From: Escherichia coli | Lineage (GTDB): Bacteria > Pseudomonadota > Gammaproteobacteria > Enterobacterales > Enterobacteriaceae | Direction: 5' to 3' (one strand) | DNA: 64,000 bases | NCBI RefSeq assembly: GCF_041886205.1 | Contig: NZ_CP169029.1 | Shown here: piece after piece, positions 1-64,000 of the stretch | How positions within the stretch are numbered: the first letter of the stretch is position 1 | Layout: the number at the start of each line of letters is the position of its first letter | Translations under genes and position numbers: made by a program | The notes under the pieces: generated by a model | Database searches by the model: none | What the model was told of the DNA's origin: nothing | Seen by the model: only the letters and a program-made list of their open reading frames with translations

Positions 1-710
1 CTGATTAGCCACTGCACGGTTACGGTCTGCATATTCACCGGGCCAGTAACCCGCACCTTTTCGGGGAGGGATAAGCGCGCTGATTTTCTTACGCCGCAGT
101 TCATCGTGACATAGCCGGGTATCGTAAGCGCCATCGGCGGCGGCTGACCTGATTTTCCGGTGGGTTTGCCGGATTAACCCGGGGAAGGCCTCTGAGTCCG
201 TAACGTTGTTCAGCGACAGGTCAGCGCAGATGATTTCATGTGTTTTACTGTCAACGGCGAGATGCAGCTTACGCCAGATACGGCGGCGTTCCTGGCCATG
301 CTTTTTGACTTTCCACTCGCCTTCACCGAAGACCTTCAGCCCGGTGGAATCAATTACCAGGTGTGCGATTTCACCCCGGGTGGGCGTTTTGAAACTGACA
401 TTAACCGACTTTGCCCGCCTGCTGACACAGCTGTAATCCGGGCAGCGTAGCGGAACGTTCATCAGAGAAAAAATGGAATCAATAAAGCCCTGCGCAGCGC
501 GCAGGGTCAGCCTGAATACGCGTTTAATGACCAGCACAGTCGTGATGGCAAGGTCAGAATAGCGCTGAGGTCTGCCTCGTGAAGAAGGTGTTGCTGACTC
601 ATACCAGGCCTGAATAGCTTCATCATCCAGCCAGAAAGTTATGGAGCCACGGTTGATGAGGGCTTTATTGTAGGTGGGCCAGTTGGTGATTTTGAACTTT
701 TGCTTTGCCA
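1..710 (-). CDS. IS903-family transposase, 3' end truncated by window edge (GTG start at 710)
   Basis: Minus-strand translation VAKQKFKITNWPTYNKALINRGS...DGAYDTRLCHDELRRKKISALIPPRKGAGYWPGEYADRNRAVANQ matches IS903 transposase as recalled; not in ORF track because it runs off the window. Confidence 0.8.
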
Positions 711-788
711 CGGAACGGTCTGCGTTGTCGGGAAGATACGTGATCTGATCCTTCAACTCAGCAAAAGTTCGATTTATTCAACAAAGCC
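1..788 (-). mobile_element. IS903-like insertion sequence (IS5 family), one end only; continues beyond window start
   Basis: Terminal inverted repeat GGCTTTGTTGAATAAATCGAACTTTTGCTGAG read on minus strand at 757-788; transposase ORF immediately inside. Confidence 0.8.
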
Positions 789-843
789 GTGCTTTGGCTG
801 AGGAACAGCATTAAATTCAACCATTTTATTCATAGGGATTAAA

Positions 844-1848
844 ATGCAAGATACAGACGTTTACGTATACATAGGCGATGTTCACCGCTCTGGTCATCAC
901 GACATCACCAAAGCGATTAAAGAAAGAAAAACTAACCATGGTTTACAAAAAAATGTTCTTTTTTGCGTCGCTACCTATGGCGGTGATCCCAGCGCAGGAT
1001 ATAGAATTGGCCGCGCTTTGCAACACAACTATGAACACATCACCGTTCTAGTTGTTGGCCCTTGCAAAAGTGCTGGAACCTTGATGGCTGTCGCCGCTCA
1101 TAAGCTCGTGATTGGTGATATGGGTGAGCTTGGTCCTCTAGACATCCAACTTAAGAAAAATGATGAGATCGGCGAATTGAGCTCGGGCCTTGTTATCGCA
1201 ACGGCGATTGATGAAATAAAAGAGTGCGCTATTTCGACCTTTAGATCATACGTACTTGATATAAAGTACAGAAACCAAATTAGCACGAAGATGTCTGCAG
1301 ATATTGCTGCTAAGCTTACTGAAGCAATCATATCGCCGATGGCCTCACAGATAGACCCCATCAAACTCGGGGAGCATCAACGAGCAATGAACATAGCGCT
1401 TTCCTATGGGGAGCGTTTGAATAGTCACTCGAAAAATCTTAAGGAAAGCTCCTTAGGCAAGTTGATCGCTGGATATCCAGCCCATGGTTTTGTGATAGAC
1501 CGTAAAGAGGCGAGGGAACTATTCAACCATGTTGAGAGTCCTACAGACTTTGCAGCCAACCTGTACGAAGTTCTTGGTGAGATGATTTCGTCAGGCGAAA
1601 TCTCTATCTTCGACAAACCGGTGATTAAAGATTTAACTCCTAAAAAACAATATGAAACAACTAACGCAGAGGAAGATTCCCATGACAACAGCAGAATTCA
1701 GGAAGGAGATGAAATCTCTGACCAAAATTCAGGAAGAGCAGAACCGCCAAGGGATGAACCTGTCCAGGGAAGCGATGGAAAACATGCGGAAATTGAAGAA
1801 GAGGCTGGAACCTTACCAGCAGAGCAACCAGATGAAGGCACTCAGTGA
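844..1848 (+). CDS. ClpP/S49-fold serine peptidase-like protein with long acidic C-terminal tail (cargo gene)
   Basis: 334-aa ORF; N-terminal region with GPCKSAGT motif resembling the ClpP nucleophile loop; C-terminus rich in D/E; AT-rich relative to flanks. Confidence 0.45.
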   Translation: MQDTDVYVYIGDVHRSGHHDITKAIKERKTNHGLQKNVLFCVATYGGDPSAGYRIGRALQHNYEHITVLVVGPCKSAGTLMAVAAHKLVIGDMGELGPLDIQLKKNDEIGELSSGLVIATAIDEIKECAISTFRSYVLDIKYRNQISTKMSADIAAKLTEAIISPMASQIDPIKLGEHQRAMNIALSYGERLNSHSKNLKESSLGKLIAGYPAHGFVIDRKEARELFNHVESPTDFAANLYEVLGEMISSGEISIFDKPVIKDLTPKKQYETTNAEEDSHDNSRIQEGDEISDQNSGRAEPPRDEPVQGSDGKHAEIEEEAGTLPAEQPDEGTQ

Positions 1849-1871
1849 ATATTGTAGTTTCTGATTGAGGA

Positions 1872-1900
1872 CCTCGGCTACTACGCCGGGGTCTCTTTTT
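1872..1900 (+). terminator. Putative intrinsic terminator downstream of 844-1848
   Basis: GC stem ~7 bp (cctcggc / gccgggg) with 6-nt loop followed by tctcttttt. Confidence 0.45.
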
Positions 1901-2280
1901 ACATCACTGGGCAGTCATCAAACTCCGCATTCCTAGCATCGTGATGATGTACGTGATTGCTCCGAATATTGAGTGTGAGTAATTGTAGCCACCACCATCA
2001 TCTGGCAGTGCTTCCGTTCTCCAGATTTATCAGGTGGGACTAAGGATGAGTACGATATCGCTTAATCCTGAAACTCCATTTCAGACAGGGACCCTATTAC
2101 AGACCGAAAGACCACAGATAAGTAGTTTGTTCATAAATTAATGCGTAGAATCAATAACGGCTGGAAATCATTCAATACTCGCACTATCGAAAGTTCGCCA
2201 GCCAGCCGCAGCACGTTCTTGCATACGACGTGGCTGCGGCTTCCAACATTAGACAAATAACTCTTTAAATTGCTTTTAAA

Positions 2281-2844
2281 TTATTTCGTTTGAATGCCAG
2301 TAACAGGAAATCGTTTATATAGGGTTGATAGCCCAACGTTATAGATACGTGCAACATAACGCCGTGATTTCCCTGCCGCTATGAGCGCTCCCATCTGTTG
2401 CCACTGCTCGTCGCTAAACTTCGGTCTACGCCCACCAATCCGGCCTTTGGATCTGGCAATAGCCAAACCAGCTAAAGTTCGCTCGCTATTCAAATCAGAT
2501 TCATACTGCGCAGCAGAAAGAATATTACGGAAATTATAGCGACCACTTGCTGTTTTCAGGTCTACACCATCTGTAATACTCCGAAAATTAACGCCTTTTT
2601 CGTGCAGATTTTGAAACATCAATAGCGCATGTAGCACATTTCTCCCTATCCGATCTAGCTTCCAGACAATCAACTCATCTCCACTTTTCATCACCGAAAT
2701 TAATTCCTTTAACACAGGGCGATTAGCTGTTCTGCCACTGGCATATTCTTCATAAATTCGCTCACAGCCAGCTGACTCAAGTGCAAGACGTTGCAACTCT
2801 GTATCCTGATGATTTGTTGATACACGAACATACCCGTAAATCAT
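2281..2844 (-). CDS. Serine-recombinase DNA invertase (Pin/Gin/Hin family)
   Basis: 187 aa; N-terminus MIYGYVRVSTNHQDTELQ with catalytic-Ser motif; C-terminal HTH; adjacent to inverted crossover sites. Confidence 0.9.
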   Translation of the reverse strand: MIYGYVRVSTNHQDTELQRLALESAGCERIYEEYASGRTANRPVLKELISVMKSGDELIVWKLDRIGRNVLHALLMFQNLHEKGVNFRSITDGVDLKTASGRYNFRNILSAAQYESDLNSERTLAGLAIARSKGRIGGRRPKFSDEQWQQMGALIAAGKSRRYVARIYNVGLSTLYKRFPVTGIQTK

Positions 2845-2903
2845 GAGTGCTTCTCCTGTTGTAAAAACAGGAGAAGAGGCGAAATATCACCTGATTCAGA
2901 AAA

Positions 2904-2929
2904 ATATTTGAAAGGTTGGTTTGGGAGAA
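2904..2929. other. Invertase crossover site A (gix/hix-like 12+2+12)
   Basis: atatttgaaagg-tt-ggtttgggagaa; inverted copy of the site at 4814-4839 (15 nt identical in reverse complement) with matching AA/TT core. Confidence 0.7.
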
Positions 2930-3415
2930 GGCTCAGCGTTACCCGTTGGTGTGCCTGTTCCGTGGCCTTCAGCCACACCACCAACAGGCTGGCTGAAATG
3001 CAACGGTGCACCTTTTTCTGCCGAAGAGTACCCAAAACTGGCAAAGGCTTACCCAAAGTTAAAATTACCGGATTTGCGCGGTGAGTTTATTCGCGGGTGG
3101 GATGATGGGCGAGGTGTTGATTCCGCGAGACTGCTGCTTTCAAGTCAGGCAGCATCTATCCTTGAACATAACCATGAAATGCATGGATGGACAGGGAACC
3201 CACTCATGGCTAGAGATGTTGGTGAATTAGGTACATCATCCGTATTTGCGGTGCAGTTGAGCATTGGCGATGGCGGGTTATTGTATTCGTGGAAGGATGG
3301 GAGTGGAACAACAAATGACAGTAAACGAATGGATAGAACAAATCATGTCAGTTCCGGCGCCGGTGATGGTAGCCCGCGAAACATTGCATTTAACTACATT
3401 GTGAGGGCTGCATAA
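2921..3415 (+). CDS. Alternative tail-fibre C-terminal variable segment (promoterless in current orientation; fused to constant part after inversion)
   Basis: ORF begins inside crossover site A; GLGEGSALPVGVPVPWPSATPPTGWLKCNGAPF tail-fibre C-terminal motifs. Confidence 0.65.
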   Translation: MGEGSALPVGVPVPWPSATPPTGWLKCNGAPFSAEEYPKLAKAYPKLKLPDLRGEFIRGWDDGRGVDSARLLLSSQAASILEHNHEMHGWTGNPLMARDVGELGTSSVFAVQLSIGDGGLLYSWKDGSGTTNDSKRMDRTNHVSSGAGDGSPRNIAFNYIVRAA

Positions 3416-4018
3416 ATGGAACAGGCTATTTTGGGAAAAGACGGTTACGCTTTAAATGATGGGGAAATCATCGTACATAACTATGATGGCGAAACGCGGG
3501 AATATATTTCTACATCAACTGAATATCTCGCTGTCGGAGTCGGTATCCCGGCATGTTCCTGTCTGGATGCACCAGGTACACATAAAGCTGGTTATGCAAT
3601 CTGTCGCTCTGTAGATTTAAATTCATGGGAATATGTGCCAGACCATCGCGGTGAAACGGTCTATAGCACCAAAACAGGAGAATCAAAAGAAATCACCGCT
3701 CCGGGTGATTACCCTGAAAATACAACCACTATCGCCCCATTAACGCCATACGATAAATGGGATGGTGAGAAATGGGTGACCGATACTGAGGCACAGCATA
3801 GCGCCGCAGTAGACGCGGCAGAAGCACAGCGCCAGTCACTGATTGATGCTGCAATGGCTTCCATTAGTCTGATTCAACTGAAATTGCAGGCCGGACGTAA
3901 ACTGACGCAGGCAGAAACAACCAGACTTAACGCTGTGCTGGATTACATTGACGCGGTGACGGCAACAGATACCAGCACCGCGCCGGATGTCATCTGGCCT
4001 GAACTGCCGGAGGCGTAG
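3416..4018 (+). CDS. Tail fibre assembly protein (alternative cassette, Tfa')
   Basis: 200 aa, starts 1 nt after the variable segment; C-terminal ...PDVIWPELPEA typical of Tfa family. Confidence 0.7.
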   Translation: MEQAILGKDGYALNDGEIIVHNYDGETREYISTSTEYLAVGVGIPACSCLDAPGTHKAGYAICRSVDLNSWEYVPDHRGETVYSTKTGESKEITAPGDYPENTTTIAPLTPYDKWDGEKWVTDTEAQHSAAVDAAEAQRQSLIDAAMASISLIQLKLQAGRKLTQAETTRLNAVLDYIDAVTATDTSTAPDVIWPELPEA

Positions 4019-4442
4019 GCCATTCAATATCTGGCGCACTGGAGGTATCAACCAGCTCCAGTGCATCCAGATAATCCAGCCACAAATTATATTGCGCCAG
4101 TTCCTCACCTTTCAGACGACCAATAGCGGCTTTACCGGGCCATTGCTTACTGTTCATGTATTCGTTGGCCTGGTTAATTAGTAGCTGTCTTTCTGATTCA
4201 GTAATTTCAATAAGCTCTTCATGCGTGGGTGGAGGAATATCTGCCCACGCAGGCAGCCCATCATCTCCGGCAATACGGATTTTTCCTTGTGGCGGTTCAG
4301 CCATAAACTCACTGATAATATTTTGATTTACTTCCTTAGCGTCTGATAAATCCCATCCCTCTGATTTATATTTATCAATCATATCCACAGGGAAAAAAGC
4401 ATTATGCCTTGCGCTATAAACATATTCGTTCATATAAATCAC
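3990..4442 (-). CDS. Tail fibre assembly protein (Tfa, active cassette)
   Basis: 150 aa; C-terminal ...PDIEWPTPP; 3' end overlaps convergent tfa' by 29 nt. Confidence 0.75.
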   Translation of the reverse strand: MIYMNEYVYSARHNAFFPVDMIDKYKSEGWDLSDAKEVNQNIISEFMAEPPQGKIRIAGDDGLPAWADIPPPTHEELIEITESERQLLINQANEYMNSKQWPGKAAIGRLKGEELAQYNLWLDYLDALELVDTSSAPDIEWPTPPAVQAR

Positions 4443-4453
4443 CCTGAATAAAA

Positions 4454-5116
4454 TTACTCACCAACAGCCCACCAACTGTAATTCATCGATACCGTGTCGC
4501 TGGTTGATGACGTTCTGTAAGCAGAATTAAAGCCGGTTAACGTTGGGCCTTCTGCAGTCATCACGAACCCTCGCCCAGCGCCTAAAGGCGCACCGCCATC
4601 ACCAGAATGAGTAAGCATGGCGCAGTCCGCTTTTTTGGGGAAAGGGATGCTGAATGTAATTCTCATTGTTTGCGTCGATAATGTCGGCGTAACCGCACCA
4701 CGACCATATTGCAGGATTTTCCCGTTGGGTAATTTCATCCATCCATCACCACTGGCAAAAGAGGCCATGTCCGGTATCTGATTTTCCCCTGTCCCCACAT
4801 CCCGTTTTGCCGCTTCTCCCAAACCAAGGTTTTCGAGAGCCGTTTTCACCGTGCCATCCGATTTGATATCGCCAAACGGATTCTTGCGGCTTAACAGCAG
4901 CGCACGAAGCGCGGTAAGCAGCTGGTCATGCCGCCCCTTCTCCAGGCTGGCACCGGATGCCTCCACCACGCTGCAAAGTTCCTCCTGCAACATGTCAAAG
5001 TAGTCATCATCCAGATCGGTGGCAGGCGTGCCGGTCTGGGGGTTACCACGGGTAAAACCGTTCTTACCCGCGCCGAACTTATCCTTCTGCGCGGTTTTCG
5101 TGTCTATACGATGCAT
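4454..5116 (-). CDS. Tail fibre protein (constant N-terminal part + current variable C-terminus)
   Basis: 220 aa; crossover site B lies in frame inside the gene (encodes [11 protein letters not shown]). Confidence 0.7.
4814..4839. other. Invertase crossover site B (gix/hix-like)
   Basis: ttctcccaaacc-aa-ggttttcgagag, close to recalled gix/hix consensus; inside tail fibre gene. Confidence 0.7.
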
Positions 5117-5119
5117 GAA

Positions 5120-5704
5120 TTACTCCGGATATTTAAAAATTACGTAGGTATGCGACGGGCAGAGTTTGTTAAGCACACACTCGACAACGGTGTCGCCCCA
5201 GATACGCAGTGCGGAATCACAGGGATCGCCACATGTCATCCAGGTGGTGTTGGTGGCGGCTGGCATGTTGACCTGCCAGTAATACCGCCATTCCGGCGCA
5301 TTCACAGCGTCAGTGCAGGCTGATGAGCAGGTGAACGTGCTTTTGTCGTATCGCGTGATGGTAGCGTCTGGTCTGCCCAGGGCAGCAAGCTGTGCAAGAT
5401 AAAAATCCTCGTTGATGCCGCCCGCCAGGTTAACCTTCGCATCCAGCCGTTGCTGACGCTGGCGAAGGGTCTGTGTCCCTGCGGGAATACATTCATCCGG
5501 CAGACCGCACAGACGCTCCCAGCGGTTTATCAGTTCAGTGGTGGTGCGCGGATCCAGCTCCCGCATCAGGGCATCCGCACGCTGATGAACGCGGGTTAAT
5601 GACGGTGCCGCACCGGCAATCGCCGGATCGCTGGCTGACCACGCCGGACCGGGGGGCAACAGTGCCGACAACAGACGGATGTAATCATCGTTTGTCACGT
5701 CCAT
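5120..5704 (-). CDS. Mu gp48-like tail protein (YmfQ/DUF2313-like)
   Basis: 194 aa; position between baseplate J and tail fibre. Confidence 0.55.
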
Positions 5705-6753
5705 GAAATCGTCCCCAGTACCGCCAGTTCATTTTTTGCAATGGAGATATTGTCTGCCGGTGCAAGCAACTGATGGCTGTATTCCCCGTTCGCACCGGAA
5801 ATCGCTTCACTGATACGCGACACCTTCAGTTCTCCCTGCGGATAACCATCACGCAGCAGGAACGAACGCAACTCGGCGGTGATGGCAGCCCGTATTTCTG
5901 GTGTATCCGGCGTCACACGGATATGAAAATCCACCGTATGCGCCACCGGCCTGAACACATACAAATCAGAGCCTGCCACCGGGGCCAGTGGCTCGATATG
6001 CAGCCTTGCCGCCGTTTCCGTTGATTCTTCCGGAATGGGATTAATCAGGTCGCTGCTGGCAATCATCACACCGACAGTCCCCGTTCCCATCCAGTGTCGG
6101 TATGTCCATGCGCGGGTAATGCCGGGAACTTCTTTAGCCCAGACGACATAGTCCCCGTCAGCCCCGCCCTGAGGCGTCCAGTAATACCGCTCAATGACGC
6201 GGGCGCGCCACATTTCCAGCTCTTCAGTATCAAATCCACCTGTCAGTGTATCTGCCACGCCGGAAGACGGCAGACCATTCACCGGCGTGACCAGGATTAA
6301 TGACGTACCGTCGTCAGCGTTACCGACCGCGCCTGCACTTGAGCAGGCGATCGGCACGCGCAGGACACCACCGGAGCTGGTTGCATCGGCAGTTGCCGTG
6401 TACTGCACCAGGTCATCGCGCTGAATAACACTCCCGGCGGTCACCTTCAGGCCATCGCTGACACCTTCCCAGCGCATATACCCGCTGGCAGCCGTGGCCC
6501 CCTTGCGCGGACACCGTTTCATCGCAGCATGTCGCGCCAGCCAGGACTCATCGCACAAGTCAGGCAGCATGTTCATTGCCAGATAATCGATGTACCCGTA
6601 AACCGTATGCAGCGCCGCCGCATACACCTTTGCCCGCACGTCTTCATCCATGCGCCGGAGCGTGTCGCTGACGTCCAGCCTGGCGAATAAATCGTTACGG
6701 AGCATACTGATATTTTCTGCCAGCGTCGGGCGCTGAAATTCACTGTCCGCCAT
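5695..6753 (-). CDS. Baseplate J-like protein (Mu gp47-like)
   Basis: 352 aa; position and size; overlapping start/stop with neighbours. Confidence 0.7.
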
Positions 6754-7168
6754 GCGTTATCGCACTCCACAGATCATCAAAAGAAATCATTACCGGTCCG
6801 TCACGACGCCAGAGAGTGATACTGTTACCCAGTTCATTAATCCCGGTGCGGCGGATATCCAGATCAATACGGGACACCACGCCATCATCAATCATCCATT
6901 GCAGGCATTCGCGGATATACCCCCTTACCGTCTGCACCAGCTGATTGGTCAGTTTGCTGCGCTGAAGCAGCCACAGTCGGGAGCCGTAACGGTCATTCTG
7001 TACCGCAGGCCAGGTATCCCCCCACCATCCCATCGGGACGCCGGCGTTGTCATCAGGCTCCGCCCGCCGCCAGGTAAACAGGGAAATCACCACGGCGCGG
7101 GTCAGCGGATCCAGCGGTGCGCTGGCGCAGGTGCGTTTACCGTTCACCGTCAGCCACAGTTCCATCAT
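6740..7168 (-). CDS. Mu gp46-like baseplate protein
   Basis: 142 aa; synteny within Mu-like baseplate cluster. Confidence 0.55.
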   Translation of the reverse strand: MMELWLTVNGKRTCASAPLDPLTRAVVISLFTWRRAEPDDNAGVPMGWWGDTWPAVQNDRYGSRLWLLQRSKLTNQLVQTVRGYIRECLQWMIDDGVVSRIDLDIRRTGINELGNSITLWRRDGPVMISFDDLWSAITHGGQ

Positions 7169-7713
7169 GCCTCCATCGCTTTATCAGGTTTGTCGGTGTT
7201 ACTGCCCTGACCGTTCTCTCTGTGACGATGCCCGTTATAGGCAAGCCGCATCGCTGACATGGTGGTGCCGCCGGAGTCGCACAGGTCTTTCACCTGTCCT
7301 GTCACTTCCAGGTCCATTTCAAAACGTGCCTTAGGCGCATTGCGAAACGTGATCGTTTTACCAGCACCGTCCACCACGATCCCCTCCCGGGTCAGCGTCA
7401 CGGACTGCCCCTGATCGTCATAGACAGCCACCTCCCCAGTCTGCAGCCCTTTCAGGCGGTAGCGACGGTCCGACACCGTAACAACCACCGCATGAGAACG
7501 GTCGCCATCCGGAAACAACACCACCGCTTCCGCACCGCTGTTTGCCCTTGCGGTAAAACCGTAGGGTTCAAGATGTTCAACCCCGGCTTTGGGTTCACCG
7601 GCAATCAGGGACACATCCACGGTCTGACATTTCGTGGCGGCACTGATGCTTTTCACCACGGCCCGCCCAATCAGGCCGAGGAGTTGTCGCTGCATGGCTT
7701 CAATCGTCCTCAT
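7165..7713 (-). CDS. Baseplate assembly protein V / spike (Mu gp45-like)
   Basis: 182 aa; synteny. Confidence 0.6.
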   Translation of the reverse strand: MRTIEAMQRQLLGLIGRAVVKSISAATKCQTVDVSLIAGEPKAGVEHLEPYGFTARANSGAEAVVLFPDGDRSHAVVVTVSDRRYRLKGLQTGEVAVYDDQGQSVTLTREGIVVDGAGKTITFRNAPKARFEMDLEVTGQVKDLCDSGGTTMSAMRLAYNGHRHRENGQGSNTDKPDKAMEA

Positions 7714-8792
7714 CAGAACGGGTCCTCCTGTACTCTGGCTTTTTTCTTTTTCCGCGCGCCGGGGTCTTCAGGTTCAGGCAGATAAGCATCAGGCGGGCCG
7801 ACACGGATTTCCGTCAGGGTGCCGTTCTGGTCCTGAGTAAACGTGACTTCCGAAACAAGCAGTTCGGTATTTTCGAAACCACAGACCGGATCAAAGACAA
7901 TCACCCGCTGGTTGGGCTGCCACAGCGTACCGTTACCCTGTCGCCAGCCCTGCACCACATAGGTGGTTTCATCCGTCCGCGCCGCCCGTTGTCGGGCTTC
8001 AAAGTCCGCACGGGCAATACAGCCTGCCCCCGTAGCCTGCCCTGTCTGCCTGATATACATCGGACGGTAACGGGCAATAAATGCGTCCTCTGTGCGGGCC
8101 CGCAGCGCGGTGGTGGTGGCCTCACCGAAATCATCGTCGTTTCCGGCACGCTGCCCCGCCACCTGGTAAACAGAAAACCGCTCCCGGATACTCTTCTCCG
8201 TATCGCAGGAAAGGATGTTTTCCCCAAGTACCAGCGCGGTATGTGCCCGCGTTGAGCCAATACCGCCAATCACCAGCCTGCCGTGCGGGTCGTCATAAGC
8301 CAGCGCCTGCTGCTGACCGAGTATTTTGTTAATCACCTCGATCACCGTTTCACCGTGATCAGGCTGGACATCAGGAATAACACCCGACGGCGCACCGCTG
8401 TTCACCACCTCAATACCGAAGGGCGCAGCAAGCGCCTGCGCAATCTGTACCAGTGATCGTCCGTTAAACTGTGTCGGTTCGGCTGCACAATCAATCAGGT
8501 CAGCGGTCAGACTGCGTCCGGCAATACCGGTGCTGACCGAACGGGCATCGTAACGAACGGGCGTCGCCTCCACCCAGCCGGTGATCACCAGCTCATCACC
8601 AATCAGCACCTCCACTTTTGAACCGTTTTTAATGCGCGGCTGAAGCATGGTGATACCCTCATCACCCGGCCACTGGCGAGTGATCTCCACACTGAAATCC
8701 CGCGCCAGCCGTTCAATACCGGCACCGATGCGCACCGATGTCCAGCCATTCCACTCCCGGCCATTTACCCGTAGCGTGACATTGTCGTTCAT
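7713..8792 (-). CDS. Mu gpP-like tail/baseplate hub protein
   Basis: 359 aa; follows DNA circulation protein as in Mu-like tails. Confidence 0.65.
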   Translation of the reverse strand: MNDNVTLRVNGREWNGWTSVRIGAGIERLARDFSVEITRQWPGDEGITMLQPRIKNGSKVEVLIGDELVITGWVEATPVRYDARSVSTGIAGRSLTADLIDCAAEPTQFNGRSLVQIAQALAAPFGIEVVNSGAPSGVIPDVQPDHGETVIEVINKILGQQQALAYDDPHGRLVIGGIGSTRAHTALVLGENILSCDTEKSIRERFSVYQVAGQRAGNDDDFGEATTTALRARTEDAFIARYRPMYIRQTGQATGAGCIARADFEARQRAARTDETTYVVQGWRQGNGTLWQPNQRVIVFDPVCGFENTELLVSEVTFTQDQNGTLTEIRVGPPDAYLPEPEDPGARKKKKARVQEDPF

Positions 8793-10162
8793 TGCACTGG
8801 CACCTTCAGAGGGATCACCGGCACAAAGCCGGGATGCGTAATGGCATTACGCCGGATAATGTCCGCGTCACGCGCCGCGTTATCAAACCAGGTCGCTGCC
8901 AGCACCAGCGCGGGTAAAACCTCATCCGGTGTGCGCTGAATGATCCGTGCAGACTGTTCAAGGCGCGTGTTGATATCCGCATTCAGATCTGCTTTCACCC
9001 GGCGCAGCGCCAGAAACAGCGCATCACTGGTTGTACGGGACAACTCCTTATCAATTGCCGTATTCAGTGTGTCGCGAATGTCAGTCAGTTCTTCCCACGT
9101 CGGCAGGTCAACCGTGTTTTTCACCGCCGGTGCATTGTTCAGTGCCGGATGCGTGACGGAAGGCCAGCCAGTGCTCTGCGCGGGTGTTGTTGCCTGCCCC
9201 ACTGCGGAATTCTGCATCACCGCGGAAGTTGTTGGCGCAGGCAATCGGGTGACGGCATACGCCGCTTCGCTGATTGCGGTCGTACGAAGGGTGCTGGCAA
9301 CCACGTTACGCTGCTGCGTAGCCGTGGCGGTGGTTTTACTGTCCGTTTTCCAGACGCCGCGCGGTTGCAGATCGCTGCCGAGGCTGACACCGGAAAGCGT
9401 TTTGATCATGGTGACCAGGTCGCTGGCGTTACCATAAAGGCGTTTCCCGGTACGCCACATTTTCTGCACCTGCTCAACGAAATTTTTGCCTGACGATGGC
9501 GGCGGCAGAAGTACCGAGATATCCCCCTGTAACAGCCTGGCGGCATCCGATACGGCAGAATCCACCACTTTCATCGCATCAGAAACATACCCCAGCATTA
9601 TGCTGGCATTACCGATAACGTCGTTCTGCACGAAATCCGCCACACCATCGATACTGAAACCGCTGAAGCTGTCACTGATGCAGTCATCCAGTGCAGAACA
9701 GGATGACATCAGCGTCTGCGCCGTCGCCGCACCTGATGTGGGGTAAGAGAGCTCTCCTGCTTCGACAAACTTCAGGTCAAAGCGGACAATACGTCCTTCA
9801 CTTTTCGATGTGCTGACCCGAACTTCCCCGTCAACACAGACTTTCAGCTCACCGTATGTCGGATGGACAAGCGTGCCGGGACCGGGTTTATTCAGCGCGT
9901 CAATCAGGCGATCGCGCTGGTCAAAACAGTCATCTCCCACCACATAAGCCGTGATGGACGGGCGGAAAGTGATTTTCCCCAGGTCTTCGGTATAGGGTTT
10001 GTCGCGGTTCGGGTATTCATGTGTTTCTACACGGCGACCGGTTCCCGCACTTTCTTCTTCAACCTTAAACGGCACACCTCGAAATGATGCTTCAAGTAGC
10101 TTTTCACGCCAGCCACTTCGAGAATCAGAGGATAGGTACGAAGAAATATGAGAAAAATCCAT
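8789..10162 (-). CDS. DNA circulation protein (Mu gpN-like)
   Basis: 457 aa; N-terminal ...WREKLLEASFRGVPFKVEEE...GRRVETHEYPNRDKPYTEDLG motif recalled from Mu N family. Confidence 0.75.
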   Translation of the reverse strand: MDFSHISSYLSSDSRSGWREKLLEASFRGVPFKVEEESAGTGRRVETHEYPNRDKPYTEDLGKITFRPSITAYVVGDDCFDQRDRLIDALNKPGPGTLVHPTYGELKVCVDGEVRVSTSKSEGRIVRFDLKFVEAGELSYPTSGAATAQTLMSSCSALDDCISDSFSGFSIDGVADFVQNDVIGNASIMLGYVSDAMKVVDSAVSDAARLLQGDISVLLPPPSSGKNFVEQVQKMWRTGKRLYGNASDLVTMIKTLSGVSLGSDLQPRGVWKTDSKTTATATQQRNVVASTLRTTAISEAAYAVTRLPAPTTSAVMQNSAVGQATTPAQSTGWPSVTHPALNNAPAVKNTVDLPTWEELTDIRDTLNTAIDKELSRTTSDALFLALRRVKADLNADINTRLEQSARIIQRTPDEVLPALVLAATWFDNAARDADIIRRNAITHPGFVPVIPLKVPVQ

Positions 10163-10176
10163 GGCGTCACCTCAAA

Positions 10177-10207
10177 TAAAAACCGCGTGTAAACGCGGTT
10201 TTTTATT
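10177..10207 (-). terminator. Intrinsic terminator (symmetrical, A-run/T-run flanked) after moron gene
   Basis: aaaaaccgcg-tgtaaa-cgcggtttttt perfect hairpin. Confidence 0.7.
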
Positions 10208-10218
10208 AGGTAATAAAA

Positions 10219-10707
10219 TTAACGATCATAATCAACATTATGAGTATCTATTCTACATGATGAATAAGTAATTCCGCTTTCACCACTAATATTTACGCCA
10301 GCCTTTACCTTCCCTGTTTTCGTAACATCAACAAAGAATTGCCCTCTTGGCATTTTAAATGCAAAAGAGAAACCAATAATTTCCGAGTCAAAGTTATTTT
10401 CATCCTCACTAATTGGTACAATAAAAGTCAATGGTGCAGATTGTGAGTTATTTTCAAAATCAAAAGCACCAATGCTTTTATTAAACTCGTAGGATGCTTT
10501 TTTTATTAAAAGAGTTCCACTTGCCGACTTTGCTGGGCATATTACATACAGTCTATTTATTCCCTCTACATCTAGATCTATATTCTTATCCGCTGAAGTT
10601 TTAACGTTATCTATAAAGTATGTAGCAAGCTGCTTTTCCGTTACTGGCTTCGCAAAGGAGTTTAATGGCAGTCCTACAGCCAACAACAATATAAACATTT
10701 TCTTCAT
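10219..10707 (-). CDS. Moron: secreted/periplasmic protein of unknown function (signal peptide MKKMFILLLAVGLPLNSFA)
   Basis: AT-rich ORF inserted between tape-measure and DNA-circulation genes; own terminator; N-terminal hydrophobic signal with SFA cleavage motif; ORF-track start 10740 probably upstream of true start. Confidence 0.6.
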   Translation of the reverse strand: MKKMFILLLAVGLPLNSFAKPVTEKQLATYFIDNVKTSADKNIDLDVEGINRLYVICPAKSASGTLLIKKASYEFNKSIGAFDFENNSQSAPLTFIVPISEDENNFDSEIIGFSFAFKMPRGQFFVDVTKTGKVKAGVNISGESGITYSSCRIDTHNVDYDR

Positions 10708-10771
10708 ATTCTCTCCTACATTCAGCACAAACTTTACCACTCAATAACCCTACTTGATTAAAGTAGTTATA

Positions 10772-12673
10772 TTATCGTCTGAATGGAGAATACCCCACAT
10801 CGTGCGTGATTTTCATCAGGGGATCGGCTTTGCCCGGTACATCAATTATCTTCATACCTGGCGGAGCATTCTCGAACGTGACTTTCAGCTCGCTGTGCTG
10901 TGTCATGGAAGAAGATGGATTCAACAGCGGAACATTGGGTTTGTACTGACTCAGGCTGGCCTGATACTGCTCGTACTCTTTACGATCAAAAAAAGGCGTC
11001 CAGTCTGAAGCCAGAAACAGCCCTTTATTATCCAGCCAGTTAACCGTATCTTCAGGAACAACACTTTCCAGAGTATCTTTAACCGGCTCATACATCAGGG
11101 TTCCCAGAAAACCATATACCCCGGCCTTCCCGATAAAGCCGCGCCCTTTCCCCATCAATCCCGTTTCTGCCGATACCTTCCCCAGCGTACGCATCTCTCT
11201 GGTCACTGCGGTAATGGATTTGGTAACGTCAGCAACCCATTTGGTTGCCATAAACAGGGCAATCGCTTTCAGAACAGTTTCCCATCCCCCCATCGCCTGC
11301 GCCGTTTCATCCACCACGTGCCAGACTTTTTTTATGACAGGACCTACGGTTTCCCAATTATCAATAATGAGGTAAGCGCCACCAACCAGAAGAGCAATCA
11401 GCCCCTTAGCAGGCGTCATATTCATCACACCGCCGAGAACTTTCATGATTCTGGACAAAGAGCCTGCAGCGGCCCCCACTGTCAGTAAAGCCAGACCGAT
11501 TTTAGCAATGGTCTTAACGAGCTCCGGGTTTTCACGGACAAACGTTCTCACTTCCTCAAGGAGCGGTTTTACCGCTTCAAGACCATCATTAACCTCAGGA
11601 AGAAACGTTTCCCCCAGAGTGGAAGAAATGGCATCAAGTTGATTTTGCAGAAGTAAAAGCTGGTTTTCCGTCGTCGCTGCCCTCGAAGCATATTCCTTCT
11701 GCATCGAACTGCCATACTGCTGGGAATCCGCAACCCGCCTGAAGTTGGTACGCAACAAATCAAGGTTAGTCAGCAGAGGTGCTATCGCGCCCAGAGACTC
11801 TTTCCCGAACAGGGCATTCAGCACAGCTGCCTGTTTTTCTTTAGGCACTTTAGACATCGCATCCAGTACAGACAGCATGGTTCCCCGGGCATCTTTCTGC
11901 ATATCAGCAGCTAATTTCTTCGGATTGATCCGCAGAAAACGTAATGCCTGTTTCTGCGATTTTGTCGCGGAATTTCCCGCGGTCAGGGAAAGCATGAAGT
12001 TCTTGATCCCTGTGGCGGCAATTTCTGACTCCACGCCCATCCCGGCAATGGTTGCCCCCATTGCCGCGATTTCGCCGGAAGCCACACCTGCAACACCACC
12101 TAAAGGACCAATACGCGTAACAATATCGGAGATTTTCTTCGCATTCGCCGGACCGGTATTACCAAGGTAGTTGATTTTGTCAGCCAGCCCGGCCACTTCA
12201 TCCTGCGTCATATTAAACGCAGTACGCCACTGGGCCATCATCTGCCCGGACTCTTCAGCCGTGGTATCAAAGGCCACGCCCATCTTCACCGCATCAGTGG
12301 CAAACTGCATCAGTTCATCACGTGCAATCCCGGCCTGACCGCCAGCCGCCACAATTTCCGCGATCCCGTCTGCAGACATGGGAAGCTCAGTAGACAAAGC
12401 GCGTACCTGCTCCGTCATGGCCTTAAACGCATCCGGCGTATCCAGACCGTCCACCACTTTGCGGACATCAGCCATCTTCGATTCAAGGGTGATGGCTGAT
12501 TTTACAGGGAGTGCCAGTGCCCCCATTATTGCAGTACCCGCCCCGGCAGCGCCCAGAGCAAGGCTGGAGACTTCTTTCTGAAACCCCTTAAGCTGACGCT
12601 GCATACCTTTAAGCGGGCCGGATAGCCTGTCAACGGCGGTGATGATGGCTTTCAGCTGAAAATTATCAGCCAT
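10772..12673 (-). CDS. Tail tape measure protein
   Basis: 633 aa, Ala/Gly-rich with hydrophobic central segments, located after tail tube/chaperone. Confidence 0.8.
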   Translation of the reverse strand: MADNFQLKAIITAVDRLSGPLKGMQRQLKGFQKEVSSLALGAAGAGTAIMGALALPVKSAITLESKMADVRKVVDGLDTPDAFKAMTEQVRALSTELPMSADGIAEIVAAGGQAGIARDELMQFATDAVKMGVAFDTTAEESGQMMAQWRTAFNMTQDEVAGLADKINYLGNTGPANAKKISDIVTRIGPLGGVAGVASGEIAAMGATIAGMGVESEIAATGIKNFMLSLTAGNSATKSQKQALRFLRINPKKLAADMQKDARGTMLSVLDAMSKVPKEKQAAVLNALFGKESLGAIAPLLTNLDLLRTNFRRVADSQQYGSSMQKEYASRAATTENQLLLLQNQLDAISSTLGETFLPEVNDGLEAVKPLLEEVRTFVRENPELVKTIAKIGLALLTVGAAAGSLSRIMKVLGGVMNMTPAKGLIALLVGGAYLIIDNWETVGPVIKKVWHVVDETAQAMGGWETVLKAIALFMATKWVADVTKSITAVTREMRTLGKVSAETGLMGKGRGFIGKAGVYGFLGTLMYEPVKDTLESVVPEDTVNWLDNKGLFLASDWTPFFDRKEYEQYQASLSQYKPNVPLLNPSSSMTQHSELKVTFENAPPGMKIIDVPGKADPLMKITHDVGYSPFRR

Positions 12674-12757
12674 GCTTCATCTCCTCATTTATACGGACGG
12701 CCTCTGCCTCCAGATCAGCAAAGTGGGAAATAGCCGTCCGGCGAAGTTCAAGGGGGT

Positions 12758-13081
12758 TTAATTTCCAGAACCACGCGACATTGTAGAATCGCTTCCGGAG
12801 GTCTCTTCCGTCTCCAAGCCGGTAAAAAAACGCATTACAATCATGCCTGCCTTGAAAATATCCAGCTTCGTCATCTGCGCTGCAGACGAGCGCGGGATCC
12901 CGGCCAGAAGCGGGATATATTTCAGCGCTACCTGACTGTCCATTTTCATACCACCATCAGGCGAAACAGAGAAAGGGAACCCCAGCGCCTCAATCTCGTC
13001 ATACGTAGGCTCACGTATTTCCAGCACATGCAGTGTTTCTTTGTGGGCGATGATCGGTTTTTTAAGTACAAGCTCAATCAC
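12758..13081 (-). CDS. Tail assembly chaperone-like protein
   Basis: 107 aa between tube and tape measure. Confidence 0.5.
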   Translation of the reverse strand: MIELVLKKPIIAHKETLHVLEIREPTYDEIEALGFPFSVSPDGGMKMDSQVALKYIPLLAGIPRSSAAQMTKLDIFKAGMIVMRFFTGLETEETSGSDSTMSRGSGN

Positions 13082-13434
13082 TGGTAATCCCCTTCTTCAC
13101 CGTGGAACTCAAGATCAACCGTACCTTCTTCGGCATTATGGTTCGCTTCGCCGTGCAGCCAGGCTGACGACAATACATAGACCTGACCGTTCGCCAGCTC
13201 GGCAGTGATGGTCATCTCATCAGACGAGGTGATTTTGCTCACCGGAAAATTCTTCGGCACCTTGAAGGTCCCTTTGACATAAGGCGCACGGTGAGTTTCC
13301 TTGCGGTCCACTGAACCGTCCAGGCCGATGATGTCATCATTGACCGTCCTGTTCATGGGCACCTCAATGCCGCCGGTCAGCGATAGCTGCTGACCGTCAA
13401 TTTTGAAATAACAGGTTCCCCCGATACGGGCCAT
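13078..13434 (-). CDS. Tail tube protein (Mu gpM-like)
   Basis: 118 aa immediately after sheath gene, overlapping stop/start. Confidence 0.7.
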   Translation of the reverse strand: MARIGGTCYFKIDGQQLSLTGGIEVPMNRTVNDDIIGLDGSVDRKETHRAPYVKGTFKVPKNFPVSKITSSDEMTITAELANGQVYVLSSAWLHGEANHNAEEGTVDLEFHGEEGDYQ

Positions 13435-14930
13435 TATGCAGACTCCTCTGAATACTGAAGACGGAACTGGTTAACCACGGCAAAGACACGCAACTGGTTA
13501 ACATAGTCAGGCGGGAACAGCGTGTTCAGGCGGTTCGGATCGCTGGCATCACGCTCCACAACCAGGTACTGCTTAAACAGTTCGTAGTTTTCCACGATCC
13601 CCGCACGCTCAAGCTGACGGTAGGTTGCCAGCAGTTCCCCTTTGATTACCGCCGGAGTGACAATCGCCTGACCGGGACCAAAGCGGGTACCGTCGCTGGC
13701 AAGCTTGTGACGCCCGTACTTACTGGTAATGACGGATTTCAGTTTGCGCAGTACATACGCACTGGTATGCAGCGTCTCGCTGTCGAGGTAGCTGTTATCC
13801 GCAACCCCGTAAGCATTTTTCCTGTACGTGGTGACATCACGCTGAATGCGCAGCACCCCGCTTTCGACATACGCCGTTGCCACGCCATGAGACAGCAGGG
13901 TCTGTTGCTCGGTCATCGTGAACCGTTTCCCCTTCGGCGCAGGCAGCATCCCCACCAGCTCACCGGTCTGCGTGGGACGTGCCGGATCGTTGCGAATAAA
14001 CACAGCTGCGCGGGCGGTACGGCTTGCCGCCAGCTCGTCGGCTGGCGTCTGAGTGTCTTTTTCGTATCCCGCCAGGGTAATGTGCTGCTGGTTAAACTGG
14101 TCACCTGCGGTCACCAGTTCTGACAGCGTGCCGATCTTTGCCGTATACACATGACCATACAGCTGACGCGCATAGCTCCAGCGACCGCTGGTATCGTTCA
14201 TCTCGGTCACCAGCGTGTTAACGGAGGCCGTGTCGTTGAACGGCAGGCCGATATAATCAAACGGCTCATCCGCCATTGCAGCCACCGCGCCGGTGAGAAC
14301 AGGAGCGCCCGTTCCGGCGGTACCCGTCGCCACGGCAATCTGTACGCCCGCTGGCAGCACTTCGCCCCCACCAAAGCCGTAGTAATTGAGGCTGACAGGA
14401 ATTTCATTCCCGCAAAGCCCCTTATGACGCGCGGTCAGTGTGACCACGCCTGCCGAAGATGAGGCCGTAAACGGCAGGGCCGGAACGGCATTAATGGCAT
14501 CCTGGATACTGCTGGCAATCGTCGCGACGTTATCGCCGTTGGTCACCGGTGCCTGCACGCGGGTACGTCCCACATAAACATTCACCGTGCCAGTTTCGGT
14601 TGCCGCCCCGGTCACCGTCAGCGTAACCGTTGCCGCCGCGCCTGTGGCTTCCGGAACGGCAATCACATACAGCTCGCCAAACGGGTCGGTCTGGCGATAA
14701 GCCTCGACCATACGCGCCAGCTGACTTCCCGCACCACAAATCTGGCGTGCATAGTCTGCCGACGGCATCAGCACCAGACTGTTGGCAACAATCTCTGCAC
14801 CGTTATTGGCGTGACCAATCAGCAACGATGCCCCGCTGTCCTGTGCAGTATTCGCCGCCTGGTTATCCATTTCCGCATAAAACAGCGGAACCAGCGTATT
14901 CGACGGAATGGTGTTAAAGCTTATCGTCAT
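13434..14930 (-). CDS. Contractile tail sheath protein (Mu gpL-like)
   Basis: 498 aa; size/synteny. Confidence 0.8.
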   Translation of the reverse strand: MTISFNTIPSNTLVPLFYAEMDNQAANTAQDSGASLLIGHANNGAEIVANSLVLMPSADYARQICGAGSQLARMVEAYRQTDPFGELYVIAVPEATGAAATVTLTVTGAATETGTVNVYVGRTRVQAPVTNGDNVATIASSIQDAINAVPALPFTASSSAGVVTLTARHKGLCGNEIPVSLNYYGFGGGEVLPAGVQIAVATGTAGTGAPVLTGAVAAMADEPFDYIGLPFNDTASVNTLVTEMNDTSGRWSYARQLYGHVYTAKIGTLSELVTAGDQFNQQHITLAGYEKDTQTPADELAASRTARAAVFIRNDPARPTQTGELVGMLPAPKGKRFTMTEQQTLLSHGVATAYVESGVLRIQRDVTTYRKNAYGVADNSYLDSETLHTSAYVLRKLKSVITSKYGRHKLASDGTRFGPGQAIVTPAVIKGELLATYRQLERAGIVENYELFKQYLVVERDASDPNRLNTLFPPDYVNQLRVFAVVNQFRLQYSEESA

Positions 14931-15092
14931 CGGTGTTCACCTTTTTATTCACGCGCCGGATATCACCCGCTGCTTCACGGCGCAGCCAGTAGTTGTTCTC
15001 GTCAACATTTCGCCCTTCGGTGGGCAAAAGGTCACCGCGGGCAGGGTCAGGCACTGACCGCCCTTTAACAGGTTTCACAAACATGAAGATTC

Positions 15093-15653
15093 TCAGGAAG
15101 GAAGGGTTATTTCGGTGTGATGTTCGATATCGCCGTCAGGCCCGTTACCGGGATCGAGATAATCAACATCAATCGCCAGCGTTCGCAGTTCATCCAGACT
15201 GTTCAGGTCATCCTGCTGGCGGGTATCGTCTTCGGTCAGCTCGCTGATGACCGAAAAATCGAACTGATAAATCAGCTCATGACGATTCAGATCCAGCAGC
15301 GTGCCGCCGTCATAGTTAATCGGGTTACCGCACGCTTCCGGGTTCCAGCCCAGCAGGGCCTTAAAGAGCATCTGCCGGACATCGTCCACCACATCATACG
15401 AGGCAAACTGACCGCGCTCATCACGCCCGTTACTCAGTATGACAACCACGGAGAAGCCCTCTTTCAGCTCCTGCCAGTAGTCGGTATGGCTTTTGTTTTC
15501 TCCCGGAGAATCATCCCCCGGTACCACATATGCCGCCGGGAGTTTCAGCTTTCCGACCTCCGGCAGATTTTTGAACTGGGCCGCGCCTGCCACCCGGTTT
15601 TCAAAATACGGGCAGCGGGCACGCAGCGCAGCAATAACAGGCGTCAGTTTCAT
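15093..15653 (-). CDS. Tail terminator/completion-like protein
   Basis: 186 aa between head-tail joining genes and sheath. Confidence 0.4.
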   Translation of the reverse strand: MKLTPVIAALRARCPYFENRVAGAAQFKNLPEVGKLKLPAAYVVPGDDSPGENKSHTDYWQELKEGFSVVVILSNGRDERGQFASYDVVDDVRQMLFKALLGWNPEACGNPINYDGGTLLDLNRHELIYQFDFSVISELTEDDTRQQDDLNSLDELRTLAIDVDYLDPGNGPDGDIEHHTEITLPS

Positions 15654-16204
15654 GTTTTTTTCCTTCTTACAGGACGTAATGACCGCTGTAACTCACGGGA
15701 CAGTAACTTTTGTGTCCAGTAACGACGCTGGTCGATGACATCAGCCATAAAGTTATTACGTGGTGCCAGCCGCCAGCGGGATGAATGCTGCTTTTTCTGG
15801 CGCTTATCCTTTTTGCTCATCCCGTATGCGGCATGACGCACACCGTAATACAGAAACGCCGGATAATACGCAGAACCTTCAGGAAAACGCCGGTTACCCT
15901 GCCCGTTTTTCTGGTTAGGGGAAATCCTGACCATCAGGCCAGAACGACGGGAGCTTTTACGGGGGACGTAATAACCTATAGAACGCGCAAGTCGTCCGGT
16001 CTGATAGCCGGGGTTTTCACCTGGAGCAGACCGACCACGTCGCATCACCAGCCGCCGGGCATCACGCATATAGACACGCCCGATTTGAACAAATGCCCTT
16101 CGGAGCCTGGCACGATTAAACTCCATCTCCTCCGGTTGTTTGAAATCAACGTGTAAAAATGCTGTCTGCTCCACTGCGTCCTCCCATTTGTTCTTCGGCA
16201 CCAA
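15650..16204 (-). CDS. Head-tail joining protein (HK97 gp10-like)
   Basis: 184 aa basic protein; synteny. Confidence 0.4.
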   Translation of the reverse strand: MVPKNKWEDAVEQTAFLHVDFKQPEEMEFNRARLRRAFVQIGRVYMRDARRLVMRRGRSAPGENPGYQTGRLARSIGYYVPRKSSRRSGLMVRISPNQKNGQGNRRFPEGSAYYPAFLYYGVRHAAYGMSKKDKRQKKQHSSRWRLAPRNNFMADVIDQRRYWTQKLLSRELQRSLRPVRRKKT

Positions 16205-16556
16205 GTTCCGTACACTCCAGCAGCAGAAAGCGCCGCGCCCCGTTCAGATCACGCTGACGTTTCACCCGGTACACACTGTCATCACAGACCACCTCATAAT
16301 CAGCAGTGATCCCCCGGCGGTAGCGAATGGTGATGTAATGGGTGATGGCGTCTCCGATCTGCGCGGTTTCCTGCCAGGTGGTGGCACTGGTCTGGATAAC
16401 CTTCGCCCATGCCCGGAACGCAACCGGGTATTGAGGCTCCACGCCAAAGTTATCCGCGGGCATATCCACCCGCTGGCGGATCAGGACGCGTTTATTCAGC
16501 TCGCCTGGGTCAGGCAGAATGTAGGTTGCGCTGGTCTGCGCCTGACGAATTTTCAT
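16146..16556 (-). CDS. Head closure / head-tail adaptor protein
   Basis: 136 aa; synteny after capsid gene. Confidence 0.45.
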   Translation of the reverse strand: MKIRQAQTSATYILPDPGELNKRVLIRQRVDMPADNFGVEPQYPVAFRAWAKVIQTSATTWQETAQIGDAITHYITIRYRRGITADYEVVCDDSVYRVKRQRDLNGARRFLLLECTELGAEEQMGGRSGADSIFTR

Positions 16557-16921
16557 AGTGGTATAAGGCGATAAGGAGCAACCAACCAGTTAAAGCTCAT
16601 TGGCAACTCCATTTTCTCAACGTCTGTAACCGTTGAGCGGTTTTCGTAGAAATGGCTGACAAGTAGCAGGAGCGCCAGCTTCACATCATCAGATATCACA
16701 AGCCCATCAGGATCATCCGCAGGCCTGTCATCTGCGGTTGCATACAACGTACGGTTAAGGAAGTTTTCCGTCCGACTCTGAGCGGCCTTCCCAAGTAGTT
16801 CAAGCAACTCATCTTCATCAGAGAAATCATCATCCAGACGAAGCTGAAGCTTAATCTCTTCCATTTTTAACAGCATAAAACCTCCTGTGCCCGCCAGAAC
16901 GCGGGCACAAAAAAACCGCAT
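16553..16921 (-). CDS. Head-tail connector protein (gp6-like); true start possibly at internal Met
   Basis: 122 aa ORF directly after major capsid gene. Confidence 0.45.
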   Translation of the reverse strand: MRFFCARVLAGTGGFMLLKMEEIKLQLRLDDDFSDEDELLELLGKAAQSRTENFLNRTLYATADDRPADDPDGLVISDDVKLALLLLVSHFYENRSTVTDVEKMELPMSFNWLVAPYRLIPL

Positions 16922-16954
16922 TACGCGGCGTGCTGTATTACGTAAAAAGACTAA

Positions 16955-18184
16955 TCAACCACCAACGCTACCTTTCCCCACCAGCGCTTTAATGGCAGAG
17001 GTGTCTTCCAGGATACAGTCAAAACGATGGAAGGCCAGAAAACCGGTCTGATCATATTCCGCGTAACGCTCAACCAGACGTTTAAGAATCATGTATCGCA
17101 CACGACGGATAATGAAGCGATCAAAGTCACCACAGAACATGAATTTTTTACCCGCCCCGATATCATCAATTTCCTGATCAATGACATACGGTACATTCAA
17201 CACTGAAGCAGGGGCCACACCAACAATATCCGGCAACCATAAAGGGCGTCCCTGACCGTCTTCCATCTCACTGATCAGTTTCAGCGTATTATCGTTAAAC
17301 GCCAGGCGGAATTTCGGTCCGCGACGATATGCAGGATCAATGCTGTGTTTCAGAGCCAGAATTTCCTGCCACTTCACAGCATTTGCCGCGGCAGTCTGTG
17401 TTGTGCCGGTCACTGATGCTGCCAGCCCTTTGGGTTGTTTAGGCGTACCAGCACCCGTCCCCTGAATCAGATAACGGGCTTCACCACGACCAATACGTTC
17501 AGCAATGCGACGGGCAAGATAAGCTTCCATATCGATCGCGCTGTCCTGCAGCAACTCATTAGACACACGAATTATTTTCGATGTCATTTTGAGCGCCCCA
17601 AGGCTTCCCATACCGAAATCGGTGTCTTCTTCACCGGCTTCTTCATTTTCGCCCAGCAGAACACCAACTTCGGAAGTACCATCAGCTGTTGCCCACTCCA
17701 TAGTGCGACCGTCAGAAGTGGTAAGAATCTGCGCCACACTGGCGATGCCACCGTAGGATTTCATCTTCTCAACAACTTTCGCCAGGAATGTTTCTGGTAC
17801 GGTATATCCACCCTTTTCATCCTGAGCTACGCCCTGGGCACGAAGTTCACGCAACGCCTTTCGTTCTTCTGATGTCAGCTCACTGGCACCGTGACGCATC
17901 CACTTATCAAAAACCTGAGCTCGTTTCTCATCCTGTTGTGGATTGTTTTCCGGATCAAGATTCTGACGCTGCTCTTCCTCATTGCTTTCAATGTACGCCT
18001 GATCCTGACGACGTAGTTCTTCTTCGCGAGCAATTCGTTCATCAAGCGCTTCCAGTTCGGATTTTGCTTTGTTCCACTCAGTGCGCTGCTCTTCCGTCCA
18101 TGCGTTATCACCAATTTTTTCATTCAGGGCGCGCATGTCAGTTGCGATAGTATTACGTTTCTGTTTCAGTTCATGCAGTTTCAT
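16955..18184 (-). CDS. Major capsid protein (HK97 fold) with N-terminal coiled-coil delta/scaffold domain
   Basis: 409 aa; N-terminal charged coiled-coil then capsid body; follows prohead protease. Confidence 0.8.
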   Translation of the reverse strand: MKLHELKQKRNTIATDMRALNEKIGDNAWTEEQRTEWNKAKSELEALDERIAREEELRRQDQAYIESNEEEQRQNLDPENNPQQDEKRAQVFDKWMRHGASELTSEERKALRELRAQGVAQDEKGGYTVPETFLAKVVEKMKSYGGIASVAQILTTSDGRTMEWATADGTSEVGVLLGENEEAGEEDTDFGMGSLGALKMTSKIIRVSNELLQDSAIDMEAYLARRIAERIGRGEARYLIQGTGAGTPKQPKGLAASVTGTTQTAAANAVKWQEILALKHSIDPAYRRGPKFRLAFNDNTLKLISEMEDGQGRPLWLPDIVGVAPASVLNVPYVIDQEIDDIGAGKKFMFCGDFDRFIIRRVRYMILKRLVERYAEYDQTGFLAFHRFDCILEDTSAIKALVGKGSVGG

Positions 18185-18194
18185 GATGTTTCCT

Positions 18195-18812
18195 TTACGC
18201 GTTAAGAAGGGTCAGGACGCGTTCACGCGCCATACGTTGATTAATGGCTTTCTGTAGCGCGCCGCTGTTGCGCGCCTCCTGCCATGCTTTCATGGAGCGA
18301 ACAGCCGAGTCAGCCTCCTGATAGGCAGGATATGTCACAGGACTGACATCCAGCAGACGGGAAAAGCGGGTTATCTCGCGAATAACAACCCCGTCCTCAT
18401 CCTGATACCACTCCTCGCCGTCACGGGCGACACGGAAAGCAAAAGATGACTGGTTAATATCTCCACGTTGCATCGGGGCCAGCACCAGATCACGAATGGT
18501 CTGTGTCTCCGGAGCCTGGATGTCATAGCGCAATCCGCGCTCATCAACTGAAAGATTCAGCGTGCCTGCTGCACTACGCCCAAGAATAAAATTAGGATCG
18601 TGGTTAAACAGTGCGCGTACATCATCACCAAGCACATCGTCAAAAGCGCCGGGCCGGATGATTTCGCGGAATGAACCGAATATCAGCTCAGAACGACAGT
18701 CAAACACCGATCCATAACCGATAATGTGCGCCGGGTTATCGTCATGCCGCTCAGCACGCACCTCACCGCTGTAACAACGGATTTCACGGTCATTCATTGG
18801 TTTTTCCCTCAT
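18195..18812 (-). CDS. Prohead protease (HK97 family)
   Basis: 205 aa between portal and capsid. Confidence 0.75.
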   Translation of the reverse strand: MREKPMNDREIRCYSGEVRAERHDDNPAHIIGYGSVFDCRSELIFGSFREIIRPGAFDDVLGDDVRALFNHDPNFILGRSAAGTLNLSVDERGLRYDIQAPETQTIRDLVLAPMQRGDINQSSFAFRVARDGEEWYQDEDGVVIREITRFSRLLDVSPVTYPAYQEADSAVRSMKAWQEARNSGALQKAINQRMARERVLTLLNA

Positions 18813-20064
18813 CGTTTTTTGGGGGCTTAAAATCTCCTGCCGGGTTAGCAGCGTTCACGCTTACCAGCATCTCATCCAGCCCTTCAACCGGATTCATATC
18901 CTCGAATGCGCGGGCCTCATTACGGCTCATCCATCCATCGGTAATAGCGAAGTGATAGAATTGCGCGCGCTCCTGCGGAGTTCCGCGTAAAAGCCCCGTC
19001 AGATTGAACCTGACGTAATACCCGGCGGCTAACTCAGCGCGGGTAAACAAGCGACGGTTAAGCTCCTGCTCCCAGTTCGTCACCCACGGCATCATCGTGT
19101 AGCGGACAAACTGAATCGCCTGCGCAGAAATATTGGAGAAGGTGGCTTTTTCGAGGTCATTAATCATGTGCGCAGGAATATTGAAAATACCGGCAATCAT
19201 TGAACGGTTCAGTTTCATCATGTCAATGATCTGAGCGTCAACTGGCGACACAGTCAGTGCCTTGTAATCCAGATCGGCTGGCAGCAGCATGGTTTTGTTT
19301 TCCTGGCGGCGTAACGCCTGCGATGCCTTCTGCCACTGATCTTTAAGCCAGCCCCAGCTTTCCTTATTGAGTCCGCTTTTAACGGATACTATCCCCGCCG
19401 GACGGGCATTACCGCTGAAGAAGCTTTCTGTGTACTTCTGACCGCTCATCCCCATGCCTATTGTTTCGGCATGTTGCATAATCGGACTCAGCCCCATCTT
19501 CTGATTATTACCCAGCGCACGGATGTGGATCATATCGTCCGGACTGATCGCAAACGCCCCATATTCGTTGTACAAACCGTAGGTATATCGGCCACCAGTA
19601 TTCATCAGCGTCGTTTCCCACGGCATACAGCAATCCAGGGATATGACTTCACCGCGACGATTACGTTTCACCCAGGTATACCCATTCCCCCAGCCAAGGA
19701 TGTGACGTTGCTTCAGTTCGCGCCATTTGTAGCTGGTTTGCCAGGTATTGGGCTCATCATGAACCAGATAAAACGCCGGATGATCGCGTGCGGGTTCAAC
19801 CTTCCCCTTGTGCCTGCGCATAACATGCAACGGCATCTGGGCAAGGCTGGAAGACAGGACATAGATACAGGAATACACCGCAGCCAGTTTCATCGCAGTC
19901 TCAGGACTGACATAAACGTCTGCCCGGAACAGCCCATCAGTATCAACGGCATCACCGGTTATCGGGGTGGAAGGATTCTCCAGTGATTTACTTCTGAACA
20001 GAGCATCAAGCAGCACGCGTCCCCCTTCTGGCCATAGCCAGTGCGCCCACCAGCAGTAAAGCAC
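18790..20064 (-). CDS. Portal protein
   Basis: 424 aa after terminase large subunit. Confidence 0.8.
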   Translation of the reverse strand: MLYCWWAHWLWPEGGRVLLDALFRSKSLENPSTPITGDAVDTDGLFRADVYVSPETAMKLAAVYSCIYVLSSSLAQMPLHVMRRHKGKVEPARDHPAFYLVHDEPNTWQTSYKWRELKQRHILGWGNGYTWVKRNRRGEVISLDCCMPWETTLMNTGGRYTYGLYNEYGAFAISPDDMIHIRALGNNQKMGLSPIMQHAETIGMGMSGQKYTESFFSGNARPAGIVSVKSGLNKESWGWLKDQWQKASQALRRQENKTMLLPADLDYKALTVSPVDAQIIDMMKLNRSMIAGIFNIPAHMINDLEKATFSNISAQAIQFVRYTMMPWVTNWEQELNRRLFTRAELAAGYYVRFNLTGLLRGTPQERAQFYHFAITDGWMSRNEARAFEDMNPVEGLDEMLVSVNAANPAGDFKPPKNDEGKTNE

Positions 20065-20167
20065 CGGACAAAATCAGAGCCGGAGCCATACCAAACTGCA
20101 GGTAAACCCCGCACGTAAGCAGGCCAAAACCAGCCAGCCCGATAACATCAGCAATTAGTGATTTCAT
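20006..20167 (-). CDS. Small hydrophobic protein (53 aa) overlapping terminase stop and portal start
   Basis: ATGA overlap with terminase stop; [53 protein letters not shown]; below ORF-track length cutoff. Confidence 0.3.
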
Positions 20168-21897
20168 AGAATTAAGAGATCATCGTCCGGATCAAGAGAT
20201 GAGAGGAAATCGTCAGGTTCTTTGAGCATTGCCCGACCGATCGTCATAATCAGTGCAACCGCACCATCGATTTTGTTTTCCGCCTGCTCCTTGACGGGCT
20301 TCACTAAATCATCGTTACCTGGCATGTTTTTGCCGACCACATTACCGATACACCAGGTCATGATGGGATTGCCGTCATGATGAAAGCGTCCCGATTCAAT
20401 CGCTGCTTCCAGCTCTTTCATCGGATCGGACATATTGGCGAAGTTCTGGACGATAGTGACGGGATTCAGATCTTCATCAGCAAGGTCATGTGACAGCCCG
20501 GTCGCCCCGAAGGGGTCGATGGGTGACTCACTGACCGGGCTGATTTTGTTCGCCGCTTTGGCCTCCTCGAGGATGTAGCGATAATCCACCTCTGCACCAT
20601 CGGTAACGGTCAGGACGCCCATTTCCACCCATTTCTGAAAGCGTTCGGCTGTCCGTCTATCTTCATTTTTCTCGACGCTGTACACCGTGTCATACGGTAC
20701 CCAGAAGCGCGGGGCCACACTGTAGTAATGCGTTTTACCGTCAATCTCGCGGGTATAAAGTCGCGCCATGCTGTTCATATCCAGCTTACGCGCCAGGTCA
20801 AAGGCCAGAATGCACGGCTGCCCCTCGAACTGCTCAAGGGTCAGTGATTTATCCTCGCAGCTCTGCCAGCTCACCAGGTTGAAATACGCCGAACGCGCCG
20901 ACACCCAGATATTGAGGTGTTTTGTTTTAAAGACGTTTGCCAGACGGGCGTTATTTTTCGCACGCTGCTGCTGACTTAACAAAAATTCGCGATAAACCGA
21001 CACGCCAATATTTGGATTGGCTTTTTCCAGCACCTGCGGGTCGGTCCAGTCGTCACCTTCATCAACGGTATAGATGATCCCGAACAGTTCATCGTTAGGC
21101 ACCGAGCCGTTGAGCATCTCGATGACTTCCCGCCGCTTGTCGTAGCACGGCCCCTCAATGTTGTACCCGGCGGTGGTGATGGCCCACATCAGTGGCTGAC
21201 GTCGCGCCCCCATCCCTGTAAGCATTGTGGTATAAAGCGCATCGGTGGCGTGCTCGTGATATTCATCAACCACGGCACAGTGGGGTGATGAACCATCACC
21301 GGGATTGCCGATCAGCGGTTCAAACCGCGCGCCATCCTCCGGACGGTTCATGTTTGAGGCGTTAACCTCAATCCCGAACGCTTCCGTCAGCATGGGTGTG
21401 CGTTTACACATCAGTCGCGCCGGGCGAAAGACTTCCCACGCCTGTTTCTCTGTCGTGGCACCGGAATACACTTCCGCGCCAAACTCGTTATCACAGGCAA
21501 AACAATACAGGGCAACACCGGCAGAGATTGCTGATTTGCCGTTCTTACGGGGGATTTCGGTGTACACCTCCCGGAAGCGGCGCAACCGGGTGCCTTTATT
21601 GACCCAGCCAAACGCACAGCAGATCACAAATAGCTGCCACGGCTCCAGCGTGATGGGCATCCGTTTGAATGCCCACTCCCCCTTGGTGTGCGGCAACAGC
21701 TGAATAAATTTCGCAGCCCGTTCAGCCAGGTCCTTATCGAAGCGGTAACGAAACGACTTACTTTTTTCCGCCATCAGGTCATCAAGATGGCGCTGGCAGG
21801 CCTGAATCACAAACTGGCAGGCAACAATCTTTCCGCGCACGACATCCCGGGCATACTGATTGGCAGCATTTACGTTGGGGTAAGATTTCCGGCTCAT
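20164..21897 (-). CDS. Terminase large subunit
   Basis: 577 aa; ATPase/nuclease size, follows small subunit with overlapping stop/start. Confidence 0.85.
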
Positions 21898-22397
21898 GAC
21901 TCGATGATTTTCAGAAACGGGTTAGTGGCTTTCTTCTGCCCCGCCAGGCCAATCAGACGCTGGCGGCTGCTGGGGTCGAGTCCGAGCATTGCCCCCGTGC
22001 TGCTCATCTCGGACTCCTGTTCTTTCTTGGCGGTCAGCTCCGGGTTTTTGACCCTGCCGCCCATTGCACCGGTAATGGTGTTGCCCTGGCTGGCAATATT
22101 TTTCACGGCACGTCGCCAGAACTCATAGGCCACGCACCACCGCTCAAGCACCGCGAGGTCAGTCACGCACAGCAGGCCCTGACCGCAGAGTTCTTTGGTT
22201 GTCAGTTGCCACATGATCGTGGCGAGAGGGAGATCTTCTTCAGCGAACCATTCCGGTGGCTCAACACCTTTGATGGGCGTAAAAACAGGTTCATCTTTAT
22301 TCAGGGCTCGCTTGCCGGGGTTTCCGGCCAGCGCCTTGCGCGCCGTTGGCTTGGGGCGACGCCCGGAACGCCCCGCCGTTCCAGCCATATGCGGCAC
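21894..22397 (-). CDS. Terminase small subunit (P27-like)
   Basis: 167 aa basic N-terminus; precedes large subunit. Confidence 0.7.
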
Positions 22398-22514
22398 TCC
22401 TGGTTAAATTTCATTTTTCGCGGGTATAAAAAAACGATGGGGCGGGCAGTCCGGAAGACGTCAGGTCACAGGGATTTGACCCGCCCCTCCCTCACAGACA
22501 GTTGAGAATTATTA
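22398..22514. other. Candidate cos/packaging-site region between HNH and terminase genes
   Basis: GC-rich inverted repeat ggggcgggc...gacccgcccc; HNH-terminase systems usually place cos here. Confidence 0.3.
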
Positions 22515-22865
22515 TCACTTTAACCGTTCACGGGCCGTCTTCGCCTTATGGCAGGGCCAGCACAGACTCTGCAGATTACTGTCGGCATCAGTGCCGCCAT
22601 GCGCTTTAGGGATGATGTGGTCAACGGTTTTCGCCTCGCGCACCACACCAGCACGCAAACACAACTGACACAGGCCTTTGTCACGCTTCAGTACTCGCAC
22701 CCGGATACCGTCCCACTTCGAACCATAACCACGCTGATGGCGGGACTGGCCCGACTTGTATTGCTTCCAGCCCTCGCTTTTGTGGCTTTCGCAGTAGCCT
22801 GACGGGTCAGTCGTGGTATTGCGGCAGCCGCGAACACGGCAGGCTTTTGGGATTCGAGGAGGCAT
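22515..22865 (-). CDS. HNH endonuclease (terminase-associated)
   Basis: 116 aa with CxxC...CxxC and HxxxH motifs (GCRNTT...CESH; CQLC...HIIPKAHGG...CWPCH). Confidence 0.8.
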   Translation of the reverse strand: MPPRIPKACRVRGCRNTTTDPSGYCESHKSEGWKQYKSGQSRHQRGYGSKWDGIRVRVLKRDKGLCQLCLRAGVVREAKTVDHIIPKAHGGTDADSNLQSLCWPCHKAKTARERLK

Positions 22866-22891
22866 AAATATATTCCTGTTCTTTGTCCAGA

Positions 22892-23164
22892 CTATTTGCC
22901 TGCTGCCAGCAAAGCGTTACGGCGCATCTCGATACTTCGAATTCCCGCTTTGTCAATATTGCATTGTCCCAACGCTGACAACAGACTCACATTCAACTCC
23001 AGACTGGCACCATACGTCAGCGGATTGGGTATAAACGGTACAGGAGTATCAGAAGTCAGGCTGGCTGGCAGTGGTGCCACCGGAACGCTCACGTAAACCG
23101 TTCGCGAATTTCCGCAACCGGTCAGCAGCGGCAGCAGGCACAGGACGTGAAGCACAATCATCAT
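22892..23164 (-). CDS. Rz1-like o-spanin lipoprotein (overlapping Rz in another frame)
   Basis: Internal start MMIVLHVLCLLPLLTGC gives lipobox LLTGC; overlaps 3' part of Rz. Confidence 0.55.
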   Translation of the reverse strand: MMIVLHVLCLLPLLTGCGNSRTVYVSVPVAPLPASLTSDTPVPFIPNPLTYGASLELNVSLLSALGQCNIDKAGIRSIEMRRNALLAAGK

Positions 23165-23441
23165 CCGCAACAGCCACTTTGATATCTTCCTGGGTTCTCT
23201 GTGACTCCAGTGCGATCTGCTGTTTTGCATGTTGATTCGCCTCCTGAATGATGTTCGTTATTGCCATAGTACGCAGAACATTCGCGGTGATAGCCTCAGT
23301 AGAATCAGCTCGCTGTTCCGCAGCGTCAGCACGCTTCTGTTCCTTCAGAAACTTTCCGTGGTAGTGATTAGCTGACCAGACAAGACCACCAGCAATACAA
23401 GCAATAAACGTTAAAATGAGCGCCCAATAACTCATCTTCAT
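23049..23441 (-). CDS. Rz-like i-spanin
   Basis: 130 aa; N-terminal TM helix then coiled-coil; follows endolysin. Confidence 0.7.
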   Translation of the reverse strand: MKMSYWALILTFIACIAGGLVWSANHYHGKFLKEQKRADAAEQRADSTEAITANVLRTMAITNIIQEANQHAKQQIALESQRTQEDIKVAVADDDCASRPVPAAAADRLRKFANGLRERSGGTTASQPDF

Positions 23442-24052
23442 ACCAGCAGCGCCGCCCGCGCCTTGTTGTATCGAACCTTACGATCCTCAATACCGTTCAG
23501 ACCGCCGTTAATGATGCGCGTAACACGATTAATATCAGCACCGTAGACCATGCAGCCTTTAGAGGTGTAGAACCATGCAGCTGAGCGCGCGGCCTGTAGC
23601 TCCTGCTCCAGTTGTTCAGGTGAGGTCACCAGATCTAACTTCAGCGCCGCGCCACAGATGCGATAATTATGAAGGCCAGTGATTTGAATTAATCCTCTAC
23701 CACGATATTTCCAGCCATCACCGGGTGCTTTGTTACCCAGTCGGTTGCTATACACCAGATTGGCAATAGCATCCTGACGAGCTGCATGTCCGGATGTTCT
23801 GCCAAGGGCATCAGCCTGCTGCTGTGTGATCCTCTTTCCGAACGTCGCCACCAGCGCAGATGGTGTGTAGTTAAAATTTTCAACTACGGCGCTAAACCCC
23901 ATCGACTCATGGCCTACCTGAGCGATAAACATTGCCTGATCCGCTGGTGCTGTAATGCCGAATTCCTTCATCGCCGCATCAATGTGCGGAAACCAGCGCG
24001 CAGCCAGCCCGGCGCTAATACCAGCCGCCTTTTGAAATAATTGTTGGTTCAT
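23438..24052 (-). CDS. Endolysin, glycoside hydrolase family 19 (chitinase-like)
   Basis: 204 aa; motifs QVGHESMGF and GRGLIQITG. Confidence 0.8.
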   Translation of the reverse strand: MNQQLFQKAAGISAGLAARWFPHIDAAMKEFGITAPADQAMFIAQVGHESMGFSAVVENFNYTPSALVATFGKRITQQQADALGRTSGHAARQDAIANLVYSNRLGNKAPGDGWKYRGRGLIQITGLHNYRICGAALKLDLVTSPEQLEQELQAARSAAWFYTSKGCMVYGADINRVTRIINGGLNGIEDRKVRYNKARAALLV

Positions 24053-24333
24053 TAGTGCCTCAGATGATCAACCAGACGTGCAACGTTGCCTCTGACGGCC
24101 ACCAGCACGGAAAGAAAAATAGTGTTCGCCACGATAATGGGCCATGAGGAATGAGGATAAATCCCACAGAGATAGGCCAACGGAACAGCACTGTATGTAA
24201 CAGTAATCAGCCAGGCTAAACGTGAAACCCAAGGACGATGCCGCGAATCACCACGACGATAAAACATCAGAGTAATAACAACACAAGCACATAACAGCGC
24301 ATTTATAGTTGCTGTCGGGTCATTTAGCTCCAC
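24052..24333 (-). CDS. Holin/antiholin-like membrane protein
   Basis: 93 aa with multiple TM segments immediately upstream of endolysin. Confidence 0.5.
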   Translation of the reverse strand: MELNDPTATINALLCACVVITLMFYRRGDSRHRPWVSRLAWLITVTYSAVPLAYLCGIYPHSSWPIIVANTIFLSVLVAVRGNVARLVDHLRH

Positions 24334-24706
24334 CTGAACCTCCCCGGCGCGTTATGAGCGCCACCAGCGAGCCGATATCCTGATTATTCAGGAACGTCAG
24401 GATCTTAACGGCTAAAGCAGAGACGATTACGGCACCAATAGCATCCAGAGGTTTATCACTGTATCCGGTCAAGTTCGCCAGCTTGGAGCCAACCAACCCA
24501 GAGCAAAGAATCCCGGCAATATATGACACGATAAAATATGCCAGTCGGCGCGATGCACTCAGATCTGCTGCTGTTGCTATGTAGAATACAGCCCCTGCAA
24601 ATGCGCCAAATACAACGCCGTAATCAGTTCCGGTCAGCAGTCCATAAACACTGGCACCCGTCAGGGCACCACCAGCCAGCCCAGTACCGGAAATCGGATC
24701 GGACAT
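24320..24706 (-). CDS. Putative holin
   Basis: 128 aa Gly/Ala-rich TM protein at start of lysis cassette. Confidence 0.5.
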   Translation of the reverse strand: MSDPISGTGLAGGALTGASVYGLLTGTDYGVVFGAFAGAVFYIATAADLSASRRLAYFIVSYIAGILCSGLVGSKLANLTGYSDKPLDAIGAVIVSALAVKILTFLNNQDIGSLVALITRRGGSGGAK

Positions 24707-24785
24707 TTAGCCCCCTCTTAATTGCTGTTGGTCCTCTCAGATATGAGGGGAAGGGATCTTAATGACAGTCTGTTTATTATTTCAG

Positions 24786-25043
24786 TCAAATACTACCCTG
24801 TTGATGATTTCTCAGAAGCGAACTTGACTCCCAGGGGAAACTCAACTTTCCGTTAAAACCACCAGCAGACATTCGTTCAATTTCCACAGAAATATCACTG
24901 AGCCGTTCTTCAAGCTCTGCTTTTTCTTTTACCAGACGGTTATAGCGGCTTAGATGAAGCTTTTGCTGCTCCAGCCAGTCTTCAAGCTGTTCAACAGTCA
25001 TACCAGGGTTAAAAAAATATGGCTGCTGCTTTTCGCCCTGCAT
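24786..25043 (-). CDS. Hypothetical protein (first late gene; start moved to internal Met with GGAGG RBS)
   Basis: ORF-track ORF 24786-25112 overlaps predicted terminator; internal ATG at 25043 has RBS. Confidence 0.35.
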   Translation of the reverse strand: MQGEKQQPYFFNPGMTVEQLEDWLEQQKLHLSRYNRLVKEKAELEERLSDISVEIERMSAGGFNGKLSFPWESSSLLRNHQQGSI

Positions 25044-25062
25044 TATTGACCTCCAGAAAAGC

Positions 25063-25085
25063 AAAAACCCCGCCGAAGCGAGGTT
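25063..25085 (-). terminator. tR'-like intrinsic terminator with UUCG tetraloop downstream of late promoter
   Basis: minus strand cctcgc-ttcg-gcgggg followed by ttttt. Confidence 0.5.
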
Positions 25086-25130
25086 TGTTATGATTTCGTT
25101 AACGGCAGACATACAAAGCCCATCGTTAGG

Positions 25131-25170
25131 AGAATCCTAACCATATTTTTTGAAAAATGCAAGCATCATG
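25131..25170 (-). promoter_or_regulatory. Candidate late promoter (PR'-like) between Q and lysis genes
   Basis: minus strand TTGCAT - 17 nt - TAGGAT; palindrome ttaggagaatcctaa near predicted start. Confidence 0.3.
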
Positions 25171-25193
25171 TCGCCATCTTCGGCGAAAATCAT

Positions 25194-25946
25194 TTATCTT
25201 GTCACTTTTCTCAATTGTGTCTCTGCATATGCTTCTTCCTGCCAGCACTTTGTAACCAGTTTATCAATGACATCTGCATATCCTTTGTACCACTGATAAT
25301 CCGTCAGGTCTGGTACCAGCTTCTGGACATGATGCCGCGCCAGTGTGGTTGGTAAACGGCTAAACCGGTTTCCATTGCAACGCCCACAAATCTTATAAAC
25401 AGGCGTGCCATGAAGCCGGGTCCTTTTTTCATCCAGGACAATACCTTTACCCTTACACCCTCTGCACGCTGTGCTGACTTCTCCCTTACCATGACAATGC
25501 TGACATAGTTCCTTCACCCACTCTTCCTTGATAACAGATTCCCCGCTTCTGGAGTGTTTCACCACTTCGCGCAATACATTATGAAATCCAGTACCAGCAC
25601 AATGCTCACAGCGAGCCTTACTTGCCGCAGACCTGGAATAATCAGCAAAGGCAAAATTCACAAGGTAAGGAATAATCTGTAGCCGGGTTTCTTCACTCAA
25701 TTTATTCAATGTCGGGCTATCCAGTGCCATCGCGTAATTGAGCAGACCTTCAATCGCAAACTGAGGATCCTGAACACCAACTTTTGCCAGGAATAAGGCA
25801 AACCCAAGCGGTGCTTTCGACTGCACCATCCCCTGCGCAGCCATCACATCCGTAATTGTTAAACCACCAGAGCCTGTCGCCGGTGCGTCATCGCTCAATT
25901 TTGGAGATTTTGGGGAGTAATATTTCGGTAAGGCTTCAAGGTTCAT
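25194..25946 (-). CDS. Late antiterminator Q-like protein (multi-CxxC zinc-finger type)
   Basis: 250 aa with four CxxC pairs; located immediately upstream of late promoter/lysis cassette. Confidence 0.6.
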   Translation of the reverse strand: MNLEALPKYYSPKSPKLSDDAPATGSGGLTITDVMAAQGMVQSKAPLGFALFLAKVGVQDPQFAIEGLLNYAMALDSPTLNKLSEETRLQIIPYLVNFAFADYSRSAASKARCEHCAGTGFHNVLREVVKHSRSGESVIKEEWVKELCQHCHGKGEVSTACRGCKGKGIVLDEKRTRLHGTPVYKICGRCNGNRFSRLPTTLARHHVQKLVPDLTDYQWYKGYADVIDKLVTKCWQEEAYAETQLRKVTR

Positions 25947-25959
25947 GCTCGTTCTCCAC

Positions 25960-26955
25960 TTACGCCAGTACGCCTATTGCCAGCGCACGATCGATAAAAC
26001 GAAATATCAGCTCCAGCTGGGAGCCATACTTCTCTTCAAATGCCACGGTATCCGCATGCAGCTCGTCGTGATGCTTTCTGCACAAAGGCAACACAAAGAG
26101 GTCATGCGCTTTTGTTCCCATTCCACCCTGACCGTGACCTATCAGGTGGTGGGGATCATCAGCAGGCTTTCCACAACATGCACACGGCTGTGTCTTAACC
26201 CAGCGCGTGTACTTTTCATTAACCCAGCGGCGACGTTTTGGGCGTAACATAAAAGACTCCGGCGACTCCGGATCCACTTTCAGCGCCAGCACCTTTTTCG
26301 CTTTATCCTGGATAATGCTGGTGGCAGGAACCGAAGGCACAAGGTCACTTTCCCGGGTGACAGACGGCACAACAGGTTTCGGTAATCTCAGTGCCTTACG
26401 GGCTGCGCTTTCAGGTAAGGCATCCGCCAGGTCATTACGAATCAGCCACCAGCACAGTTCCGGCATTGTCACGGCATGGTTATCATCAAAACCGAGATCC
26501 CGACGGACTACAGACAACACCCAACGGGCACAGTTATCCGTTGCCATTGATTCCAGCCGCTCCGTGAACTGATCACGTAACTGATTATCGCAGTGCCAGC
26601 ACAAACGGATTGCTCCCGGCGCGTGACGCATTGTGGTCATGTTCTCGCTGTGCCAGTCGGAATGAGGCCACTGGCAGCCTTTTTCACGAAGTAACCAGCT
26701 TTCAAGACATTCCACGCCACCAGCACGACGGATCACTGCCTCATTGCGGAACACGGCCCGAACGGCAGGATCATCCGCCAGCGGTTGTGATGCCGCCGGA
26801 ACGGCACCACTGGCGAAAGATGAATAACGCTCCGGCTCAGGCTCCAGCAGGACACGCCCCTGCATAAACAGGGGCATCAGCTCTGAACCTGGCCTGAACA
26901 ATACGATCCCCATACGCGGGGCAATTTCAGGGGTCAGTAGTGCTCTCACGGTCAC
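25960..26955 (-). CDS. DUF968-like phage protein
   Basis: 331 aa; C-terminal Cys/His-rich region; sits next to Q as in some E. coli lambdoid prophages (recalled). Confidence 0.45.
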   Translation of the reverse strand: MTVRALLTPEIAPRMGIVLFRPGSELMPLFMQGRVLLEPEPERYSSFASGAVPAASQPLADDPAVRAVFRNEAVIRRAGGVECLESWLLREKGCQWPHSDWHSENMTTMRHAPGAIRLCWHCDNQLRDQFTERLESMATDNCARWVLSVVRRDLGFDDNHAVTMPELCWWLIRNDLADALPESAARKALRLPKPVVPSVTRESDLVPSVPATSIIQDKAKKVLALKVDPESPESFMLRPKRRRWVNEKYTRWVKTQPCACCGKPADDPHHLIGHGQGGMGTKAHDLFVLPLCRKHHDELHADTVAFEEKYGSQLELIFRFIDRALAIGVLA

Positions 26956-26956
26956 C

Positions 26957-27766
26957 TCAATGAACGGTATCGAGCAGCTTTAACAGCTCAGGGAATCGGG
27001 ATTCGAAGAAATGCGGCTGCGTCTCGCGCGGATTTGCGGGACTGGTGATGTTCTTGCCGAACATGCAACCTTTCGCTGTCAGCGACCAGAATTTTTTGAT
27101 GTTGTTAATCGCGGTACGGCTGTATCGTTCGCGCTGCTCGACGATCCCCAGCTTCACCATCTGGTGATATGCCTGATTAGCCGTCAGGCGGATACCATAC
27201 TGTTTCAGCAGTGCACTCAGTGACAGTGTCGGGCGACTTGAGCCATCAGGCGCGTCAGCAGGAGCATCAATGGCATAGCGCGGTGCCAGATTCGGTAAGC
27301 CAACAGCCTCCTGGAGTTTCTGACAGGCCCCAAGCACAGATGAGTTAGACAGGTTTAACTCCCGACGCATAAAGTCCAGCAGAATCACACCAGCCTGCAT
27401 CTTGTCAGCAGCCTGTCCGGATAATTTTTCCGGTGCACTGGTTACCATATCGAAAGTACGGATCACCTTCAGATGGAATGACGGGCTGATCCACATTGCA
27501 TAGGCATACACCAGTTCTTTGCAGACATACGTCCCCTGGTTATTTCCGCCATTAATGACGCTAACTGGTTGATTTTGTTCCAGAGGCGTAATTCCACCCT
27601 CGGTGAAAAGTTGTTCAATCAATTCACAGGTTTGCTTATTGGAGAGCCAGTATTTCGGGCGGTTTTTTTGTTCTCCCCCGGCTGCCCTGTGCAGATCGTT
27701 CAGGCTGTAACGCCCATAAGCATCACGACGAACTTCAATACCATCAATGACCATCAGATTATTCAT
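26957..27766 (-). CDS. KilA-N domain protein (antirepressor-like)
   Basis: N-terminal MNNLMVIDGIEVRRDAYGRYSLNDLHRAAG... typical KilA-N start. Confidence 0.6.
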   Translation of the reverse strand: MNNLMVIDGIEVRRDAYGRYSLNDLHRAAGGEQKNRPKYWLSNKQTCELIEQLFTEGGITPLEQNQPVSVINGGNNQGTYVCKELVYAYAMWISPSFHLKVIRTFDMVTSAPEKLSGQAADKMQAGVILLDFMRRELNLSNSSVLGACQKLQEAVGLPNLAPRYAIDAPADAPDGSSRPTLSLSALLKQYGIRLTANQAYHQMVKLGIVEQRERYSRTAINNIKKFWSLTAKGCMFGKNITSPANPRETQPHFFESRFPELLKLLDTVH

Positions 27767-27785
27767 ACTTCGTTTCTCCTCTTAA

Positions 27786-28175
27786 TCAGGCGGCTGCACC
27801 CGCCGTTTTCTCGTACTTACTGATAGTGATCTCGACCTTCCCTTCCGGGATAACCGGTCCCCACTCCACCAGCATTCTTTTCACCTGGCTGTCGTCTTCC
27901 CACACACCCGCGTGGGTCAGGGCGTCAAACAGCGCCTTGTTATAGTTGTCCAGATCGCGGATCCGGTTATCCGGAGGAAACAACACGATCTCCACTGAAG
28001 CAAGTACCGACGTTGGTTTTGGCAGACGACGTAACTGCTCAACTATTGCTGCGCACGCCGCGCTCTGGAATTTTCGCCCCGCCGCGCTTATCAGGCTCTT
28101 ACCAGCAAACGCCCCTTTGTTGGGGTGTCGCCAGTACGTGTTCACGCTGGGCGGAAAAGGCAGGATCAGCTTCAT
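27786..28175 (-). CDS. rusA: RusA Holliday junction resolvase
   Basis: 129 aa; MKLILPFPPSVNTYWRH N-terminus characteristic of RusA. Confidence 0.8.
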   Translation of the reverse strand: MKLILPFPPSVNTYWRHPNKGAFAGKSLISAAGRKFQSAACAAIVEQLRRLPKPTSVLASVEIVLFPPDNRIRDLDNYNKALFDALTHAGVWEDDSQVKRMLVEWGPVIPEGKVEITISKYEKTAGAAA

Positions 28176-28498
28176 ACTTTCAGGCCCCTCTCATGTAACC
28201 AGTGGGTTGCACGCAGCCTTGCGTTTTCCTCACCGGCAAGCAGTGCGCGGATAATCCCGACCGCCTCGCTGTCGTCGTCCTTCACCGCGGTATGAAGCGT
28301 TATCCCCCGGGCCACGCCACGCTTTATCGTGATGACGCCTTTTTTCTCCAGTGCGCGAAGATGCTCTACCGCTGCATTCACTGAACGGTATCCCAGCATG
28401 GTTGCCACCTCCTGATTGGTTGGCGGAAAGCCACGCTCTTTCTGATAAGAAATCAGCATATCCAGCACCTGCTGCTGGCATTGAGTTAACGTCGTCAT
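28172..28498 (-). CDS. LexA DNA-binding-domain-like protein lacking S24 peptidase domain (start at internal Met MTTLTQ)
   Basis: Aligns by eye to host LexA residues 1-70 (e.g. GFPPTNQEVATMLGYRSVNAAVEHLRALEKKGVI vs [34 protein letters not shown]); ~108 aa total. Confidence 0.6.
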   Translation of the reverse strand: MTTLTQCQQQVLDMLISYQKERGFPPTNQEVATMLGYRSVNAAVEHLRALEKKGVITIKRGVARGITLHTAVKDDDSEAVGIIRALLAGEENARLRATHWLHERGLKV

Positions 28499-28992
28499 TA
28501 CGCCCCCACGTAATTCCCTGACAGATACCACTCATCACTCGATACAGCGCGCTTGCTGCTTTTCCGTAAACACTGCTCACGACGCGCCAGAAAATTGTTT
28601 CGTTCTGGCTGGGAGTGGCTTTCACGGAATGCCGCCATCCACACCGTTGCAGCACGACGGTATAAGCCCCTGGACTCCAGTTCTTCAGCCTGGCGGGTCA
28701 GGCACAAAATCTCCCGCGGGTCGTTAGTGCCGACATAGAAATTGCGCACAGGTCTGGTTTCACGAACTGGTTGCGGTTCTGCCTCCTGCGCTCTCTCAGT
28801 CAGGCGCGGGAAATGTCTGCGTGTATCCCCTTCACAACGGTGAGCCACACGACCACTCTGACGTAACTTGCTTGCTGACTGCAGAACGCGCTGCCGTGAG
28901 TAACCTGCAAAAGCATCCGCAATGTCTCTGGAAGTACACCCCGGATGGGCTTCAATGTATTTCTGAACTTCATTCAAAAGACTCATGATCAC
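28498..28992 (-). CDS. Winged-helix + PerC-like C-terminal domain protein (possible transcription regulator)
   Basis: 164 aa; C-terminal AEELESRGLYRRAATVWMAAF resembles PerC-family motif as recalled. Confidence 0.35.
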   Translation of the reverse strand: MIMSLLNEVQKYIEAHPGCTSRDIADAFAGYSRQRVLQSASKLRQSGRVAHRCEGDTRRHFPRLTERAQEAEPQPVRETRPVRNFYVGTNDPREILCLTRQAEELESRGLYRRAATVWMAAFRESHSQPERNNFLARREQCLRKSSKRAVSSDEWYLSGNYVGA

Positions 28993-29990
28993 CCCCTGAA
29001 TCCTGCTGGGATCTGGCTGTAGTCCACGTTGTCGTAACTGGCTTTGAAGTACGGGTCTTCGCGTTTTTCTGTGTACGTGCTGACGGACGGCGATAAGCGC
29101 AGGGAAAGCTCATCCCATTTTTCCCGCAGCTTCGACGGGCTGAGCACGTTACGGCACCAGAACGGATCGCGGCTGACGCGGCTGTACATCTCGCAGATTT
29201 GTTTGTGAGTACGACCATCCTGCACACACATCAGGCGAATTTCGTTTGCCCAGGCTGTCCAGTTCGGTTCTTTGGGACGAACCACCTCGCCGTCACATTC
29301 GGCAGCCTGCTCGTACAGGGCGATGATTTTTTTCCAGAGCCACTGTGCGCAGGTCAAATCATCCTGCGTCCCCCACTGGCGCTTTTTAGGGCTGAATACA
29401 ACCGCATCAGGATGGCGAGTTAAAAAATCCTGTTCAGCCGTCTGCGTGTCCGGTTGCGAAGAGTCCGGACGAGAAGGTTTTTTATCTGACGGATCATGTT
29501 TTGATTTTACTGACGGATCCCCGCCAGATTCTGACGGGTGAAAACCCGCTTTTTTGCCAGATTTCGACGCATCAAATTTTGACGGGTCAGATTTTGATGC
29601 GTCAGATTTTGACGGGTCAGATTTTGATGCGTCAGATTTTGACGGGTCAGATTTTGATGCGTCAGATTTTGACGGGTCAGAATCTGACAGTTGAGAAAAT
29701 GCCGCTGCCTGAAGCTTCGCAACGTTAAGCTGATAAACATTCGACGCATTGCGGTTACCCTGGCGACGCGCCTTACGCGTTAACCAGCCTTCTGCTTCCA
29801 GCCGTGCGATAGCCGTTCTGACGGTACTCATCCCCGCGCCAATCTGGCGTGCAATGGTTTCAATTGATGGCCAACACACACCTTCGTCATTACTGAAATC
29901 AGCCAGGCGGGCCATAATTGCCACGCTGGATAGCTTCATGCCTGACGCAGCGCAACCATCCCATACATAGCCGGTTAATTTAGTGCTCAT
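28989..29990 (-). CDS. Replication initiator-like protein with internal iterons
   Basis: 333 aa; N-terminal HTH-like segment; central (DASKSDPSKS)n repeat encoded by tandem DNA repeats. Confidence 0.55.
   Translation of the reverse strand: MSTKLTGYVWDGCAASGMKLSSVAIMARLADFSNDEGVCWPSIETIARQIGAGMSTVRTAIARLEAEGWLTRKARRQGNRNASNVYQLNVAKLQAAAFSQLSDSDPSKSDASKSDPSKSDASKSDPSKSDASKSDPSKFDASKSGKKAGFHPSESGGDPSVKSKHDPSDKKPSRPDSSQPDTQTAEQDFLTRHPDAVVFSPKKRQWGTQDDLTCAQWLWKKIIALYEQAAECDGEVVRPKEPNWTAWANEIRLMCVQDGRTHKQICEMYSRVSRDPFWCRNVLSPSKLREKWDELSLRLSPSVSTYTEKREDPYFKASYDNVDYSQIPAGFRG
29521..29690. repeat. Tandem direct repeats (30-bp unit x3 perfect plus degenerate flanking copies): candidate replication origin iterons
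   Basis: gacgggtcagattttgatgcgtcagatttt repeated at 29581-29670, partial copies either side. Confidence 0.65.
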
Positions 29991-29999
29991 GACCGACCT

Positions 30000-30338
30000 C
30001 TATTTCCCTGAATTTACGACGAAACTGTTCGAGCGGGCTGAAGCACTCATGCTCATAGCCTTCGCGGAGGTAGATAACCCGTTGTGTTTCCGGTTCCCAA
30101 CGAATGACTCTGACGGGCACTCCGTAGTGATCTTTGAACCAGCGGTTAACTTGTTGCAAAGGACTGTCTCCTTCTGCCGGTTGAAATCACCCACAGCCCA
30201 CTCTGCAAAGCTGTGGGTTACAATTTCCCTGTCACCTGGTACATTCACTGCATAGCAATACTCCACCTTCGCTTTTCCACCCGGTACAGGAAGCGCAATC
30301 AGTTGCGAGCGACGGTAGTGTGTTGTTAAACTGTTCAT
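30000..30338 (-). CDS. Hypothetical protein
   Basis: 112-aa ORF filling gap between regulatory gene and replication gene with 4-nt overlaps. Confidence 0.35.
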
Positions 30339-30919
30339 GCGTTAGTTTCTCCACAACCAGAAGCAATCGACGCCACGACGCCCGGAGCTGCACACTCGCG
30401 GGCGTTACTCTTTTCCGGCGCACAAAAAACACGAAATAACAGTGTTAAATGCTCCTGCCACTTCGCCATTACTTGGTAGCTGTTCTCTTCGATTTGCTCA
30501 CGCTCAGCCTGGTCAATAACTCCATCAGCAGTTGCCTTGCGTAAGTACTGGGAATGCTTGCCAATCCATTCTATTGACTCCATCAGCCGCTGATTAATGT
30601 CACCATTGTCAATGTCATCAATGACCACCAGCGGCACAAACACCCCATTACTACGACGGGCTATTGCATCTGTTACATGCCTGGTACCACTGGCATCCTG
30701 TAAAACCATGGCCCACTCAAGTGGAAAAATTTGATCCCCACCGCTACGCAGTCTGTTATGCAATTGATCTTTTGCTGGGGTGATATCATCAGATTTATAC
30801 AAACCAAGAATTTCTGCTGCTTCCTCATAGCCATGAGGTAAATCAGCAATCGTTCTTCGTATTGCTGCCACCAGCCATGCTGGTTGTTTATCAACTTTCC
30901 ATTCAGGTTCTTTACCCAC
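30335..30919 (-). CDS. Early regulatory protein in CII position (YdaT-like, uncertain)
   Basis: 194 aa directly downstream of Cro-like gene. Confidence 0.35.
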
Positions 30920-30946
30920 GGTTAATTCCTCATTTCTGTGGTGTTT

Positions 30947-31144
30947 TTATGCCGCAGCACTGTTAGTCTTTTGATATAAAGACACGTCAACTTTCAGTTT
31001 CCCGTTAGTAATTTTTTCTAACTGGTACGCTCGGCCTTCAGGAATAATCTCAGGCCACTCTGAAACAGACGGATGCTTAATACCTAGGGCTTCGGCGGTT
31101 TTACAAACTCCGCCGAAATAATTAATCACGTCGGATTTCCGCAT
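30947..31144 (-). CDS. Cro-like HTH regulator (YdaS-like)
   Basis: 65 aa; divergent from CI-like repressor across operator region. Confidence 0.65.
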   Translation of the reverse strand: MRKSDVINYFGGVCKTAEALGIKHPSVSEWPEIIPEGRAYQLEKITNGKLKVDVSLYQKTNSAAA

Positions 31145-31239
31145 TTCTGTCTCCCGTTAAATTACGTTAAGCAGAAATGTAGGATATCCAACATGCAAAT
31201 GTCAAGAATCCTACATGGGCATGTGGTAGGATTGCCTAC
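31145..31239. promoter_or_regulatory. OR-like region: 18-bp palindromic operator (31177-31194) inside PR (-35 TTGACA at 31200-31205, -10 TACATT at 31176-31181 on minus strand) plus further half-sites
   Basis: atgtaggatatccaacat operator repeated three times around the repressor gene; promoter hexamers 18 nt apart. Confidence 0.6.
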
Positions 31240-31893
31240 ATGATGAACATGAGTGATCGTATTCGCCAAAGGCGAAAAGAACTGAACCTGACACAACAAG
31301 CACTGGCTGATTTGACTGGTGTGAACCGTGTCACGGTTACTGGATGGGAAAAGGACGACTACCAACCAAATGGAGCCAACCTTCAAGCCCTAGCCAACGC
31401 ACTTAAATGCGATCCTCTGTGGCTTGTTAGCGGAAAAGGCTCGCCTGAACCAAAGATAAATCTAAAACCTGAAATATTCGCAGTTAAAAAAGTCCCCCTA
31501 ATCTCGTGGGTTCAGGCGGGTTCATGGACAATGACGGAGCCTGGTGTCAGGAAAGAAGATGCTGAAGAGTGGGTTTATACTACCGCCCTTGTATCAGAAA
31601 TGGCATTTGCACTACGGGTCCGTGGTGATTCAATGACCAATCCCCTCGGCTCACCATCGATACCAGAAGGTTCTATCGTTATCGTAGAGCCAGATATTAT
31701 TGATACAGAGTGTATTAACGGAAAAATCGTTGTTGCCCATATCAATGGTGGGCAAGAAGCGACACTCAAAAAATTTGTTGAGGACTGGCCGAACAGGTAT
31801 CTCGTCCCACTAAATCCTAACTATAAAACTATTGAATGCGGTGAGAACTGCAGAATAGTTGGTCTTGTCAAACAAGTAATAATGGATTTTTGA
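31240..31893 (+). CDS. CI-like repressor (HTH + LexA-like S24 autopeptidase domain)
   Basis: 217 aa; N-terminal HTH (RRKELNLTQQALADLTGVNRVTVTGWE); C-terminal GDSM serine and downstream Lys typical of S24. Confidence 0.85.
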   Translation: MMNMSDRIRQRRKELNLTQQALADLTGVNRVTVTGWEKDDYQPNGANLQALANALKCDPLWLVSGKGSPEPKINLKPEIFAVKKVPLISWVQAGSWTMTEPGVRKEDAEEWVYTTALVSEMAFALRVRGDSMTNPLGSPSIPEGSIVIVEPDIIDTECINGKIVVAHINGGQEATLKKFVEDWPNRYLVPLNPNYKTIECGENCRIVGLVKQVIMDF

Positions 31894-31955
31894 CACATCT
31901 TCCTCACTATCGCAAAACCGGGGTATCCCCGGTTTTTTTATGAGCCTATCTTTTT

Positions 31956-32009
31956 ATGTAGGATAACCAACATAAACTCTTGACACTCACATGTTGGATA
32001 TCCTACATT
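31956..32009 (+). promoter_or_regulatory. OL-like region: two 18-bp operators (31956-31973, 31991-32008) bracketing PL (-35 TTGACA 31980-31985, -10 TACATT 32004-32009)
   Basis: atgtaggataaccaacat and atgttggatatcctacat; same promoter-operator arrangement as OR. Confidence 0.6.
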
Positions 32010-32352
32010 TGTTTTTAGAGTTGTGGTGAATGCGCAGGCTGATGCGCGAAAGACATTGCAGCTATTGCGGAAAAGAGCTGTTCGGCGGGGCAATTAAACG
32101 CCCGTGAGAGTCTGAAATAACCGCAAGCCGGAGATCAGCACCGGTCACCACAACAGCCACTGCTTTGGCGGTACCAGTTTGTACACTTGCTTCCGGCTGG
32201 TACCGCTCTTTTTACAAAACAGAGAAGAGCATCACCGGACGACGGGCTCATAACCCAATCCATCCGGGCGGCTGCCACCGCAGGTGTTCTTCTCTGTTTT
32301 GTGGAGAAACCAACCGACCTTACAGGGTCGATATGATGAGGAGCAGCAAAAT

Positions 32353-32713
32353 GGCTAGCGAACGCAGTACTGATGTGCAGGCATTTATCGGGGAGCTGGA
32401 CGGCGGCGTATTTGAAACCAAAATCGGCGCTGTTCTCAGTGAAGTCGCTTCCGGTGTGATGAACACGAAAACCAAAGGTAAGGTCTCGCTCAACCTGGAA
32501 ATCGAACCGTTTGATGAGAACCGTGTGAAAATCAAACACAAACTCTCATATGTTCGCCCGACTAACCGCGGGAAAATTTCCGAAGAAGACACCACCGAAA
32601 CGCCGATGTATGTCAATCGCGGTGGTCGCCTGACTATTCTGCAGGAAGACCAGGGACAATTACTGACTCTTGCCGGTGAACCTGACGGAAAACTCCGCGC
32701 AGCAGGTCATTAA
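32353..32713 (+). CDS. Hypothetical early protein (YfdP-like size; start uncertain)
   Basis: ORF-track ORF 32165-32713; shortened to internal Met to give ~120 aa. Confidence 0.35.
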
Positions 32714-32778
32714 TATCGTTCTTAATTAACTGATTATTTATCTCATCACTGAATATCTTTATATAGTGAGGACTTATT

Positions 32779-33603
32779 ATGTCTCAGAACTTAGACGCAA
32801 CCGCAATTAATCAAATCCATGCTCTTATTTCTGCTCAGGGTGTTAATGAAATTATCAGTAAGATTGGTGCCGATGCTGTGGCATTGCCTGAGAATTTCCG
32901 CATTCATGATCTGGAAAAATTTAATTTAAATCGCTTCCGTTTCCGTGGCGCGCTTTCCACTGCCAGCATCGATGATTTTACCCGTTATTCTAAAGATCTT
33001 GCAGATGAAGGCACCCGCTGCTTTATCGATGCTGATAATATGCGTGCCGTCAGTGTGCTTAACCTGGGTACTATTGATGAACCAGGTCACGCAGATAACA
33101 CCGCCACTCTCAAACTGAAAAAGACAGCACCGTTCTCTGCTCTGTTGTCTGTTAACGGCGAGCGTAACTCCCAGAAGTCACTGGCAGAATGGATTGAAGA
33201 CTGGGCCGACTACCTTGTAGGCTTTGATGCTAATGGTGACGCTATTCAGGCAACAAAAGCGGCTGCGGCTGTCCGTAAAATCACGATTGAAGCAAACCAG
33301 ACCGCTGATTTTGAAGATAATGACTTCAGCGGCAAACGCTCCCTGATGGAGTCTGTCGAAGCGAAGACCAAAGACATTATGCCAGTGGCATTTGAATTTA
33401 AATGCGTTCCGTTTGAAGGTCTGAAAGAACGTCCGTTTAAATTACGCCTCAGCATTATCACTGGCGATCGTCCTGTACTGGTTCTGCGCATTATTCAGCT
33501 GGAAGCGATGCAGGAAGAAATGGCTAACGAATTTCGTGATCTGCTTGTTGAGAAATTCAAAGACAGCAAAGTAGAAACCTTTATTGGTACTTTCACCGCC
33601 TGA
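32779..33603 (+). CDS. DUF2303-like early protein (YfdQ-like)
   Basis: 274 aa; size and position relative to HD-domain gene match CPS-53 yfdQ-yfdR arrangement as recalled. Confidence 0.45.
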
Positions 33604-33731
33604 TTTCATTACTGCAAATGCCCCTGCGGGGGCATTTATGGAAACGTAATTAACTCAATAATCACCGGATGGTGAGAGCTTCCTTTTAGCAGAATTCAGC
33701 GCGGTGCAGCGCATATAAAGTGGAGAACGAA

Positions 33732-34268
33732 ATGTCATTTATTAAAACTTTTTCCGGGAAGCATTTTTATTATGACAAGATAAATAAAGACGACATCGTG
33801 ATTAACGATATCGCAGTTTCCCTTTCAAATATCTGTCGCTTTGCAGGACATCTTTCACACTTCTACAGCGTCGCCCAGCATGCGGTGCTTTGCAGCCAGC
33901 TGGTACCGCAGGAATTTGCTTTTGAAGCGTTAATGCATGATGCAACAGAAGCATATTGCCAGGACATCCCCGCTCCACTGAAACGCCTTCTTCCTGACTA
34001 TAAACGGATGGAAGAAAAAATAGATGCCGTAATCCGTGAGAAATACGGGTTACCCCAGGTTATGAGCACGCCTGTGAAATATGCCGATCTCATCATGCTG
34101 GCAACCGAACGCCGCGATCTCGGGCTTGATGATGGCTCTTTCTGGCCTGTACTGGAAGGTATCCCGGCAACAGAGATGTTCAACGTGATTCCACTGGCTC
34201 CAGGCCATGCCTACGGGATGTTTATGGAACGCTTTAACGAATTATCGGAGTTACGCAAATGCGCATGA
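33732..34268 (+). CDS. HD-domain 5'-deoxynucleotidase-like protein (YfdR-like)
   Basis: HD motif (H...LMHDATEAY); ~178 aa from MSFIKT. Confidence 0.6.
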   Translation: MSFIKTFSGKHFYYDKINKDDIVINDIAVSLSNICRFAGHLSHFYSVAQHAVLCSQLVPQEFAFEALMHDATEAYCQDIPAPLKRLLPDYKRMEEKIDAVIREKYGLPQVMSTPVKYADLIMLATERRDLGLDDGSFWPVLEGIPATEMFNVIPLAPGHAYGMFMERFNELSELRKCA

Positions 34269-34771
34269 ATGTTTTCGAAATGGAAGGATTTCTTCGCGGG
34301 AAATGTGTACCGCGAGATCTGAAAGTGAATGAAACGGATGCTGAATATCTGGTGCGTAAATTTGCTGAAGCGGAGGCCAAGATTTCGGCTCTGTCCGAAG
34401 ACCAGCAGAGAGCGATTGAGTCAATTAAGCAGGCTGATGCAGCTGTAAAGTTGACACACGAGAAGTTTTCGGCGCTTGCGGCGGAGAATGAGCTGGCTCG
34501 TAAGGCAGTTCAGGCATTCTGCGATGTTGTTGGCGACAACACCGAGGTTATCGCTGAGGTGGTTGGGAGAGATGGCGTTCTGGTTATTTTGGAGGCCATG
34601 AAGGCAACAGGAAATATGCCTGCCACCGATGCTTTCCTGACTGAAGTCCGGGCGCATGGCGTGGAGATGGCTATGGAGCATATGCAGTCGAGCGGTTCGT
34701 TAACATTTGGAGATTGCTACATATCACTTAACGAGTTCGCCGCCCAGCTTCGCAAAGGAGGCGACCAGTGA
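34259..34771 (+). CDS. Hypothetical early protein
   Basis: 170-aa ORF overlapping neighbours by a few nt. Confidence 0.35.
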   Translation: MRMNVFEMEGFLRGKCVPRDLKVNETDAEYLVRKFAEAEAKISALSEDQQRAIESIKQADAAVKLTHEKFSALAAENELARKAVQAFCDVVGDNTEVIAEVVGRDGVLVILEAMKATGNMPATDAFLTEVRAHGVEMAMEHMQSSGSLTFGDCYISLNEFAAQLRKGGDQ

Positions 34772-35175
34772 GCAAGATTGACTATCAGGCACTGCGTGAG
34801 GCGGCAGAGAAAGCCGGTGAAGATAAGTGGCAGGCTAAAAAAATAAATGGTGATTTTTTCGTTATTCGTCACGGTAGTTATACAAGACAGCATGGCTACA
34901 CATCGTATCAACCCATTGCGGAGATTGATTGTAAGCCAGTCCGGGATTTTGTTGCCAAGGCTAATCCGGCTACCGTGCTGGAATTACTGGATGAACTGGA
35001 AGCAGCAAAAAAGCGCATAGCAGAACTGGAGGAGCGGGAAATACTGCTCCCGGAACGTAGCAGCATGCTTCATCGAACAGATTTTCACGATGATTACCAA
35101 ACGGTAATGGCATACAAAGTTTCTGAAGTCATCGATGCAATCCGCGCTACTGGCATTCGCATCAAAGGAGAGTGA
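34768..35175 (+). CDS. Hypothetical early protein
   Basis: 135-aa ORF, overlapping start. Confidence 0.35.
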   Translation: MSKIDYQALREAAEKAGEDKWQAKKINGDFFVIRHGSYTRQHGYTSYQPIAEIDCKPVRDFVAKANPATVLELLDELEAAKKRIAELEEREILLPERSSMLHRTDFHDDYQTVMAYKVSEVIDAIRATGIRIKGE

Positions 35176-35176
35176 T

Positions 35177-35440
35177 ATGGCAACTTTGACAAAAAAGGAA
35201 CAGGCATGGTTGAGCGAATTACAGAACGTTCTTGATCGCTGCCCGTCACCGAAAAAAATTGGTTTTTACACCATTGGCGATAAAAACATTTACCTGTATG
35301 ACCTACGCCGCATGGATGAAATCATGGAGGCTCTTGATAATCGTTCGTCAATGGATTGGTGTGTTGCTGTCCATGATATGAATGCCGGATTTGAAGAAAA
35401 GATTTTGTTCCCCTCGTCAGTTGAAAGCACAGCGGGTTAA
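35177..35440 (+). CDS. Hypothetical early protein (start at MATLTKK with GGAG RBS)
   Basis: ORF-track ORF 35135-35440 trimmed to Met with RBS. Confidence 0.3.
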   Translation: MATLTKKEQAWLSELQNVLDRCPSPKKIGFYTIGDKNIYLYDLRRMDEIMEALDNRSSMDWCVAVHDMNAGFEEKILFPSSVESTAG

Positions 35441-35450
35441 GGACTAACAC

Positions 35451-36467
35451 ATGACAACGTTCACCGACAAAGAACTGATTAAAGAAATCAAAGAGCGCAT
35501 AGGCAGCCTGGACGTTCGAGACAATATTGAGCGCCGGGCTTATGAAATAGCGTTAGCCTCGCTGGAAGCAGAACCGGTGGCCTGGCTGCATTCAGACAAC
35601 GGCTTAGGTATTCCGGCAATAACCCGGAGTAAAAACATTGCTGACAGTTGGTTATCGAATGGCTGGTATGTTCAGCCGCTATATATAGCCCAGCCAGTAC
35701 CGGTAATTCCTGATGAGGTGTTGTCCGCAATCCGGGAGGTTGCCAGGATTCGCGCCGATTTCGATGATTTTGACGGTGACAGGCGAGGTATCGGTGATTG
35801 TCTGGATGAGGCCGAGCAAGAGCTTATCGTTACCATTAACAAATATGCCAGTCAGTTGGCAGTAGAGCCGGTAGTGCCTGCTGTTCTGGAACGTTTGCGA
35901 ACCATTGTAGCGGACCCACGCGCATTACCTCGCAGAAAAGAATGGGTTAGTGGGCAGCAGTACAGTTACGTACTTCTCGAAAACGTAGAAGCTATGGTTG
36001 ATGAAGCCTGCCACGCTGCCATGCTTCAGGGTAGCCAACCTGTAAGCCAAACTTACAACTTGCCAGAATTAATCGAAGGCATGGAAGTTTCCATTGATGT
36101 AAGCACTTGTGATGCTGATTTAGGTAATCGCTATTTCGGCACCGTCACCGAGGCGTTAGAACTTGATACAGCCAAGAATGGTTACATCCTCCTGGTTCAG
36201 GACGCAGAGCCAAACTTCGATGTAAATGGCAACTCTCCGGGAACTCCGGATAGTTGGATAAGCTGTAGTGATCGAATGCCTGAAAAGGGCCAGAACGTGC
36301 TTATTTCGGTGAATTTCGATAGCTCTCTGGTTGAACCGCTAATATGCTCCGCACGCTATACCGGAAGCACCTTTCGGCGCGGAGATGCAACGATTAAGCC
36401 GGGTAATGGTATTGAGCAAGCAACTCACTGGATGCCGCTACCGGAACCGCCGCAGGAGGTGAAGTGA
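35451..36467 (+). CDS. Early protein with C-terminal DUF551-like domain
   Basis: 338 aa; C-terminal ...ATHWMPLPEPP motif. Confidence 0.35.
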   Translation: MTTFTDKELIKEIKERIGSLDVRDNIERRAYEIALASLEAEPVAWLHSDNGLGIPAITRSKNIADSWLSNGWYVQPLYIAQPVPVIPDEVLSAIREVARIRADFDDFDGDRRGIGDCLDEAEQELIVTINKYASQLAVEPVVPAVLERLRTIVADPRALPRRKEWVSGQQYSYVLLENVEAMVDEACHAAMLQGSQPVSQTYNLPELIEGMEVSIDVSTCDADLGNRYFGTVTEALELDTAKNGYILLVQDAEPNFDVNGNSPGTPDSWISCSDRMPEKGQNVLISVNFDSSLVEPLICSARYTGSTFRRGDATIKPGNGIEQATHWMPLPEPPQEVK

Positions 36468-37039
36468 TGAACAACTTAATGATCGACCTTGAGACGATGG
36501 GGAAAAATAAGGATGCACCGATCGTTTCCATTGGCGCGGTGTTCTTCACTCCAGAAACTGGAGACATCGGACAAGAATTCTATACGGTTGTTAGCCTGGA
36601 AAGTGCTATGGGGCAAGGAGCTACACCTGACGGCGATACCATCCTGTGGTGGTTGAAACAAAGCCCTGAAGCACGAGCTGCAATCTGTATTGATGATACT
36701 TTGTCGATCAGCGATGCTCTCTCAGAACTAAATCATTTCATTAACCGGCACGCAGCCAATACGAAATATTTAAAAGTCTGGGGTAACGGGGCCACCTTCG
36801 ACAACGTAATTTTACGTGGAGCTTATGAGCGAGCAGGACAAATCTGCCCGTGGGCATACTGGAATGACCACGATGTACGCACGATCGTTACGCTTGGGCG
36901 TTCCATCGGATTCGACCCCAAAATGGACATGCCTTTCGATGGCGAACGGCACAACGCCCTAGCCGATGCCCGTCATCAGGCAAAATATGTTTCCGCTATC
37001 TGGCAGAAATTAATTCCTGCCACCAGCACAGAATTATGA
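36464..37039 (+). CDS. DEDDh-type 3'-5' exonuclease
   Basis: 191 aa; MIDLETMG (D-x-E), internal acidic motifs and H-x4-D (HNALADARH). Confidence 0.65.
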   Translation: MMNNLMIDLETMGKNKDAPIVSIGAVFFTPETGDIGQEFYTVVSLESAMGQGATPDGDTILWWLKQSPEARAAICIDDTLSISDALSELNHFINRHAANTKYLKVWGNGATFDNVILRGAYERAGQICPWAYWNDHDVRTIVTLGRSIGFDPKMDMPFDGERHNALADARHQAKYVSAIWQKLIPATSTEL

Positions 37040-37075
37040 TTTTCCCGGGTGCAGCCGGTTTTGATGGAGAAAATT

Positions 37076-37348
37076 ATGAATACCTTGTTTTTACTGATGG
37101 CTGAATTCAATACCCCTAACATTGAACTCTCAGCAGTTAGCCAAAAGTACTTTGGCATGAGTCCAGCCACGGCAGAAGCAAAAGCAAACGCTTGTAAGTT
37201 GCCCGTTCCAACATATCGCATCGGCACATCACAAAAAGCAAAACGTTGCATCAATATTCAGGATCTTGCGGAATACATAGACAAAAGGCGAGAAGAAGGG
37301 CGTGCTGAGTGGGAAAGGGTCAGAACCCATAAACAAAGGCTCATTTAA
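37076..37348 (+). CDS. Small DNA-binding protein, excisionase/PrtN-like (uncertain)
   Basis: ~90 aa from MNTLFLL; FGMSPATAEAKANACKLPVPTYRIG resembles PrtN-type HTH as recalled; last gene before element terminus. Confidence 0.35.
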   Translation: MNTLFLLMAEFNTPNIELSAVSQKYFGMSPATAEAKANACKLPVPTYRIGTSQKAKRCINIQDLAEYIDKRREEGRAEWERVRTHKQRLI

Positions 37349-37356
37349 ATAGAATA

Positions 37357-37388
37357 TGAATAAACCCATCCAAAGATGGGTTTATTCA
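37357..37388. terminator. Bidirectional hairpin terminator between convergent genes
   Basis: tgaataaacccatc-caaa-gatgggtttattca, 14-bp perfect stem. Confidence 0.6.
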
Positions 37389-37852
37389 TAATGTTGAAGA
37401 GCAGCGAGTATCAGTTTTTTATGCCGTTTAACCATAGTTTTAGATATCTCAACTGCACATCGAACTTGTCTCATACAATGATCTGTAATGCGACCTTTTA
37501 GCACGTCACCATATTGGATGGCTATTTTCTCTTTAATAATTTCAAGATCGAAAGCAGCATGAGCCTCAATGCAATTAACAAATGAGTCCCATTTAAGAAA
37601 ATCATGGTCCTCTCTATTAATTTCGACCTGACAAGCCATAAGATCATTGTTTCTCTTAATAAATTCATTTATATCTGAATTTATTAGAAGAACTAAAAGA
37701 GGTTCACAGCAAACAACCACCATATATTTTACTTTAGGTGGGGTCGTAAAATCACAATGAAGATACAATACATCACCGGGTGATATACCTCTTTCACGAC
37801 TAAAATTAGCCTTAAAATCAGGAGGGAAACAATCACCCAGCATAAGTATCAA
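37382..37852 (-). CDS. Unknown 156-aa protein, downstream partner of Panacea-domain gene (candidate toxin/effector)
   Basis: 4-nt overlap with upstream gene; no recognisable family by eye; no predicted TM helix. Confidence 0.4.
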   Translation of the reverse strand: MILMLGDCFPPDFKANFSRERGISPGDVLYLHCDFTTPPKVKYMVVVCCEPLLVLLINSDINEFIKRNNDLMACQVEINREDHDFLKWDSFVNCIEAHAAFDLEIIKEKIAIQYGDVLKGRITDHCMRQVRCAVEISKTMVKRHKKLILAALQHYE

Positions 37853-38430
37853 TATCCGTTCTTCAGATAATCCAGTATTAATTTGCTATTTTTTAGCTGT
37901 GCAACTATCGATTCCAAAGACATCTCACCATTGTGATCTGCCTGTTCCCATGCCGCGTCATGGCTCATGGTTCTGATAGCTTCAAAGGACATGTTTCCAA
38001 GCATCGCGATAGACTTATCAATACACTCTAAATCTGAGTCACTAAAAAAGTCTTCATCAGCTTCACGGCTCGGCACAATCGTCATACCTGATACAGAAAA
38101 TGCTTTTCGCACAGAATCGACATCACAACCATTAGGAATGTAACGTCCATCTCCACGAGCAATTTTTATAATATCGTATGTGTTGCTTGCTACAGGCCCA
38201 TCCTTCATAGCGTTATAGTGATCGCCCGTTATGAGGCGTCCAAAACTTTCAAGGTGAAACCTGTCAGCATAATAAAGAATTTTTCCGACATGATAGATAT
38301 CTGGGATCGGTGCTTTAGAGGCGACGTACAGAATGGCCTCTAAAGCCTTTTCTGAATCAAACCTTACATTTAGCATCAATACACCCTTCATCCAAACAAC
38401 ATCGTCAAGCTCTGGCAAATGCAACCGCAT
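37849..38430 (-). CDS. Panacea/DUF4065 (SocA-like antitoxin) domain protein; true start may be internal Met
   Basis: Segment ALEAILYVASK...VGKILYYADRFHLESFGRLITGDHYNAMKDGPVASNTY fits the Panacea signature (LQKLLYYAQ...GPV) as recalled. Confidence 0.55.
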   Translation of the reverse strand: MRLHLPELDDVVWMKGVLMLNVRFDSEKALEAILYVASKAPIPDIYHVGKILYYADRFHLESFGRLITGDHYNAMKDGPVASNTYDIIKIARGDGRYIPNGCDVDSVRKAFSVSGMTIVPSREADEDFFSDSDLECIDKSIAMLGNMSFEAIRTMSHDAAWEQADHNGEMSLESIVAQLKNSKLILDYLKNGY

Positions 38431-38549
38431 CCGCCTTCTACAATCTTAAAGTCTTCACCTACGCTAGGTCAATTGAAGTGATGAGCAAATGATGCTTTCT
38501 AAGAAGAACAGGTTCCCAATAGGCTCCCACAAAGTGTATAACTACTTGT

Positions 38550-38675
38550 TTTTCAAAAACGGTACATCCTATCGAGCATTGGTGCAACGCTAAACCGACC
38601 ACTCCAGTGAACGTCAGTTTTTTCAGGCATTGCGCTGGTTTGGTTGATTTTTTGCATTTCAGAATTACCGTGCAT
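38550..38675 (-). pseudogene. dusA: Displaced 5' end of dusA (first ~35 codons) at the prophage attachment junction
   Basis: Minus-strand translation MHGNSEMQKINQTSAMPEKTDVHWSGRFSVAPMLD matches recalled DusA N-terminus, then diverges (RMYRF-stop). Confidence 0.6.
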
Positions 38676-38969
38676 TTTCAAATGTAGAGATTATTTTATC
38701 GATATATCATGGGGTTATGTTATTCAGCATCACTGTTCAGGAGGCTCAATAGCGGGGTACTATACCATAACAACAGGAAGCGCCTGTCTCATTGCAAAAG
38801 AAAATTGAGATCCTCTCAAGGCATGAAGCTCTCACGAAGTGATGGAAATAATCTTATTAGCCGTTAACTTTGTTAAGGCCAATGATAAACAATCCAGGTT
38901 CGACGATAAATAAAAAATCACACATTAAACTCCGGTGATATCTCCCCCTGCTAATAGCATTGATAGAGA

Positions 38970-39003
38970 AAAAAGAACCCAATAAATATTGGGTCCTTTT
39001 ATA
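38970..39003 (-). terminator. Intrinsic terminator downstream of 39038-40024
   Basis: minus strand ggacccaata-ttt-attgggttc hairpin followed by ttttttctc. Confidence 0.55.
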
Positions 39004-39037
39004 TAATGCCTTCCATACTATCGAAGAACTTCACATA

Positions 39038-40024
39038 TTATTTCTCCGATTTAACCCCGAACAAATCATAAATTAATTTAGAAGTGTCTGTAAGTATTTT
39101 AATCTCTTCCTTTGAGGTTGGGTCAAACGACTTCGCGAAGCTAATTAATTGTGGTGCAGCATCTCGCATTTTGCTTAAAATATCAGGATCGAGCGTTCCT
39201 TCATTCACCAGATGTGACATCTTATCCAGATAGCCATCAAAATTCATTTCTCCCCCATCAGCCAGACGCTTCATCTCTCCCAGGTACTTCTTCATATCAC
39301 GTTGAGATAATTTTTCAAACTGAGCTTTCAGGTAGCTCTCATTATTTTCATTAATATACACTGTTTCTGATAAATCTGCGTAGGCACTAGAATATGAAAG
39401 TGAAATTAACAGCGAAGCAAATAATTTTAAGCTGTTGTCATCATGTTCCTGGCAGGCATTAACAAACGTTAAAAAACCAGAACCTATTGCTTGAAAATGT
39501 ATATTCGCTAAAGGTTCATTATCCTTAGATTCCTCATAAAATAGCTGAACCGTGGAGGGAAGGTCATTCTTAGTTTCTACATCAAAAGTACATTGTTCAA
39601 TGGGCATTGCATCTTTATTATCCCCAAGATTACATATACTATTAATCGCGAAATGAAAAATAGCCCGGTCAACAACTGATGCAATAAAGTCACGATCGTT
39701 TAAATCCTCATCAGTGCAATCGTCAATATACTTATTGACCCACATTTTGAGATCATTTATTTGCTTAAGTAACATCACATTTTTTTTACGTGCATGCCAT
39801 AAATTATGCGTGATTCGTTGAATAAACAAATCTATTTTTGCAATAATTATATCCCGATGACGCAGCGCTGCATAATCAATAGATTTACCATATATATTAT
39901 TTAATTTACCTTTGATTGAACCTCTATTATCTAATTTATCTTTGATTGCATCTTCATTATCGAATTGATTTGAATTGAGTGTTTTATTAAAGTATCTAGT
40001 TGCACCGGGTATTATCTTCAACAT
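39038..40024 (-). CDS. AT-rich hypothetical protein on host side of att junction (occupies yjbL/yjbM position next to zur)
   Basis: 328-aa ORF, Asn/Lys/Asp-rich, low GC. Confidence 0.4.
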
Positions 40025-40341
40025 GATTCATCTACCTTTTTTGTCGTACCGTGTCCTCCTTATAATTCTTTTGCCATCTGGTCACTATCAAAAATCGCTC
40101 ATAATTTCTGAACTACAGGTATGCGTTTAAACCCAGTTAAATAAATAGCGAGTTAACTTGAAGCAATTTATTTAAAAATGAATTATTAATTATTATCGTG
40201 TTGATAATGGTACGACAAGGCAACACAACACCTTACCTACAAAACAGAAAATCAACATTACGGCAACAATAAGGGTTCTCGGTGTTTTTCCTGGAACATG
40301 GTAAAGTAAGGACATTCTTAACCCCCACTTTGAGGTGCCCG

Positions 40342-40857
40342 ATGGAAAAGACCACAACGCAGGAGTTATTAGCGCAGGCTGAAAAAATCTGCGCGCAGCG
40401 TAATGTGCGCCTGACCCCACAGCGCCTGGAAGTGTTGCGCCTGATGAGTCTGCAGGATGGCGCTATCAGCGCTTATGATCTGCTTGATTTACTGCGCGAA
40501 GCTGAACCGCAAGCCAAGCCGCCAACGGTTTATCGCGCGCTGGATTTTCTGCTTGAGCAAGGTTTTGTGCATAAGGTGGAATCCACCAACAGTTATGTGC
40601 TCTGTCATCTGTTCGACCAGCCCACCCATACGTCAGCCATGTTTATTTGCGATCGCTGCGGCGCGGTGAAAGAAGAGTGTGCTGAAGGCGTGGAAGACAT
40701 CATGCATACGTTGGCGGCAAAAATGGGTTTTGCCCTGCGGCATAATGTGATTGAAGCACATGGGCTCTGTGCGGCATGCGTGGAAGTGGAAGCGTGTCGT
40801 CATCCTGAACAGTGCCAGCATGATCACTCTGTGCAGGTGAAAAAGAAACCGCGTTAA
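40342..40857 (+). CDS. zur: Zinc uptake regulator Zur
   Basis: 171 aa from MEKTTTQELL...; Fur-family; ORF-track start 40282 is an upstream extension. Confidence 0.9.
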   Translation: MEKTTTQELLAQAEKICAQRNVRLTPQRLEVLRLMSLQDGAISAYDLLDLLREAEPQAKPPTVYRALDFLLEQGFVHKVESTNSYVLCHLFDQPTHTSAMFICDRCGAVKEECAEGVEDIMHTLAAKMGFALRHNVIEAHGLCAACVEVEACRHPEQCQHDHSVQVKKKPR

Positions 40858-40898
40858 GAGGGCGTACATCCTTGTACACGTCGGGCAGGAGGGATTAA

Positions 40899-41108
40899 TT
40901 ACCAGCGATATTCATTGCGGGTTTCCCAATCCACGACCTCTTTTTCTGCCTGATCTTTCTGATAACCATAACGTTCCTGGATTTTACCGACCAGTTGATC
41001 ACGTTTACCTTCAATGATCGTCATATCATCATCGGTCAGTTTGCCCCATTGCTCTTTCACTTTACCTTTAAACTGTTTCCAGTTACCGCCGGCTTCATCT
41101 TTATTCAT
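40899..41108 (-). CDS. yjbJ: CsbD-like stress protein YjbJ
   Basis: 69 aa MNKDEAGGNWKQFKGKVKEQWGKLTDDD... Confidence 0.85.
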   Translation of the reverse strand: MNKDEAGGNWKQFKGKVKEQWGKLTDDDMTIIEGKRDQLVGKIQERYGYQKDQAEKEVVDWETRNEYRW

Positions 41109-41223
41109 AATCAAGACCTCATCGTTAGGTTGTGAATAAGAGTACGTTCACTTTTCTTCTGAACGTGAGATTAAGTGTAGTCAGCAATTTGGCTTAGGAT
41201 TATTTATTCAGAATTTTTAACCG

Positions 41224-42603
41224 TCACGTTGCGGCAAACCAGGTACCGTTGCGCCAGTGACGCCGCCAGATAGCCGCCAGAGAAAGCCCGCGCAACGCCA
41301 GAAAGACGGTTAATGCCAGCCACAAACCATGATTACCCAGCCACGGCAGCGTAAGGAGCGTCAGCGCAAAACCTGCGGCGGCCACCGCCATACTGTTACG
41401 CATTTCGGCGGCACGCGTTGCGCCTATAAACATGCCGTCCAGCAGATAACACCAGACGCCAACCAACGGCAAAATCACCTGCCAGATAAGATAGCGGTCG
41501 GCCAGCTCCTGAATCTGGGTTAACGACGTCAGTAACGCAATGATGTGTTCCCCTGCCAGCAAATAAACCACCGAAAACAGTAGCGCTACGATCCCCGACT
41601 GGCGGCACGCTGCCCGCCAGACATCCAGCAACTGGCTACCGTCGCGCGCACCGTATGCCTGACCGGAATGTGCTTCAACCGCGTAGGCAAAACCATCCAG
41701 CGCATAGGCGGTAAAGGTGAGTAGCGTCATCAGAACCGCGTTAACAGCGATAATGTCACTCCCCAGTCGCGCACCAAGTACGGTGATCGCGCCGAAACAG
41801 AGTTGCAACAACAGCGAACGCAGCATGATATCGCGGTTAAGCGCCAGCAAGCGACGGAAGTTTCCTCGCCAGGCAGTTTTCAGCATTTCGCCGGAAATTC
41901 CGCGTAGTTTGAGGATTTTACGCACCATTAGCAGACCAATCAGCAATGTTGCATATTCCGCAATAACCGTCGCCAGCGCCGCGCCCTGCACGTTCATATG
42001 CAGCCCCATCACCAGCCAGACATCCAGCACAATGTTGAGGATATTGCCGACCACTAACAAAATTACTGGCGCACGGGCATATTGCACGCCGAGTAACCAA
42101 CCGAGTAATACCAGATTCGCCAGCGACGCCGGAGCGCTTAACCAGCGGATTTCAAGAAAGCGCCGCGCCTGTTCCAGGACCGCTTCACTACCGCCAACAA
42201 TATGCAGCGCCAGATCGATAATCGGTGTACGCAGCAGCGCAATTAACGCCCCAGCCCCCAACGCCAACAGCAACGGTTGCACCAGCGCACGGGCTAATGC
42301 CTGAGGATTTTTGGCACCATAAGCCTGCGCAGTCAGCCCGGTGGTGCTCATGCGTAAAAACAGCAACAGCATAAAGAGAAAGCTGGTCGCCGTTGCACCA
42401 ACCGCCACGCCGCCCAAATAAACCGGGCTATCAAGATGACCAATTACCGCCGTATCGACCAGTCCCAGCAACGGAACGGTGATATTGGAGAAAATCATGG
42501 GTAAGGCGAGATGCCAGAGTGCTTTATCAGATGAAGTGAGGAATGCCATGCAGACAAGCCTGATGAAGAGAGATGAAAAACAAACCGCGACGCCTGGCGG
42601 CAT
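41224..42603 (-). CDS. dinF: MATE-family efflux protein DinF
   Basis: 459 aa polytopic membrane protein immediately downstream of lexA. Confidence 0.85.
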   Translation of the reverse strand: MPPGVAVCFSSLFIRLVCMAFLTSSDKALWHLALPMIFSNITVPLLGLVDTAVIGHLDSPVYLGGVAVGATATSFLFMLLLFLRMSTTGLTAQAYGAKNPQALARALVQPLLLALGAGALIALLRTPIIDLALHIVGGSEAVLEQARRFLEIRWLSAPASLANLVLLGWLLGVQYARAPVILLVVGNILNIVLDVWLVMGLHMNVQGAALATVIAEYATLLIGLLMVRKILKLRGISGEMLKTAWRGNFRRLLALNRDIMLRSLLLQLCFGAITVLGARLGSDIIAVNAVLMTLLTFTAYALDGFAYAVEAHSGQAYGARDGSQLLDVWRAACRQSGIVALLFSVVYLLAGEHIIALLTSLTQIQELADRYLIWQVILPLVGVWCYLLDGMFIGATRAAEMRNSMAVAAAGFALTLLTLPWLGNHGLWLALTVFLALRGLSLAAIWRRHWRNGTWFAAT

Positions 42604-42621
42604 CGCGGTCTCAGAGATATG

Positions 42622-43230
42622 TTACAGCCAGTCGCCGTTGCGAATAACCCCAACCGCCAGCCCTTCAATGGTGAAGCTCTGCTGACGAAGGTCAACGACA
42701 ATTGGTTTAAACTCGCTATTTTCTGGCAACAGTTCGACTTTATTGCCCTGTTTTTTCAGGCGCTTAACGGTAACTTCGTCATCAATACGTGCGACAACGA
42801 CCTGACCGTTACGTACATCCTGAGTTTTATGCACTGCCAGCAAGTCGCCATCCATAATGCCGATATCTTTCATCGACATCCCGCTGACGCGCAGCAGGAA
42901 ATCAGCATTCGGCTTGAACAAGGAAGGATCGACCTGATAATGACCTTCAATATGCTGTTGCGCCAGAAGCGGTTCACCGGCAGCCACACGACCTACCAGC
43001 GGCAACCCTTCTTCCTCTTCCTGCAACAGACGAATCCCGCGTGATGCGCCGGAAACAATTTCAATAACGCCTTTGCGTGCCAGCGCCTTCAGATGTTCTT
43101 CAGCCGCGTTTGGGGAACGGAACCCCAAACGCTGCGCGATTTCCGCACGCGTCGGCGGCATACCTGTCTGGCTGATGTGATCACGGATGAGATCAAACAC
43201 CTCTTGTTGCCTGGCCGTTAACGCTTTCAT
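42622..43230 (-). CDS. lexA: LexA SOS repressor
   Basis: 202 aa [69 protein letters not shown]... Confidence 0.95.
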
Positions 43231-43238
43231 TCCGCCCC

Positions 43239-43275
43239 CTGGGTGTATATACAGTTATGCTGTGAGTATATACAG
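43239..43275 (-). promoter_or_regulatory. Two LexA boxes (CTGT-N8-ACAG) in lexA promoter
   Basis: ctgggtgtatatacag (43239-43254) and ctgtgagtatatacag (43260-43275). Confidence 0.85.
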
Positions 43276-43339
43276 CAAAAGGCGATTTTGGAACCATAAA
43301 CTGCACAATAAACCAGAGATTTATCGAAATCTGGAAGGG

Positions 43340-43708
43340 TTATCCAAAATGCGACCATAACAGGATGCACCAGGTTATCACGGCGACGATAATCGCAATC
43401 AGCACCGCGGCGGATCCCATATCTTTAGCGCGTCCGGAAAGCTCATGGTATTCAGAGCCAATTCGGTCAACCACTGCTTCGATGGCGCTATTGAGGATTT
43501 CCACAATCATCACCAGCATCACGGAGCTGATAAGCAGCACGCGGGTAATTGCGTCCACATCCAGCCAGCAGGCGATGACCACCGCCAACAATACCGCTAC
43601 GCCTTCCTGACGGAATGCCGCTTCGTTGATCCATGCAGCGCGTAAACCTTTCCAGGAATAGCCAGCAGCTTTGATAATTCGGGTGAATCCAGTGGTATTA
43701 TTGGCCAT
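43340..43708 (-). CDS. dgkA: Diacylglycerol kinase
   Basis: 122 aa MANNTTGFTRIIKAAGYSWKGLRAAW... Confidence 0.9.
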   Translation of the reverse strand: MANNTTGFTRIIKAAGYSWKGLRAAWINEAAFRQEGVAVLLAVVIACWLDVDAITRVLLISSVMLVMIVEILNSAIEAVVDRIGSEYHELSGRAKDMGSAAVLIAIIVAVITWCILLWSHFG

Positions 43709-43878
43709 TGAAAGAACCTTTTTACATTATGAGCGTCAATATCAGTGTACCGTTAAATCCGATGATTCGGGTTTGCGTAACGCCGCGCGAAACATGAGCG
43801 GATACCACAGAATTTCACATGACTTTCTGCTATCCTTGCCGCGCATTTGCATTATTAACCAGAGGCTTTACATCGTTT

Positions 43879-46302
43879 ATGTCCGGCTGGCCACGAATTT
43901 ACTACAAATTACTGAATTTACCATTAAGCATCCTGGTAAAAAGCAAGTCTATTCCGGCAGATCCTGCCCCGGAACTGGGGCTGGATACCTCTCGTCCAAT
44001 TATGTACGTTTTACCGTACAACTCGAAAGCAGATTTGCTGACGTTACGCGCCCAGTGTCTGGCTCATGACTTGCCTGACCCGTTAGAGCCGCTGGAAATC
44101 GACGGCACGCTACTGCCGCGCTATGTGTTCATTCACGGCGGGCCGCGTGTATTCACCTATTACACGCCGAAAGAAGAGTCTATTAAGCTGTTCCACGACT
44201 ATCTCGATTTGCACCGTAGCAACCCAAATCTGGATGTGCAGATGGTGCCAGTATCGGTGATGTTTGGTCGCGCGCCGGGGCGTGAAAAAGGCGAAGTAAA
44301 CCCGCCGCTGCGTATGCTTAACGGCGTACAGAAATTTTTCGCCGTACTGTGGCTCGGTCGCGACAGTTTTGTGCGTTTCTCGCCGTCAGTTTCGCTGCGC
44401 CGTATGGCGGATGAACACGGCACGGATAAAACTATCGCACAGAAACTGGCGCGCGTGGCGCGTATGCACTTTGCCCGTCAACGTCTGGCTGCTGTGGGCC
44501 CACGTCTGCCTGCTCGTCAGGATCTGTTTAATAAGCTGCTCGCCTCCCGCGCCATTGCCAAAGCGGTAGAAGATGAAGCGCGCAGCAAAAAAATCTCCCA
44601 TGAAAAAGCGCAGCAGAACGCGATTGCGCTGATGGAAGAGATTGCGGCGAATTTCTCTTACGAGATGATTCGCCTGACTGACCGTATTCTGGGCTTCACC
44701 TGGAACCGCCTTTACCAGGGCATCAACGTCCATAACGCCGAGCGCGTTCGCCAGCTGGCCCACGACGGTCATGAGCTGGTATATGTGCCTTGCCACCGCA
44801 GCCACATGGACTACCTGCTGCTTTCTTACGTGCTGTATCACCAGGGGCTGGTGCCGCCGCATATCGCCGCTGGGATCAACCTGAACTTCTGGCCGGCCGG
44901 GCCGATTTTCCGCCGTCTGGGAGCGTTCTTTATTCGCCGTACTTTTAAAGGCAATAAACTTTATTCCACCGTTTTCCGTGAGTATCTCGGCGAACTGTTC
45001 AGCCGTGGTTATTCCGTCGAGTACTTCGTGGAAGGCGGTCGTTCCCGCACGGGGCGTTTGCTGGATCCGAAAACCGGTACGCTGTCGATGACCATTCAGG
45101 CGATGCTGCGTGGCGGCACGCGTCCGATTACGCTGATTCCGATCTACATCGGTTATGAGCACGTCATGGAAGTGGGTACTTACGCCAAAGAACTGCGCGG
45201 CGCGACGAAAGAGAAAGAGAGCCTGCCGCAGATGCTGCGCGGTTTAAGCAAGCTGCGTAATCTCGGTCAGGGTTACGTCAACTTCGGTGAACCAATGCCG
45301 TTGATGACCTACCTTAACCAGCACGTACCAGACTGGCGTGAATCTATCGATCCCATCGAAGCGGTGCGTCCGGCATGGTTAACGCCGACGGTCAATAATA
45401 TTGCTGCCGATCTGATGGTACGCATTAACAACGCAGGCGCGGCAAACGCCATGAACCTGTGCTGTACTGCGCTTCTGGCGTCACGTCAGCGCTCACTCAC
45501 CCGCGAGCAGTTAACCGAGCAACTCAACTGCTACCTGGATCTGATGCGCAACGTACCTTACTCCACGGACTCTACCGTTCCTTCAGCCAGCGCCAGCGAG
45601 CTTATCGATCACGCGCTGCAAATGAACAAGTTTGAAGTCGAGAAAGACACAATCGGCGACATCATCATTCTGCCGCGCGAGCAAGCGGTGCTGATGACCT
45701 ACTATCGCAACAACATTGCGCATATGTTGGTGCTGCCTTCGCTGATGGCGGCAATCGTCACCCAGCATCGCCACATCTCCCGCGACGTATTGATGGAGCA
45801 CGTCAATGTGCTTTACCCAATGCTGAAAGCGGAGCTGTTCCTGCGCTGGGATCGCGACGAGTTGCCGGACGTTATTGATGCGCTGGCAAATGAGATGCAA
45901 CGTCAGGGGCTGATTACCCTGCAAGATGATGAGTTGCATATCAACCCGGCGCATTCTCGCACGCTACAGCTGCTGGCCGCAGGCGCGCGCGAAACGCTGC
46001 AACGTTATGCCATCACCTTCTGGTTGTTGAGTGCCAACCCGTCGATCAACCGCGGTACGCTGGAGAAAGAGAGCCGCACCGTCGCGCAACGTCTCTCCGT
46101 GCTGCACGGCATCAACGCGCCGGAGTTCTTCGACAAGGCGGTGTTCAGTTCTCTGGTGCTGACACTGCGTGATGAAGGGTATATCAGCGATAGCGGCGAT
46201 GCCGAACCGGCAGAAACGATGAAGGTTTATCAGTTGCTGGCGGAGTTGATTACATCAGACGTGCGTTTGACGATTGAGAGTGCGACGCAGGGCGAAGGGT
46301 AA
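43879..46302 (+). CDS. plsB: Glycerol-3-phosphate acyltransferase PlsB
   Basis: ~807 aa from [16 protein letters not shown]; HxxxxD acyltransferase motif ([10 protein letters not shown]); ORF-track start 43819 is upstream extension. Confidence 0.9.
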
Positions 46303-46313
46303 TCAGAGAGAAT

Positions 46314-46449
46314 TGCCGGATGCGGCGAAAACGCCTTATCCGGCCTTCCATAATCTGCAAATTCAATAAATTGCGATCTGTTGTGTAGGCCTGAGAAGCG
46401 CCGCGCATCAGGCAACCCAGAAGAAAGCCGGATGATCATCCGGCTTTTT
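46314..46449. repeat. REP/BIME elements plus hairpin terminator between plsB and ubiA
   Basis: gccggatgcggcg...cgccttatccggcc REP consensus; agccggatgatcatccggctttttt hairpin. Confidence 0.65.
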
Positions 46450-46456
46450 TACATCA

Positions 46457-47329
46457 TCAGAAATGCCAGTAACTCATTGCCAGCCCTAAAAATAGTACCA
46501 GACCAACATAGTTATTATTCATAAATGCTTTAAAGCAGGCTTCACGCTCGCGGTTGGCAATCAGTTTTTGTTGATAAACAAACAGCGCGCCAGCCACCAG
46601 AATTGACCAGTAATATCCCCAGCCTAAGCCATTTAACTCACCGATGATCGCCATCAGTGCCAGTACGCCAATCTGCAAAATACCAATAATCAATTTATCG
46701 TATTGGCCGAACAGGATTGCCGTGGATTTAATGCCAATCTTCACATCATCATCGCGGTCAACCATCGCATACTGCGTGTCGTAAGCCACCGCCCAGAGAA
46801 TATTGGCGAGGAACATTAACCAGCAACTCAATGGCACCGACTCACTCACAGCGGCAAAAGCCATTGGAATCGACCAGCCAAACGCCGCGCCCAGCACCAC
46901 TTGCGGTAGATGGGTATACCGCTTCATAAACGGGTACACCCACGCCAGCGCTAGCGCGGCAATCGACAACAGAATGGTCATCGTATTCAGCGTCAGCACC
47001 AGTAAAAACGAAATCAGTACCAGCACGACAAACAGCGCGCGCGCCTCTTTCTCTGTTACCGCGCCGCTGGGAAGTGGTCGGTTCGCCGTGCGCTTAACAT
47101 GACCATCAAACTTGCGGTCAGCATAATCATTCACCACACATCCGGCAGCGCGCATCAGCCAGACACCCGCGACAAACACCGCCAGGATCCAGAGCTGGGG
47201 AACGCCCGGTGTCGCCACCCACAACGCCCATAATGTTGGCCAGAGCAGCAGTAACGCGCCAATTGGCTTATCCGTACGCATTAAGCGATGAAACGCCAGC
47301 AGCTTATTCTGCGTCAGACTCCACTCCAT
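46457..47329 (-). CDS. ubiA: 4-hydroxybenzoate octaprenyltransferase UbiA
   Basis: 290 aa [28 protein letters not shown]... Confidence 0.9.
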
Positions 47330-47341
47330 ATTTTTTTCCTC

Positions 47342-47839
47342 TTAGTACAACGGTGACGCCGGTAAAAACAGTTCTGTTAACAACAGCGGTTTACCGCTTA
47401 ATCGCAGGCGGGAACGTCGCCCCCACAGCCCGGCATCACGGCCTATCTCAATAAAGTCCCGGGTTAATGTCGATGATGTGAACAGATAGCGTCCTAACGG
47501 CGTTTTACCCAATTTTTGTAACGCCAGCTCCGGCCCGCTTAACGTTGACACAGGAACGACGGTACGACCGGCAAGCCACGGTTCACCATCGGCACATAAC
47601 AAAATTTCACGTAACCAGTAACGAGACTCTTTCGGCAGCAGCGGCAGTTCTTCGGGGATTTCATTCTGCTCGACAAACCCTTCGCGGATCATCGTCACGC
47701 TTACCGTTTTTCCCTGCTGTTCAAAACGTTTTGTCATGGAATCCTCCAGCAACAGCCAGTCGAGCAGTTGCGGTTCCAGGGCAGGGATCTCTTTAAAATA
47801 GCGCAGCGCACGCAGTTGCGTTAACGCGGGGTGTGACAT
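47342..47839 (-). CDS. ubiC: Chorismate pyruvate-lyase UbiC
   Basis: 165 aa from [19 protein letters not shown]; ORF-track ORF extends upstream to 47950. Confidence 0.9.
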
Positions 47840-48061
47840 GCCGAACTCTCCGTTACATAACGTAAAGGCATTGTATCGCAGAAAAGTGTTTACGGGAGAT
47901 GTAAAGCAAATTAAGTGATCTAATGCGCAACAAAAACGCAACAATCGCATGAAGTGGTAAAACGCTGTTGAACCTTACGCTTTGCCGATGCCCGTGCTGG
48001 CGAGGGCAACCATAGGGGCATCACCGCCCATGATGCCAGGAACGGTGATGTTTTCCTTTAC

Positions 48062-64000: not shown

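Follow-up and report, generated by a model that had tools for sequence, protein, structure and literature searches.

A lambda-type late-gene control cassette predicted between a Q antiterminator gene and the lysis genes of an Escherichia coli prophage

The window, a 64,000-nucleotide (64-kb) stretch of Escherichia coli DNA, carries on its minus strand a 250-amino-acid (aa) Q ORF (25946-25194, with its TAA stop codon at 25196-25194), which is separated by a gap of 150 nt from an 85-aa late ORF. The 85-aa ORF is followed by ORFs matching Phage_holin_8, Phage_holin_3_7, and a GH19 endolysin and by an ORF in the position of Rz, after which come an HNH gene and the gene for a small terminase. The lysis genes lie on the same strand as Q and the promoter described below. 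An ORF of 108 aa starting from the ATG at 25112 was discarded as an artifact of the first-ATG rule; this ATG corresponds to position +16 of the leader and is missing from the GTATACCC alleles. The promoter hexamers, the hairpin, and the palindrome named in the original prediction are all present on the minus strand of the gap (Table 1). The TTGCAT-17-TAGGAT arrangement exists as described, although the interval given for it, 25166-25138, was about 4 nt off its actual location at 25162-25134. The hairpin, said to lie about 50 nt past the promoter, indeed begins 48 nt after the -10 hexamer.

Table 1. Features of the Q-lysis gap and its borders, in order of transcription
Feature	Position	Strand	Basis or remark
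Q antiterminator gene, 250 aa	25194..25946	-	PF03589, phrog_127, homologue alignment
Small hairpin UCGCC-GAAGAU-GGCGA	25171..25186	-	-7.8 kcal/mol; after the Q stop codon, before the -35 hexamer
Predicted PR' -35 hexamer TTGCAT	25157..25162	-	Aligns with TTGACT of lambda and P22; identical in phi80 (annotated pR' -35 signal)
Promoter spacer, 17 nt; probable Q-binding element	25140..25156	-	Core TTCAAAAAATATGG, 25154-25141
Equivalent of the Q site annotated in phi80	25155-25149	-	phi80 protein_bind annotation
Predicted PR' -10 hexamer TAGGAT	25134..25139	-	Same register as TAAATT of lambda and P22
Palindrome GTTAGGA-TTC-TCCTAAC, -14 to +3	25125..25141		Perfect inverted repeat, 7-bp arms
Discriminator TCTCCT, 6 nt	25128..25133	-	Direct reading; variable among alleles
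Predicted +1 (25127) and sigma70-dependent pause element	25119..25127	-	Equals lambda PR' +1 to +9
Predicted leader RNA, about 65-69 nt	25060..25127	-	From the predicted +1 and tR'
Predicted pause position, +16 to +18 (A16, U17, G18)	25110..25112	-	From the lambda +16/+17 pause (PMC5001585, PMC4005639)
CGUU, +24 to +27, possible 3' arm of a 5'-terminal stem	25101..25104	-	Complementary to AACG, +1 to +4
tR', predicted intrinsic terminator	25055..25086	-	Hairpin AAACCUCGC-UUCG-GCGGGGUUU, 25086-25065, then UUUUUGCUUUUC to about 25055
First late ORF, 85 aa, phrog_3501, function unknown	24786..25054	-	SD GGAGG 25054-25050, ATG 25043

The Q protein matches PF03589 (E = 1.9e-53, 179 bits against a cutoff of 26.7), the family named Q-lambda in PMC9388147, and, with E = 1e-108, phrog_127 ("anti-termination protein Q-like"). 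Its identity with lambda Q is 35% from end to end, and BLASTP aligns the two over their full length (2e-42). Neither the Q21-type family (PF06530), whose Q-binding element is a direct repeat, nor the Q82-type family (PF06323) was matched by the Q protein, for which PF03589 and a sub-threshold DnaJ_CXXCXGXG domain were the only hits. Relative to lambda Q, the zinc-ribbon arm contains a 48-aa insertion. An alignment with nine homologues indicated that the long form of the arm, with four CxxC motifs, is typical of the family and that the lambda and P22 proteins are short forms. Given this longer arm, contacts may differ in detail from those of lambda Q, which binds DNA as a monomer at an asymmetric, nonrepeat site of 13 bp (PMC9388147). 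A PF03589 Q gene immediately upstream agrees with the original reading of the gap as a PR'/tR' pair on whose short, 6S-like leader Q would act.

The same reading is borne out by the DNA, which aligns with the PR' regions of lambda and P22 with identical spacing of the -35 hexamer, 17-nt spacer, -10 hexamer, 6-nt discriminator, and AACGATGGG, and by the records of P22, phi80, and SfV, in which equivalent elements are annotated. By consensus alone the hexamers are weak: they match 7 of 12 consensus positions, the site was not picked up by the consensus scan, and pairs that are equally good or better occur about once per 120 nt of the window, so the pair alone is not significant. They are, however, positionally homologous to the mapped promoters of lambda and P22, and a promoter is predicted on this basis. 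Other copies carry TAAGAT, TAAAAT, or TATAAT as the -10 hexamer. A -35/-10 pair followed at 5 to 7 nt by AACGATGG was found in lambda, P22, HK225, mEp237, SF6, Klebsiella phage 5, SPN3UB, and ST974phi18.2. In most of these phages a hairpin and T-run come soon after AACGATGG, with none in the stretch of SF6 that was read.

The decisive element is the pause element AACGATGGG (25127-25119), which the original prediction did not mention. It combines a -10-like AACGAT at +1 to +6 with a discriminator-like GGG at +7 to +9, the two determinants of pausing in lambda, where sigma70 re-binds AACGAT to produce the pause at +16 that Q loading requires and GGG serves as an enhancer (PMC4005639, PMC5001585). 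Both strands of the 64 kb together contain two copies of AACGATGGG against 0.49 expected, and it is this element that raises the region above chance; the copy in the gap sits exactly 6 nt past a -10-like hexamer, as in lambda PR'. The second copy, at 22433 on the plus strand, is antisense to the genes of the HNH-terminase gap; the surrounding sequence, on reading, showed no evident promoter context, and this copy was set aside as a chance occurrence. The Y-G step at +17/+18 of the predicted leader, together with G at +8, is compatible with the elemental pause consensus.

Conservation of the pause element was assessed in relatives of the cassette. AACGAT is retained in 116 of the 120 viral contigs that share the -35 hexamer and spacer of the window, and the -10 hexamer (TAAGAT > TAAAAT > TAGGAT) and the discriminator vary in these contigs. 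AACGATGG is common to nine Q clusters, and anchoring on the pause module recovered it behind several different spacer modules. Variants of the element include AACGCT in phi80, AAGGAT in YeP3, AATGAT in BZS1, and AATAAT in 640R1. An alignment of 10 Qs used as the query returned just relatives of 90 to 100% identity, which were useful for population counts, and the diversity for the deeper comparison was supplied by Ehr49-type and YeP3-type queries.

The spacer of the window's promoter (TTCAAAAAA) probably holds the Q-binding site, because the -35/spacer module is co-inherited with the type of Q. In the clustering, Q clusters and spacers correspond one to one, every other Q cluster having a spacer of its own, and among 233 cassettes with a window-type Q the spacer is near-invariant and nearly always reads TTTTCAAAAAATATGG. 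A Q-specific spacer next to a generic pause element is what one would expect if the binding element lies in the spacer. Within qut, the spacer is the better candidate for the Q-binding element and AACGATGGG for the pause element. The lambda spacer, TATTGAATAAAATTGGG, shares 11 of 17 positions with that of the window in the same register. Since the sequence of the spacer, and hence of the putative Q-binding element (QBE), differs, a Q specificity different from that of lambda is expected. In lambda, the discriminator and the last T of the -10 hexamer form a -35-like TTGACT that lies 1 bp upstream of the pause element and is the landing site of sigma region 4 in the Q-loading complex (PMC9388147). 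At the same place the window has TTCTCC, a poor match to a -35-like element, and the common alleles have TTTTCC.

The hairpin assigned to tR' spans +42 to +63 and is closed by a cUUCGg tetraloop. Folded alone it has a free energy of -13.1 kcal/mol (z = -4.75), with 0 of 200 shuffles as stable, and it was listed top among 14 terminator-like sites in a 7-kb scan. The hairpin ends 12 to 25 nt ahead of the GGAGG and ATG of the first late ORF, and an equivalent hairpin is annotated in the records of SfV, phi80, P22, and HK225. A hairpin with a T-run ending within +100 was found in 123/163 (75%) distinct related cassettes, against 49/1500 (3.3%) random positions. The median location of this slot in the 163 cassettes is +41 to +62, and it is occupied by 58 different hairpin sequences. 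Phage matches to the window break at mosaic joints between about +27 and the hairpin; ST64B and Klebsiella phages match from the hairpin onward only, and the hairpin CCUCGCUUCGGCGGGG was seen again in Yersinia and Klebsiella phages. Therefore, the terminator has been swapped repeatedly by recombination, with its slot kept.

We interpret the region, with a probability of about 0.87, as a cassette that controls the late genes of a lambdoid prophage whose antiterminator is of the Q-lambda family; its predicted elements are PR', the Q-binding and sigma-dependent pause elements, and tR'. On this reading it is an ordinary lambda-type late switch, the features of which are real and had been correctly spotted. 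The predicted leader would be the counterpart of lambda 6S RNA and would be made when Q is absent; short PR' transcripts have been documented in lambda, 21, phi80, 82, and P22 (PMC7547250).

One component of the original prediction, that the palindrome near the start site could be the Q-utilization element, was rejected, and we judge the palindrome to be incidental. It is a minority allele, present in 9/120 contigs and perfect in 23/131 distinct contexts, and it is only one among 61 perfect inverted repeats with 7-bp arms and loops of 3 to 8 nt in the window (19 to 29 in shuffles). Nonperfect alleles still form 2 to 6 of the 7 pairs; all alleles are already part-paired because the left arm coincides with the -10 region and the last three bases of the right arm, AAC, belong to the pause element. 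No substitution in Q tracks the palindrome, and no covariation between the two was detected: Qs that differ from that of the window by S77N alone accompany both palindromic and nonpalindromic alleles, and SfV, mEp460, and Stx2c-converting phages, with Qs that are 98 to 99% identical, lack the palindrome, as does K-12 Qin. Its right arm drifts in diverged relatives (ACCTAAC, TGCCAAC, TCTTAAC), and the binding of Q-lambda to an asymmetric site as a monomer (PMC9388147) is itself contrary to a palindromic Q site. The palindrome could also be viewed as an operator through which a dimeric repressor would shut off PR' in this allele. The perfect dyad is centered at -6, where a bound dimer would prevent open-complex formation; three of the four substitutions that separate it from the common allele each create a pair; and it persists in its 23 contexts with at least three different downstream modules. 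Weighing these observations, we consider it very improbable that the palindrome is a functional protein site of either kind, and an allele-specific operator role is unlikely.

Two further explanations concern the transcript and the promoter themselves. The short transcript could be the purpose of the arrangement, as a constitutive prophage sRNA of about 66 nt that acts in trans in the lysogen in the manner of StxS, a reading that is compatible with the late-switch interpretation. In Stx phages, the by-product of PR'-tR' became the Hfq-binding sRNA StxS (PMC7547250); when folded, the leader shows an A-rich linker of 14 unpaired nt along with a possible stem at the 5' end, and its terminator hairpin is strong and followed by a U-run; and the cryptic Qin prophage of K-12 has kept the cassette despite decayed late genes. 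Against a conserved seed, the segment from about +27 to the hairpin is the least conserved part of the leader and forms a recombination joint, and many different linkers as well as the 58 hairpins occur among the cassettes. A search of 25055-25213 against Rfam 15 at E <= 1 likewise returned no family at its gathering score; the best candidates (rsmX, istR, and the rnk leader) reached 24 to 25 bits, less than half the gathering scores of 45 to 56, with E values of 0.05 to 0.7, and were driven by the terminator. A dedicated sRNA is improbable. Alternatively, the gap could contain no promoter, the hairpin merely terminating an early rightward operon of which Q is the last gene, and the late genes being read from elsewhere. 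The weakness of the hexamers would fit this account, and unmodified polymerase coming from Q would likewise be stopped at the hairpin. It leaves unexplained, however, why a near-invariant AACGATGGG lies exactly 6 nt past a -10-like hexamer across nine Q types and why the DNA matches base for base the PR' regions of lambda and P22, with their mapped starts, and it was rejected. The consensus scan also found no better promoter-like site between Q and the lysis genes: the sole other consensus promoter match, at 24804-24776, falls inside the 85-aa ORF, and such matches numbered 4 against 5.6 expected. We regard the absence of a promoter as extremely unlikely.

By homology with lambda, for which the mechanism has been demonstrated, we infer that the late switch would operate as follows. 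Sigma70 holoenzyme would initiate at the A at 25127 from TTGCAT-17-TAGGAT, after which sigma region 2 would re-bind the nontemplate AACGAT, aided by GGG, and RNA polymerase would halt in a scrunched state at about +16/+17. Without Q, the polymerase would escape slowly and terminate between +42 and about +70, at the hairpin with the cUUCGg loop and its U-run, releasing the leader of about 66 nt and leaving the lysis and morphogenesis genes silent. After induction, Q would bind its site in the spacer and engage the paused complex. It would then travel with the polymerase past tR' and subsequent terminators into the 85-aa ORF, the genes for the holins, endolysin, and Rz, and the structural genes.

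The leader may also carry an undescribed conserved RNA element, a stem starting from exactly +1 in which the first 4 or 5 bases, transcribed from the pause element, pair with a motif about 19 to 27 nt downstream, a proposal that we consider rather doubtful. In the minimum free energy fold of the leader, +1 to +4 pairs with +24 to +27, with an additional weak inner helix (-6.4 kcal/mol, z = -0.7). The pairing is seen in many lineages and at times changes on both sides: AACGA pairs with UCGUU at +19 to +23 in lambda, P22, HK225, and SF6, AACAG with CUGUU in Ehr49-like phages, and UAGUG with CACUA in Pantoea phage AH07. Several lineages (640R1, BZS1, and some window-type alleles) show uncompensated changes. 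MAFFT did not place the 3' arms in one register, and a register-free shuffle and swap test was used instead, the outcome of which is suggestive only; per-leader shuffle p-values ranged from 0.01 to 0.37, and the cross-lineage evidence is mixed. If under selection, the stem could shield both the late mRNA and the leader (about 66 nt) from decay that depends on the 5' end, the leader thereby becoming a stable, StxS-like prophage RNA; it could also act after the RNA threads through the Q nozzle.

A separate small hairpin follows the Q gene. Hairpins were observed at the equivalent place in most lineages, including lambda, P22, SfV, K-12 Qin, HK225, SF6, and Ehr49-like phages, the stem in the last of these being altered on both sides. 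This hairpin may mark or stabilize the 3' end of the Q message.

The cassette module was detected in about 911/5426 complete E. coli genomes, and one strain is 100% identical to the window. In K-12 the module lies downstream of ydfT/quuQ in the Qin prophage, where transcription is predicted to start at MG1655 position 1,642,422 (minus strand) and to yield an RNA of about 65 nt. A literature search for a promoter or transcript of quuQ/ydfT found no experimental study of the promoter of this Q type. The Q type is also present in records of Stx2c-converting phages. As in mEp460, the 2.5 kb downstream of PR' in an Stx2c phage contain a small ORF and genes for a lipoprotein and a methylase, and the linkage of stx2c to the module is presumed, with stx lying beyond the 2.5-kb stretch that was read. 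In Stx2 phages generally, expression of stx2 depends on the late promoter (PMC4645166). On this interpretation the region represents a textbook Q antitermination switch and offers little new biology. Its value lies in annotation: for a Q type that is very common, it provides exact coordinates of the predicted PR', the pause element, tR', and the probable Q site. The comparison of cassettes, in addition, points to a generic pause element, a Q-specific spacer, and a terminator slot refilled by recombination.

Among known systems, the closest copies are those of SfV, mEp460, Stx2c-converting phages, and K-12 Qin (ydfT/quuQ), whose Qs are 92 to 99% identical to that of the window. Their -35 hexamer, spacer, and pause module AACGATGGGCTTTGTAT are identical and their terminator lies at an equal distance, but their -10 hexamer is TAAGAT or TAAAAT, their hairpin is CCCGC..GAGCGGG rather than CCUCGC-UUCG-GCGGGG, and their downstream genes differ. 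The SfV record lists its hairpin at this place as a putative rho-independent terminator. The RNA StxS (PMC7547250) and the leader predicted here are alike as short RNAs from a constitutive late promoter that end at tR' in lysogens. StxS, however, belongs to a different late control region and is processed by RNase E from a longer precursor, and no sequence relation between it and the window was found.

The phi80 system (JX871397, gp17) shares the TTGCAT -35 hexamer and a long-arm Q with the window. Its record annotates a 7-bp Q site just past the -35 hexamer, the -10 hexamer, and a terminator about 50 to 80 nt after the -10 hexamer, and its pause element has AACGCT where the window has AACGAT. 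In the curated record of the P22 Plate/qut/t-late region (AF527608), the 5' nucleotide of the late RNA is annotated as the first A of AACGAT, qut extends from -16 to +14, and tR' from +31 to +59; in this phage, Q (gene 23) is of the short, lambda-like form, in contrast to the long-arm Q of the window. The spacer/QBE and hairpin sequences of P22 and phi80 are unlike those of the window, whereas their short leaders are alike. The PR'-qut-tR' region of lambda shares with the window a PF03589 Q and the order Q gene, promoter, pause element, terminator, and lysis genes. Lambda reads TTGACT-17-TAAATT-TGACTC-AACGATGGG and the window TTGCAT-17-TAGGAT-TCTCCT-AACGATGGG, with equal spacing throughout. 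Lambda has the -35-like TTGACT next to its pause element, which the window lacks, and its hairpin and T-run lie at about +190, giving a leader (6S) of 194 nt compared with about 66 nt predicted for the window.

An intact copy of the lambda-type late control cassette is retained in the cryptic Qin prophage of E. coli K-12, downstream of ydfT/quuQ. Its -35 hexamer and spacer are identical to those of the window, its -10 hexamer is TAAAAT, and it contains AACGATGGGCTTTGTAT and the hairpin CCCGCTGATGAGCGGG. Judging from its sequence, the Qin cassette is predicted to yield an unannotated RNA of ~65 nt; a literature search found no paper on such an RNA. The coordinates of this copy and of the other features considered here are listed in the table.

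Features of the late control region, of related loci, and of nearby sites
Feature	Location	Strand	Remarks
Qin cassette copy	L384 (K-12 MG1655 Qin locus) 5423-5358 = MG1655 1,642,422 to ~1,642,357	minus	3′ of ydfT/quuQ
tR′ hairpin CCUCGC-UUCG-GCGGGG	window 25086-25065		also in L011 (YeP3) and L387 (Klebsiella phage ST340-VIM1phi10.1); near-identical in L388 (SPN3UB)
First late ORF, 85 aa, phrog_3501	window 24786-25043	minus	
ATG of 108-aa ORF	window 25112-25110	minus	+16 of leader
Small hairpin UCGCC-GAAGAU-GGCGA	window 25186-25171	minus	between Q stop codon and -35 hexamer
Q protein gene	window 25946-25194		alignment A1
Complementary leader arms	window 25127-25124 with 25104-25101	minus	sequence complementarity
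Complementary leader arms	L001 (lambda) 788-792 with 806-810		sequence complementarity
Complementary leader arms, other loci	L309, L322, L390		
Second exact AACGATGGG	window 22433-22441	+	HNH endonuclease/small terminase gap
Weak terminator-like site	window 25125-25141 plus T-run to ~25151	+	palindrome, then CATATTTTTT; from scan
Promoter-like TCAACA-17-AATAAT with TG extended -10 motif	window 24804-24776	minus	
Divergent post-Q geometry	L385 (Aeromonas phage AsXd-1), L387		downstream of Q

Yersinia and Klebsiella phages with a Q and a promoter of unrelated sequence use the tR′ hairpin as their post-Q terminator too, and a near-identical hairpin (CCUCGC-CUCG-GCGGGG) is present in SPN3UB. In ST64B and Klebsiella phages, the only match to the window begins at the hairpin and runs into the 85-aa ORF; thus, the terminator moves with the downstream module. 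The 85-aa ORF, which has no match in Pfam, and the terminator are conserved as a pair in ST64B (where the ORF is sb50) and in Klebsiella phages. The ORF list also contained a 108-aa version in the same frame that runs through the terminator hairpin. This extension was rejected as an artefact because its ATG is lacking in GTATACCC alleles and the real start carries GGAGG.

Counterparts of the small hairpin that follows the Q stop codon were found in lambda and P22 (UUGCCA-CGGA-UGGCAA), HK225, SF6, and the Ehr49-like phages, where the stem reaches 13 bp with compensating changes. Within the transcript itself, many leaders of the Q-lambda family (PF03589 antiterminators) carry an RNA copy of the pause element (+1 to +5) that is complementary to a motif ~19 to 27 nt downstream. 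Their pairing would give a stem beginning exactly at +1. The two arms change jointly in some lineages (AACGA/UCGUU, AACAG/CUGUU, and UAGUG/CACUA); the compensating change is absent from 640R1, BZS1, and some window-type alleles (cassettes with the window’s -35 and spacer), and shuffling gave p-values of only 0.01 to 0.37 per leader.

In lambda Q, the zinc-ribbon arm touches the Q-binding element and sigma region 4. Compared with lambda and P22 Q, the window Q and most other family members in the alignment (phi80, HK225, SF6, Ehr49, and YeP3) have 40 to 70 extra amino acids with two more CxxC pairs inside this arm. Lambda is thus the short outlier within its own family.

The second exact AACGATGGG lies antisense to the genes for the HNH endonuclease and the small terminase and adjoins a stretch rich in G (GGGGCGGGCAG...CCCGCCCC). 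Reading the sequence around it revealed no promoter context, and it is therefore probably a chance occurrence. On the strand opposite the cassette, the palindrome (7 pairs, 3 of them G-C, with a 3-nt loop) is followed by CATATTTTTT, and the scan accordingly flagged it as weakly terminator-like, oriented toward the Q gene. The promoter-like TCAACA-17-AATAAT sits where the 85-aa ORF ends, ~70 nt upstream of the first holin gene; consensus promoter matches in the region occur at chance frequency (4 found versus 5.6 expected).

One PF03589 Q subclade, represented by the Aeromonas and Klebsiella phages AsXd-1 and ST340-VIM1phi10.1, has TTGACT-18-TATGCT and then no AACGAT at +1. A -10-like TATA(A/T)C instead lies ~8 to 13 nt inside the transcript, suggesting that the pause comes later in this subclade and resembles that of phage 82.

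Follow-up and report, generated by a model that had tools for sequence, protein, structure and literature searches.

A phage-encoded LexA DNA-binding-domain protein without a cleavage domain as a candidate SOS-box repressor in Escherichia coli prophages

A short gene in the early-right operon of an SfV-like Escherichia coli prophage encodes a protein that carries the DNA-binding domain of LexA, lacks the S24 autocleavage domain and ends in a conserved, family-specific tail. In related phages, this gene keeps the company of numerous SOS boxes, an association for which, as far as found, no earlier description exists. Our tentative but leading reading is that the LexA-like protein is an uncleavable repressor of the SOS-box type that the early-right operon supplies once the prophage is induced. 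The gene family as such is known, common and already annotated as LexA-like in GenBank and RefSeq; new here are the tail hairpin, the pattern of contact residues, rusA as conserved neighbor and the SOS-box-rich relatives. Throughout, the window denotes the whole analyzed stretch of 64,000 nucleotides (contig NZ_CP169029.1), in which the prophage occupies about 1-37 kb. The relevant features are as follows.

31240..31893, plus strand: prophage immunity repressor with HTH_3 (PF01381) and Peptidase_S24 (PF00717) domains (Pfam)
31176..31216, minus strand: probable early-right promoter and operators, driving the operon (promoter match, palindromes ATGTAGGATATCCAACAT)
28989..29990, minus strand: replication-initiator gene containing an iteron array, located upstream in the operon of the LexA-like gene
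28498..28992, minus strand: PerC-family gene, yfdN-like (PGAP name in the identical NZ_CP035865 region; phrog_1324, E 1.3e-76)
28172..28498, minus strand: LexA-like gene of the SfV orf42 / PHROG 362 family, 108 aa plus stop (ORF, BLASTP, Pfam, PHROG)
27786..28175, minus strand: rusA, Holliday-junction resolvase, downstream, in an ATGA overlap with the LexA-like stop
26957..27766, minus strand: KilA-N domain gene, antirepressor-like (annotation), with no SOS box in front of it in the window prophage
25960-26955, minus strand: DUF968/HNH gene (phrog_96/phrog_127 matches across the module, annotation)
25194-25946, minus strand: Q-like antiterminator (phrog_96/phrog_127 matches across the module, annotation)
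43237..43277, no strand assigned: host lexA/dinF SOS boxes, candidate trans targets (weight-matrix scores of 19.5 and 20.5 bits)

The annotation of a near-identical element in NZ_CP035865 lists a Mu-type tail and an HK97-type head along with an early region of the lambdoid kind. Along the minus strand, the early-right promoter (TTGACA-18-TACATT at 31205-31176) and its operators are followed by a cro-like gene, ymfL, the replication initiator with its iterons (29558-29681; a 30-bp tandem repeat in 4.1 copies), PerC, the LexA-like gene, rusA, KilA-N, DUF968/HNH, the Q-like antiterminator, a late promoter and terminator (about 25065-25150) and finally the lysis genes. This gene order bears out the initial annotation, which had placed the LexA-like gene in the early-right operon of the prophage. 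Judged by its domains, the immunity repressor is the RecA-cleavable switch upstream of the gene. As it is an ordinary HTH_3 and S24 protein, the LexA-like gene would be expressed only after loss of this repressor. The host lexA gene (42622-43230, minus strand) lies only 14 kb from the LexA-like gene because the prophage integrated in dusA; in a matching genome, the element is flanked by a fragment of a tRNA-dihydrouridine synthase. A functional meaning of this distance was rejected on the same ground, and the proximity is treated as a coincidence.

The open reading frame extends on the minus strand from an ATG at 28498 to the stop codon at 28174-28172. A longer frame starting from a GTG at 28531 is improbable, since the proteins of the family start with MTTLT. 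Residues 1-65 match the complete LexA_DNA_bind model (PF01726; positions 1-65 of 65, E 3.8e-19; Pfam). In a BLASTP comparison with host LexA, whose gene lies in the same window, the product shows 39 identities over 90 positions (43%, E 1e-21), in an alignment that includes the recognition-helix stretch SVNAAVEHLRALE quoted in the initial annotation. The proposal that the product is a paralog of the LexA N-terminal domain is thereby confirmed, and so is the proposed absence of the autocleavage domain: the protein stops at residue 108 and Pfam finds no match to Peptidase_S24 (PF00717). As this domain is absent, the LexA-like protein would not be open to inactivation through RecA. The NCBIfam equivalog model of LexA (TIGR00498) is matched with 70.5 bits, under its cut-off of 110.95, over model positions 1-91 of 203, while PHROG 362 (“transcriptional repressor”) covers the protein from end to end (residues 1-108, profile positions 1-106 of 106, E 1.2e-59). 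Other profiles return a weak Pfam match to DnaD_N (E 0.23) and, in PADLOC, only a weak and generic winged-HTH match. Among six E. coli alleles, pN/pS amounts to 0.05-0.32 and helix 3 carries no substitutions; the gene is under purifying selection. As a part of the repressor model and with the same reserve, the product may be regarded as a sequence-specific DNA-binding protein derived from the N-terminal domain of enterobacterial LexA.

An AlphaFold2 (AF2) model of the 108 residues (mean pLDDT 84) delineates the following parts.

28295..28498, minus strand: winged helix-turn-helix of the LexA type, residues 1-68 (AF2 and Foldseek)
28343..28384, minus strand: recognition helix SVNAAVEHLRALEK, residues 39-52, with S39, N41, A42 and E45 kept and E44 replaced by Val
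28274..28294, minus strand: flexible linker, residues 69-75 (pLDDT <50 at 71-75)
28175..28273, minus strand: family-specific helical hairpin, residues 76-108, a putative dimerization element (AF2, conservation, PHROG)

In the predicted winged helix-turn-helix, helices span residues 6-22, 28-35 and 40-52 and strands residues 56-58 and 66-68. The top Foldseek match is the LexA-DNA complex 3jso, with an rmsd of 0.9 Å over 68 residues. The protein thus shares with E. coli LexA (PDB 3jso, 1lea) the N-terminal winged helix-turn-helix at 43-50% identity and with the same fold, and both have Ser39, Asn41, Ala42, Glu45, His46, Lys53-Gly54 and Arg64-Gly65-Ile66 in common. In contrast, Glu44 and Arg28 of E. 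coli LexA are Val and Asn in the phage protein, from which the S24 domain, its catalytic pair Ser119/Lys156 and the C-terminal dimer interface are all absent, whereas the helical hairpin tail occurs only in the phage family. LexA contacts DNA through Ser39, Asn41, Ala42, Glu44 and Glu45 (PMC3091678); the window protein keeps four of these five residues (S39, N41, A42 and E45). Across 13 family members, S39, L50, K53 and R64-G65-I66 are invariant and N41 (lost in one), H46 and G54 nearly so. E45 is kept in nine of the 13, while E44 is kept in none of them (V, A, T, F, L or Y is found there) and neither is R28. The recognition helix is nonetheless the most LexA-like segment of these 13 proteins, with a mean identity to LexA of 62% versus 40-50% elsewhere. 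The losses of contact residues look like diversifying specificity and, as several distant members have changed contact residues, they leave room for an operator other than the SOS box.

The tail is predicted to fold into two helices (residues 75-88 and 93-103, pLDDT about 90). It is conserved in relatives of 40-53% identity, with the consensus EAVxxIRALLAxExxARxRAxxxLxxxG, and on its own matches only phrog_362 among the PHROGs (E 1.2e-14). Comparison of the tail and of a model of the tail dimer with the PDB and the PHROGs gave phrog_362 as the sole match. A fused tail-linker-tail model (pTM 0.57; helices at pLDDT 80-86; 37 of 104 residues in the disordered linker) is compatible with a four-helix dimer, although it is no proof of one; the hairpin is probably a dimerization element. 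The initial annotation had spoken of a ~40-aa unrelated tail. It was right in that no S24 domain resides there, but the segment is not arbitrary, being a family-specific helical hairpin that is conserved down to 40% identity.

Of 5426 complete E. coli genomes, 2232 contain the 327-bp gene at an identity of at least 95%. Genes that are 96-100% identical at protein level are present in 50 phage records, including SfV (orf42), SfII, SfIV, cdtI, mEp460 and Stx2a/Stx2c phages. They are annotated as “LexA DNA binding domain protein” in mEp460 and as “LexA-like protein” or “repressor, lexA family” in the Stx2a/Stx2c phages, and PGAP/RefSeq uses the name “LexA family transcriptional regulator” (WP_000210156). 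A HMMER scan of 1.84 billion representatives retrieved further short relatives at 40-53% identity that keep the tail. SfV orf42, mEp460 gp46, cdtI orf48 and Stx2a_WGPS2 gp21 are the same protein (96-100% identity) at the same place upstream of rusA, but these four phages have dam between perC and the LexA-like gene and carry SOS boxes of their own, both of which are absent from the window prophage. In the full-text literature, no functional study of the SfV orf42 / PHROG 362 family was found; the search returned GIL01 gp6 and unrelated LexA-like repressors.

The only characterized precedent is this gp6 of the Bacillus tectivirus GIL01, a truncated LexA homolog that activates the late promoter P3 via a non-SOS palindrome (PMC6182141). 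It shares with the window protein that it is phage-encoded, expressed from an early operon and composed of a LexA DNA-binding domain without the cleavage domain. However, gp6 counts 66 amino acids and has no tail, while the window protein adds a helical tail of 33 amino acids. Homology between the two was rejected as BLASTP gives no alignment at E values up to 100. The two stem from different phage types and host phyla and represent independent derivations.

Binding sites were searched for with an SOS-box position weight matrix of 20 positions, derived from 20 SOS boxes of E. coli and validated only on the lexA, dinB and dinI boxes (the dinB box of locus L001 scores 15.4 bits and the one directly preceding dinI in mEp390 22.8 bits). 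The host lexA boxes are situated at 43237-43256 and 43258-43277, where the initial annotation had put them, and these lexA/dinF boxes are the only strong SOS boxes in the window. Likewise, the single perfect CTGT-N8-ACAG of the whole window is found at host lexA and none in the prophage, in which the matrix detects no SOS box of at least 13 bits (best score 9.2). One-mismatch sites number 24 window-wide versus 19.7 expected; given this count near expectation and a matrix score of 8.2, those in front of the holin gene (24725-24740 and 24770-24785) were dismissed as chance occurrences. An excess of ACAG-N14-CTGT sites, including ACCCACAGC-N12-GCTGTGGGT at 30189-30218, was rejected as well, since the sites are not conserved in mEp390, L003 and L004. 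Six diverse loci, compared exhaustively for 5- and 6-mer inverted repeats, had none in common beyond homologous coding DNA, and the search around the Q/late region likewise gave no conserved palindrome. Overall, these searches returned no candidate binding site for the LexA-like protein within the window prophage.

The picture is different around relatives of the gene. In 80 IMG/VR loci encoding a protein of at least 98% identity (±8 kb, 1.02 Mb in total), 61 carry at least one box of at least 17 bits (77 boxes per 1.02 Mb) and 19 have no box in the sequence available within ±8 kb. Among 80 control loci centered on lambda-NinG-type nin regions (0.96 Mb), all of which lack the LexA-like gene, a single locus has a box (1 per 0.96 Mb), a comparison that opposes two phage lineages and is uncorrected for shared ancestry. 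The boxes, among them the sequences TACTGTAAAAATAAACAGTG, TACTGTATTTATGAACAGTG and TACTGTTTTTACATACAGTA, fall in at least four separate mosaic modules. One kind (25.9-27 bits) resides in a cI-type S24 repressor gene, within the N-terminal half, and is also present in WGPS2, mEp460 and L003. Another (22.2 bits) covers codons 3-9 of a DNA methyltransferase gene in the late region of SfV, cdtI, mEp460 and WGPS2. A third, TACTGTATTTATGAACAGTG (21.5 bits), is found, for example in L031, about 50 bp after rusA and before a KilA-N variant, and a further type lies at +4.3 kb. The box in the methylase gene is carried by all of its 80 closest relatives, and the 62 methylase-box loci with at least 7 kb of sequence upstream include 60 in which the LexA-like gene is found, at distances that vary from 3.9 to 6.5 kb.

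Four distant loci whose proteins have longer called N-termini (L009, L011, L016 and L018) all show, 440-760 bp upstream of the LexA-like gene, an SOS box of 21-27 bits that heads the operon and overlaps a promoter. The operon reads dinI or a RecA_C-like ORF (where present), orf75, LexA-like, orf67, RusA (not in all), DUF968 and, where the contig reaches that far, Q. One of the four operons begins with dinI and another with the RecA_C-like ORF. In L018, the box overlaps the -10 element of a TTGAAC-17-TATACT promoter. Such an upstream SOS box shows that host LexA exerts control, but not that the phage protein binds there, and three of these four proteins have altered contact residues.

The most constant neighbor of the LexA-like gene is rusA, which is located next or next but one downstream in eight of nine distinct phage contexts and directly adjacent in six. 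The order LexA-like to RusA holds in L003-L006, L007, L008, L009, L011, L013, L014 and L016. The two genes overlap by 4 nt in the window, SfV, mEp390, WGPS2, mEp460, cdtI, L003, L004 and L014 and are separated by a 2-nt gap in L011, by one small ORF in L009 and L016 and by a short insertion in L013; L018 has the LexA-like gene without rusA. DUF968 and a Q-type antiterminator follow rusA, whereas the replication genes upstream vary in type among relatives. PerC is confined to the E. coli and L013 clades and was rejected as a functional partner, as most of the distant relatives lack it. The translational coupling to PerC put forward in the initial annotation is real in the window, where the two genes overlap in TAATG (PerC stop at 28500-28498, LexA-like start at 28498-28496), but it is rusA and not PerC that is the conserved partner. 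According to BLASTN, the block common to the window and SfV, mEp460, cdtI and WGPS2 extends from perC to DUF968 (window 29064-25964), and outside it the immunity and Q regions differ. Since a 97-100% identical protein thus occurs with different immunity and Q regions, any fixed target has to reside either within this small common module or in the host.

In the model that we tentatively favor, DNA damage would destroy both host LexA and the S24-type repressor of the prophage. The early-right operon would then fire, and the LexA-like protein would be produced alongside the replication protein, PerC, RusA, KilA-N and Q. Two copies of the LexA-like protein would pair via the C-terminal helical hairpin, and the dimer would re-occupy the CTGT-type (SOS-box) operators of the host chromosome. 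In most related phages, it may also occupy phage boxes in front of KilA-N, at the 5' end of the late methylase gene and inside the cI-type gene, while in the window prophage host boxes alone would be available as targets. The outcome would be a damage-insensitive re-closing of LexA-controlled promoters, imposed by the phage. The LexA mutants G85D and S119A have an Ind- phenotype. As a functional analogy, these LexA(Ind-) mutants (PDB 1jhf, 1jhh) and the LexA 1-84 fragment are also RecA-proof LexA DNA-binding modules, but the former are laboratory mutants and the latter is a short-lived degradation intermediate, whereas the phage protein is a separate, selected gene with its own putative oligomerization element. 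The non-inducible LexA mimic proposed in the initial annotation is plausible, with circumstantial support from the contact residues, the SOS-box-rich relatives and the box-headed operons. The lack of an SOS box of at least 13 bits in the window prophage counts against the SOS-box repressor, as do the loss of Glu44 and Arg28, the loss of Glu45 in four and of Asn41 in one of 13 members, and the precedent of gp6, an activator with its own non-SOS site.

This precedent underlies the main rival explanation, namely that the protein is a phage-specific regulator with its own non-SOS operator that activates or represses a phage promoter, as gp6 does at P3. We consider this rather unlikely, albeit less so than the other alternatives. 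With only the N-terminal domain of LexA, gp6 binds GaCACAnnTGTGaC and activates P3. A private operator would further agree with the family-wide loss of E44 and R28, the variation at positions 42 and 45, the conserved linkage to the RusA-DUF968-Q module and the existence of a prophage without an SOS box, as in the window. Yet, the six diverse loci have no inverted repeat in common, the candidate ACAG-N14-CTGT palindromes are not conserved and the shared module contains almost no non-coding DNA, while a protein of identical sequence is found beside differing immunity and Q regions. Late control is, moreover, already provided by the Q-like antiterminator with the promoter and terminator at 25065-25150. 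If the protein did have its own operator, it would be a second, independent phage reuse of the LexA DNA-binding domain as a private regulator, after GIL01 gp6. Rather than a different operator, the prophage may have a functional family member that has lost its phage-borne targets and has little effect here, an improbable reading. KilA-N, methylase and cI boxes are indeed all absent, and box-bearing phages, L031 for example, have copies that match the gene at 100% identity, but the ORF and its translational coupling are intact in the prophage, host SOS boxes remain as targets and box-less carriers are common (19 of 80 related loci).

Two further readings move away from operators. A role as a DNA-binding accessory in replication or recombination that works with RusA, and not as a transcription factor, is likewise improbable. 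The LexA-like gene always comes after replication genes and adjoins rusA through a 4-nt overlap or a 2-nt gap in six of nine contexts, with a small ORF or insertion between them in two more, and the weak DnaD_N match (E 0.23) would fit as well. However, overlapping genes are usual in phage operons, and in L018 the LexA-like gene occurs although rusA is missing. What is conserved on the surface is the base-reading helix of LexA, and we know of no precedent for a RusA partner protein. Finally, the tail might imitate the hinge/cleavage region of LexA (RALLAGEE versus RVAAGEP) and act on S24 proteases or RecA by contact. The alignment with LexA does extend to residue 90 in both BLASTP and HMMER, which places AGE opposite Ala84-Gly85-Glu86 in the E. 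coli clade. As AGE is missing in most distant members and the segment is predicted to be helical and not an extended loop, the tail was rejected as a cleavage-site mimic, and this reading is very improbable.

Returning to the SOS-box repressor, it is possible, though slightly more speculative than the repressor itself, that the protein serves as a damage-proof stand-in for LexA that re-closes host and phage SOS boxes, shuts off the SOS response and times phage genes. If this is true, it would constitute a widespread means of shutting off SOS, encoded by about 40% of E. coli genomes as well as by Stx2 phages. Binding to SOS boxes would also explain why LexA boxes are abundant in these phages, unlike in lambda-type phages. 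Many E. coli prophages, those of Shiga-toxin phages included, would then be able to re-silence the SOS regulon in damaged cells, with effects on mutagenesis, the induction of co-resident prophages and the release of colicins and toxins.

In the late region, an SOS box spans codons 3-9 of the DNA methyltransferase gene (SfV orf48 type) in all 80 of the closest relatives. This gene lies after the Q-like gene and before the late genes in the Stx2a phage, directly upstream of the ileZ and argN tRNA genes. A second box, TACTGTTTTT[AC][CT]ATACAGTA, is near-perfect (26-27 bits with a weight matrix built on 20 E. coli boxes) and lies within the coding sequence of a cI-type repressor gene (HTH + S24). 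Its distance from the start codon is about 160-230 bp in Stx2a_WGPS2, in mEp460 and in many prophages; the box is present in 29 of the 80 IMG/VR loci with a protein at least 98% identical to the LexA-like protein. Such a box could act as an internal promoter or as a roadblock. Finally, the box TACTGTATTTATGAACAGTG occurs about 50 bp past rusA, within the promoter-like region that a variant KilA-N gene has of its own.

SOS boxes in related loci
SfV (L008) 34170-34189: methyltransferase gene
L020 11072-11091: methyltransferase gene
L021 10597-10616: methyltransferase gene
L022 10972-10991: methyltransferase gene
L020 233-252: within cI-type repressor gene
L021 1546-1565: within cI-type repressor gene
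L003 836-855: within cI-type repressor gene
L031 8765-8784: KilA-N variant (at least nine further loci, +764 from the gene start)

The variant KilA-N gene of L031 encodes 275 aa, the C-terminal half being the same as in the KilA-N gene of the window, and together with its SOS box it looks like a LexA-controlled antirepressor arrangement. In contrast, the KilA-N variant of the window is separated from rusA by a 19-bp gap without an SOS box. The late region of the window prophage comprises the following features, of which the promoter-like sequence and terminator form the usual Q-antitermination arrangement.

24786-25112: 108-aa ORF occupying the methylase position of related phages
25065-25150: promoter-like TTGCAT...TAGGAT and strong terminator (AAACCTCGCTTCGGCGGGGTTT plus T-run), downstream of the Q-like gene

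In the early region, the S24-type repressor gene lies between sets of 18-bp palindromes (ATGTAGGATATCCAACAT / ATGTTGGATATCCTACAT; window 31177-31216 and 31956-32011). On either side of the gene, these palindromes overlap TTGACA-18-TACATT promoters and probably constitute the right and left immunity operators. The replication-initiator gene contains a tandem array (29558-29681; 30 bp x 4.1 copies, or 15 bp x 8.3) that encodes DPSKSDASKS repeats and probably represents origin iterons; the copy in NZ_CP035865, whose annotated prophage is near-identical, is 60 bp shorter. An inverted repeat, ACCCACAGC-N12-GCTGTGGGT (30189-30218), within a 112-aa early ORF has a counterpart at a similar place in SfV (CCACAG-N14-CTGTGG; L008 27357) but not in other relatives, and is possibly due to chance.

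The prophage is integrated into dusA (window about 35451-38500), which explains its location beside host lexA. A tRNA-dihydrouridine synthase fragment is annotated adjoining the element in a matching genome (L002 6377-6481), followed by zur, yjbJ, dinF and lexA.

Cargo near the module of related prophages includes an AcrVA2-like gene adjoining a Cas1-like gene in L011 (9794-11390) and, in L009 (3863-5232), an RNase_A_bac toxin accompanied by a CdiI_2-like immunity gene.

Relatives also carry SOS-modulating genes besides the LexA-like gene: dinI heads the operon of the latter in L018 (513-785), a 95-aa RecA_C-like ORF is preceded by two overlapping SOS boxes in L016 (4907-5262), and mEp390 (L007 20396-21308) encodes dinI and a umuD-like gene.

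Follow-up and report, generated by a model that had tools for sequence, protein, structure and literature searches.

The prophage in this Escherichia coli sequence encodes an origin-binding replication initiator without a helicase or helicase loader. From its gene content, its domain homologies, a shared tail motif and the distribution of that tail across module types, we favor, with a probability of roughly 55%, the reading that the initiator recruits host DnaC-DnaB by mimicking the tail of DnaT, such that a loader would be unneeded and the YfdN-family protein encoded next to the initiator would be accessory. Throughout, the window is the whole 64,000-nucleotide stretch of DNA that was analyzed.

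Layout of the replication module

On the minus strand the module runs from the initiator through a YfdN/PerC-family protein and a protein consisting only of a LexA-type DNA-binding domain to RusA (Table 1), at the positions given in the initial annotation but with slightly corrected start codons. The genes 3' of the initiator (YfdN, LexA-like, RusA) are translationally coupled, with the YfdN stop codon overlapping the ATG of the LexA-like gene at 28498 (TAATG) and the stop codon of the latter overlapping the RusA start (ATGA). The real start of YfdN is probably the ATG at 28986, giving a protein of 162 aa that begins MSLLNEV, rather than the GTG at 28992 of the ORF listing (164 aa); this ATG lies 2 nt past the TGA stop of the initiator, has the Shine-Dalgarno sequence AGGGGG, and is the codon at which homologues begin. 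Residue numbers for YfdN nevertheless follow the 164-aa ORF from 28992. Directly upstream of the initiator, and overlapping its start, is a DUF4222 gene that is also present in some relatives of the module.

Table 1. Features of the replication module, with positions in the window
Feature	Position	Strand	Evidence
DUF4222 gene, 59 aa	29980-30159	-	Pfam DUF4222 E 6.1e-19
Replication initiator, 333 aa	28989-29990	-	Pfam, PHROG, lambda O tblastn
HTH_36 winged-helix domain of initiator, residues 23-70	29781-29924	-	Pfam
Probable origin iterons (15-bp unit, 8.3 copies in tandem)	29558-29681	.	Tandem Repeats Finder, score 178-220
Lambda-O-type C-terminal domain of initiator	29100-29540	-	tblastn vs lambda O
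Conserved C-terminal tail REDPYFKASYDNVDYSQIPAGFRG of initiator	28992-29063	-	Comparison with DnaT, YdaU
YfdN-family gene, 162 aa, ATG start 28986	28498-28986	-	Pfam PerC, PHROG 1324, AlphaFold2
YfdN winged helix, residues 4-58	28819-28983	-	AlphaFold2 model
YfdN PerC-like three-helix domain, residues 92-149	28546-28719	-	AlphaFold2 model
YfdN conserved disordered tail WYLSGNYVGA	28501-28530	-	AlphaFold2 model, family alignment
LexA-type DNA-binding-domain-only protein, 108 aa	28172-28498	-	Pfam LexA_DNA_bind E 3.7e-19
RusA Holliday-junction resolvase	27786-28175	-	Pfam RusA E 5.2e-14

The initiator matches PHROG 391, "replication initiation O-like," at E 9.5e-134. Its N-terminal winged helix was identified through Pfam HTH_36 (E 4.7e-11, residues 23-70), with further weak matches to DnaD_N and RP-C, and its C-terminal domain aligns with residues 139-270 of lambda O at 36% identity over 149 aa (tblastn E 4e-23). 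In lambda, the O C-terminal domain is the part of the protein that contacts P. Between the two domains, the initiator gene carries 15-bp repeats (plus-strand consensus CAGATTTTGACGGGT) that encode a DPSKSDASKS linker and that we predict to be, in all probability, origin iterons. Degenerate copies extend further, to about 29500, and copy number differs between relatives, producing initiators of 308-333 aa.

Much of this organization is shared with the lambda O-P module: in each, the replication genes come after cro and cII-like genes in the early-right operon, the initiator has a winged helix at its N-terminus, the iterons lie within the initiator gene, and the C-terminal domains of the two initiators are homologous. 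Accessory nin-type genes (RusA, DUF968) and then the Q antiterminator come next in both. Unlike lambda, the prophage has no P gene, and its initiator ends in IPAGFRG rather than in the lambda-type TDWIYGVDL.

The module is of the common SfIV/SfII/mEp460/CPS-53, or "initiator-solo" lambdoid, type. Phage SfIV is near-identical, and matches to the module are present in 3366 of 5426 complete E. coli genomes. As SfIV, SfII and mEp460 are inducible or plaque-forming phages, and as the module is so widespread in E. coli, it evidently works. Zheng et al. (2025; PMC12315714) assign 34 of 314 lambdoid phages to an O-only module and describe how it replicates as "not yet understood"; in the passages searched, neither the tail nor the YfdN gene considered here is mentioned. 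The O-only phages described there, LLS and mEp460_4F5, resemble our prophage: they have an O homologue and many Chi sites in one orientation, but lack both a helicase or loader and a Rec module. Furthermore, mEp460_4F5 is 96.5% identical to the query DNA over 75% of the query. Shigella serotype-converting phages also belong to the O-only class.

Helicase and loader searches

The initial annotation had found no recognizable helicase or loader in the module, while allowing for a loader elsewhere in the prophage. Its first observation was borne out by Pfam scans, by tblastn and by the annotation of relatives. No helicase or loader was matched in Pfam scans of 20 early-operon proteins, and tblastn with E. 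coli DnaC, Rac YdaV, lambda P and two Vibrio-phage DnaC-like proteins gave no match to a DnaC-type or P-type loader at E <= 1 in the SfIV genome or in the whole window, which possibly ends short of the far left end of the prophage. A loader elsewhere was thus looked for and not found in the window and in SfIV. More specifically, an AAA+ ATPase of the IstB_IS21/DnaC type was detected neither by the four DnaC-type queries in the window and SfIV nor by Pfam among the early genes, and tblastn found no lambda P homologue in the window. For the helicase, the result is based on the Pfam scans of early genes and on the annotations of SfIV (54 genes) and of a PGAP-annotated relative, in which no helicase or loader is listed; structural-gene ORFs of the prophage were covered by the annotation of relatives and by tblastn, and not all of them by Pfam.

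A DnaT-like tail on the initiator

The last nine residues of the initiator are SQIPAGFRG (28992-29018), and the corresponding C-termini are SQIPPGFRG in host DnaT and SAIPPGFRG in Rac YdaU. As in the E. coli dnaT-dnaC and Rac YdaU-YdaV-YdaW arrangements, it is the upstream protein that ends in an IPxGFRG tail; unlike in the prophage module, a DnaC-type AAA+ loader is encoded directly downstream there, dnaC after the DnaT gene and the DnaC-like YdaV after YdaU. The initiator is not a DnaT homologue overall, since BLASTP against DnaT aligned only the terminal nonapeptide. The DnaT DNA-binding three-helix domain (PF17948), for which E. coli DnaT scores 3.7e-21, gave no match in the initiator at E <= 0.1, and the initiator has no DUF1376 domain either.

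The distribution of the tail follows the type of loader. IPPGF[RK]G is present in all 79 initiators encoded upstream of phage DnaC-like genes, which span at least four initiator types, vs none of 80 upstream of lambda-P-like genes (all 80 end TDWIYGV[DE]L) and none of 71 upstream of P22 gp12-like helicases, with each of these sets of about 80 loci made up of close relatives that are not phylogenetically independent. The tail is common to three initiator architectures (lambda-O-like C-domain, mEp460 type and Phg_2220_C), and the O-like C-domain occurs with all three tail and loader states. Among DnaT orthologues, 103 of 104 contain IPxGFRG, a level of conservation equal to that of the folded domain of DnaT. 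Vibrio phages with Phg_2220_C initiators encode their own IstB/DnaC-like ATPase, and one distant Vibrio phage initiator that is paired with a DnaC-like gene lacks the tail. The Phg_2220_C domain used by relatives of the module is homologous to the G38P-type C-domain of Gram-positive phages, a likeness to the SPP1 G38P-G39P-G40P and DnaD-like organizers from which our prophage departs in having an O-type C-domain instead. SPP1 encodes the loader G39P and the helicase G40P beside G38P.

Because the tail tracks DnaC-type loaders in this way, we consider mimicry of the DnaT tail the likeliest explanation for the empty loader position, with DnaC or the DnaB-DnaC complex as the likeliest partner predicted for the tail. 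The suggestion in the initial annotation that host DnaB/DnaC might be recruited by another route is therefore the one that the evidence favors, with the IPxGFRG tail as the candidate route. According to this proposal, the N-terminal winged helix of the initiator would bind the iterons inside its own gene, and the protein would have retained its lambda-O-type C-domain while IPxGFRG replaced the P-associated tail of lambda O. The DnaT-like tail would then capture the host DnaB-DnaC complex, and the initiator would deliver DnaB to the opened origin. A phage able to capture the host complex in this manner could do without a loader of its own.

For an AlphaFold2 model, the 45 C-terminal residues of the initiator were joined to E. 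coli DnaC by a 30-residue Gly-Ser linker. DnaC folded, with pLDDT values of 70-95, but the tail stayed below 50 and did not dock on monomeric DnaC; the alignment held nine paired DnaC-plus-tail rows in addition to unpaired rows, and the model represents a single chain, not the hexameric DnaB-DnaC complex.

Other routes to replication have to be weighed against capture of DnaB-DnaC by the tail. It is unlikely that the prophage can do without initiator-directed loading and depends instead on host DnaA or mainly on recombination-dependent replication, in which RecBCD acting at Chi and RecA D-loops would lead to PriA-PriB-DnaT-DnaC restart. The conserved origin-binding initiator with iterons in its own gene argues for origin-specific initiation, and no DnaA box (TTWTNCACA) is present at window positions 1-40000. 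The recombination route does gain from the 16 Chi sites of the prophage, 15 of them in one orientation, from its lack of a Rec module, and from the better growth of the related phage LLS with RecBCD (PMC12315714). A DnaT-like tail could equally link the initiator to the PriA/PriB pathway, but its specificity for DnaC-type pairing would be unexpected if the partner were PriA or PriB.

It is very unlikely that the tail is unrelated to helicase recruitment and serves instead in degradation or in ssDNA binding, or arose as a side effect of the overlapping ribosome-binding site and a recombination junction. In favor of such a reading, DnaT binds ssDNA less cooperatively once residues 154-179 are removed (PMC4132743), the codons for the tail coincide in part with the Shine-Dalgarno sequence of the gene that follows, and nucleotide homology between mosaic phages starts near the tail. 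However, the peptide is kept with different codons and in front of different downstream genes. Its arginine is encoded by AGG, AGA or CGC without a change in the peptide, which points to selection at the protein level rather than on the ribosome-binding site that overlaps it; conservation merely through the Shine-Dalgarno sequence was rejected for this reason. Moreover, IPxGFRG is nearly invariant in chromosomal DnaT, and the presence of the tail tracks loader type at every locus sampled.

A full-text literature search returned no paper that discusses a PPGFRG, IPPGF or PAGFRG motif, and searches on YfdN, on YdaU with DnaT and on the DnaT tail brought up no functional study of it. A 2026 preprimosome structure (PMC13377028) suggests that the N-terminal domain of DnaT, not its C-terminus, recruits DnaB/DnaC, and describes the mechanism of this recruitment, and with it the hand-over from DnaT to DnaB-DnaC in E. 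coli replication restart, as still unknown. The nine-residue motif common to DnaT and the sampled DnaC-paired initiators would offer one testable answer both to this question and to that of helicase loading in O-only lambdoid phages. It also leads to the prediction that loader-less phages of the DnaT-tail kind are confined to DnaC-bearing hosts.

YfdN, a predicted accessory protein

The initial annotation had described the protein encoded downstream of the initiator as having a winged-helix N-terminus and a PerC-like C-terminal motif, and both descriptions agree with our models and searches. AlphaFold2 predicts a winged helix at residues 4-58, joined by a disordered linker to the PerC-like domain. 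An HMM search of 28498-28992 gave a Pfam PerC match (PF06069, E 7.4e-10, 39.4 bits vs a cut-off of 22.6) at residues 100-154, with AEELESRGLYRRAATVW contained in residues 102-118, and no helicase-loader Pfam match. YfdN also matches PHROG 1324 (E 1.3e-76), whereas its score for ANR (NF033650), 22.3 bits vs a cut-off of 32, is below threshold. The conserved C-terminal tail of YfdN-type proteins (..YLAGRFVG) loosely resembles the ..IPAGFRG tail of the initiator and DnaT.

YfdN had no Pfam match to lambda P (PF06992), and a relationship of its family to lambda P was rejected at an hhalign probability of 0.2%. When the YfdN model was compared with the PDB by Foldseek, no match was significant (best E 0.8, to MIT/TPR-like three-helix peptide-binding domains) and no known loader fold came up. 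Among PDB chains, the initiator and the YfdN family matched only generic MarR-type winged helices, or nothing, in searches by sequence and by profile. The YfdN profile did match DUF1627 proteins (E 5e-10 to 1e-6). In complete modules, consisting of an initiator, a DnaC-like gene and DUF1627/YdaW, the proteins with this YfdN-like winged helix follow the loader, as in Rac, where the gene after the replication genes encodes a winged helix homologous to that of YfdN. In lambda, the YfdN winged helix has a weak match in Ren, which is encoded after P (PHROG 142 E 3.6e-4; hhalign E 0.002, 14% probability).

The initial annotation had placed the PerC-like gene where the loader would normally be. The adjacency to the initiator stands, but the replacement does not: since its winged helix matches that of post-loader proteins, YfdN occupies the post-loader position and the loader position is empty. 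YfdN is therefore, as far as its homologies can tell, an accessory protein and not the missing loader, and is most likely a regulator or adaptor dispensable for replication itself. Its winged helix would bind DNA, and its PerC-like helical domain is of a kind that usually binds other proteins.

We consider it very unlikely that YfdN instead takes the part of lambda P, as a helicase loader or adaptor of a new, non-AAA+ kind that would bind the initiator and host DnaB or DnaB-DnaC and deliver the helicase to the origin. A tail-bearing initiator with neither YfdN nor a loader is found in the stretches read of Eeyore, Kp4882-3, KpnBHU6 and the IMG/VR contig L079, and at most a remnant of YfdN is left in PEC122. 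Its winged helix is shared with the DUF1627/YdaW proteins, which are encoded after DnaC-like loaders and not instead of them, it resembles neither lambda P nor DnaC nor other solved structures in sequence or fold, and one distant family member adjoins RecT, not an initiator. What speaks for a loader is that YfdN lies strictly after the initiator, to which it is coupled in translation, that this adjacency is kept in homologues of 27-33% identity while other downstream genes change, that its conserved, disordered C-terminal motif is typical of a partner-binding peptide, and that overexpression of a UTI89 fragment with five prophage genes including yfdN2 caused filamentation (PMC6206680). Its position, coupling and conservation, which extends down to 27% identity, leave room for a role that YfdN may have in replication.

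The C-terminal helices of YfdN, including the LE..GL.RRAA.VW motif, are shared with the PerC/Pch regulators of EPEC and EHEC (PF06069). Unlike these and ANR, YfdN adds a winged helix, a long disordered linker and a conserved tail, and is encoded in a replication operon; in a representative search, relatives matching only the PerC part were short (55-130 aa). In published assays, ler was hardly activated by PchD and PchE, the PerC homologues outside group 1; the reporter strain carried a yfdN deletion, and YfdN itself was not among the proteins assayed (PMC5931665). It is a long shot that YfdN-type proteins are peptide-binding replication adaptors rather than transcription factors, with the PerC-like domain or the YfdN tail engaging the initiator tail or host DnaC-DnaB and the winged helix holding YfdN at the origin to tune or license helicase capture. 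Were YfdN such an adaptor, the PerC/Pch virulence "activators" would trace back to a domain of phage replication adaptors. For annotation, YfdN-family genes are better called neither "loaders" nor proven "transcriptional activators."

The LexA-like protein encoded after YfdN is not a full LexA repressor: its DNA-binding domain is present, but no S24 self-cleaving peptidase domain was matched by Pfam, and at 108 aa it is too short to contain one. The gene also turns up in distant relatives of the module, and Stx2c-converting phages have both the YfdN and the LexA-like genes in common with it.

Replication module

The prophage replication module, in the minus-strand early-right operon opposite a divergent cI-like repressor gene, had been described in the initial annotation as lacking a recognisable helicase or helicase loader, and this observation is confirmed because Pfam, tblastn, and annotation searches were all negative. 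No helicase or loader emerged when 20 early-region proteins were scanned against Pfam. Searched by tblastn with DnaC of E. coli, YdaV of Rac, lambda P, and two DnaC-like proteins of Vibrio phages, neither the 64-kb window nor the genome of the near-identical phage SfIV gave a match at E <= 1. Neither a helicase nor a loader is listed in the SfIV RefSeq annotation (54 genes) or among the PGAP-annotated genes of a related prophage; for the helicase, the absence is based on these annotations and the early-region Pfam scans, the tblastn queries having been loader types and lambda P. No relaxed DnaA box was found in window positions 1-40000.

Features of the early-right region of the prophage
Feature	Coordinates	Strand	Remarks
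cI-like S24 repressor gene	31240-31893	+	faces early-right genes
P22-Cro-like gene	30947-31144	-	first after repressor
YmfL/CII-like gene	30335-30919	-	second
DUF4222 gene	29980-30159	-	third
Initiator gene (333 aa)	28989-29990	-	fourth
Tandem 15-bp repeats, 8.3 copies	29558-29681		encode initiator linker, DPSKSDASKS repeats
PerC-like gene (yfdN)	28498-28992 per ORF listing; ATG likely 28986	-	fifth
LexA_DNA_bind-only gene	28172-28498	-	sixth
RusA gene	27786-28175	-	after LexA_DNA_bind-only gene
KilA-N gene, then DUF968 gene, then Q-like antiterminator		-	after RusA

The DNA places the TGA stop of the initiator gene at 28989-28991, and the PerC-like gene most likely begins at the ATG at 28986, preceded by an AGGGGG Shine-Dalgarno sequence, for a product of 162 aa. 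The LexA-like gene begins at an ATG (28498) that overlaps the TAA stop of the PerC-like gene, and its own stop overlaps the RusA start, showing tight translational coupling of the initiator, PerC-like, LexA-like, and RusA genes. A LexA DNA-binding domain without an S24 peptidase domain is recurrent in the module (28172-28498; relative loci L089, L091, L093, L094).

The initiator carries an N-terminal domain matching Pfam HTH_36 and a C-terminal domain homologous to that of lambda O (tblastn E 4e-23), the part of O that contacts P. As in lambda, where the ori iterons lie inside O, the predicted iterons lie inside the initiator gene. Initiators of near-identical relatives (L009-L088) are 308, 313, 318, 323, 325, or 333 aa long, and since these lengths differ among otherwise identical phages, the number of 15-bp iterons, encoding DPSKS/DASKS repeats, varies.

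A DnaT-like initiator tail

We infer that the host DnaC-DnaB complex is most likely recruited by the DnaT-like C-terminal tail of the initiator, SQIPAGFRG, which would explain why the module has no loader. The last 24 residues, REDPYFKASYDNVDYSQIPAGFRG, are identical in the initiators of the window, phage mEp460, and strain PEC122, whose N-domains differ, as does the C-domain of one of the three. Initiators whose C-domain is of a third kind, Phg_2220_C (DnaD/G38P-like type), likewise end in IP[ADEP]GFRG or ..GFRT, and these initiators adjoin YfdN homologues of only 27-33% identity. The tail arginine codon is AGG, AGA, or CGC at different loci, so it is the peptide that is conserved, not an overlapping ribosome-binding site. 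Similar endings occur in E. coli DnaT (...SEPDSQIPPGFRG), encoded immediately upstream of dnaC, and in K-12 Rac YdaU (...SLPDSAIPPGFRG), encoded immediately upstream of the DnaC-like YdaV. IPxGFRG lies at the C-terminus, or at most two residues from it, in 103 of 104 full-length DnaT orthologues, and their last nine residues are as conserved as the DnaT folded domain.

About 80 IMG/VR loci were fetched for each loader type, and the C-terminus was read in the ORF directly upstream of the loader. The tail IPPGF[RK]G was present in every initiator followed by a YdaV/DnaC-like gene (79/79), a set spanning at least four architectures, O-like C-domains included; a DnaT-like tail was absent from all 80 initiators followed by a lambda-P-like gene, which end TDWIYGV[DE]L, and from all 71 followed by a P22 gp12-like helicase; and among relatives of the window's initiator with no loader downstream, 75 of 80 carried it, the other five ORFs being truncated. 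Close relatives make up most of these samples, and the counts therefore do not represent independent events. The same O-like C-domain was nevertheless seen with P, with a DnaC-like gene, and with nothing: the tail follows loader type, not C-domain. Two Vibrio phages with Phg_2220_C initiators each encode an IstB/DnaC-like ATPase of their own; the initiator ends ..KKPEGFK in one phage and has no such motif in the other.

The initial annotation had offered two alternatives, recruitment of host DnaB/DnaC by another route or a role for these proteins as regulators that might also act on host genes, and a DnaT-like tail that tracks loader type favors the former. We found no paper describing the tail motif, and the proposal offers a new, specific, and testable explanation of the loader-less module, with a bearing on DnaT function as well. 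According to recent structural work (PMC13377028), the means by which DnaT recruits DnaB/DnaC "remains unknown", and the DnaT N-domain is favored. Brezellec et al. 2017 (PMC5509034) had already presented O-P, DopC-DopE, and DnaT-DnaC together as related two-gene systems. In an AlphaFold2 model joining E. coli DnaC by a flexible linker to the final 45 residues of the initiator, with the C-terminus free and paired plus unpaired alignment rows, the tail was undocked at pLDDT <50, the model holding a single DnaC rather than hexameric DnaB-DnaC.

Two database proteins from other Enterobacteriaceae, P0263 and P0316, are DnaT-DnaC read-through fusions, and in P0263 the DnaT tail IPPGFRG leads directly into the DnaC N-terminus. 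Both are probably gene-calling or frameshift artefacts; they show how tightly dnaT and dnaC abut.

The PerC-like protein YfdN

PGAP names the PerC-like gene yfdN, which in K-12 is a CPS-53 gene. Its predicted winged-helix N-terminus and PerC-like C-terminal motif were borne out: the AlphaFold2 model has a winged helix (residues 4-58), a disordered linker (59-90), three helices (92-149), and a disordered C-terminal tail, the motif AEELESRGLYRRAATVW is present, and a profile search of 28498-28992 matched Pfam PerC above threshold (E 7.4e-10) and no helicase or loader. With 161 representatives at E <= 0.001 in a search of 1.84 billion proteins, the family is small; it is constant in architecture down to ~25% identity, and conserved in the C-terminal motif [WY][YFL][LM][AS]G[RNH][YF]xG.

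Diverged members always directly follow a tail-bearing initiator; after them come a DNA methylase (four families are represented), in most cases a LexA_DNA_bind protein, and then RusA. This steady position is an argument for YfdN belonging with replication. Against YfdN being the missing loader, it resembles neither lambda P nor any solved structure, its best Foldseek matches being non-significant hits to MIT/TPR-like three-helix peptide binders. Its profile significantly matches the winged helices of 270-aa DUF1627/YdaW proteins (E 5e-10 to 1e-6), whose genes come after the DnaC-like gene in Rac-type modules, and lambda Ren, encoded after P, resembles it weakly; YfdN therefore occupies the post-loader slot, and placing a PerC-like regulator in the position of the loader misread the gene order. 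In the stretches read of phages Eeyore, Kp4882-3, and KpnBHU6, IMG/VR contig L079, and prophage PEC122, neither an intact YfdN nor a loader was found, and what comes directly after the tail-bearing initiator is a methylase gene or some other small gene; one distant family member adjoins RecT instead of an initiator. Taken with the lack of P likeness and the post-loader slot, these absences and the RecT neighbor disfavor YfdN as the loader, and we therefore read it as a putative accessory regulator or adaptor.

The stretch from the initiator or YfdN to RusA repeatedly contains a methylase of one of the four families: Dam PF05869, MT-A70, MethyltransfD12, or a Dam fusion of 409-444 aa. In PEC122 (L003), the tail-bearing initiator is separated from the Dam gene by nothing but an 84-nt pseudogene fragment (28582-28665), possibly a yfdN remnant, which would amount to a natural YfdN deletion. 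Earlier work treated yfdN as the K-12 PerC homologue and found strong ler activation by group 1 Pch proteins and minimal activation by PchD and PchE (PMC5931665); over-expression of a UTI89 fragment of five prophage genes, including yfdN2, led to filamentation (PMC6206680). The disordered YfdN C-terminus (28501-28530; ..WYLSGNYVGA, in homologues ..YLAGRFVG) is loosely like the initiator/DnaT tail ..IPAGFRG; it shares with the initiator tail (28992-29018) the pattern hydrophobic, x, A/S, G, aromatic/basic, x, G and a free C-terminus, a likeness that may be chance.

Distribution and genomic setting

The module is already known and very common. Its 2-kb stretch shows 97-98% identity to SfIV and SfII of Shigella and to Kati, SKA5, and other E. 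coli phages, with a partial match to mEp460 and Stx2c phages. Among 5426 complete E. coli genomes, 3366 contain a match to the module. The prophage also shares the other hallmark of the "O-only" lambdoid phages, which have an O homologue without helicase or loader, namely co-oriented Chi sites and no Rec module (Zheng et al. 2025, PMC12315714). The early-left operon (32165-37348, plus strand) has no Rec module, and the prophage has no Red/Erf/RecT module. Of its 16 Chi sites (GCTGGTGG), which span 13952-37027, 15 are on the minus strand; the entire window holds 22 against 2.15 expected.

At the right end of the prophage (37382-38430, minus strand) lie a 156-aa ORF without a Pfam match and a 193-aa ORF. 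At the matching position, a PGAP-annotated relative has a gene labelled as encoding a protein with a Panacea (SocA-like antitoxin) domain, followed by a 105-nt dusA 5' fragment, which suggests a dusA-integrating phage with a terminal toxin-antitoxin or defence pair. Low-GC islands in the flanking chromosome, at 38000-40000 (37% GC) and 48000-50000 (35% GC), sit among zur, dinF, lexA, plsB, and ubiA/ubiC and, per the relative's annotation, contain DUF2713 and SopA-like genes, the latter a pseudogene in the relative.

Follow-up and report, generated by a model that had tools for sequence, protein, structure and literature searches.

A tandem array of short palindromic boxes, along with the adjoining 50 bp downstream in gene orientation, probably constitutes the replication origin of a lambdoid prophage (we put the probability at about 0.8). 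It is located within the replication initiator gene, in the part coding for the protein's disordered linker. As judged from sequence comparison, this is very probably an undescribed E. coli example of a well-known arrangement, in which a lambdoid prophage origin lies inside the gene of its predicted binder. Three traits are particular to the window, i.e. the whole stretch of 64,000 nt that was analysed: (i) an HTH_36 DNA-binding head on an O-like body; (ii) short, abutting 15-bp boxes that are many and variable in number; and (iii) the lack of an adjoining loader gene. The coordinates of all relevant features are given in Table 1.

Table 1. Features of the prophage replication region, in window coordinates
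Feature	Position	Strand	Basis or remark
RusA	27786-28175	-	
LexA-DNA-binding-domain protein	28172-28531	-	
PerC-like	28498-28992	-	Next gene after the initiator gene
Replication initiator gene, 333 aa	28989-29990	-	ORF call, PHROG 391, HTH_36, AlphaFold2, C-domain homology
Helical C-domain, coding region, aa 187-300	29091-29432	-	Homology to the lambda O C-domain, AlphaFold2
Conserved GTCCGGAC, right edge of the post-array module	29463-29470	.	Mosaic breakpoints just beyond
Post-array module, common to all box groups	29472-29519	.	Least stable 40-mer, repeats, codon conservation
Iteron array	29523-29688	.	Ten boxes; 12-mer core and spacing search
Gap in array, between the boxes starting at 29523 and 29556	29535-29555	.	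Hairpin CGGGTGAAAACCCG, then T6 run
Perfect array core, three identical 30-mers (six boxes)	29581-29670	.	
Winged-helix N-domain, coding region, aa 1-102	29685-29990	-	AlphaFold2, pLDDT 71-90
DUF4222	29980-30159	-	
CII-like	30335-30919	-	
P22-Cro-like	30947-31144	-	
pR-like promoter, TTGACA-18-TACATT	31176-31205	-	Consensus match only; between cI-like and cro-like genes
cI-like repressor	31240-31893	+	

Tandem array and initiator gene of the prophage

The window represents E. coli chromosome with a lambdoid prophage, and its right end (yjbF-H) is identical to several strains. The pR-like promoter would drive leftward transcription of cro, the cII-like gene, the DUF4222 gene, and the initiator gene, and through the array. 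No P (PF06992), DnaC-like, or DnaB-like gene was found next to the initiator gene in the window or in Shigella phage SfIV, where a PerC-like gene is present instead. Among relatives, the gene following the initiator gene is DnaC-like in homolog L081 and lambda-P-like (PF06992) in homolog L084. The same module was found, at about 98% identity, in the Shigella phages SfIV and SfII as well as in several E. coli phages. Plaque formation and induction by UV have been described for SfIV (PMC3851460); since this live phage carries the same module, the replication module works. Of 5426 complete E. coli genomes, 2958 contained matches to the module, the median number of places in a genome being 2, and a truncated copy is present in K-12-type laboratory strains.

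An earlier note had described three perfect 30-bp tandem repeats with a 15-bp sub-repeat at 29521-29690, in frame within a replication-initiator-like ORF, and the analysis bore out this description in all its parts. The 30-mer GACGGGTCAGATTTTGATGCGTCAGATTTT occurs in three exact tandem copies (29581-29610, 29611-29640, and 29641-29670). Tandem Repeats Finder returned the region 29558-29681 as the top-scoring tandem repeat of the 64-kb window (period 30, 4.1 copies, 95% matches, score 220), and also with a period of 15 (8.3 copies). Searching for the 12-mer core GTCAGATTTTGA on the + strand, with at most two mismatches allowed, yielded ten boxes in the same orientation, starting at 29523, 29556, 29571, 29586, 29601, 29616, 29631, 29646, 29661, and 29676; all ten are enclosed by the range 29521-29690. 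The step from box to box is 15 nt throughout, except for a single step of 33 nt. Read in gene orientation, a box consists of TCAAAATCTGAC followed by three variable nucleotides. Every box displays GTCA/TGAC dyad symmetry, and the outermost boxes (GTCAGAATCTGAC) are near-perfect palindromes. The T6 run within the array gap corresponds to A6 in gene orientation (codons KK), and an A/T run is kept at this place in all three groups of boxes described below.

In the whole window, the core was matched 19 times, compared to an expectation of 6.25 ± 2.4, and none of 100 shuffles reached 19 or more matches. The seven core matches outside the array do not exceed chance, and the same search found no second cluster of boxes in the 64-kb window. 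Only one other tandem repeat was detected in the window, and it is located among host genes.

The array spans codons 101-157 of the 333-codon gene and is read in frame as SDSDPSKSDASKSDPSKSDASKSDPSKSDASKSDPSKFDASKSGKKAGFHPSESGG, so that the encoded peptide takes the form (SDPSK/SDASK)n. Two ORFs covering the array in other frames, 29501-29728 (+) and 29507-29749 (-), were rejected as stop-free artefacts of the repeat. A scan of positions 27000-32500 against Rfam returned zero RNA families and no tRNA was found in the window, which makes an RNA element unlikely. Inspection by eye gave no convincing consensus match to a DnaA box or an IHF site.

The encoded protein matched PHROG 391 ('replication initiation O-like') over its entire length (E = 9.5e-134, protein residues 1-333, profile positions 1-298 of 298), and Pfam HTH_36 (PF13730) at residues 23-70 (E = 4.7e-11, 42.8 bits, above the cut-off). 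An AlphaFold2 model built on 24 homologs comprises a winged-helix N-domain (aa 1-102), a disordered stretch (aa 104-184, pLDDT < 50), a helical C-domain (aa 187-300), and a disordered tail. The N-domain model consists of helices and a beta-hairpin wing (E70-73/E85-88), i.e. a single winged helix. Foldseek related this domain to MarR/ArsR-type winged helices, with generic and weak matches (best E = 1.6e-3), and a sequence search of the PDB with the initiator found no solved relative, the top matches being MarR proteins (E = 0.04). The modelled fold thus favours DNA binding but does not indicate the identity of the family, and we regard the N-domain as the predicted box-binding domain.

The C-terminal part is homologous to that of lambda O. 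In a blastp comparison, aa 151-297 of the initiator aligned with aa 139-270 of lambda O (36% identity, E = 1.5e-25). The C-domain showed the same degree of identity to phi80 gp15 (36%, E = 1.3e-24), and a tblastn search with it matched many O genes at E values of about 1e-17. In lambda, the C-domain of O is the P-binding domain; by analogy, the C-domain of the initiator may be its recruitment domain. Phage_rep_O (PF04492), which was matched by lambda O, phi80 gp15, and P22 gp18 (6e-25 to 7e-38), gave no Pfam match in the initiator, and neither did any Rep_3-type family. The protein can thus be described, on these matches, as O-like in its layout and C-domain but equipped with a different DNA-binding head. 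The label 'primosomal protein' (DnaD/DnaT-type), which RefSeq gives to the SfIV homolog, was not supported, as the DnaD N-terminal family (PF21984) scored 19.1 bits, below its cut-off of 27.

Conservation, variation, and exchange of the array

Codons were threaded onto a protein alignment that compares the initiator of the window with eight homologs, which come from E. coli, Salmonella, Klebsiella, Citrobacter, and Pantoea, and codon identity was calculated as the share of identical codons among identical residues. For these figures, the mosaic homolog L082 was left out; the other seven homologs share 55-77% protein identity with the window. Codon identity in the folded domains ranged from 0.30 to 0.53 (N-domain) and from 0.47 to 0.55 (C-domain), and synonymous sites in both domains are close to saturation. 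Considerably higher values were obtained for the array (0.69-0.89 with these seven homologs, 0.69-0.94 overall) and for the next 24 codons (aa 158-181; 0.64-1.00), even though residue identity in the latter was 58-79%. Fisher tests on single pairs gave p-values as low as 8e-7. In the non-repetitive segment behind the array, 15 of 15 or 16 of 16 codons were identical in comparison with the homologs L081, L083, and L084, at a residue identity of 62-73%.

Within the array units, the serine codons were always TCA and TCT, the Pantoea sequence included, and third-codon positions were among the invariant ones. The sole codon varying freely in each unit (encoding P, A, T, or Q) lies at the centre of the box. 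As far as can be read from these alignments, the codon pattern of the array is the opposite of peptide-level selection; it indicates that selection acts on the array DNA and not merely on the peptide that it encodes.

For the analysis of box types, 105 homologs were parsed, 100 of which had an N-domain long enough to be assigned to a group. At least three N-domain groups were distinguished, and each has its own palindromic box built on a common TCA-N5-TGA frame of 15 nt: (i) group A, comprising the window and sequences from Klebsiella, Pantoea, and Citrobacter, with the box TCAAAATcTGAc + nCn; (ii) group B, from E. coli and Salmonella, with tCAAnnnTTGAc + ccc; and (iii) group C, from E. coli and Klebsiella, with cCAgaatCTGAACGT. 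The type of the linker motif agreed with the N-domain group in 99 of the 100 homologs, and the lone exception resembles a fourth type. The C-domain clusters, in contrast, were freely recombined with the N-domain clusters.

Three natural mosaics illustrate this exchange. Homolog L082 combines a group-B N-domain and B boxes with DNA that is 98-100% window-type from about aa 170. Citrobacter phage phiNP carries a group-A N-domain, the array, and the post-array module, followed from about aa 180 by an unrelated Phg_2220_C domain. In mEp460_4F5, an unrelated N-domain is accompanied by its own array of ~23-bp repeats at the same place, and the C-domain is window-type from about aa 172. All three junctions fall at aa ~165-180, just past the array. 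The DNA-binding head and its repeats thus move as a single unit. Co-variation and conservation of the DNA together show, through comparison across homologs, that the array DNA is read by a partner.

The number of boxes differs between relatives, and the length of the linker differs with it, in line with the earlier note, which had expected variation in repeat number to alter both origin and linker. Measured between conserved flanks in 80 IMG/VR loci, the array was 147 nt long in 72, 162 nt in 4, and 177 nt in 5; between the same flanks, the array of the window measures 207 nt. Full-length matches sampled from complete E. coli genomes were 60 nt shorter than the window (75 nt in one case). Lengths always differed in steps of 15 nt and the reading frame was kept in every allele. 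From the length comparison, the allele of the window has four boxes more than the common allele, and the expanded part is the perfect core of the array. The 207-nt allele was absent from the 80 IMG/VR loci and from the sampled rows of complete E. coli genomes. Alleles from E. coli and Shigella contain 6-10 boxes, and the array of the window is the longest seen in this lineage; arrays in Klebsiella are equally long or longer.

Linker length among the group-A homologs varies between 2 and 58 residues, in increments of five. Some relatives are nearly devoid of an array (linker of 2-17 aa), which counts against the reading as an origin; either few boxes suffice or these prophages are defective. 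Such collapsed alleles are candidates for prophages that no longer have an origin.

Post-array module, proposed mechanism, and alternative explanations

Directly downstream of the array in gene orientation, at 29472-29511, lies the 40-mer with the lowest stability in the gene, with 70% AT and a dG of -47.0, compared to a regional mean of -55.6 with a standard deviation of 3.8 (i.e. 2.3 standard deviations above the mean). The module contains two copies of the repeat GATCCGTCAG on the - strand (29486-29495 and 29510-29519), each with a Dam GATC site, the two flanking A/T runs. Both GATC sites were invariant across the groups. In all three groups, the order in gene orientation is the same: an A6 run, the last box, and then GATCCGTCAGTAAA...GATCCGTCAGATAAAAA...GTCCGGAC.

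We consider this module a candidate unwinding element. Counting against such a role, it is only 70% AT and interrupted by the G+C-rich GATCCGTCAG, while the AT-rich region of lambda is richer. The AT-rich regions of lambda and phi80 have GTCCGAGA no more than about 10 nt behind them, a place that GTCCGGAC takes in the window. Similarity of the post-array segment to lambda and phi80 DNA was weak, with 17 of 45 positions alike, and no DNA homology between the unwinding element of lambda and that of the window is claimed for this reason. A right arm that is clearly lambda-like was seen in one relative only, L087, with 29 of 45 positions alike.

Once the prophage is induced, the pR-like promoter would direct leftward transcription and with it synthesis of the initiator, whose winged-helix N-domain would bind the palindromic 15-bp boxes in their TCA-N5-TGA frame, probably as dimers. 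As the abutment of boxes at 15 bp is tight for winged-helix dimers, they may not all be occupied together. The resulting nucleoprotein complex, resembling the lambda O-some, would destabilise the neighbouring module of low stability, which contains the two GATCCGTCAG repeats, and the lambda-O-like C-domain would then bring in the replicative helicase of the host. As the initiator gene has no phage P, DnaC-like, or DnaB-like gene beside it, this recruitment would be direct or proceed via host DnaC. The missing helicase or loader gene, the tight spacing of the boxes, and an N-domain other than that of lambda O count against this scheme. Slippage between the head-to-tail boxes would add or remove units of 15 nt, each step altering both the number of sites and the linker (by 5 aa).

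Possibly, the array is instead a cis element that is bound as DNA by the initiator or another protein without being an origin, for instance in autoregulation or titration, in handcuffing or incompatibility of co-resident prophages, or as a recombination hot spot, with replication starting elsewhere. Synonymous conservation and co-variation with the N-domain are compatible with such a role, as they bear on a partner reading the DNA rather than on where replication starts. The clustering of mosaic junctions beside the array is likewise in keeping with it, and the presence of the module in 2958 of the 5426 genomes, at a median of 2 places, makes cross-talk between copies conceivable. However, the succession of boxes, low-stability module, and O-like C-domain copies the position and order found in experimentally defined origins, and the window contains no second box cluster and, among host genes only, one other tandem repeat. 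We judge a role other than that of an origin distinctly improbable.

A function of the repeat at the protein level only, as a slippage-prone, low-complexity code for a flexible (SDPSK/SDASK)n linker that is functionless as DNA, would agree with the predicted disorder of the encoded segment (residues 104-184, pLDDT < 50), with a length that varies freely (2 to 58 residues, 5 at a time), and with the perfect tandem copies that slippage yields. Such a code predicts free synonymous sites and conserved residues, whereas the array displays the opposite; moreover, the boxes are palindromic, every N-domain group has its own box within the common 15-nt frame, and the non-repetitive segment behind the array is also conserved in its codons (15/15 or 16/16 against L081, L083, and L084). 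This explanation is thus very improbable. An assembly or chance artefact without biological meaning would fit the finding that the 207-nt allele was unseen in the 80 IMG/VR loci and the sampled E. coli rows, but its probability is practically negligible: arrays with fewer or more units occur in hundreds of independent assemblies as well as in the isolated phages SfII and SfIV, the frame is kept in all alleles, and Klebsiella homologs carry arrays as long or longer.

With the array and its downstream module taken as an origin, a more far-reaching proposal is that of an origin tunable by slippage, in which the head-to-tail boxes with their in-frame period of 15 nt would frequently gain or lose single units, as the range of linker lengths among relatives may reflect, and every such step would set the number of initiator sites and the length of the linker together. 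The replication burst after induction, or cross-talk and incompatibility among the several related prophages present in many E. coli genomes, would be tuned in this way, collapsed arrays would mark non-replicating prophages, and a 'solo' initiator would manage to load the host helicase in the absence of a phage loader. We put this forward tentatively, as a speculation that we ourselves find rather doubtful.

Comparison with known origins and significance

The position of the array in the window is the same as that of the repeats or origin in lambda, phi80, and P22. The iterons of lambda lie at O codons 117-145 of 299, in the same linker placement as the array of the window. Phage phi80 carries 21-bp repeats (3.5 copies) at codons ~123-146 of gene 15, and in P22 a rep_origin is annotated at codons 118-166 of the 271 codons of gene 18; the repeats of phi80 and the annotated origin of P22 are thus inside the gene, like the array of the window. 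An origin inside the initiator gene is textbook knowledge in the case of lambda, and the same has been suggested for P22 and phage L; the repeats are different in each (PMC7466680; PMC8022706). It has been remarked explicitly that the iterons which an initiator binds within its own gene vary from one initiator to another (PMC7466680; PMC8022706).

The likeness to lambda extends beyond position. In both cases, the origin (a candidate one in the window) is embedded in that part of the initiator gene which encodes the linker joining a DNA-binding N-domain to a C-domain, and the C-domains are homologous; the repeats are dyad-symmetric; a region of low stability lies on the downstream side; and within a rightward-type early operon, the gene comes after cro and the cII-like gene. 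The lambda origin, in the middle of O, consists of four ~19-bp iterons with spacers and an AT-rich region, whereas the boxes of the window, 15 bp each, directly adjoin one another head to tail. A difference in iteron number is also known from the Stx phages, as 933W and P27 have six compared to the four of lambda (PMC7466680). Other differences concern the N-domain (PF04492 in lambda, HTH_36 in the window), the long A/T tract of lambda as opposed to a 70% AT module with two GATC-containing 10-mers, and the P gene, in place of which the window has a PerC-like gene. The suggestion of the earlier note that this is the arrangement of lambdoid origins is supported in every part open to sequence analysis: the linker position, the lambda-O-like C-domain, DNA-level selection on the boxes and their co-variation with the N-domain, the low-stability module, and a copy number that changes along with linker length speak for it, but with an HTH_36 head and no match to PF04492 the arrangement is lambdoid without being strictly that of a lambda-O-family origin.

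Phage phi80 shares the homologous C-domain with the window, and one member of the initiator family (P0073) is named 'Replication protein 15' in one database. It differs in its PF04492 N-domain, in a repeat unit and sequence unlike those of the window, and in the presence of a partner gene (gene 14, P-like). No significant similarity was found between the initiator and P22 gp18 (E = 0.49). In P22 and phage L, a gene for a DnaB-type helicase (P22 gene 12) adjoins the initiator gene, which is not the case in the window, and gene 18 of phage L contains six imprecise 11-bp repeats. Iteron plasmids (pSC101, R6K, P1, RK2, pPS10) resemble the window in having direct repeats, a winged-helix initiator, and an adjoining unwinding element (a candidate one in the window). 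Their iterons lie outside the rep gene, however, and Rep has two winged-helix domains, whereas the window has its repeats inside the gene and one winged helix. In these plasmids, the number of repeats tunes replication.

Work by Weigel and Seitz from 2006 is said to deal with phage replication modules, and that of Grosschedl and Hobom from 1979 reportedly with lambdoid origins. A literature search covering only a minority of subscription journals found no paper describing the origin of the window and no binding or replication experiments for the initiator family. The genome papers on SfIV (PMC3851460) and SfI do not discuss the origin. A paper mentioning iterons and a 'replication protein' was rejected, as it concerns an IncX1 plasmid, and the Eru replication types known from Stx phages represent non-lambdoid helicase/primase modules (PMC8044961), distinct from the module of the window.

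The array and its downstream module provide a concrete candidate origin for a replication module that is very common among prophages of E. coli, Shigella, and Salmonella, including the serotype-converting phages SfII and SfIV. The type of box could serve to classify the replicon specificity of prophages, and the number of boxes could flag prophages that are probably replication-defective; these uses would leave the understanding of such origins unchanged. The finding also shows that the rule known from lambda holds with a different family of DNA-binding domains: the binding sites are exchanged as a unit with the DNA-binding domain, while the recruitment domain is a second unit of its own.

Exchange of initiator heads and the array of mEp460_4F5

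Three independent mosaic initiator genes, i.e. L082 (which carries a group-B head), L091 (phiNP) and L092 (Escherichia virus mEp460_4F5), have recombination junctions no more than about 15 codons apart. All three fall just past the conserved post-array module, corresponding to initiator residues 165-180. In mEp460_4F5, the N-domain is unrelated to that of the initiator in the window and the C-domain is the same. The gene nevertheless has an array of its own (2084-2256, a unit of about 23 bp in 5-6 copies) at the same relative position as the array in the window, together with a 12-bp AT-rich repeat in three copies. This repeat region is probably another undescribed origin, designed as in the window.

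Sequence elements within and beside the array

The array gap contains a terminator-like hairpin followed by an A/T run, and this run is kept across all box groups. In the Citrobacter family member L087, the AT-rich module is followed by GTCCGAAAATTCTGGCGAATTCCCTGAC (gene nt 525-552), a near match to what lies on the right side of the AT-rich region in lambda; at this place the window carries another sequence. Two short ORFs in other frames over the array were rejected as genes, since they exist only because the repeat is free of stop codons. Besides the initiator array, the window has a single tandem repeat, which is AT-rich and lies within an ORF adjoining the presumed zur gene.

Coordinates of features in the window
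Feature	Position	Strand	Remark
Mosaic junctions (L082, L091, L092)	~29450-29495		
Terminator-like hairpin CGGGTGAAAACCCG, then T6	29535-29548	+	Antisense to initiator gene
ORF, 75 aa	29501-29728	+	Rejected
ORF, 80 aa	29507-29749	-	Rejected
PerC-like, LexA-DNA-binding-domain protein, RusA	27786-28992		Next after initiator
Tandem repeat, 30-bp unit x 2.4	39896-39966		Inside 328-aa ORF 39038-40024 (-)
ORF	40282-40857	+	Zinc-uptake regulator zur, presumed from sequence

Downstream genes and shortened arrays

The initiator in the window is a 'solo' version: no helicase or loader gene was found among the genes next to it. In contrast, other loci of the same initiator family encode a DnaC/IstB-like protein (L081, 3955-4701) or a lambda-P-like protein (L084, 3453-4184) after the initiator. 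The C-terminal tail of the initiator (aa 301-333) differs among these versions.

In laboratory strains of E. coli that appear to belong to the K-12 type, such as JM83 (hits H133-H139), the copy aligns to query positions 1-508 only; the initiator gene is missing most of the part coding for the N-domain and keeps the common short array. Some group-A homologs (P0017, P0015, P0029, P0066, and P0007) have linkers of just 2-23 residues, and therefore most or all of their boxes are deleted. Prophages carrying such near-boxless group-A initiators may be unable to replicate.

Follow-up and report, generated by a model that had tools for sequence, protein, structure and literature searches.

The window analyzed here, 64 kb of Escherichia coli DNA, contains genes of an SfV-like phage (head, tail, lysis and Q), and it places side by side a cI repressor gene, a divergent cro of the P22_Cro family, a gene for the CII-like YmfL and an O-like replication gene. 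The cro-like gene (30947-31144, minus strand, 65 aa) is the first gene of the PR operon; its product matched Pfam P22_Cro (PF14549) with an E-value of 7.6e-22 and is named 'Cro/CI family transcriptional regulator' by RefSeq in near-identical genomes. The repressor gene (31240-31893, plus strand) encodes 217 aa with HTH_3 (E = 1.1e-15) and Peptidase_S24 (E = 3.7e-25) domains. The divergent genes are split by a 95-bp intergenic region that contains three candidate operator sites, and repeated dyads lie over both early promoters, PR and PL, which flank cI. This is the arrangement of a lambdoid CI/Cro switch.

When compared with solved structures, CI matched lambda CI (E = 7e-25) and the N-terminal domain of P22 C2 (E = 4e-14). 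Its C-terminal domain is homologous to the cleavage and oligomerization domain of lambda CI (E = 1e-22), and the protein was 44% identical to P22 C2 over 212 aligned residues, a homology that spans its whole length. Alignment to the lambda self-cleavage motifs located QAG (A93-G94), GDSM (S131) and the first K of LKKF (K177), and CI combines an HTH with a LexA/S24 domain that has the Ala-Gly site and the Ser/Lys dyad. The recognition helix, GVNRVTVTGWE, was invariant in relatives down to 60% CI identity.

The original prediction placed three copies of an 18-bp palindrome around the CI-like repressor gene, and both their coordinates and their sequences proved correct. With up to three mismatches allowed on both strands of the 64 kb, the dyad ATGTAGGATATCCAACAT was found at 31177-31194, 31956-31973 and 31991-32008 and nowhere else; the chance expectation for such an 18-mer was 0.06, and none of 100 shuffles reached the observed count. 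All three are real sites, but they are not the complete set: there are five operator sites, of which one (OR2) is putative. A position weight matrix built only from relatives returned these five as the top five 18-mers of the window. OR1 (31177-31194, ATGTAGGATATCCAACAT), a strong site inside the PR spacer and -10, and OL1 (31991-32008, ATGTTGGATATCCTACAT), the reverse complement of OR1 and inside the PL spacer and -10, were tied at the top with 30.8 bits. OL2 (31956-31973, ATGTAGGATAACCAACAT), upstream of the PL -35, scored 27.8 bits, and OR3 (31224-31241, TGGTAGGATTGCCTACAT), which overlaps the cI ATG at 31240 and holds the predicted PRM -10, ranked fourth with 23.2 bits. The putative OR2 (31199-31216, ATGTCAAGAATCCTACAT), whose distance is 22 bp to OR1 and 25 bp to OR3, was fifth and weak, with 6.8 bits overall against 6.0 bits for the next background site. 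Its right half is a perfect half-site (16.0 bits), and its left half is the PR -35. The full OR2 score is barely over background, and some relatives have only TCTTACCT, a degraded form of the half-site, so that in effect OR may consist of two sites. Neither an OL3 nor another additional site turned up within 400 bp of cI in a search that tolerated up to six mismatches.

Additional GTAGGA half-sites had been proposed as cooperative or PRM-proximal operators. That proposal is borne out: the hexamers at 31209-31214 (minus strand) and 31226-31231 (plus strand) are real, and they belong to the weak OR2 and to the strong OR3 over the cI start codon, respectively. By itself GTAGGA was no commoner in the window than chance predicts (15 copies against 14.9), and these two copies are significant because they are part of longer sites. 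The exact half-site ATGTAGGAT occurred four times in the 64 kb, always within the immunity region. The operator consensus is ATGT(A/T)GGAT.ATCC(A/T)ACAT, also written ATGTAGGATATCCTACAT, and its conservation, expressed as information, peaks at positions 3, 4, 6 and 7. We rejected the central GATATC, an EcoRV site, as a meaningful element, since the center varies in OL2 and among relatives.

A scan of 30800-32500 for sigma-70 promoters gave only two matches of 10/12, and these were the mirror-image TTGACA-18-TACATT promoters of the original prediction. PR (31176-31205, minus strand) consists of a -35 at 31205-31200, an 18-nt spacer and a -10 at 31181-31176; its start is predicted at about 31169, and a Shine-Dalgarno sequence, GGGAGA, precedes the cro ATG. 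PL (31980-32009, plus strand) has its -35 at 31980-31985 and, after the same spacer length, its -10 at 32004-32009, with a start predicted at about 32016. The two promoter-operator regions (31168-31207 and 31978-32017) form a 40-nt inverted repeat with 85% complementarity. One operator had been described as lying exactly between the hexamers of each promoter. OR1 and OL1 do lie in the spacer, where they occupy positions 6-18, but each also enters the -10 by 5 nt, covering TACAT of TACATT.

Upstream of cI, a promoter PRM is predicted at 31204-31232 (plus strand) by positional homology with the annotated P22 PRM; it would consist of a -35 AAGAAT (31204-31209), a 17-nt spacer and a -10 TAGGAT (31227-31232). 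The consensus scan of 30800-32500 did not pick it up. Its start would fall at about 31238-31240, which would leave the cI mRNA a leader of 0-2 nt. Downstream of cI, an intrinsic terminator (31918-31939, plus strand; CCGGGG-TAT-CCCCGG followed by T7) was identified from the sequence, a repeat finder and conservation. The terminator scan missed it, probably through the stem-extension rule of the scan. Relatives keep a GC hairpin and a T-run at this position with different stem sequences.

Among eleven relatives with repressors 60-100% identical to CI, the invariant intergenic blocks were OR1, the PR -35, OR3, the OL2 half-sites, the PL -35, and OL1 with its -10, and the overlap between operators and promoters was kept in all of them. 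OR1 was identical in 10 of 11, as was the PR -35 (TTGACC in mEp390), and OR3 was identical at 18/18 positions in 9 of 11, including mEp390. Both PL hexamers were invariant in every relative, the T that completes the PR -10 just beyond OR1 was conserved, and the start-to-start distance from OL2 to OL1 was 35 bp in 11/11. The flanks drifted, and the central 4 bp of OL2 were free to vary. At OR1 and OL1, conservation of the outer operator bases is confounded with that of the -10 hexamer. Homology to phages of other immunity types starts at 32017-32020, just past PL.

The module was present in 134 of 5426 complete E. coli genomes. At 99% or higher identity it also occurs in the phage records Lys8385Vzw and vB_EcoM-720R4 and in three Stx2c phages, and in SKA5 at 99.1% identity over 91% of the query; at that level of identity it would regulate Stx1- and Stx2c-converting phages. 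In Stx-converting phages, loss of the repressor is generally understood to precede toxin production. The switch would set both the phages that this lysogen excludes and the timing of prophage induction, and its operator word permits prophages to be sorted into immunity groups by sequence alone. In the literature searched, we found no published description of this immunity module and no binding, footprint or transcript data, and the operator words matched only unrelated primers. The Lys8385Vzw paper says nothing of the operators and even reports CI and Cro to be missing from the phage, and the titles and abstracts on mEp390 included no paper on its immunity region.

We conclude that an SfV-like lambdoid prophage very probably has its immunity switch, which decides between lysis and lysogeny, in this region; within the lambda CI/Cro family, the switch falls on the branch of P22 C2 and Cro. 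Occlusion of PR and PL by the repressor, as originally proposed, is supported by the gene content, the operator/promoter overlap, footprinting across relatives and the match to P22, from which we infer binding. Alternatively, the dyads might belong to a regulator other than the adjacent CI, such as Cro alone, the CII-like YmfL or a host factor, and a Cro of the P22_Cro family is expected on the same sites anyway. However, the sites co-occur with the CI clade and its invariant recognition helix where the surrounding sequence differs, and they share with the operators of the homologous P22 C2 both their layout and their form, being 18-bp dyads with a variable center of 4 bp. In addition, CII-type activators recognize direct repeats flanking the -35, whereas the sites here are dyads. 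We regard another regulator as very improbable.

A decayed switch with non-functional operators, left in a defective prophage, would be in keeping with the frequency of such prophages in E. coli and with K-12 CPS-53, which keeps yfdP-yfdR. Against decay, no damage is seen in cI, cro, either promoter or any strong operator, the sites are conserved under divergence, and the window has the head, tail, lysis and Q genes already noted. Moreover, deposited phage genomes carry the module at 99% or higher identity, and one of these phages, Lys8385Vzw, was induced from its host; a relic is a shade less probable still. The lowest probability goes to the proposal that the inverted repeats work not as protein-binding operators but as hairpins in DNA or RNA, be it as terminators, processing sites or recombination sites. 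It draws on the 40-nt inverted repeat of PR and PL and on OL2 and OL1, which make up an inverted repeat of 18 nt whose arms are 17 nt apart. In relatives, however, the asymmetric position 5 of OL2 is oriented as in OL1 (in L065, ATGTTGG...CCTACAT in both), and we rejected the OL2/OL1 hairpin as a functional structure because the relative orientation is not conserved. In addition, the transcripts are predicted to start downstream of the sites, and a separate conventional terminator is present at 31918-31939.

If the region is a CI/Cro switch, it would work as follows. In the lysogen, dimers of CI would bind the 18-bp dyads, with contacts, by analogy with P22, at positions 2-7 and 12-17 and none at the central 4 bp. 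On OR1 and OL1, CI would cover the spacer, reach 5 nt into the -10 and exclude RNA polymerase from PR, which would transcribe leftward into cro, the cII-like ymfL and the replication genes, and from PL, which would transcribe rightward into the yfdP-yfdQ-yfdR early-left operon. OL2 and the weak OR2 would serve as auxiliary sites, which CI would probably bind cooperatively by way of its lambda-like C-terminal domain. The predicted PRM -10 and start and the cI start codon lie under OR3, whose occupancy at high CI would give negative autoregulation, while the terminator would insulate PL from cI transcription. Upon DNA damage, RecA-stimulated self-cleavage at Ala93-Gly94 by the Ser131/Lys177 dyad would inactivate CI, and after its loss the P22_Cro-type Cro would bind the same sites and shut off PRM.

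Adjacent to the switch and not part of it, the PL leader contains a conserved three-helix RNA of about 105 nt (32206-32310, plus strand) upstream of yfdP. The leader folded with z = -5.3, and in an alignment of 21 sequences 95% of cells paired and compensatory changes occurred at 8 pairs. The covariation score was 0.181, compared with 0.097±0.007 for shuffles (0/500 reached it) and 0.03-0.06 for slid partners. A covariance model of this RNA gave 117 bits at the locus and identified a single copy, without a partner on the PR side. A terminator-like hairpin lies just upstream of the RNA. Rfam returned no match to the leader RNA and nothing in the region, either at gathering thresholds across the whole window or at permissive E-values in 31900-32450. 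The RNA resembles the put antiterminator RNAs of HK022 and HK639 in being a structured PL leader of lambdoid phages without a recognizable N gene (PMC9378689; PMC12315714). Nevertheless, we rejected an HK022/HK639-type put, because no similarity was found by BLAST (nothing better than E 0.1 against HK022), by eye or with the covariance model, which had no match in HK022 or HK639; put consists of two stem-loops of about 35 nt, about 70 nt in total, whereas the RNA here has three helices and a 21-bp closing stem. The element could represent a new class of RNA that acts in cis, in antitermination or another form of regulation, in lambdoid phages without N (SfV, SfII, SfIV, ST64B, LLS and Stx phages).

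The switch follows the same logic as that of lambda: cI and cro diverge, OR is tripartite, and beyond the end of cI comes OL/PL, which points the same way as cI. The lambda cI message made from PRM is leaderless, and the cI message here is predicted to be so too. The lambda operators, in contrast, are 17 bp and unrelated in sequence, the N-terminal domain of the CI described here is closer to that of P22 C2, and the rexAB genes found between cI and OL in lambda are absent. The geometry of OR2 and PRM also differs. In the lambda model, activation comes from a site centered at -42, whereas the predicted PRM puts OR2 over its -35, which makes positive autoregulation uncertain.

The original prediction suggested a comparison of the operators with those of other prophages, and we carried it out with mEp390 and P22. 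In mEp390 (NC_019721), all five sites are present in the same order, and OR3 and the recognition helix are identical to those here. Its CI is only 60% identical, its PR is TTGACC-18-TACTAT, its flanking modules are unrelated, and in several of its half-sites (GTAAGA) position 6 is an A, as in P22. Despite the divergence of the repressors, the operator word predicts that mEp390 and the prophage are homoimmune, and mEp390 is probably in the same immunity group.

P22 has a repressor of similar length and domain plan and a Cro of the same Pfam family; the homology of CI to C2, together with a Cro of the P22_Cro family, places the switch in the P22 C2/Cro subfamily. The P22 OR is arranged as OR1-5-OR2-7-OR3 followed directly by the ATG, and the arrangement here is OR1-4-OR2-7-OR3 with the ATG overlapped by 2 nt. 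The array geometry is correspondingly close: OR spacings are 22/25 bp here and 23/25 in P22, OL2 and OL1 are 35 bp apart in both, and in both the PL spacer contains OL1, which extends 5 nt into the -10. The P22 PRM (AGGAAT-17-TAAGAT) has the same positions relative to OR2 and OR3 as the PRM predicted here, its OR3 is equivalently placed, abutting the c2 ATG, and the 5' nucleotide of the P22 RM transcript is 4 nt before that ATG. P22 operators are contacted at 2-7 and 12-17, with the central 4 bp uncontacted (PMC4267663), and the conservation profile here, with its variable central columns, fits that description. Differences are found at PR: in P22 its spacer is occupied by OR2 and its -10 and start by OR1, whereas here the spacer contains OR1 and the -35 falls inside OR2. 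PR is thus shifted by about one operator relative to P22, which makes it a mirror copy of PL. In addition, OR2 is a single half-site here, OL3 was not found whereas P22 has OL1-3, and the yfdP operon lies downstream of PL without a gene 24/N-type antiterminator gene.

The operator word does not have P22 specificity. Compared with the P22 consensus ATTTAAGATATCTTAAAT (PMC5175364), the word here, ATGTAGGATATCCTACAT, differs only at positions 3/16 and 6/13, where G replaces T at position 3 and G replaces A at position 6, and 7 of the 9 half-site positions agree. In the recognition helix, NRVTVTG is found here and SNVAISQ in P22, and heteroimmunity with P22 is expected because of this difference. 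Since both the operator consensus and the recognition helix differ, the switch represents a different immunity type within the P22 C2/Cro subfamily, and the pair with C2 is a natural test case of how a few recognition-helix changes re-specify two operator positions. A bolder combination, in which a natural specificity swap of the P22 C2 scaffold goes together with the PL-leader RNA as a possible new class in N-less lambdoid phages, appears rather unlikely as a whole; on the swap reading, PR would have been rebuilt as a mirror copy of PL and OR2 thereby reduced to a half-site. The switch is otherwise an ordinary prophage on/off switch of the lambda-like type, built on the P22 plan with a slightly different operator word, and its immunity specificity is a further member of a well-known kind that leaves the textbook picture unaltered.

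For the region around the repressor gene cI, the evidence best supports a bistable CI/Cro switch of standard design. Its biology is ordinary, that of an immunity region of the P22 type whose specificity is new. The 217-aa product of cI (31240-31893, +) carries HTH_3 and Peptidase_S24 domains. Among solved structures, CI matched lambda CI (E = 7e-25) and the N-terminal domain of P22 C2 (E = 4e-14); its identity to C2 is 44% across 212 aligned residues, and alignment places the lambda self-cleavage motifs at Ala93-Gly94, Ser131 and Lys177. An open reading frame with a domain match (31144-30947, −) encodes a P22_Cro-family protein, and a CII-like YmfL protein and an O-like replication protein are encoded farther left on the same strand. 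The latter (28989-29990, −) contains approximately four tandem copies of the peptide DASKSDPSKS (29500-29720 of the window), and the underlying DNA array may represent intragenic origin repeats of the iteron type. Sequence inspection and a repeat search located a GC hairpin with T7 3′ of cI (31918-31939), beyond which the rightward early promoter PL points into the yfdP-yfdQ-yfdR operon. The prophage combines lambdoid early genes with SfV-like myovirus structural genes and abuts the host genes zur, lexA and plsB from ~38.5 kb. Within this host part, Rfam naRNA4 (REP-derived nucleoid-associated RNA) was detected at 55089-55159 (−; 63.6 bits).

Exactly as the original prediction described, the 18-bp dyad ATGTAGGATATCCAACAT was found at OR1 (31177-31194), as a one-mismatch copy at OL2 (31956-31973) and as its reverse complement at OL1 (31991-32008). 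When up to three mismatches were allowed, the 64-kb window contained no other match (0.06 expected by chance), and none of 100 shuffles reached the observed copy number. A consensus promoter scan of 30800-32500 yielded only two 10/12 matches, PL (31980-32009, +) and the leftward promoter to cro, PR (31205-31176, −), each consisting of TTGACA-18 nt-TACATT. Together, the two promoter/operator blocks make a 40-nt inverted repeat with 85% complementarity. In PR and PL alike, the operator covers spacer positions 6-18 and runs five bases into the -10 element, so that, although embedded in the promoter as predicted, it does not lie exactly between the -35 and -10 elements. The proposal that the repressor occludes both promoters is supported by this overlap, the gene families, the footprint in relatives and the likeness to P22.

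Three operators had been predicted and all three were retained, but the total increased because a dyad scan at relaxed stringency added OR2 (ATGTCAAGAATCCTACAT, 31199-31216) and OR3 (TGGTAGGATTGCCTACAT, 31224-31241). The final two bases of OR3 are the AT of the cI ATG. OR2 has a perfect half-site on the right, its left half being complementary to the PR -35. When a half-site weight matrix was built from relatives alone (phage and viral-contig loci, window excluded), these five sites outscored every other 18-mer in the window, at 30.8, 30.8, 27.8, 23.2 and 6.8 bits; the top background 18-mer scored 6.0 bits, compared with 6.8 for the weakest site. All four copies of the exact half-site ATGTAGGAT in the 64 kb were inside the operator region. 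Because its weight-matrix score is near background and the half-site is restricted to this region, OR2 is a credible half-site 22 bp from OR1 and a weak candidate for a full operator.

The footprint set comprised 80 viral-contig loci and phage mEp390, condensed to eleven non-redundant sequences with CI identities of 100, 92, 83-84, 80, 76 and 60%. The recognition helix GVNRVTVTGWE was invariant (11/11). Between the genes, the blocks that stayed invariant were OR1 and OR3, the -35 elements of PR and PL, OL1 together with its -10, and the outer portions of OL2. Changes occurred in the leader of cro, the spacer separating OR2 from OR3, the stem sequence of the terminator and the four base pairs at the centre of OL2. 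OL2 and OL1 start 35 bp apart in all relatives, and half-site positions 3, 4, 6 and 7 carried the most information per position. Operators contacted by a protein are expected to leave such a pattern of conservation, whereas drift or an RNA hairpin is not. OL2 and OL1 share one polarity in several relatives, so that the OL2/OL1 inverted repeat is not conserved. Although the mEp390 CI is just 60% identical, the mEp390 fragment has the same five-site layout (positions 1437-1502 and 2208-2260), and neither its OR3 nor its recognition helix differs. We predict that mEp390 and the prophage in the window are homoimmune.

In the proposed switch, CI on OR1 and OL1 would occlude PR and PL, with OL2 and OR2 serving as auxiliary sites that are probably filled cooperatively. 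OR3, spanning the predicted maintenance promoter PRM and the cI start, would mediate autoregulation, and the terminator 3′ of cI would shield PL from cI transcription. Induction would occur by RecA-stimulated self-cleavage of CI, and Cro would re-use the operators. Activation of PRM by CI at OR2 is uncertain because OR2 overlaps the -35 of the inferred PRM.

The immunity module is present at 99% identity or more in Stx1 phage Lys8385Vzw, three Stx2c phages and vB_EcoM-720R4; SKA5 matched at 99.1% identity across 91% of the query, and 134 of 5426 complete E. coli genomes carry the full module. Phages of other immunity types, including mEp460, PhiR63_1, Stx2a_1447 and related Stx2a phages, match the window only from 32017-32020, ~10 nt past the PL -10. 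Because this homology starts just past PL, PL is, judged by sequence comparison, the right edge of the exchangeable cassette, and the recombination joint would be close to where PL transcription starts. The initial portion of the PL leader (32020-32155) shares 98.5% identity with a segment of RCS47 (115 kb), vB_EcoM-813R1 (100 kb) and IME207; since its distribution differs from that of the remaining leader, the leader itself is mosaic.

A full-text literature search for the operator words matched only unrelated primers, and titles and abstracts of the mEp390 literature revealed no apparent study of its immunity region. Lys8385Vzw was reported to be without CI, Cro and CII in a paper that contains no analysis of operators (PMC7946995). 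This phage carries the module at 99.7% identity, annotated as 'LexA family transcriptional repressor'. Because the module is its cI/cro/cII-like region, the reported absence is apparently an artefact of annotation. Systems of this kind are textbook knowledge; neither the particular operator word nor the immunity group appears to have been described in the literature searched.

Separate from the immunity switch, the 335-nt PL leader (32016-32350) folds far better than shuffles (z = -5.3). Its ~105-nt three-helix core (32206-32310, +), upstream of yfdP, is kept upstream of yfdP-type early-left operons despite unrelated repressors. Carriers include SfV, ST64B, 118970_sal3, Eeyore, LLS, Klebsiella Kp4866-6 and Stx phages, besides at least 120 viral contigs, and many are lambdoid phages without an annotated N gene (SfV, ST64B, LLS, Stx phages). 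An alignment of 21 diverse sequences supports the three helices, which are a closing stem of 21 bp, an internal hairpin that hardly varies (CGACGGGCUCAUAACCCAAUCCAYCCGG) and another hairpin whose length differs between sequences; 95% of alignment cells pair, with compensatory changes at eight pairs. Covariation was 0.181, compared with 0.097 ± 0.007 in shuffled alignments (0/500) and 0.03-0.06 with slid partners. The core had no Rfam match, and a covariance model found a single copy in the window and none in HK022, HK639, P22 or the mEp390 fragment. It has no sequence similarity to the put antiterminator RNAs of HK022/HK639. LLS was described as lacking N and as one that 'may have' a put-like mechanism, none being identified (2025; PMC12315714). 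We consider this RNA a candidate cis-regulatory or antitermination RNA. Directly 5′ of it (32168-32213, +), TCTTTTT follows a hairpin with a perfect 10-bp stem (GCGGTACCAG ... CTGGTACCGC) and a 19-nt loop; in relatives the T-run is nearly invariant and the hairpin sequence changes. The element, placed between PL and yfdP, resembles a terminator.

The annotated operators, promoters and PRM transcript 5′ end of the P22 RefSeq record were compared in the c2 orientation. P22 has OR1-5 bp-OR2-7 bp-OR3 followed by the ATG, and the window has OR1-4-OR2-7-OR3 with a 2-nt ATG overlap; OL2 and OL1 start 35 bp apart in both. OL1 likewise occupies the PL spacer and five -10 bases (TAAAT of TAAATT in P22, TACAT of TACATT in the window). 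P22 PRM is AGGAAT-17-TAAGAT, at OR2 positions 6-11 and OR3 positions 4-9, where the window has AAGAAT-17-TAGGAT. The P22 PRM transcript begins 4 nt ahead of the c2 ATG; by analogy, the cI transcript would start at ~31238-31240 and be leaderless or have a 2-nt leader. There are two real differences. The PR spacer holds OR1 in the window but OR2 in P22, so that PR is a mirror copy of PL and its -35 destroys one half of OR2; and no OL3 was found in the dyad search around cI. The operator consensus is ATTTAAGATATCTTAAAT in P22 (PMC5175364) and ATGTAGGATATCCTACAT in the window, with differences limited to positions 3/16 and 6/13. In P22, the repressor makes contact at positions 2-7 and 12-17 but not at the four base pairs in the middle (PMC4267663), in agreement with the variable operator columns in relatives. 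CI keeps Val33, the C2 residue packed against the TTAA methyls (PMC5175364), and its neighbours differ (C2 to CI: S31N, N32R, A34T, I35V, S36T, Q37G); these changes plausibly account for the new operator specificity.

Follow-up and report, generated by a model that had tools for sequence, protein, structure and literature searches.

The stretch of Escherichia coli DNA analysed here (64,000 nucleotides of GCF_041886205.1 NZ_CP169029.1, hereafter the window) carries nine tightly packed genes on the plus strand (32351-37348), downstream of a repressor-controlled PL promoter, and two of them encode an HD-domain protein and a DEDDh exonuclease. What would such enzymes do in a prophage early operon? 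The answer that we favor, and that we consider reasonably likely as a whole, is that this is the early-left PL operon of an mEp460/ST64B/LLS-type lambdoid prophage integrated in dusA, with the roles proposed below for YfdR, for the exonuclease and for RecBCD and Chi. The features concerned are the following:

31240-31893, plus strand: CI-type repressor with an HTH and an S24 peptidase domain (Pfam HTH_3 and Peptidase_S24; PHROG 4)
31956-32009, plus strand: PL promoter with two 18-bp operator palindromes (promoter scan, 10/12 matches)
32010-32350, plus strand: untranslated, highly structured PL leader (RNA fold z = -5.4)
32351-32713, plus strand: yfdP-family gene, 120 aa (PHROG 204; 99.2% to K-12 YfdP)
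32779-33603, plus strand: yfdQ, DUF2303, 274 aa (PF10065, E = 7e-92)
33732-34268, plus strand: yfdR, HD-domain phosphohydrolase (PHROG 318, E = 1e-110)
34259-34771, plus strand: mosaic gene, the first 45 aa matching YfdS and the remainder PHROG 614/492
34768-35175, plus strand: Ead/Ea22-like protein (PF13935, E = 1.5e-18; PHROG 1667)
35177-35440, plus strand: small protein (PHROG 1714)
35451-36467, plus strand: mosaic protein, YfdT-like over its first 42 aa and ending in a DUF551 domain (PF04448, E = 2e-21)
36467-37039, plus strand: DEDDh 3'-5' exonuclease of 190 aa when read from the ATG, Rv2179c-like/T4 DexA family (PF16473, E = 4e-75)
37064-37348, plus strand: PrtN-family excisionase, final gene of the operon (PF11112, E = 4e-23; PHROG 1300 "excisionase")
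37353-37392, no strand assigned: 16-bp palindromic hairpin, terminator-like on the minus strand

The PL promoter reads TTGACA-18-TACATT (-35 at 31980-31985, -10 at 32004-32009), with hexamers identical to those of the divergent PR (31205-31176). Two operator palindromes flank and overlap it (31956-31973 and 31991-32008), out of three copies of the 18-bp palindrome, the third one overlapping PR, and a 40-nt inverted repeat joins the PR and PL regions. Just before PL, an intrinsic terminator of the repressor gene, a hairpin with a T-run, can be read from the sequence at 31914-31939. From this promoter-operator anatomy, we infer that PL is controlled by the CI-type repressor: upon inactivation of the repressor, PL would fire and transcription would pass through the structured leader and then read the nine genes. 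These genes overlap or lie no more than 128 nt apart, and a terminator scan of the operon found no convincing plus-strand terminator inside it. The PL-driven, early-left lambdoid character proposed by the first-pass annotation is thus borne out by the promoter hexamers, the operators and the packed plus-strand genes. All the ORFs that it named are present on the plus strand, including an intact HD gene (33732-34268) and an intact DEDDh gene ending at 37039, and its four domain calls (DUF2303, HD, DUF551 and DEDDh) are upheld by Pfam/PHROG matches and by intact active-site residues, domain and family matches in the operon being far above chance level. Its start of the operon, at 32353, needs correction, since this position is 2 nt out of frame and the yfdP-like ORF begins at 32351.

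The leader itself (32010-32350) contains no N-like gene. It folds into a terminator-like hairpin followed by a T-run (32167-32206), a long hairpin (about 32207-32309) and a small one (about 32314-32330). This architecture is kept in five diverged phages, with 8 of 50 base pairs altered on both sides, and the leader has no match in Rfam. A conserved, unannotated structured RNA leader between PL and yfdP is newly noted here, and it may contain a regulatory RNA that acts in cis and has so far escaped recognition in a class of lambdoid phages devoid of N.

The prophage can be placed among known ones with some precision. YfdP, YfdQ and YfdR are 99% identical to those of the K-12 prophage CPS-53 (KplE1) and are encoded in the same order and with the same spacing; the products of the genes that follow match YfdS and YfdT at their N-termini, and an excisionase gene ends the operon in both cases. 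CPS-53 is nevertheless a decayed remnant that lacks PL, the leader, Ea22-type genes and the exonuclease, that encodes TorI instead of a PrtN-type excisionase and that is found at argW rather than at dusA. A second set of relatives comprises mEp460, ST64B, SfV and LLS (class A of PMC12315714), which share with the prophage the repressor, PL, the leader, yfdP, yfdQ and the HD gene, then a mosaic middle, a 3'-5' exonuclease and an excisionase, as well as dusA-type integration and a Chi-rich genome with the same orientation bias; they differ in the combination of middle genes and in the cargo past the excisionase, which is here a SocA/Panacea-type pair. In pieces, the region is found in 4314 of 5426 complete E. 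coli genomes (~80%) and in 445 phage records, while the best coverage of the 5.3 kb at a single place by any record is 79%, with none reaching 80%. Among 80 related IMG/VR prophages, yfdP and yfdQ are present in all 80 and yfdR in 79, whereas the middle genes are seldom common to them; the exonuclease (21/80) and the PrtN excisionase (22/80) co-occur. The operon can be divided into three modules: a fixed yfdP-yfdQ-yfdR head, a shuffled middle of the Ea22/DUF551 type and a tail made of a DexA-family exonuclease and a PrtN-type excisionase. As such, the module is already known, being an ordinary early-left operon in which the known genes yfdP, yfdQ and yfdR are joined by a T4 DexA-type exonuclease, and the finding adds little as it stands, since the module is widespread in E. 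coli and its best-known member, YfdR, has already been studied.

What may the HD protein do? It is 98.9% identical to K-12 YfdR and belongs to PHROG 318, labeled "deoxyribonucleoside 5' monophosphate phosphatase". Since its scores are below threshold against both the YfbR-like Pfam family PF12917 (24.6 bits, gathering cut-off 25.9) and the YfbR equivalog NF003009 of NCBIfam (20 bits, cut-off 122), it is no YfbR equivalog but a member of a separate YfdR/PHROG 318 lineage. Identity to E. coli YfbR is only 23%, yet the protein keeps the HD metal ligands together with the catalytic Glu/Asp: the H..HD..D metal ligands are complete, and H50, H69, D70, E73, D78 and D119 do not vary when the protein is aligned with YfbR and four homologues from phages. 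In YfbR, work by Zimmerman in 2008 reportedly assigned metal binding to H33, H68, D69 and D137, catalysis to E72 and ribose binding to D77. The intact HD site suggests that the protein has a weak (d)NMP phosphatase activity, as reported for K-12 YfdR, which was described as a weak 5'-(deoxy)nucleotidase with a nucleotide affinity much below that of YfbR (Zimmerman et al. 2008, as cited in PMC4776307). T5 Dmp, also an early enzyme encoded by a phage, nominally catalyzes the same conversion of dNMP to deoxynucleoside, but it is not homologous (BLASTP best E = 3.3) and belongs to PHROG 415 instead of 318; its record annotation states that 5'-deoxyribonucleotides are degraded to deoxyribonucleosides.

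A second activity, which YfbR is not known to have, was published for K-12 YfdR: it binds to domain I of DnaA, and the overexpression of yfdQRST blocks replication initiation at oriC (PMC4776307). The deletion of yfdQRST was without phenotype, the DnaA effect was seen only upon overexpression and the authors concede that the effect on initiation may be an artefact (PMC4776307). Since the 99%-identical K-12 proteins did so, albeit under overexpression only, the most likely role of YfdR by analogy would be host takeover via DnaA: it would attach to domain I of DnaA, and YfdR, YfdQ and a partner of the YfdS/T type would jointly damp host initiation at oriC. These YfdS/T-type partners are mosaic here, their match to K-12 being limited to the first 42-45 residues. 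The host-takeover function suggested earlier for this operon is thus supported in part, namely through the DnaA interaction of the K-12 YfdR homologue; the processing of recombination intermediates, also raised there, is a conceivable role.

The last enzyme of the operon, encoded from an ATG at 36467 or alternatively from a GTG at 36464, matches PF16473 (Rv2179c-like; 251.9 bits, cut-off 27) and T4 DexA (PDB 8kel) with E = 4.6e-11, and it is 100% identical to gp26 of phage mEp460. Compared with T4 DexA (PDB 8kel/8ken), it belongs to the same DEDDh fold family and retains the complete catalytic pentad (D7, E9, D112, H162 and D167, corresponding to D7, E9, D119, H186 and D191 of DexA), the conserved tryptophan (W132 for W152) and the residues equivalent to S87 and D90 (S80 and D83), although it is only 32% identical and shorter, without the extra loops of DexA. 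W152 and D169 are the residues of DexA concerned with 5hmC recognition; the equivalent of D169 is S146, in an alignment that is gapped near that position, and the D83 position is freely variable among close homologues. Given its homology to DexA and its intact catalytic residues, the most probable activity of the protein is that of a metal-dependent 3'-5' exonuclease on DNA, which releases 5'-dNMPs as T4 DexA does; in the lytic cycle, it would serve to trim DNA ends or to scavenge DNA. Against this reading, host DNA degradation is, to our knowledge, not described for lambdoid phages.

The bacterial relative EcD ("HREX"), reported in 2025 as an anti-T4 nuclease (PMC12153337), brings up another reading, in which the exonuclease would be a prophage-borne defence that selectively degrades incoming 5hmC-modified T-even DNA and thereby shields the lysogen. 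The two proteins share their Pfam family and are collinear (37% identity, E = 4e-37), the catalytic residues and the equivalent of DexA W152 are kept here, and a plasmid carrying EcD conferred protection against T4 on E. coli, leaky expression being already sufficient (PMC12153337). Host safety of EcD was however ascribed to the loss of D90, the tetramer Asp of DexA, which is A78 in EcD (PMC12153337), whereas an aspartate (D83) is present here, at a position that varies freely in close homologues, and the D169 equivalent is a serine. The location of the gene also argues against defence: it is translationally coupled within the repressed PL operon of a temperate phage, a setting that distinguishes it from both T4 DexA and EcD, the promoter scan gave it no separate promoter that scores above chance level, and its G+C content is that of the operon, unlike that of the adjoining AT-rich cargo genes. 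Moreover, we newly note that EcD is itself encoded by a P2-like prophage, within the early operon. Altogether, we find it very unlikely that the exonuclease serves as a defence of the EcD kind and keep the DexA-like early function as the preferred reading. The "bacterial" DexA homologues that were recently put forward as a defence system seem to be prophage early genes, and the defence-system claim should therefore be read differently.

Could the HD and/or DEDDh enzymes instead act early in infection by breaking down the nucleotide signals of immunity or the nucleic acids of defence systems, for example cyclic oligonucleotides or retron msDNA? Counter-defence was a first-pass proposal, made together with the statement that none of the proteins was characterised; the latter does not stand, since the activity and DnaA binding of YfdR are published and since the exonuclease is a T4 DexA family member with a tested relative in EcD. 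Counter-defence would fit with the position of both genes in an early operon and with the suitable chemistry of their products, as well as with their joint presence in distant phages, the two genes being adjacent in the Pseudomonas phage pAN, an adjacency newly noted here, and both present without yfdPQ in the Yersinia phage YeP3; this linkage is a pointer for further interest. The exonuclease also hits, weakly (E = 2e-5), a Cas-associated DEDDh model of PADLOC. Against these points, searches of Pfam, PHROGs and PADLOC returned no match to described anti-defence families, profile searches of the same three resources gave no homology to nucleotide-degrading anti-defence enzymes (e.g., Acb1 or Apyc1), and Pfam and PHROGs assigned the two proteins to no enzyme families beyond HD and DEDDh. 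The YfdR-type HD genes of virulent phages are located amid replication genes (e.g., ligase, polymerase and helicase), which fits nucleotide or DNA metabolism, and a different partner, DnaA, was already demonstrated for YfdR. The sole experimental precedent for the exonuclease family in E. coli, EcD, points to defence instead. A counter-defence role is thus highly improbable in our view, and we retain the reading of YfdR as a DnaA-binding protein and of the exonuclease as DexA-like.

Concerning recombination, a lambdoid Rec module (Red, RecET or Erf, together with Gam/Abc) would supply the early-left operon with an annealase, with a 5'-3' exonuclease and/or with a gene against RecBCD, and the operon encodes no such set: none of its nine genes matched RecT, Erf, Exo, Gam or Abc in Pfam or PHROGs, and these families were also absent from the nin/replication region as annotated in a prophage of 98% identity. 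Chi is in turn the most frequent octamer in the prophage, with 15 sites on the lambda-map top strand and one on the opposite strand, when about 0.8 are expected; nine of the 15 lie at 23.4-27.9 kb, near the lysis/packaging end as judged by eye, the left end of the prophage being outside the window. The LLS class is defined by the lack of a Rec module, at least eight Chi sites in the active and at most six in the inactive orientation, and clustering at the right (lysis/cos) end (PMC12315714), and the prophage matches class A, "no Rec module, Chi-rich" (LLS functional type, PMC12315714). On the basis of the sequence and of this published class, the phage would leave recombination to RecBCD of the host, which would act at its numerous Chi sites in the correct orientation.

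This leaves the YfdP-YfdQ pair, 99.2% and 98.9% identical to the CPS-53 proteins of K-12. The yfdP gene lies directly 5' of a DUF2303 gene in seven of seven diverse phages, and yfdP-yfdQ is thus newly noted here as an obligate pair across distant phages. The AF2 model of YfdP (pLDDT 83.7) gave no informative fold match, and modeling suggests that both proteins are fold orphans, that is, very widespread phage proteins, always paired and without structural relative. One may imagine that YfdP-YfdQ, perhaps together with the exonuclease, provides an unrecognised recombination or DNA-end function standing in for Red/RecET: the prophage has no Rec module, the pair adjoins RecT-YqaJ-SSB or recombinase-SSB genes in L115, VT2phi_272 and Vibrio 44E38.1, and a K-12 yfdQ deletion was reported to be sensitive to MMS and H2O2 (cited in PMC4776307). 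We nevertheless regard this function as very doubtful. The pair coexists with complete Rec modules in VT2phi_272 and in ArgO145 (PMC12315714) and is therefore no replacement for one; Chi enrichment already accounts for phage recombination, the models of YfdP and YfdQ are unlike known annealase, nuclease or Gam/Ku folds, and 3'-5' exonucleases are stated to usually inhibit recombination (PMC12315714). RecBCD and Chi thus remain the preferred route. A broader idea, which we see as speculative and quite unlikely, is that YfdP-YfdQ, a YfdR-type HD protein and a DexA-type exonuclease form a functionally linked set for DNA-end or nucleotide processing, found from Pseudomonas to enterobacterial temperate phages, that would serve RecBCD-Chi-dependent phages and be gated by a leader RNA replacing N/nut; if true, the leader, with its terminator-like hairpin and its 100-nt hairpin, would be an undescribed replacement of N/nut.

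At the other end of the operon, the 37353-37392 hairpin separates the excisionase gene from convergent toxin-antitoxin-like genes.

The window is a piece of E. coli chromosome with a lambdoid prophage, whose structural, lysis and replication genes lie on the minus strand and extend up to cro (30947-31144). The early-left operon consists of nine plus-strand genes (32351-37348); neighbours either share 4-10 nt or leave a gap of at most 128 nt. No convincing terminator was found inside these nine genes. The main features are:

31240-31893, plus strand: CI-type repressor gene
31914-31939: terminator hairpin of the repressor gene, upstream of PL
31980-32009: PL promoter, TTGACA-18-TACATT, a strong sigma-70 match
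32351-32713, plus strand: yfdP
32779-33603, plus strand: yfdQ (DUF2303)
33732-34268, plus strand: yfdR (HD protein)
36467-37039, plus strand: DEDDh exonuclease gene
37064-37348, plus strand: PrtN-family excisionase gene
37353-37392: 16-bp hairpin that closes the operon

PL has the same hexamers as the divergent PR, the two promoter regions together make up a 40-nt inverted repeat, and an 18-bp operator palindrome, ATGTAGGATA(T/A)CCAACAT, occurs in two copies that flank and overlap PL and in a third that overlaps PR. Since PL and PR share this promoter and operator anatomy, the proposal that the operon is PL-driven is well supported at the sequence level by the promoter match, the PR-identical hexamers, the palindromes and the inverted repeat. 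The first-pass annotation of the operon was confirmed as a whole, its sole coordinate error being the start of the first ORF, which lies at 32351 and not at 32353. Its four domain calls were all correct: DUF2303 (E=7e-92), DUF551 (E=2e-21), a Rv2179c-like DEDDh exonuclease (E=4e-75) and an HD phosphohydrolase (E=1e-110 against PHROG 318, with a score marginally under threshold for the Pfam YfbR-like profile). The HD protein retains all of its ligands (H50, H69-D70, D119) together with the catalytic E73 and D78, and the exonuclease has a complete D7, E9, D112, H162, D167 pentad.

This operon is an already known module. Its first three products are nearly identical to those of the cryptic K-12 prophage CPS-53 (YfdP 99.2%, YfdQ 98.9%, YfdR 98.9%), while the next two larger genes have only their first 42-45 residues in common with YfdS and YfdT. 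Of 5426 complete E. coli genomes, 4314 contain pieces of the region, as do 445 phage records (mEp460, SfV, cdtI and many Stx phages among them); none of these genome or phage records has at least 80% of the 5.3 kb colinear in one place, because the middle of the operon is mosaic. Among 80 related IMG/VR prophages, yfdP and yfdQ were found in all 80 and yfdR in 79, the exonuclease gene in 21 and the PrtN excisionase gene in 22, and the middle genes were almost never common to them. These counts describe an operon whose head is invariant and whose middle is shuffled, and which ends in an exonuclease-excisionase tail tied to the dusA-type integration module. The region is best explained as an early-left accessory operon of the ordinary kind.

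For the HD protein, previous work points to the host replication machinery. Multicopy yfdQRT or yfdQRS blocks initiation at oriC, and binding of the purified YfdR protein to DnaA depends on Phe46 and competes with DiaA and DnaB (Noguchi and Katayama, PMC4776307); these authors proposed that the ancestral phage used the DnaA effect to take over its host, while cautioning that overexpression was required. According to papers citing Zimmerman et al. (2008), where YfdR and YfbR were compared, YfdR is a phosphatase active on CMP with a nucleotide affinity much lower than that of YfbR. In virulent phages, the HD family is located among replication genes. We consider it most likely that the HD protein would act on DnaA in host takeover and would also have a weak nucleotidase activity. 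T5 Dmp was ruled out as a YfdR homologue, as the two show no similarity and belong to different PHROGs. The earlier interpretation, which offered counter-defence or host takeover as roles for the operon enzymes, is partly supported: host takeover is retained for the HD protein, while counter-defence is improbable. PADLOC run over all operon genes returned nothing but a weak match to a Cas-associated DEDDh model.

Among solved structures, the exonuclease matches only T4 DexA (8kel, E=4.6e-11), and it is most likely a DexA-like DNA 3'-5' exonuclease, as judged from its sequence. A defence role of the HREX type could be envisaged by analogy with EcD ("HREX"), a "bacterial" DexA homologue from E. 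coli reported in 2025 to degrade 5hmC-DNA and to give protection from T4 (PMC12153337). EcD was not among the best 120 homologues of the window exonuclease, and its gene was recovered using the primer sequences of that study and a scan of viral contigs. The recovered gene matches both primers (with one extra A in the reverse primer), begins with MIDTET and carries an Ala as residue 78, so that it is probably EcD or a near-identical variant. It is only 37% identical to the window exonuclease, in which the Asp said to be lost as the defining feature of EcD is retained (D83) and the equivalent of DexA D169 is Ser. Among the 5426 E. coli genomes, 31 carry EcD, which also occurs on IMG/VR viral contigs; its positions include:

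L030 (E. coli STEC2018-607), 8989-9570: EcD
L013 (another locus compared), 6401-6970: EcD

Its gene belongs to the early operon of a prophage of the P2/186 type, between integrase/repressor genes and a replication endonuclease gene (integrase, repressor-like HTH, ..., exonuclease, ParE-like, Dam, replication endonuclease); prophages are nowhere mentioned in PMC12153337. We regard HREX-type defence by the window exonuclease as unlikely, and a DexA-like exonuclease within an accessory operon as the better description.

A cryptic recombination function was also considered. Phage contexts of yfdP and yfdQ, obtained by tblastn against annotated phage genomes, showed the two genes side by side in each of 7 diverse phages (Salmonella, Stx, Pseudomonas, two Vibrio, Xanthomonas and uncultured), and the pair often adjoins RecT/YqaJ/SSB-type genes. 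In Pseudomonas phage pAN, an exonuclease gene (39% identity) and an HD gene (40%) lie next to each other 1.4 kb downstream of yfdQ, and Yersinia phage YeP3 carries HD, exonuclease and excisionase genes without yfdPQ. These arrangements, the yfdP-yfdQ adjacency and the fold comparisons are the new context from this analysis. For more distant DUF2303 proteins, an alignment of 86 sequences proved too diverse to be scanned with patterns, two single-protein scans returned no contexts, and two representatives sat on contigs of ~1 kb. For YfdQ and YfdP, AlphaFold produced confident models that had no informative structural relatives, and no operon gene matched an annealase, a Red/RecE-type exonuclease or an anti-RecBCD protein. 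Chi (GCTGGTGG) is the most frequent octamer of the prophage (window 13952-37020, minus strand), with 15 sites in one orientation versus 1 in the other and ~0.8 expected; the strand with 15 sites corresponds to the top strand of the lambda map. Site density peaks at 23.4-27.9 kb, next to the lysis/packaging end, and one site lies within the exonuclease gene, at 37020. The prophage thus matches exactly the RecBCD-dependent "no Rec module, Chi-rich" lambdoid class defined around phage LLS (PMC12315714). That work remarked on yfdP/yfdQ/HD genes among those of the early-left operon, arguing that they are not hidden recombinases. A cryptic recombination function has a low probability.

PL and yfdP are separated by a 340-nt leader (32010-32350) that folds unusually well (z=-5.4) and contains no N-like gene. 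Three elements are common to five diverged lambdoid phages: a GC-rich hairpin that varies in sequence while preserving its pairing and leads into C(T)5-6 and a boxA-like CTTTTTACA(C)AA; a hairpin of ~100 nt whose core is nearly invariant; and a small hairpin directly before the yfdP ribosome-binding site. Counterparts in other loci compared are:

L116, 2868-3074: leader
L127, 1441-1655: leader
L128, 1501-1714: leader
L129, 1474-1672: leader

Both sides had changed in 8 of 50 pairs (RNAalifold), and G-U pairs favour a plus-strand RNA. The leader had no credible match in Rfam, did not resemble the HK022 PL/putL region in sequence and is unannotated in 83 phage records, and K-12 CPS-53 has lost the element. 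It may act in cis as a terminator, an antiterminator or a processing element. Its first part holds a putative 25-codon ORF (MRRLMRERHCSYCGKELFGGAIKRP; 32030-32107, plus strand). The segment at ~32020-32155 is a separate mosaic unit, 98.5% identical in Salmonella phage IME207, whose host is Klebsiella pneumoniae, and in Escherichia phage JL22; short sub-segments of it occur in several Klebsiella phages.

Beyond the operon, an ORF at 38553-38681 (minus strand) begins with what we take to be the N-terminus of DusA, and a truncated tRNA-dihydrouridine synthase is annotated at this spot in a related strain, which together place the prophage insertion in dusA. The ORFs examined in the window include no integrase, so that the left end of the prophage is probably situated outside the window, beyond position 1; in mEp460, the integrase comes after the excisionase and cargo genes. 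Between the excisionase gene and the prophage end lies an AT-rich (~39% G+C) two-gene cassette (37382-38430, minus strand), encoding a SocA/Panacea-domain antitoxin-like protein (37849-38430, PF13274, E=5e-20) and, with a 4-nt overlap, a 156-aa protein that matched no family. The cassette looks like toxin-antitoxin or defence cargo, and mEp460 and strain fS25a carry other genes at its position. Elsewhere in the window, a Pin/Cin-type serine invertase gene (2281-2844, minus strand) adjoins tail-collar and tail-fibre-assembly genes (2921-4018), which suggests an invertible tail-fibre (host-range) switch, and the window's only Rfam match above the gathering score is naRNA4 (CssrE) in the chromosomal flank (55089-55159, minus strand, 63.6 bits).
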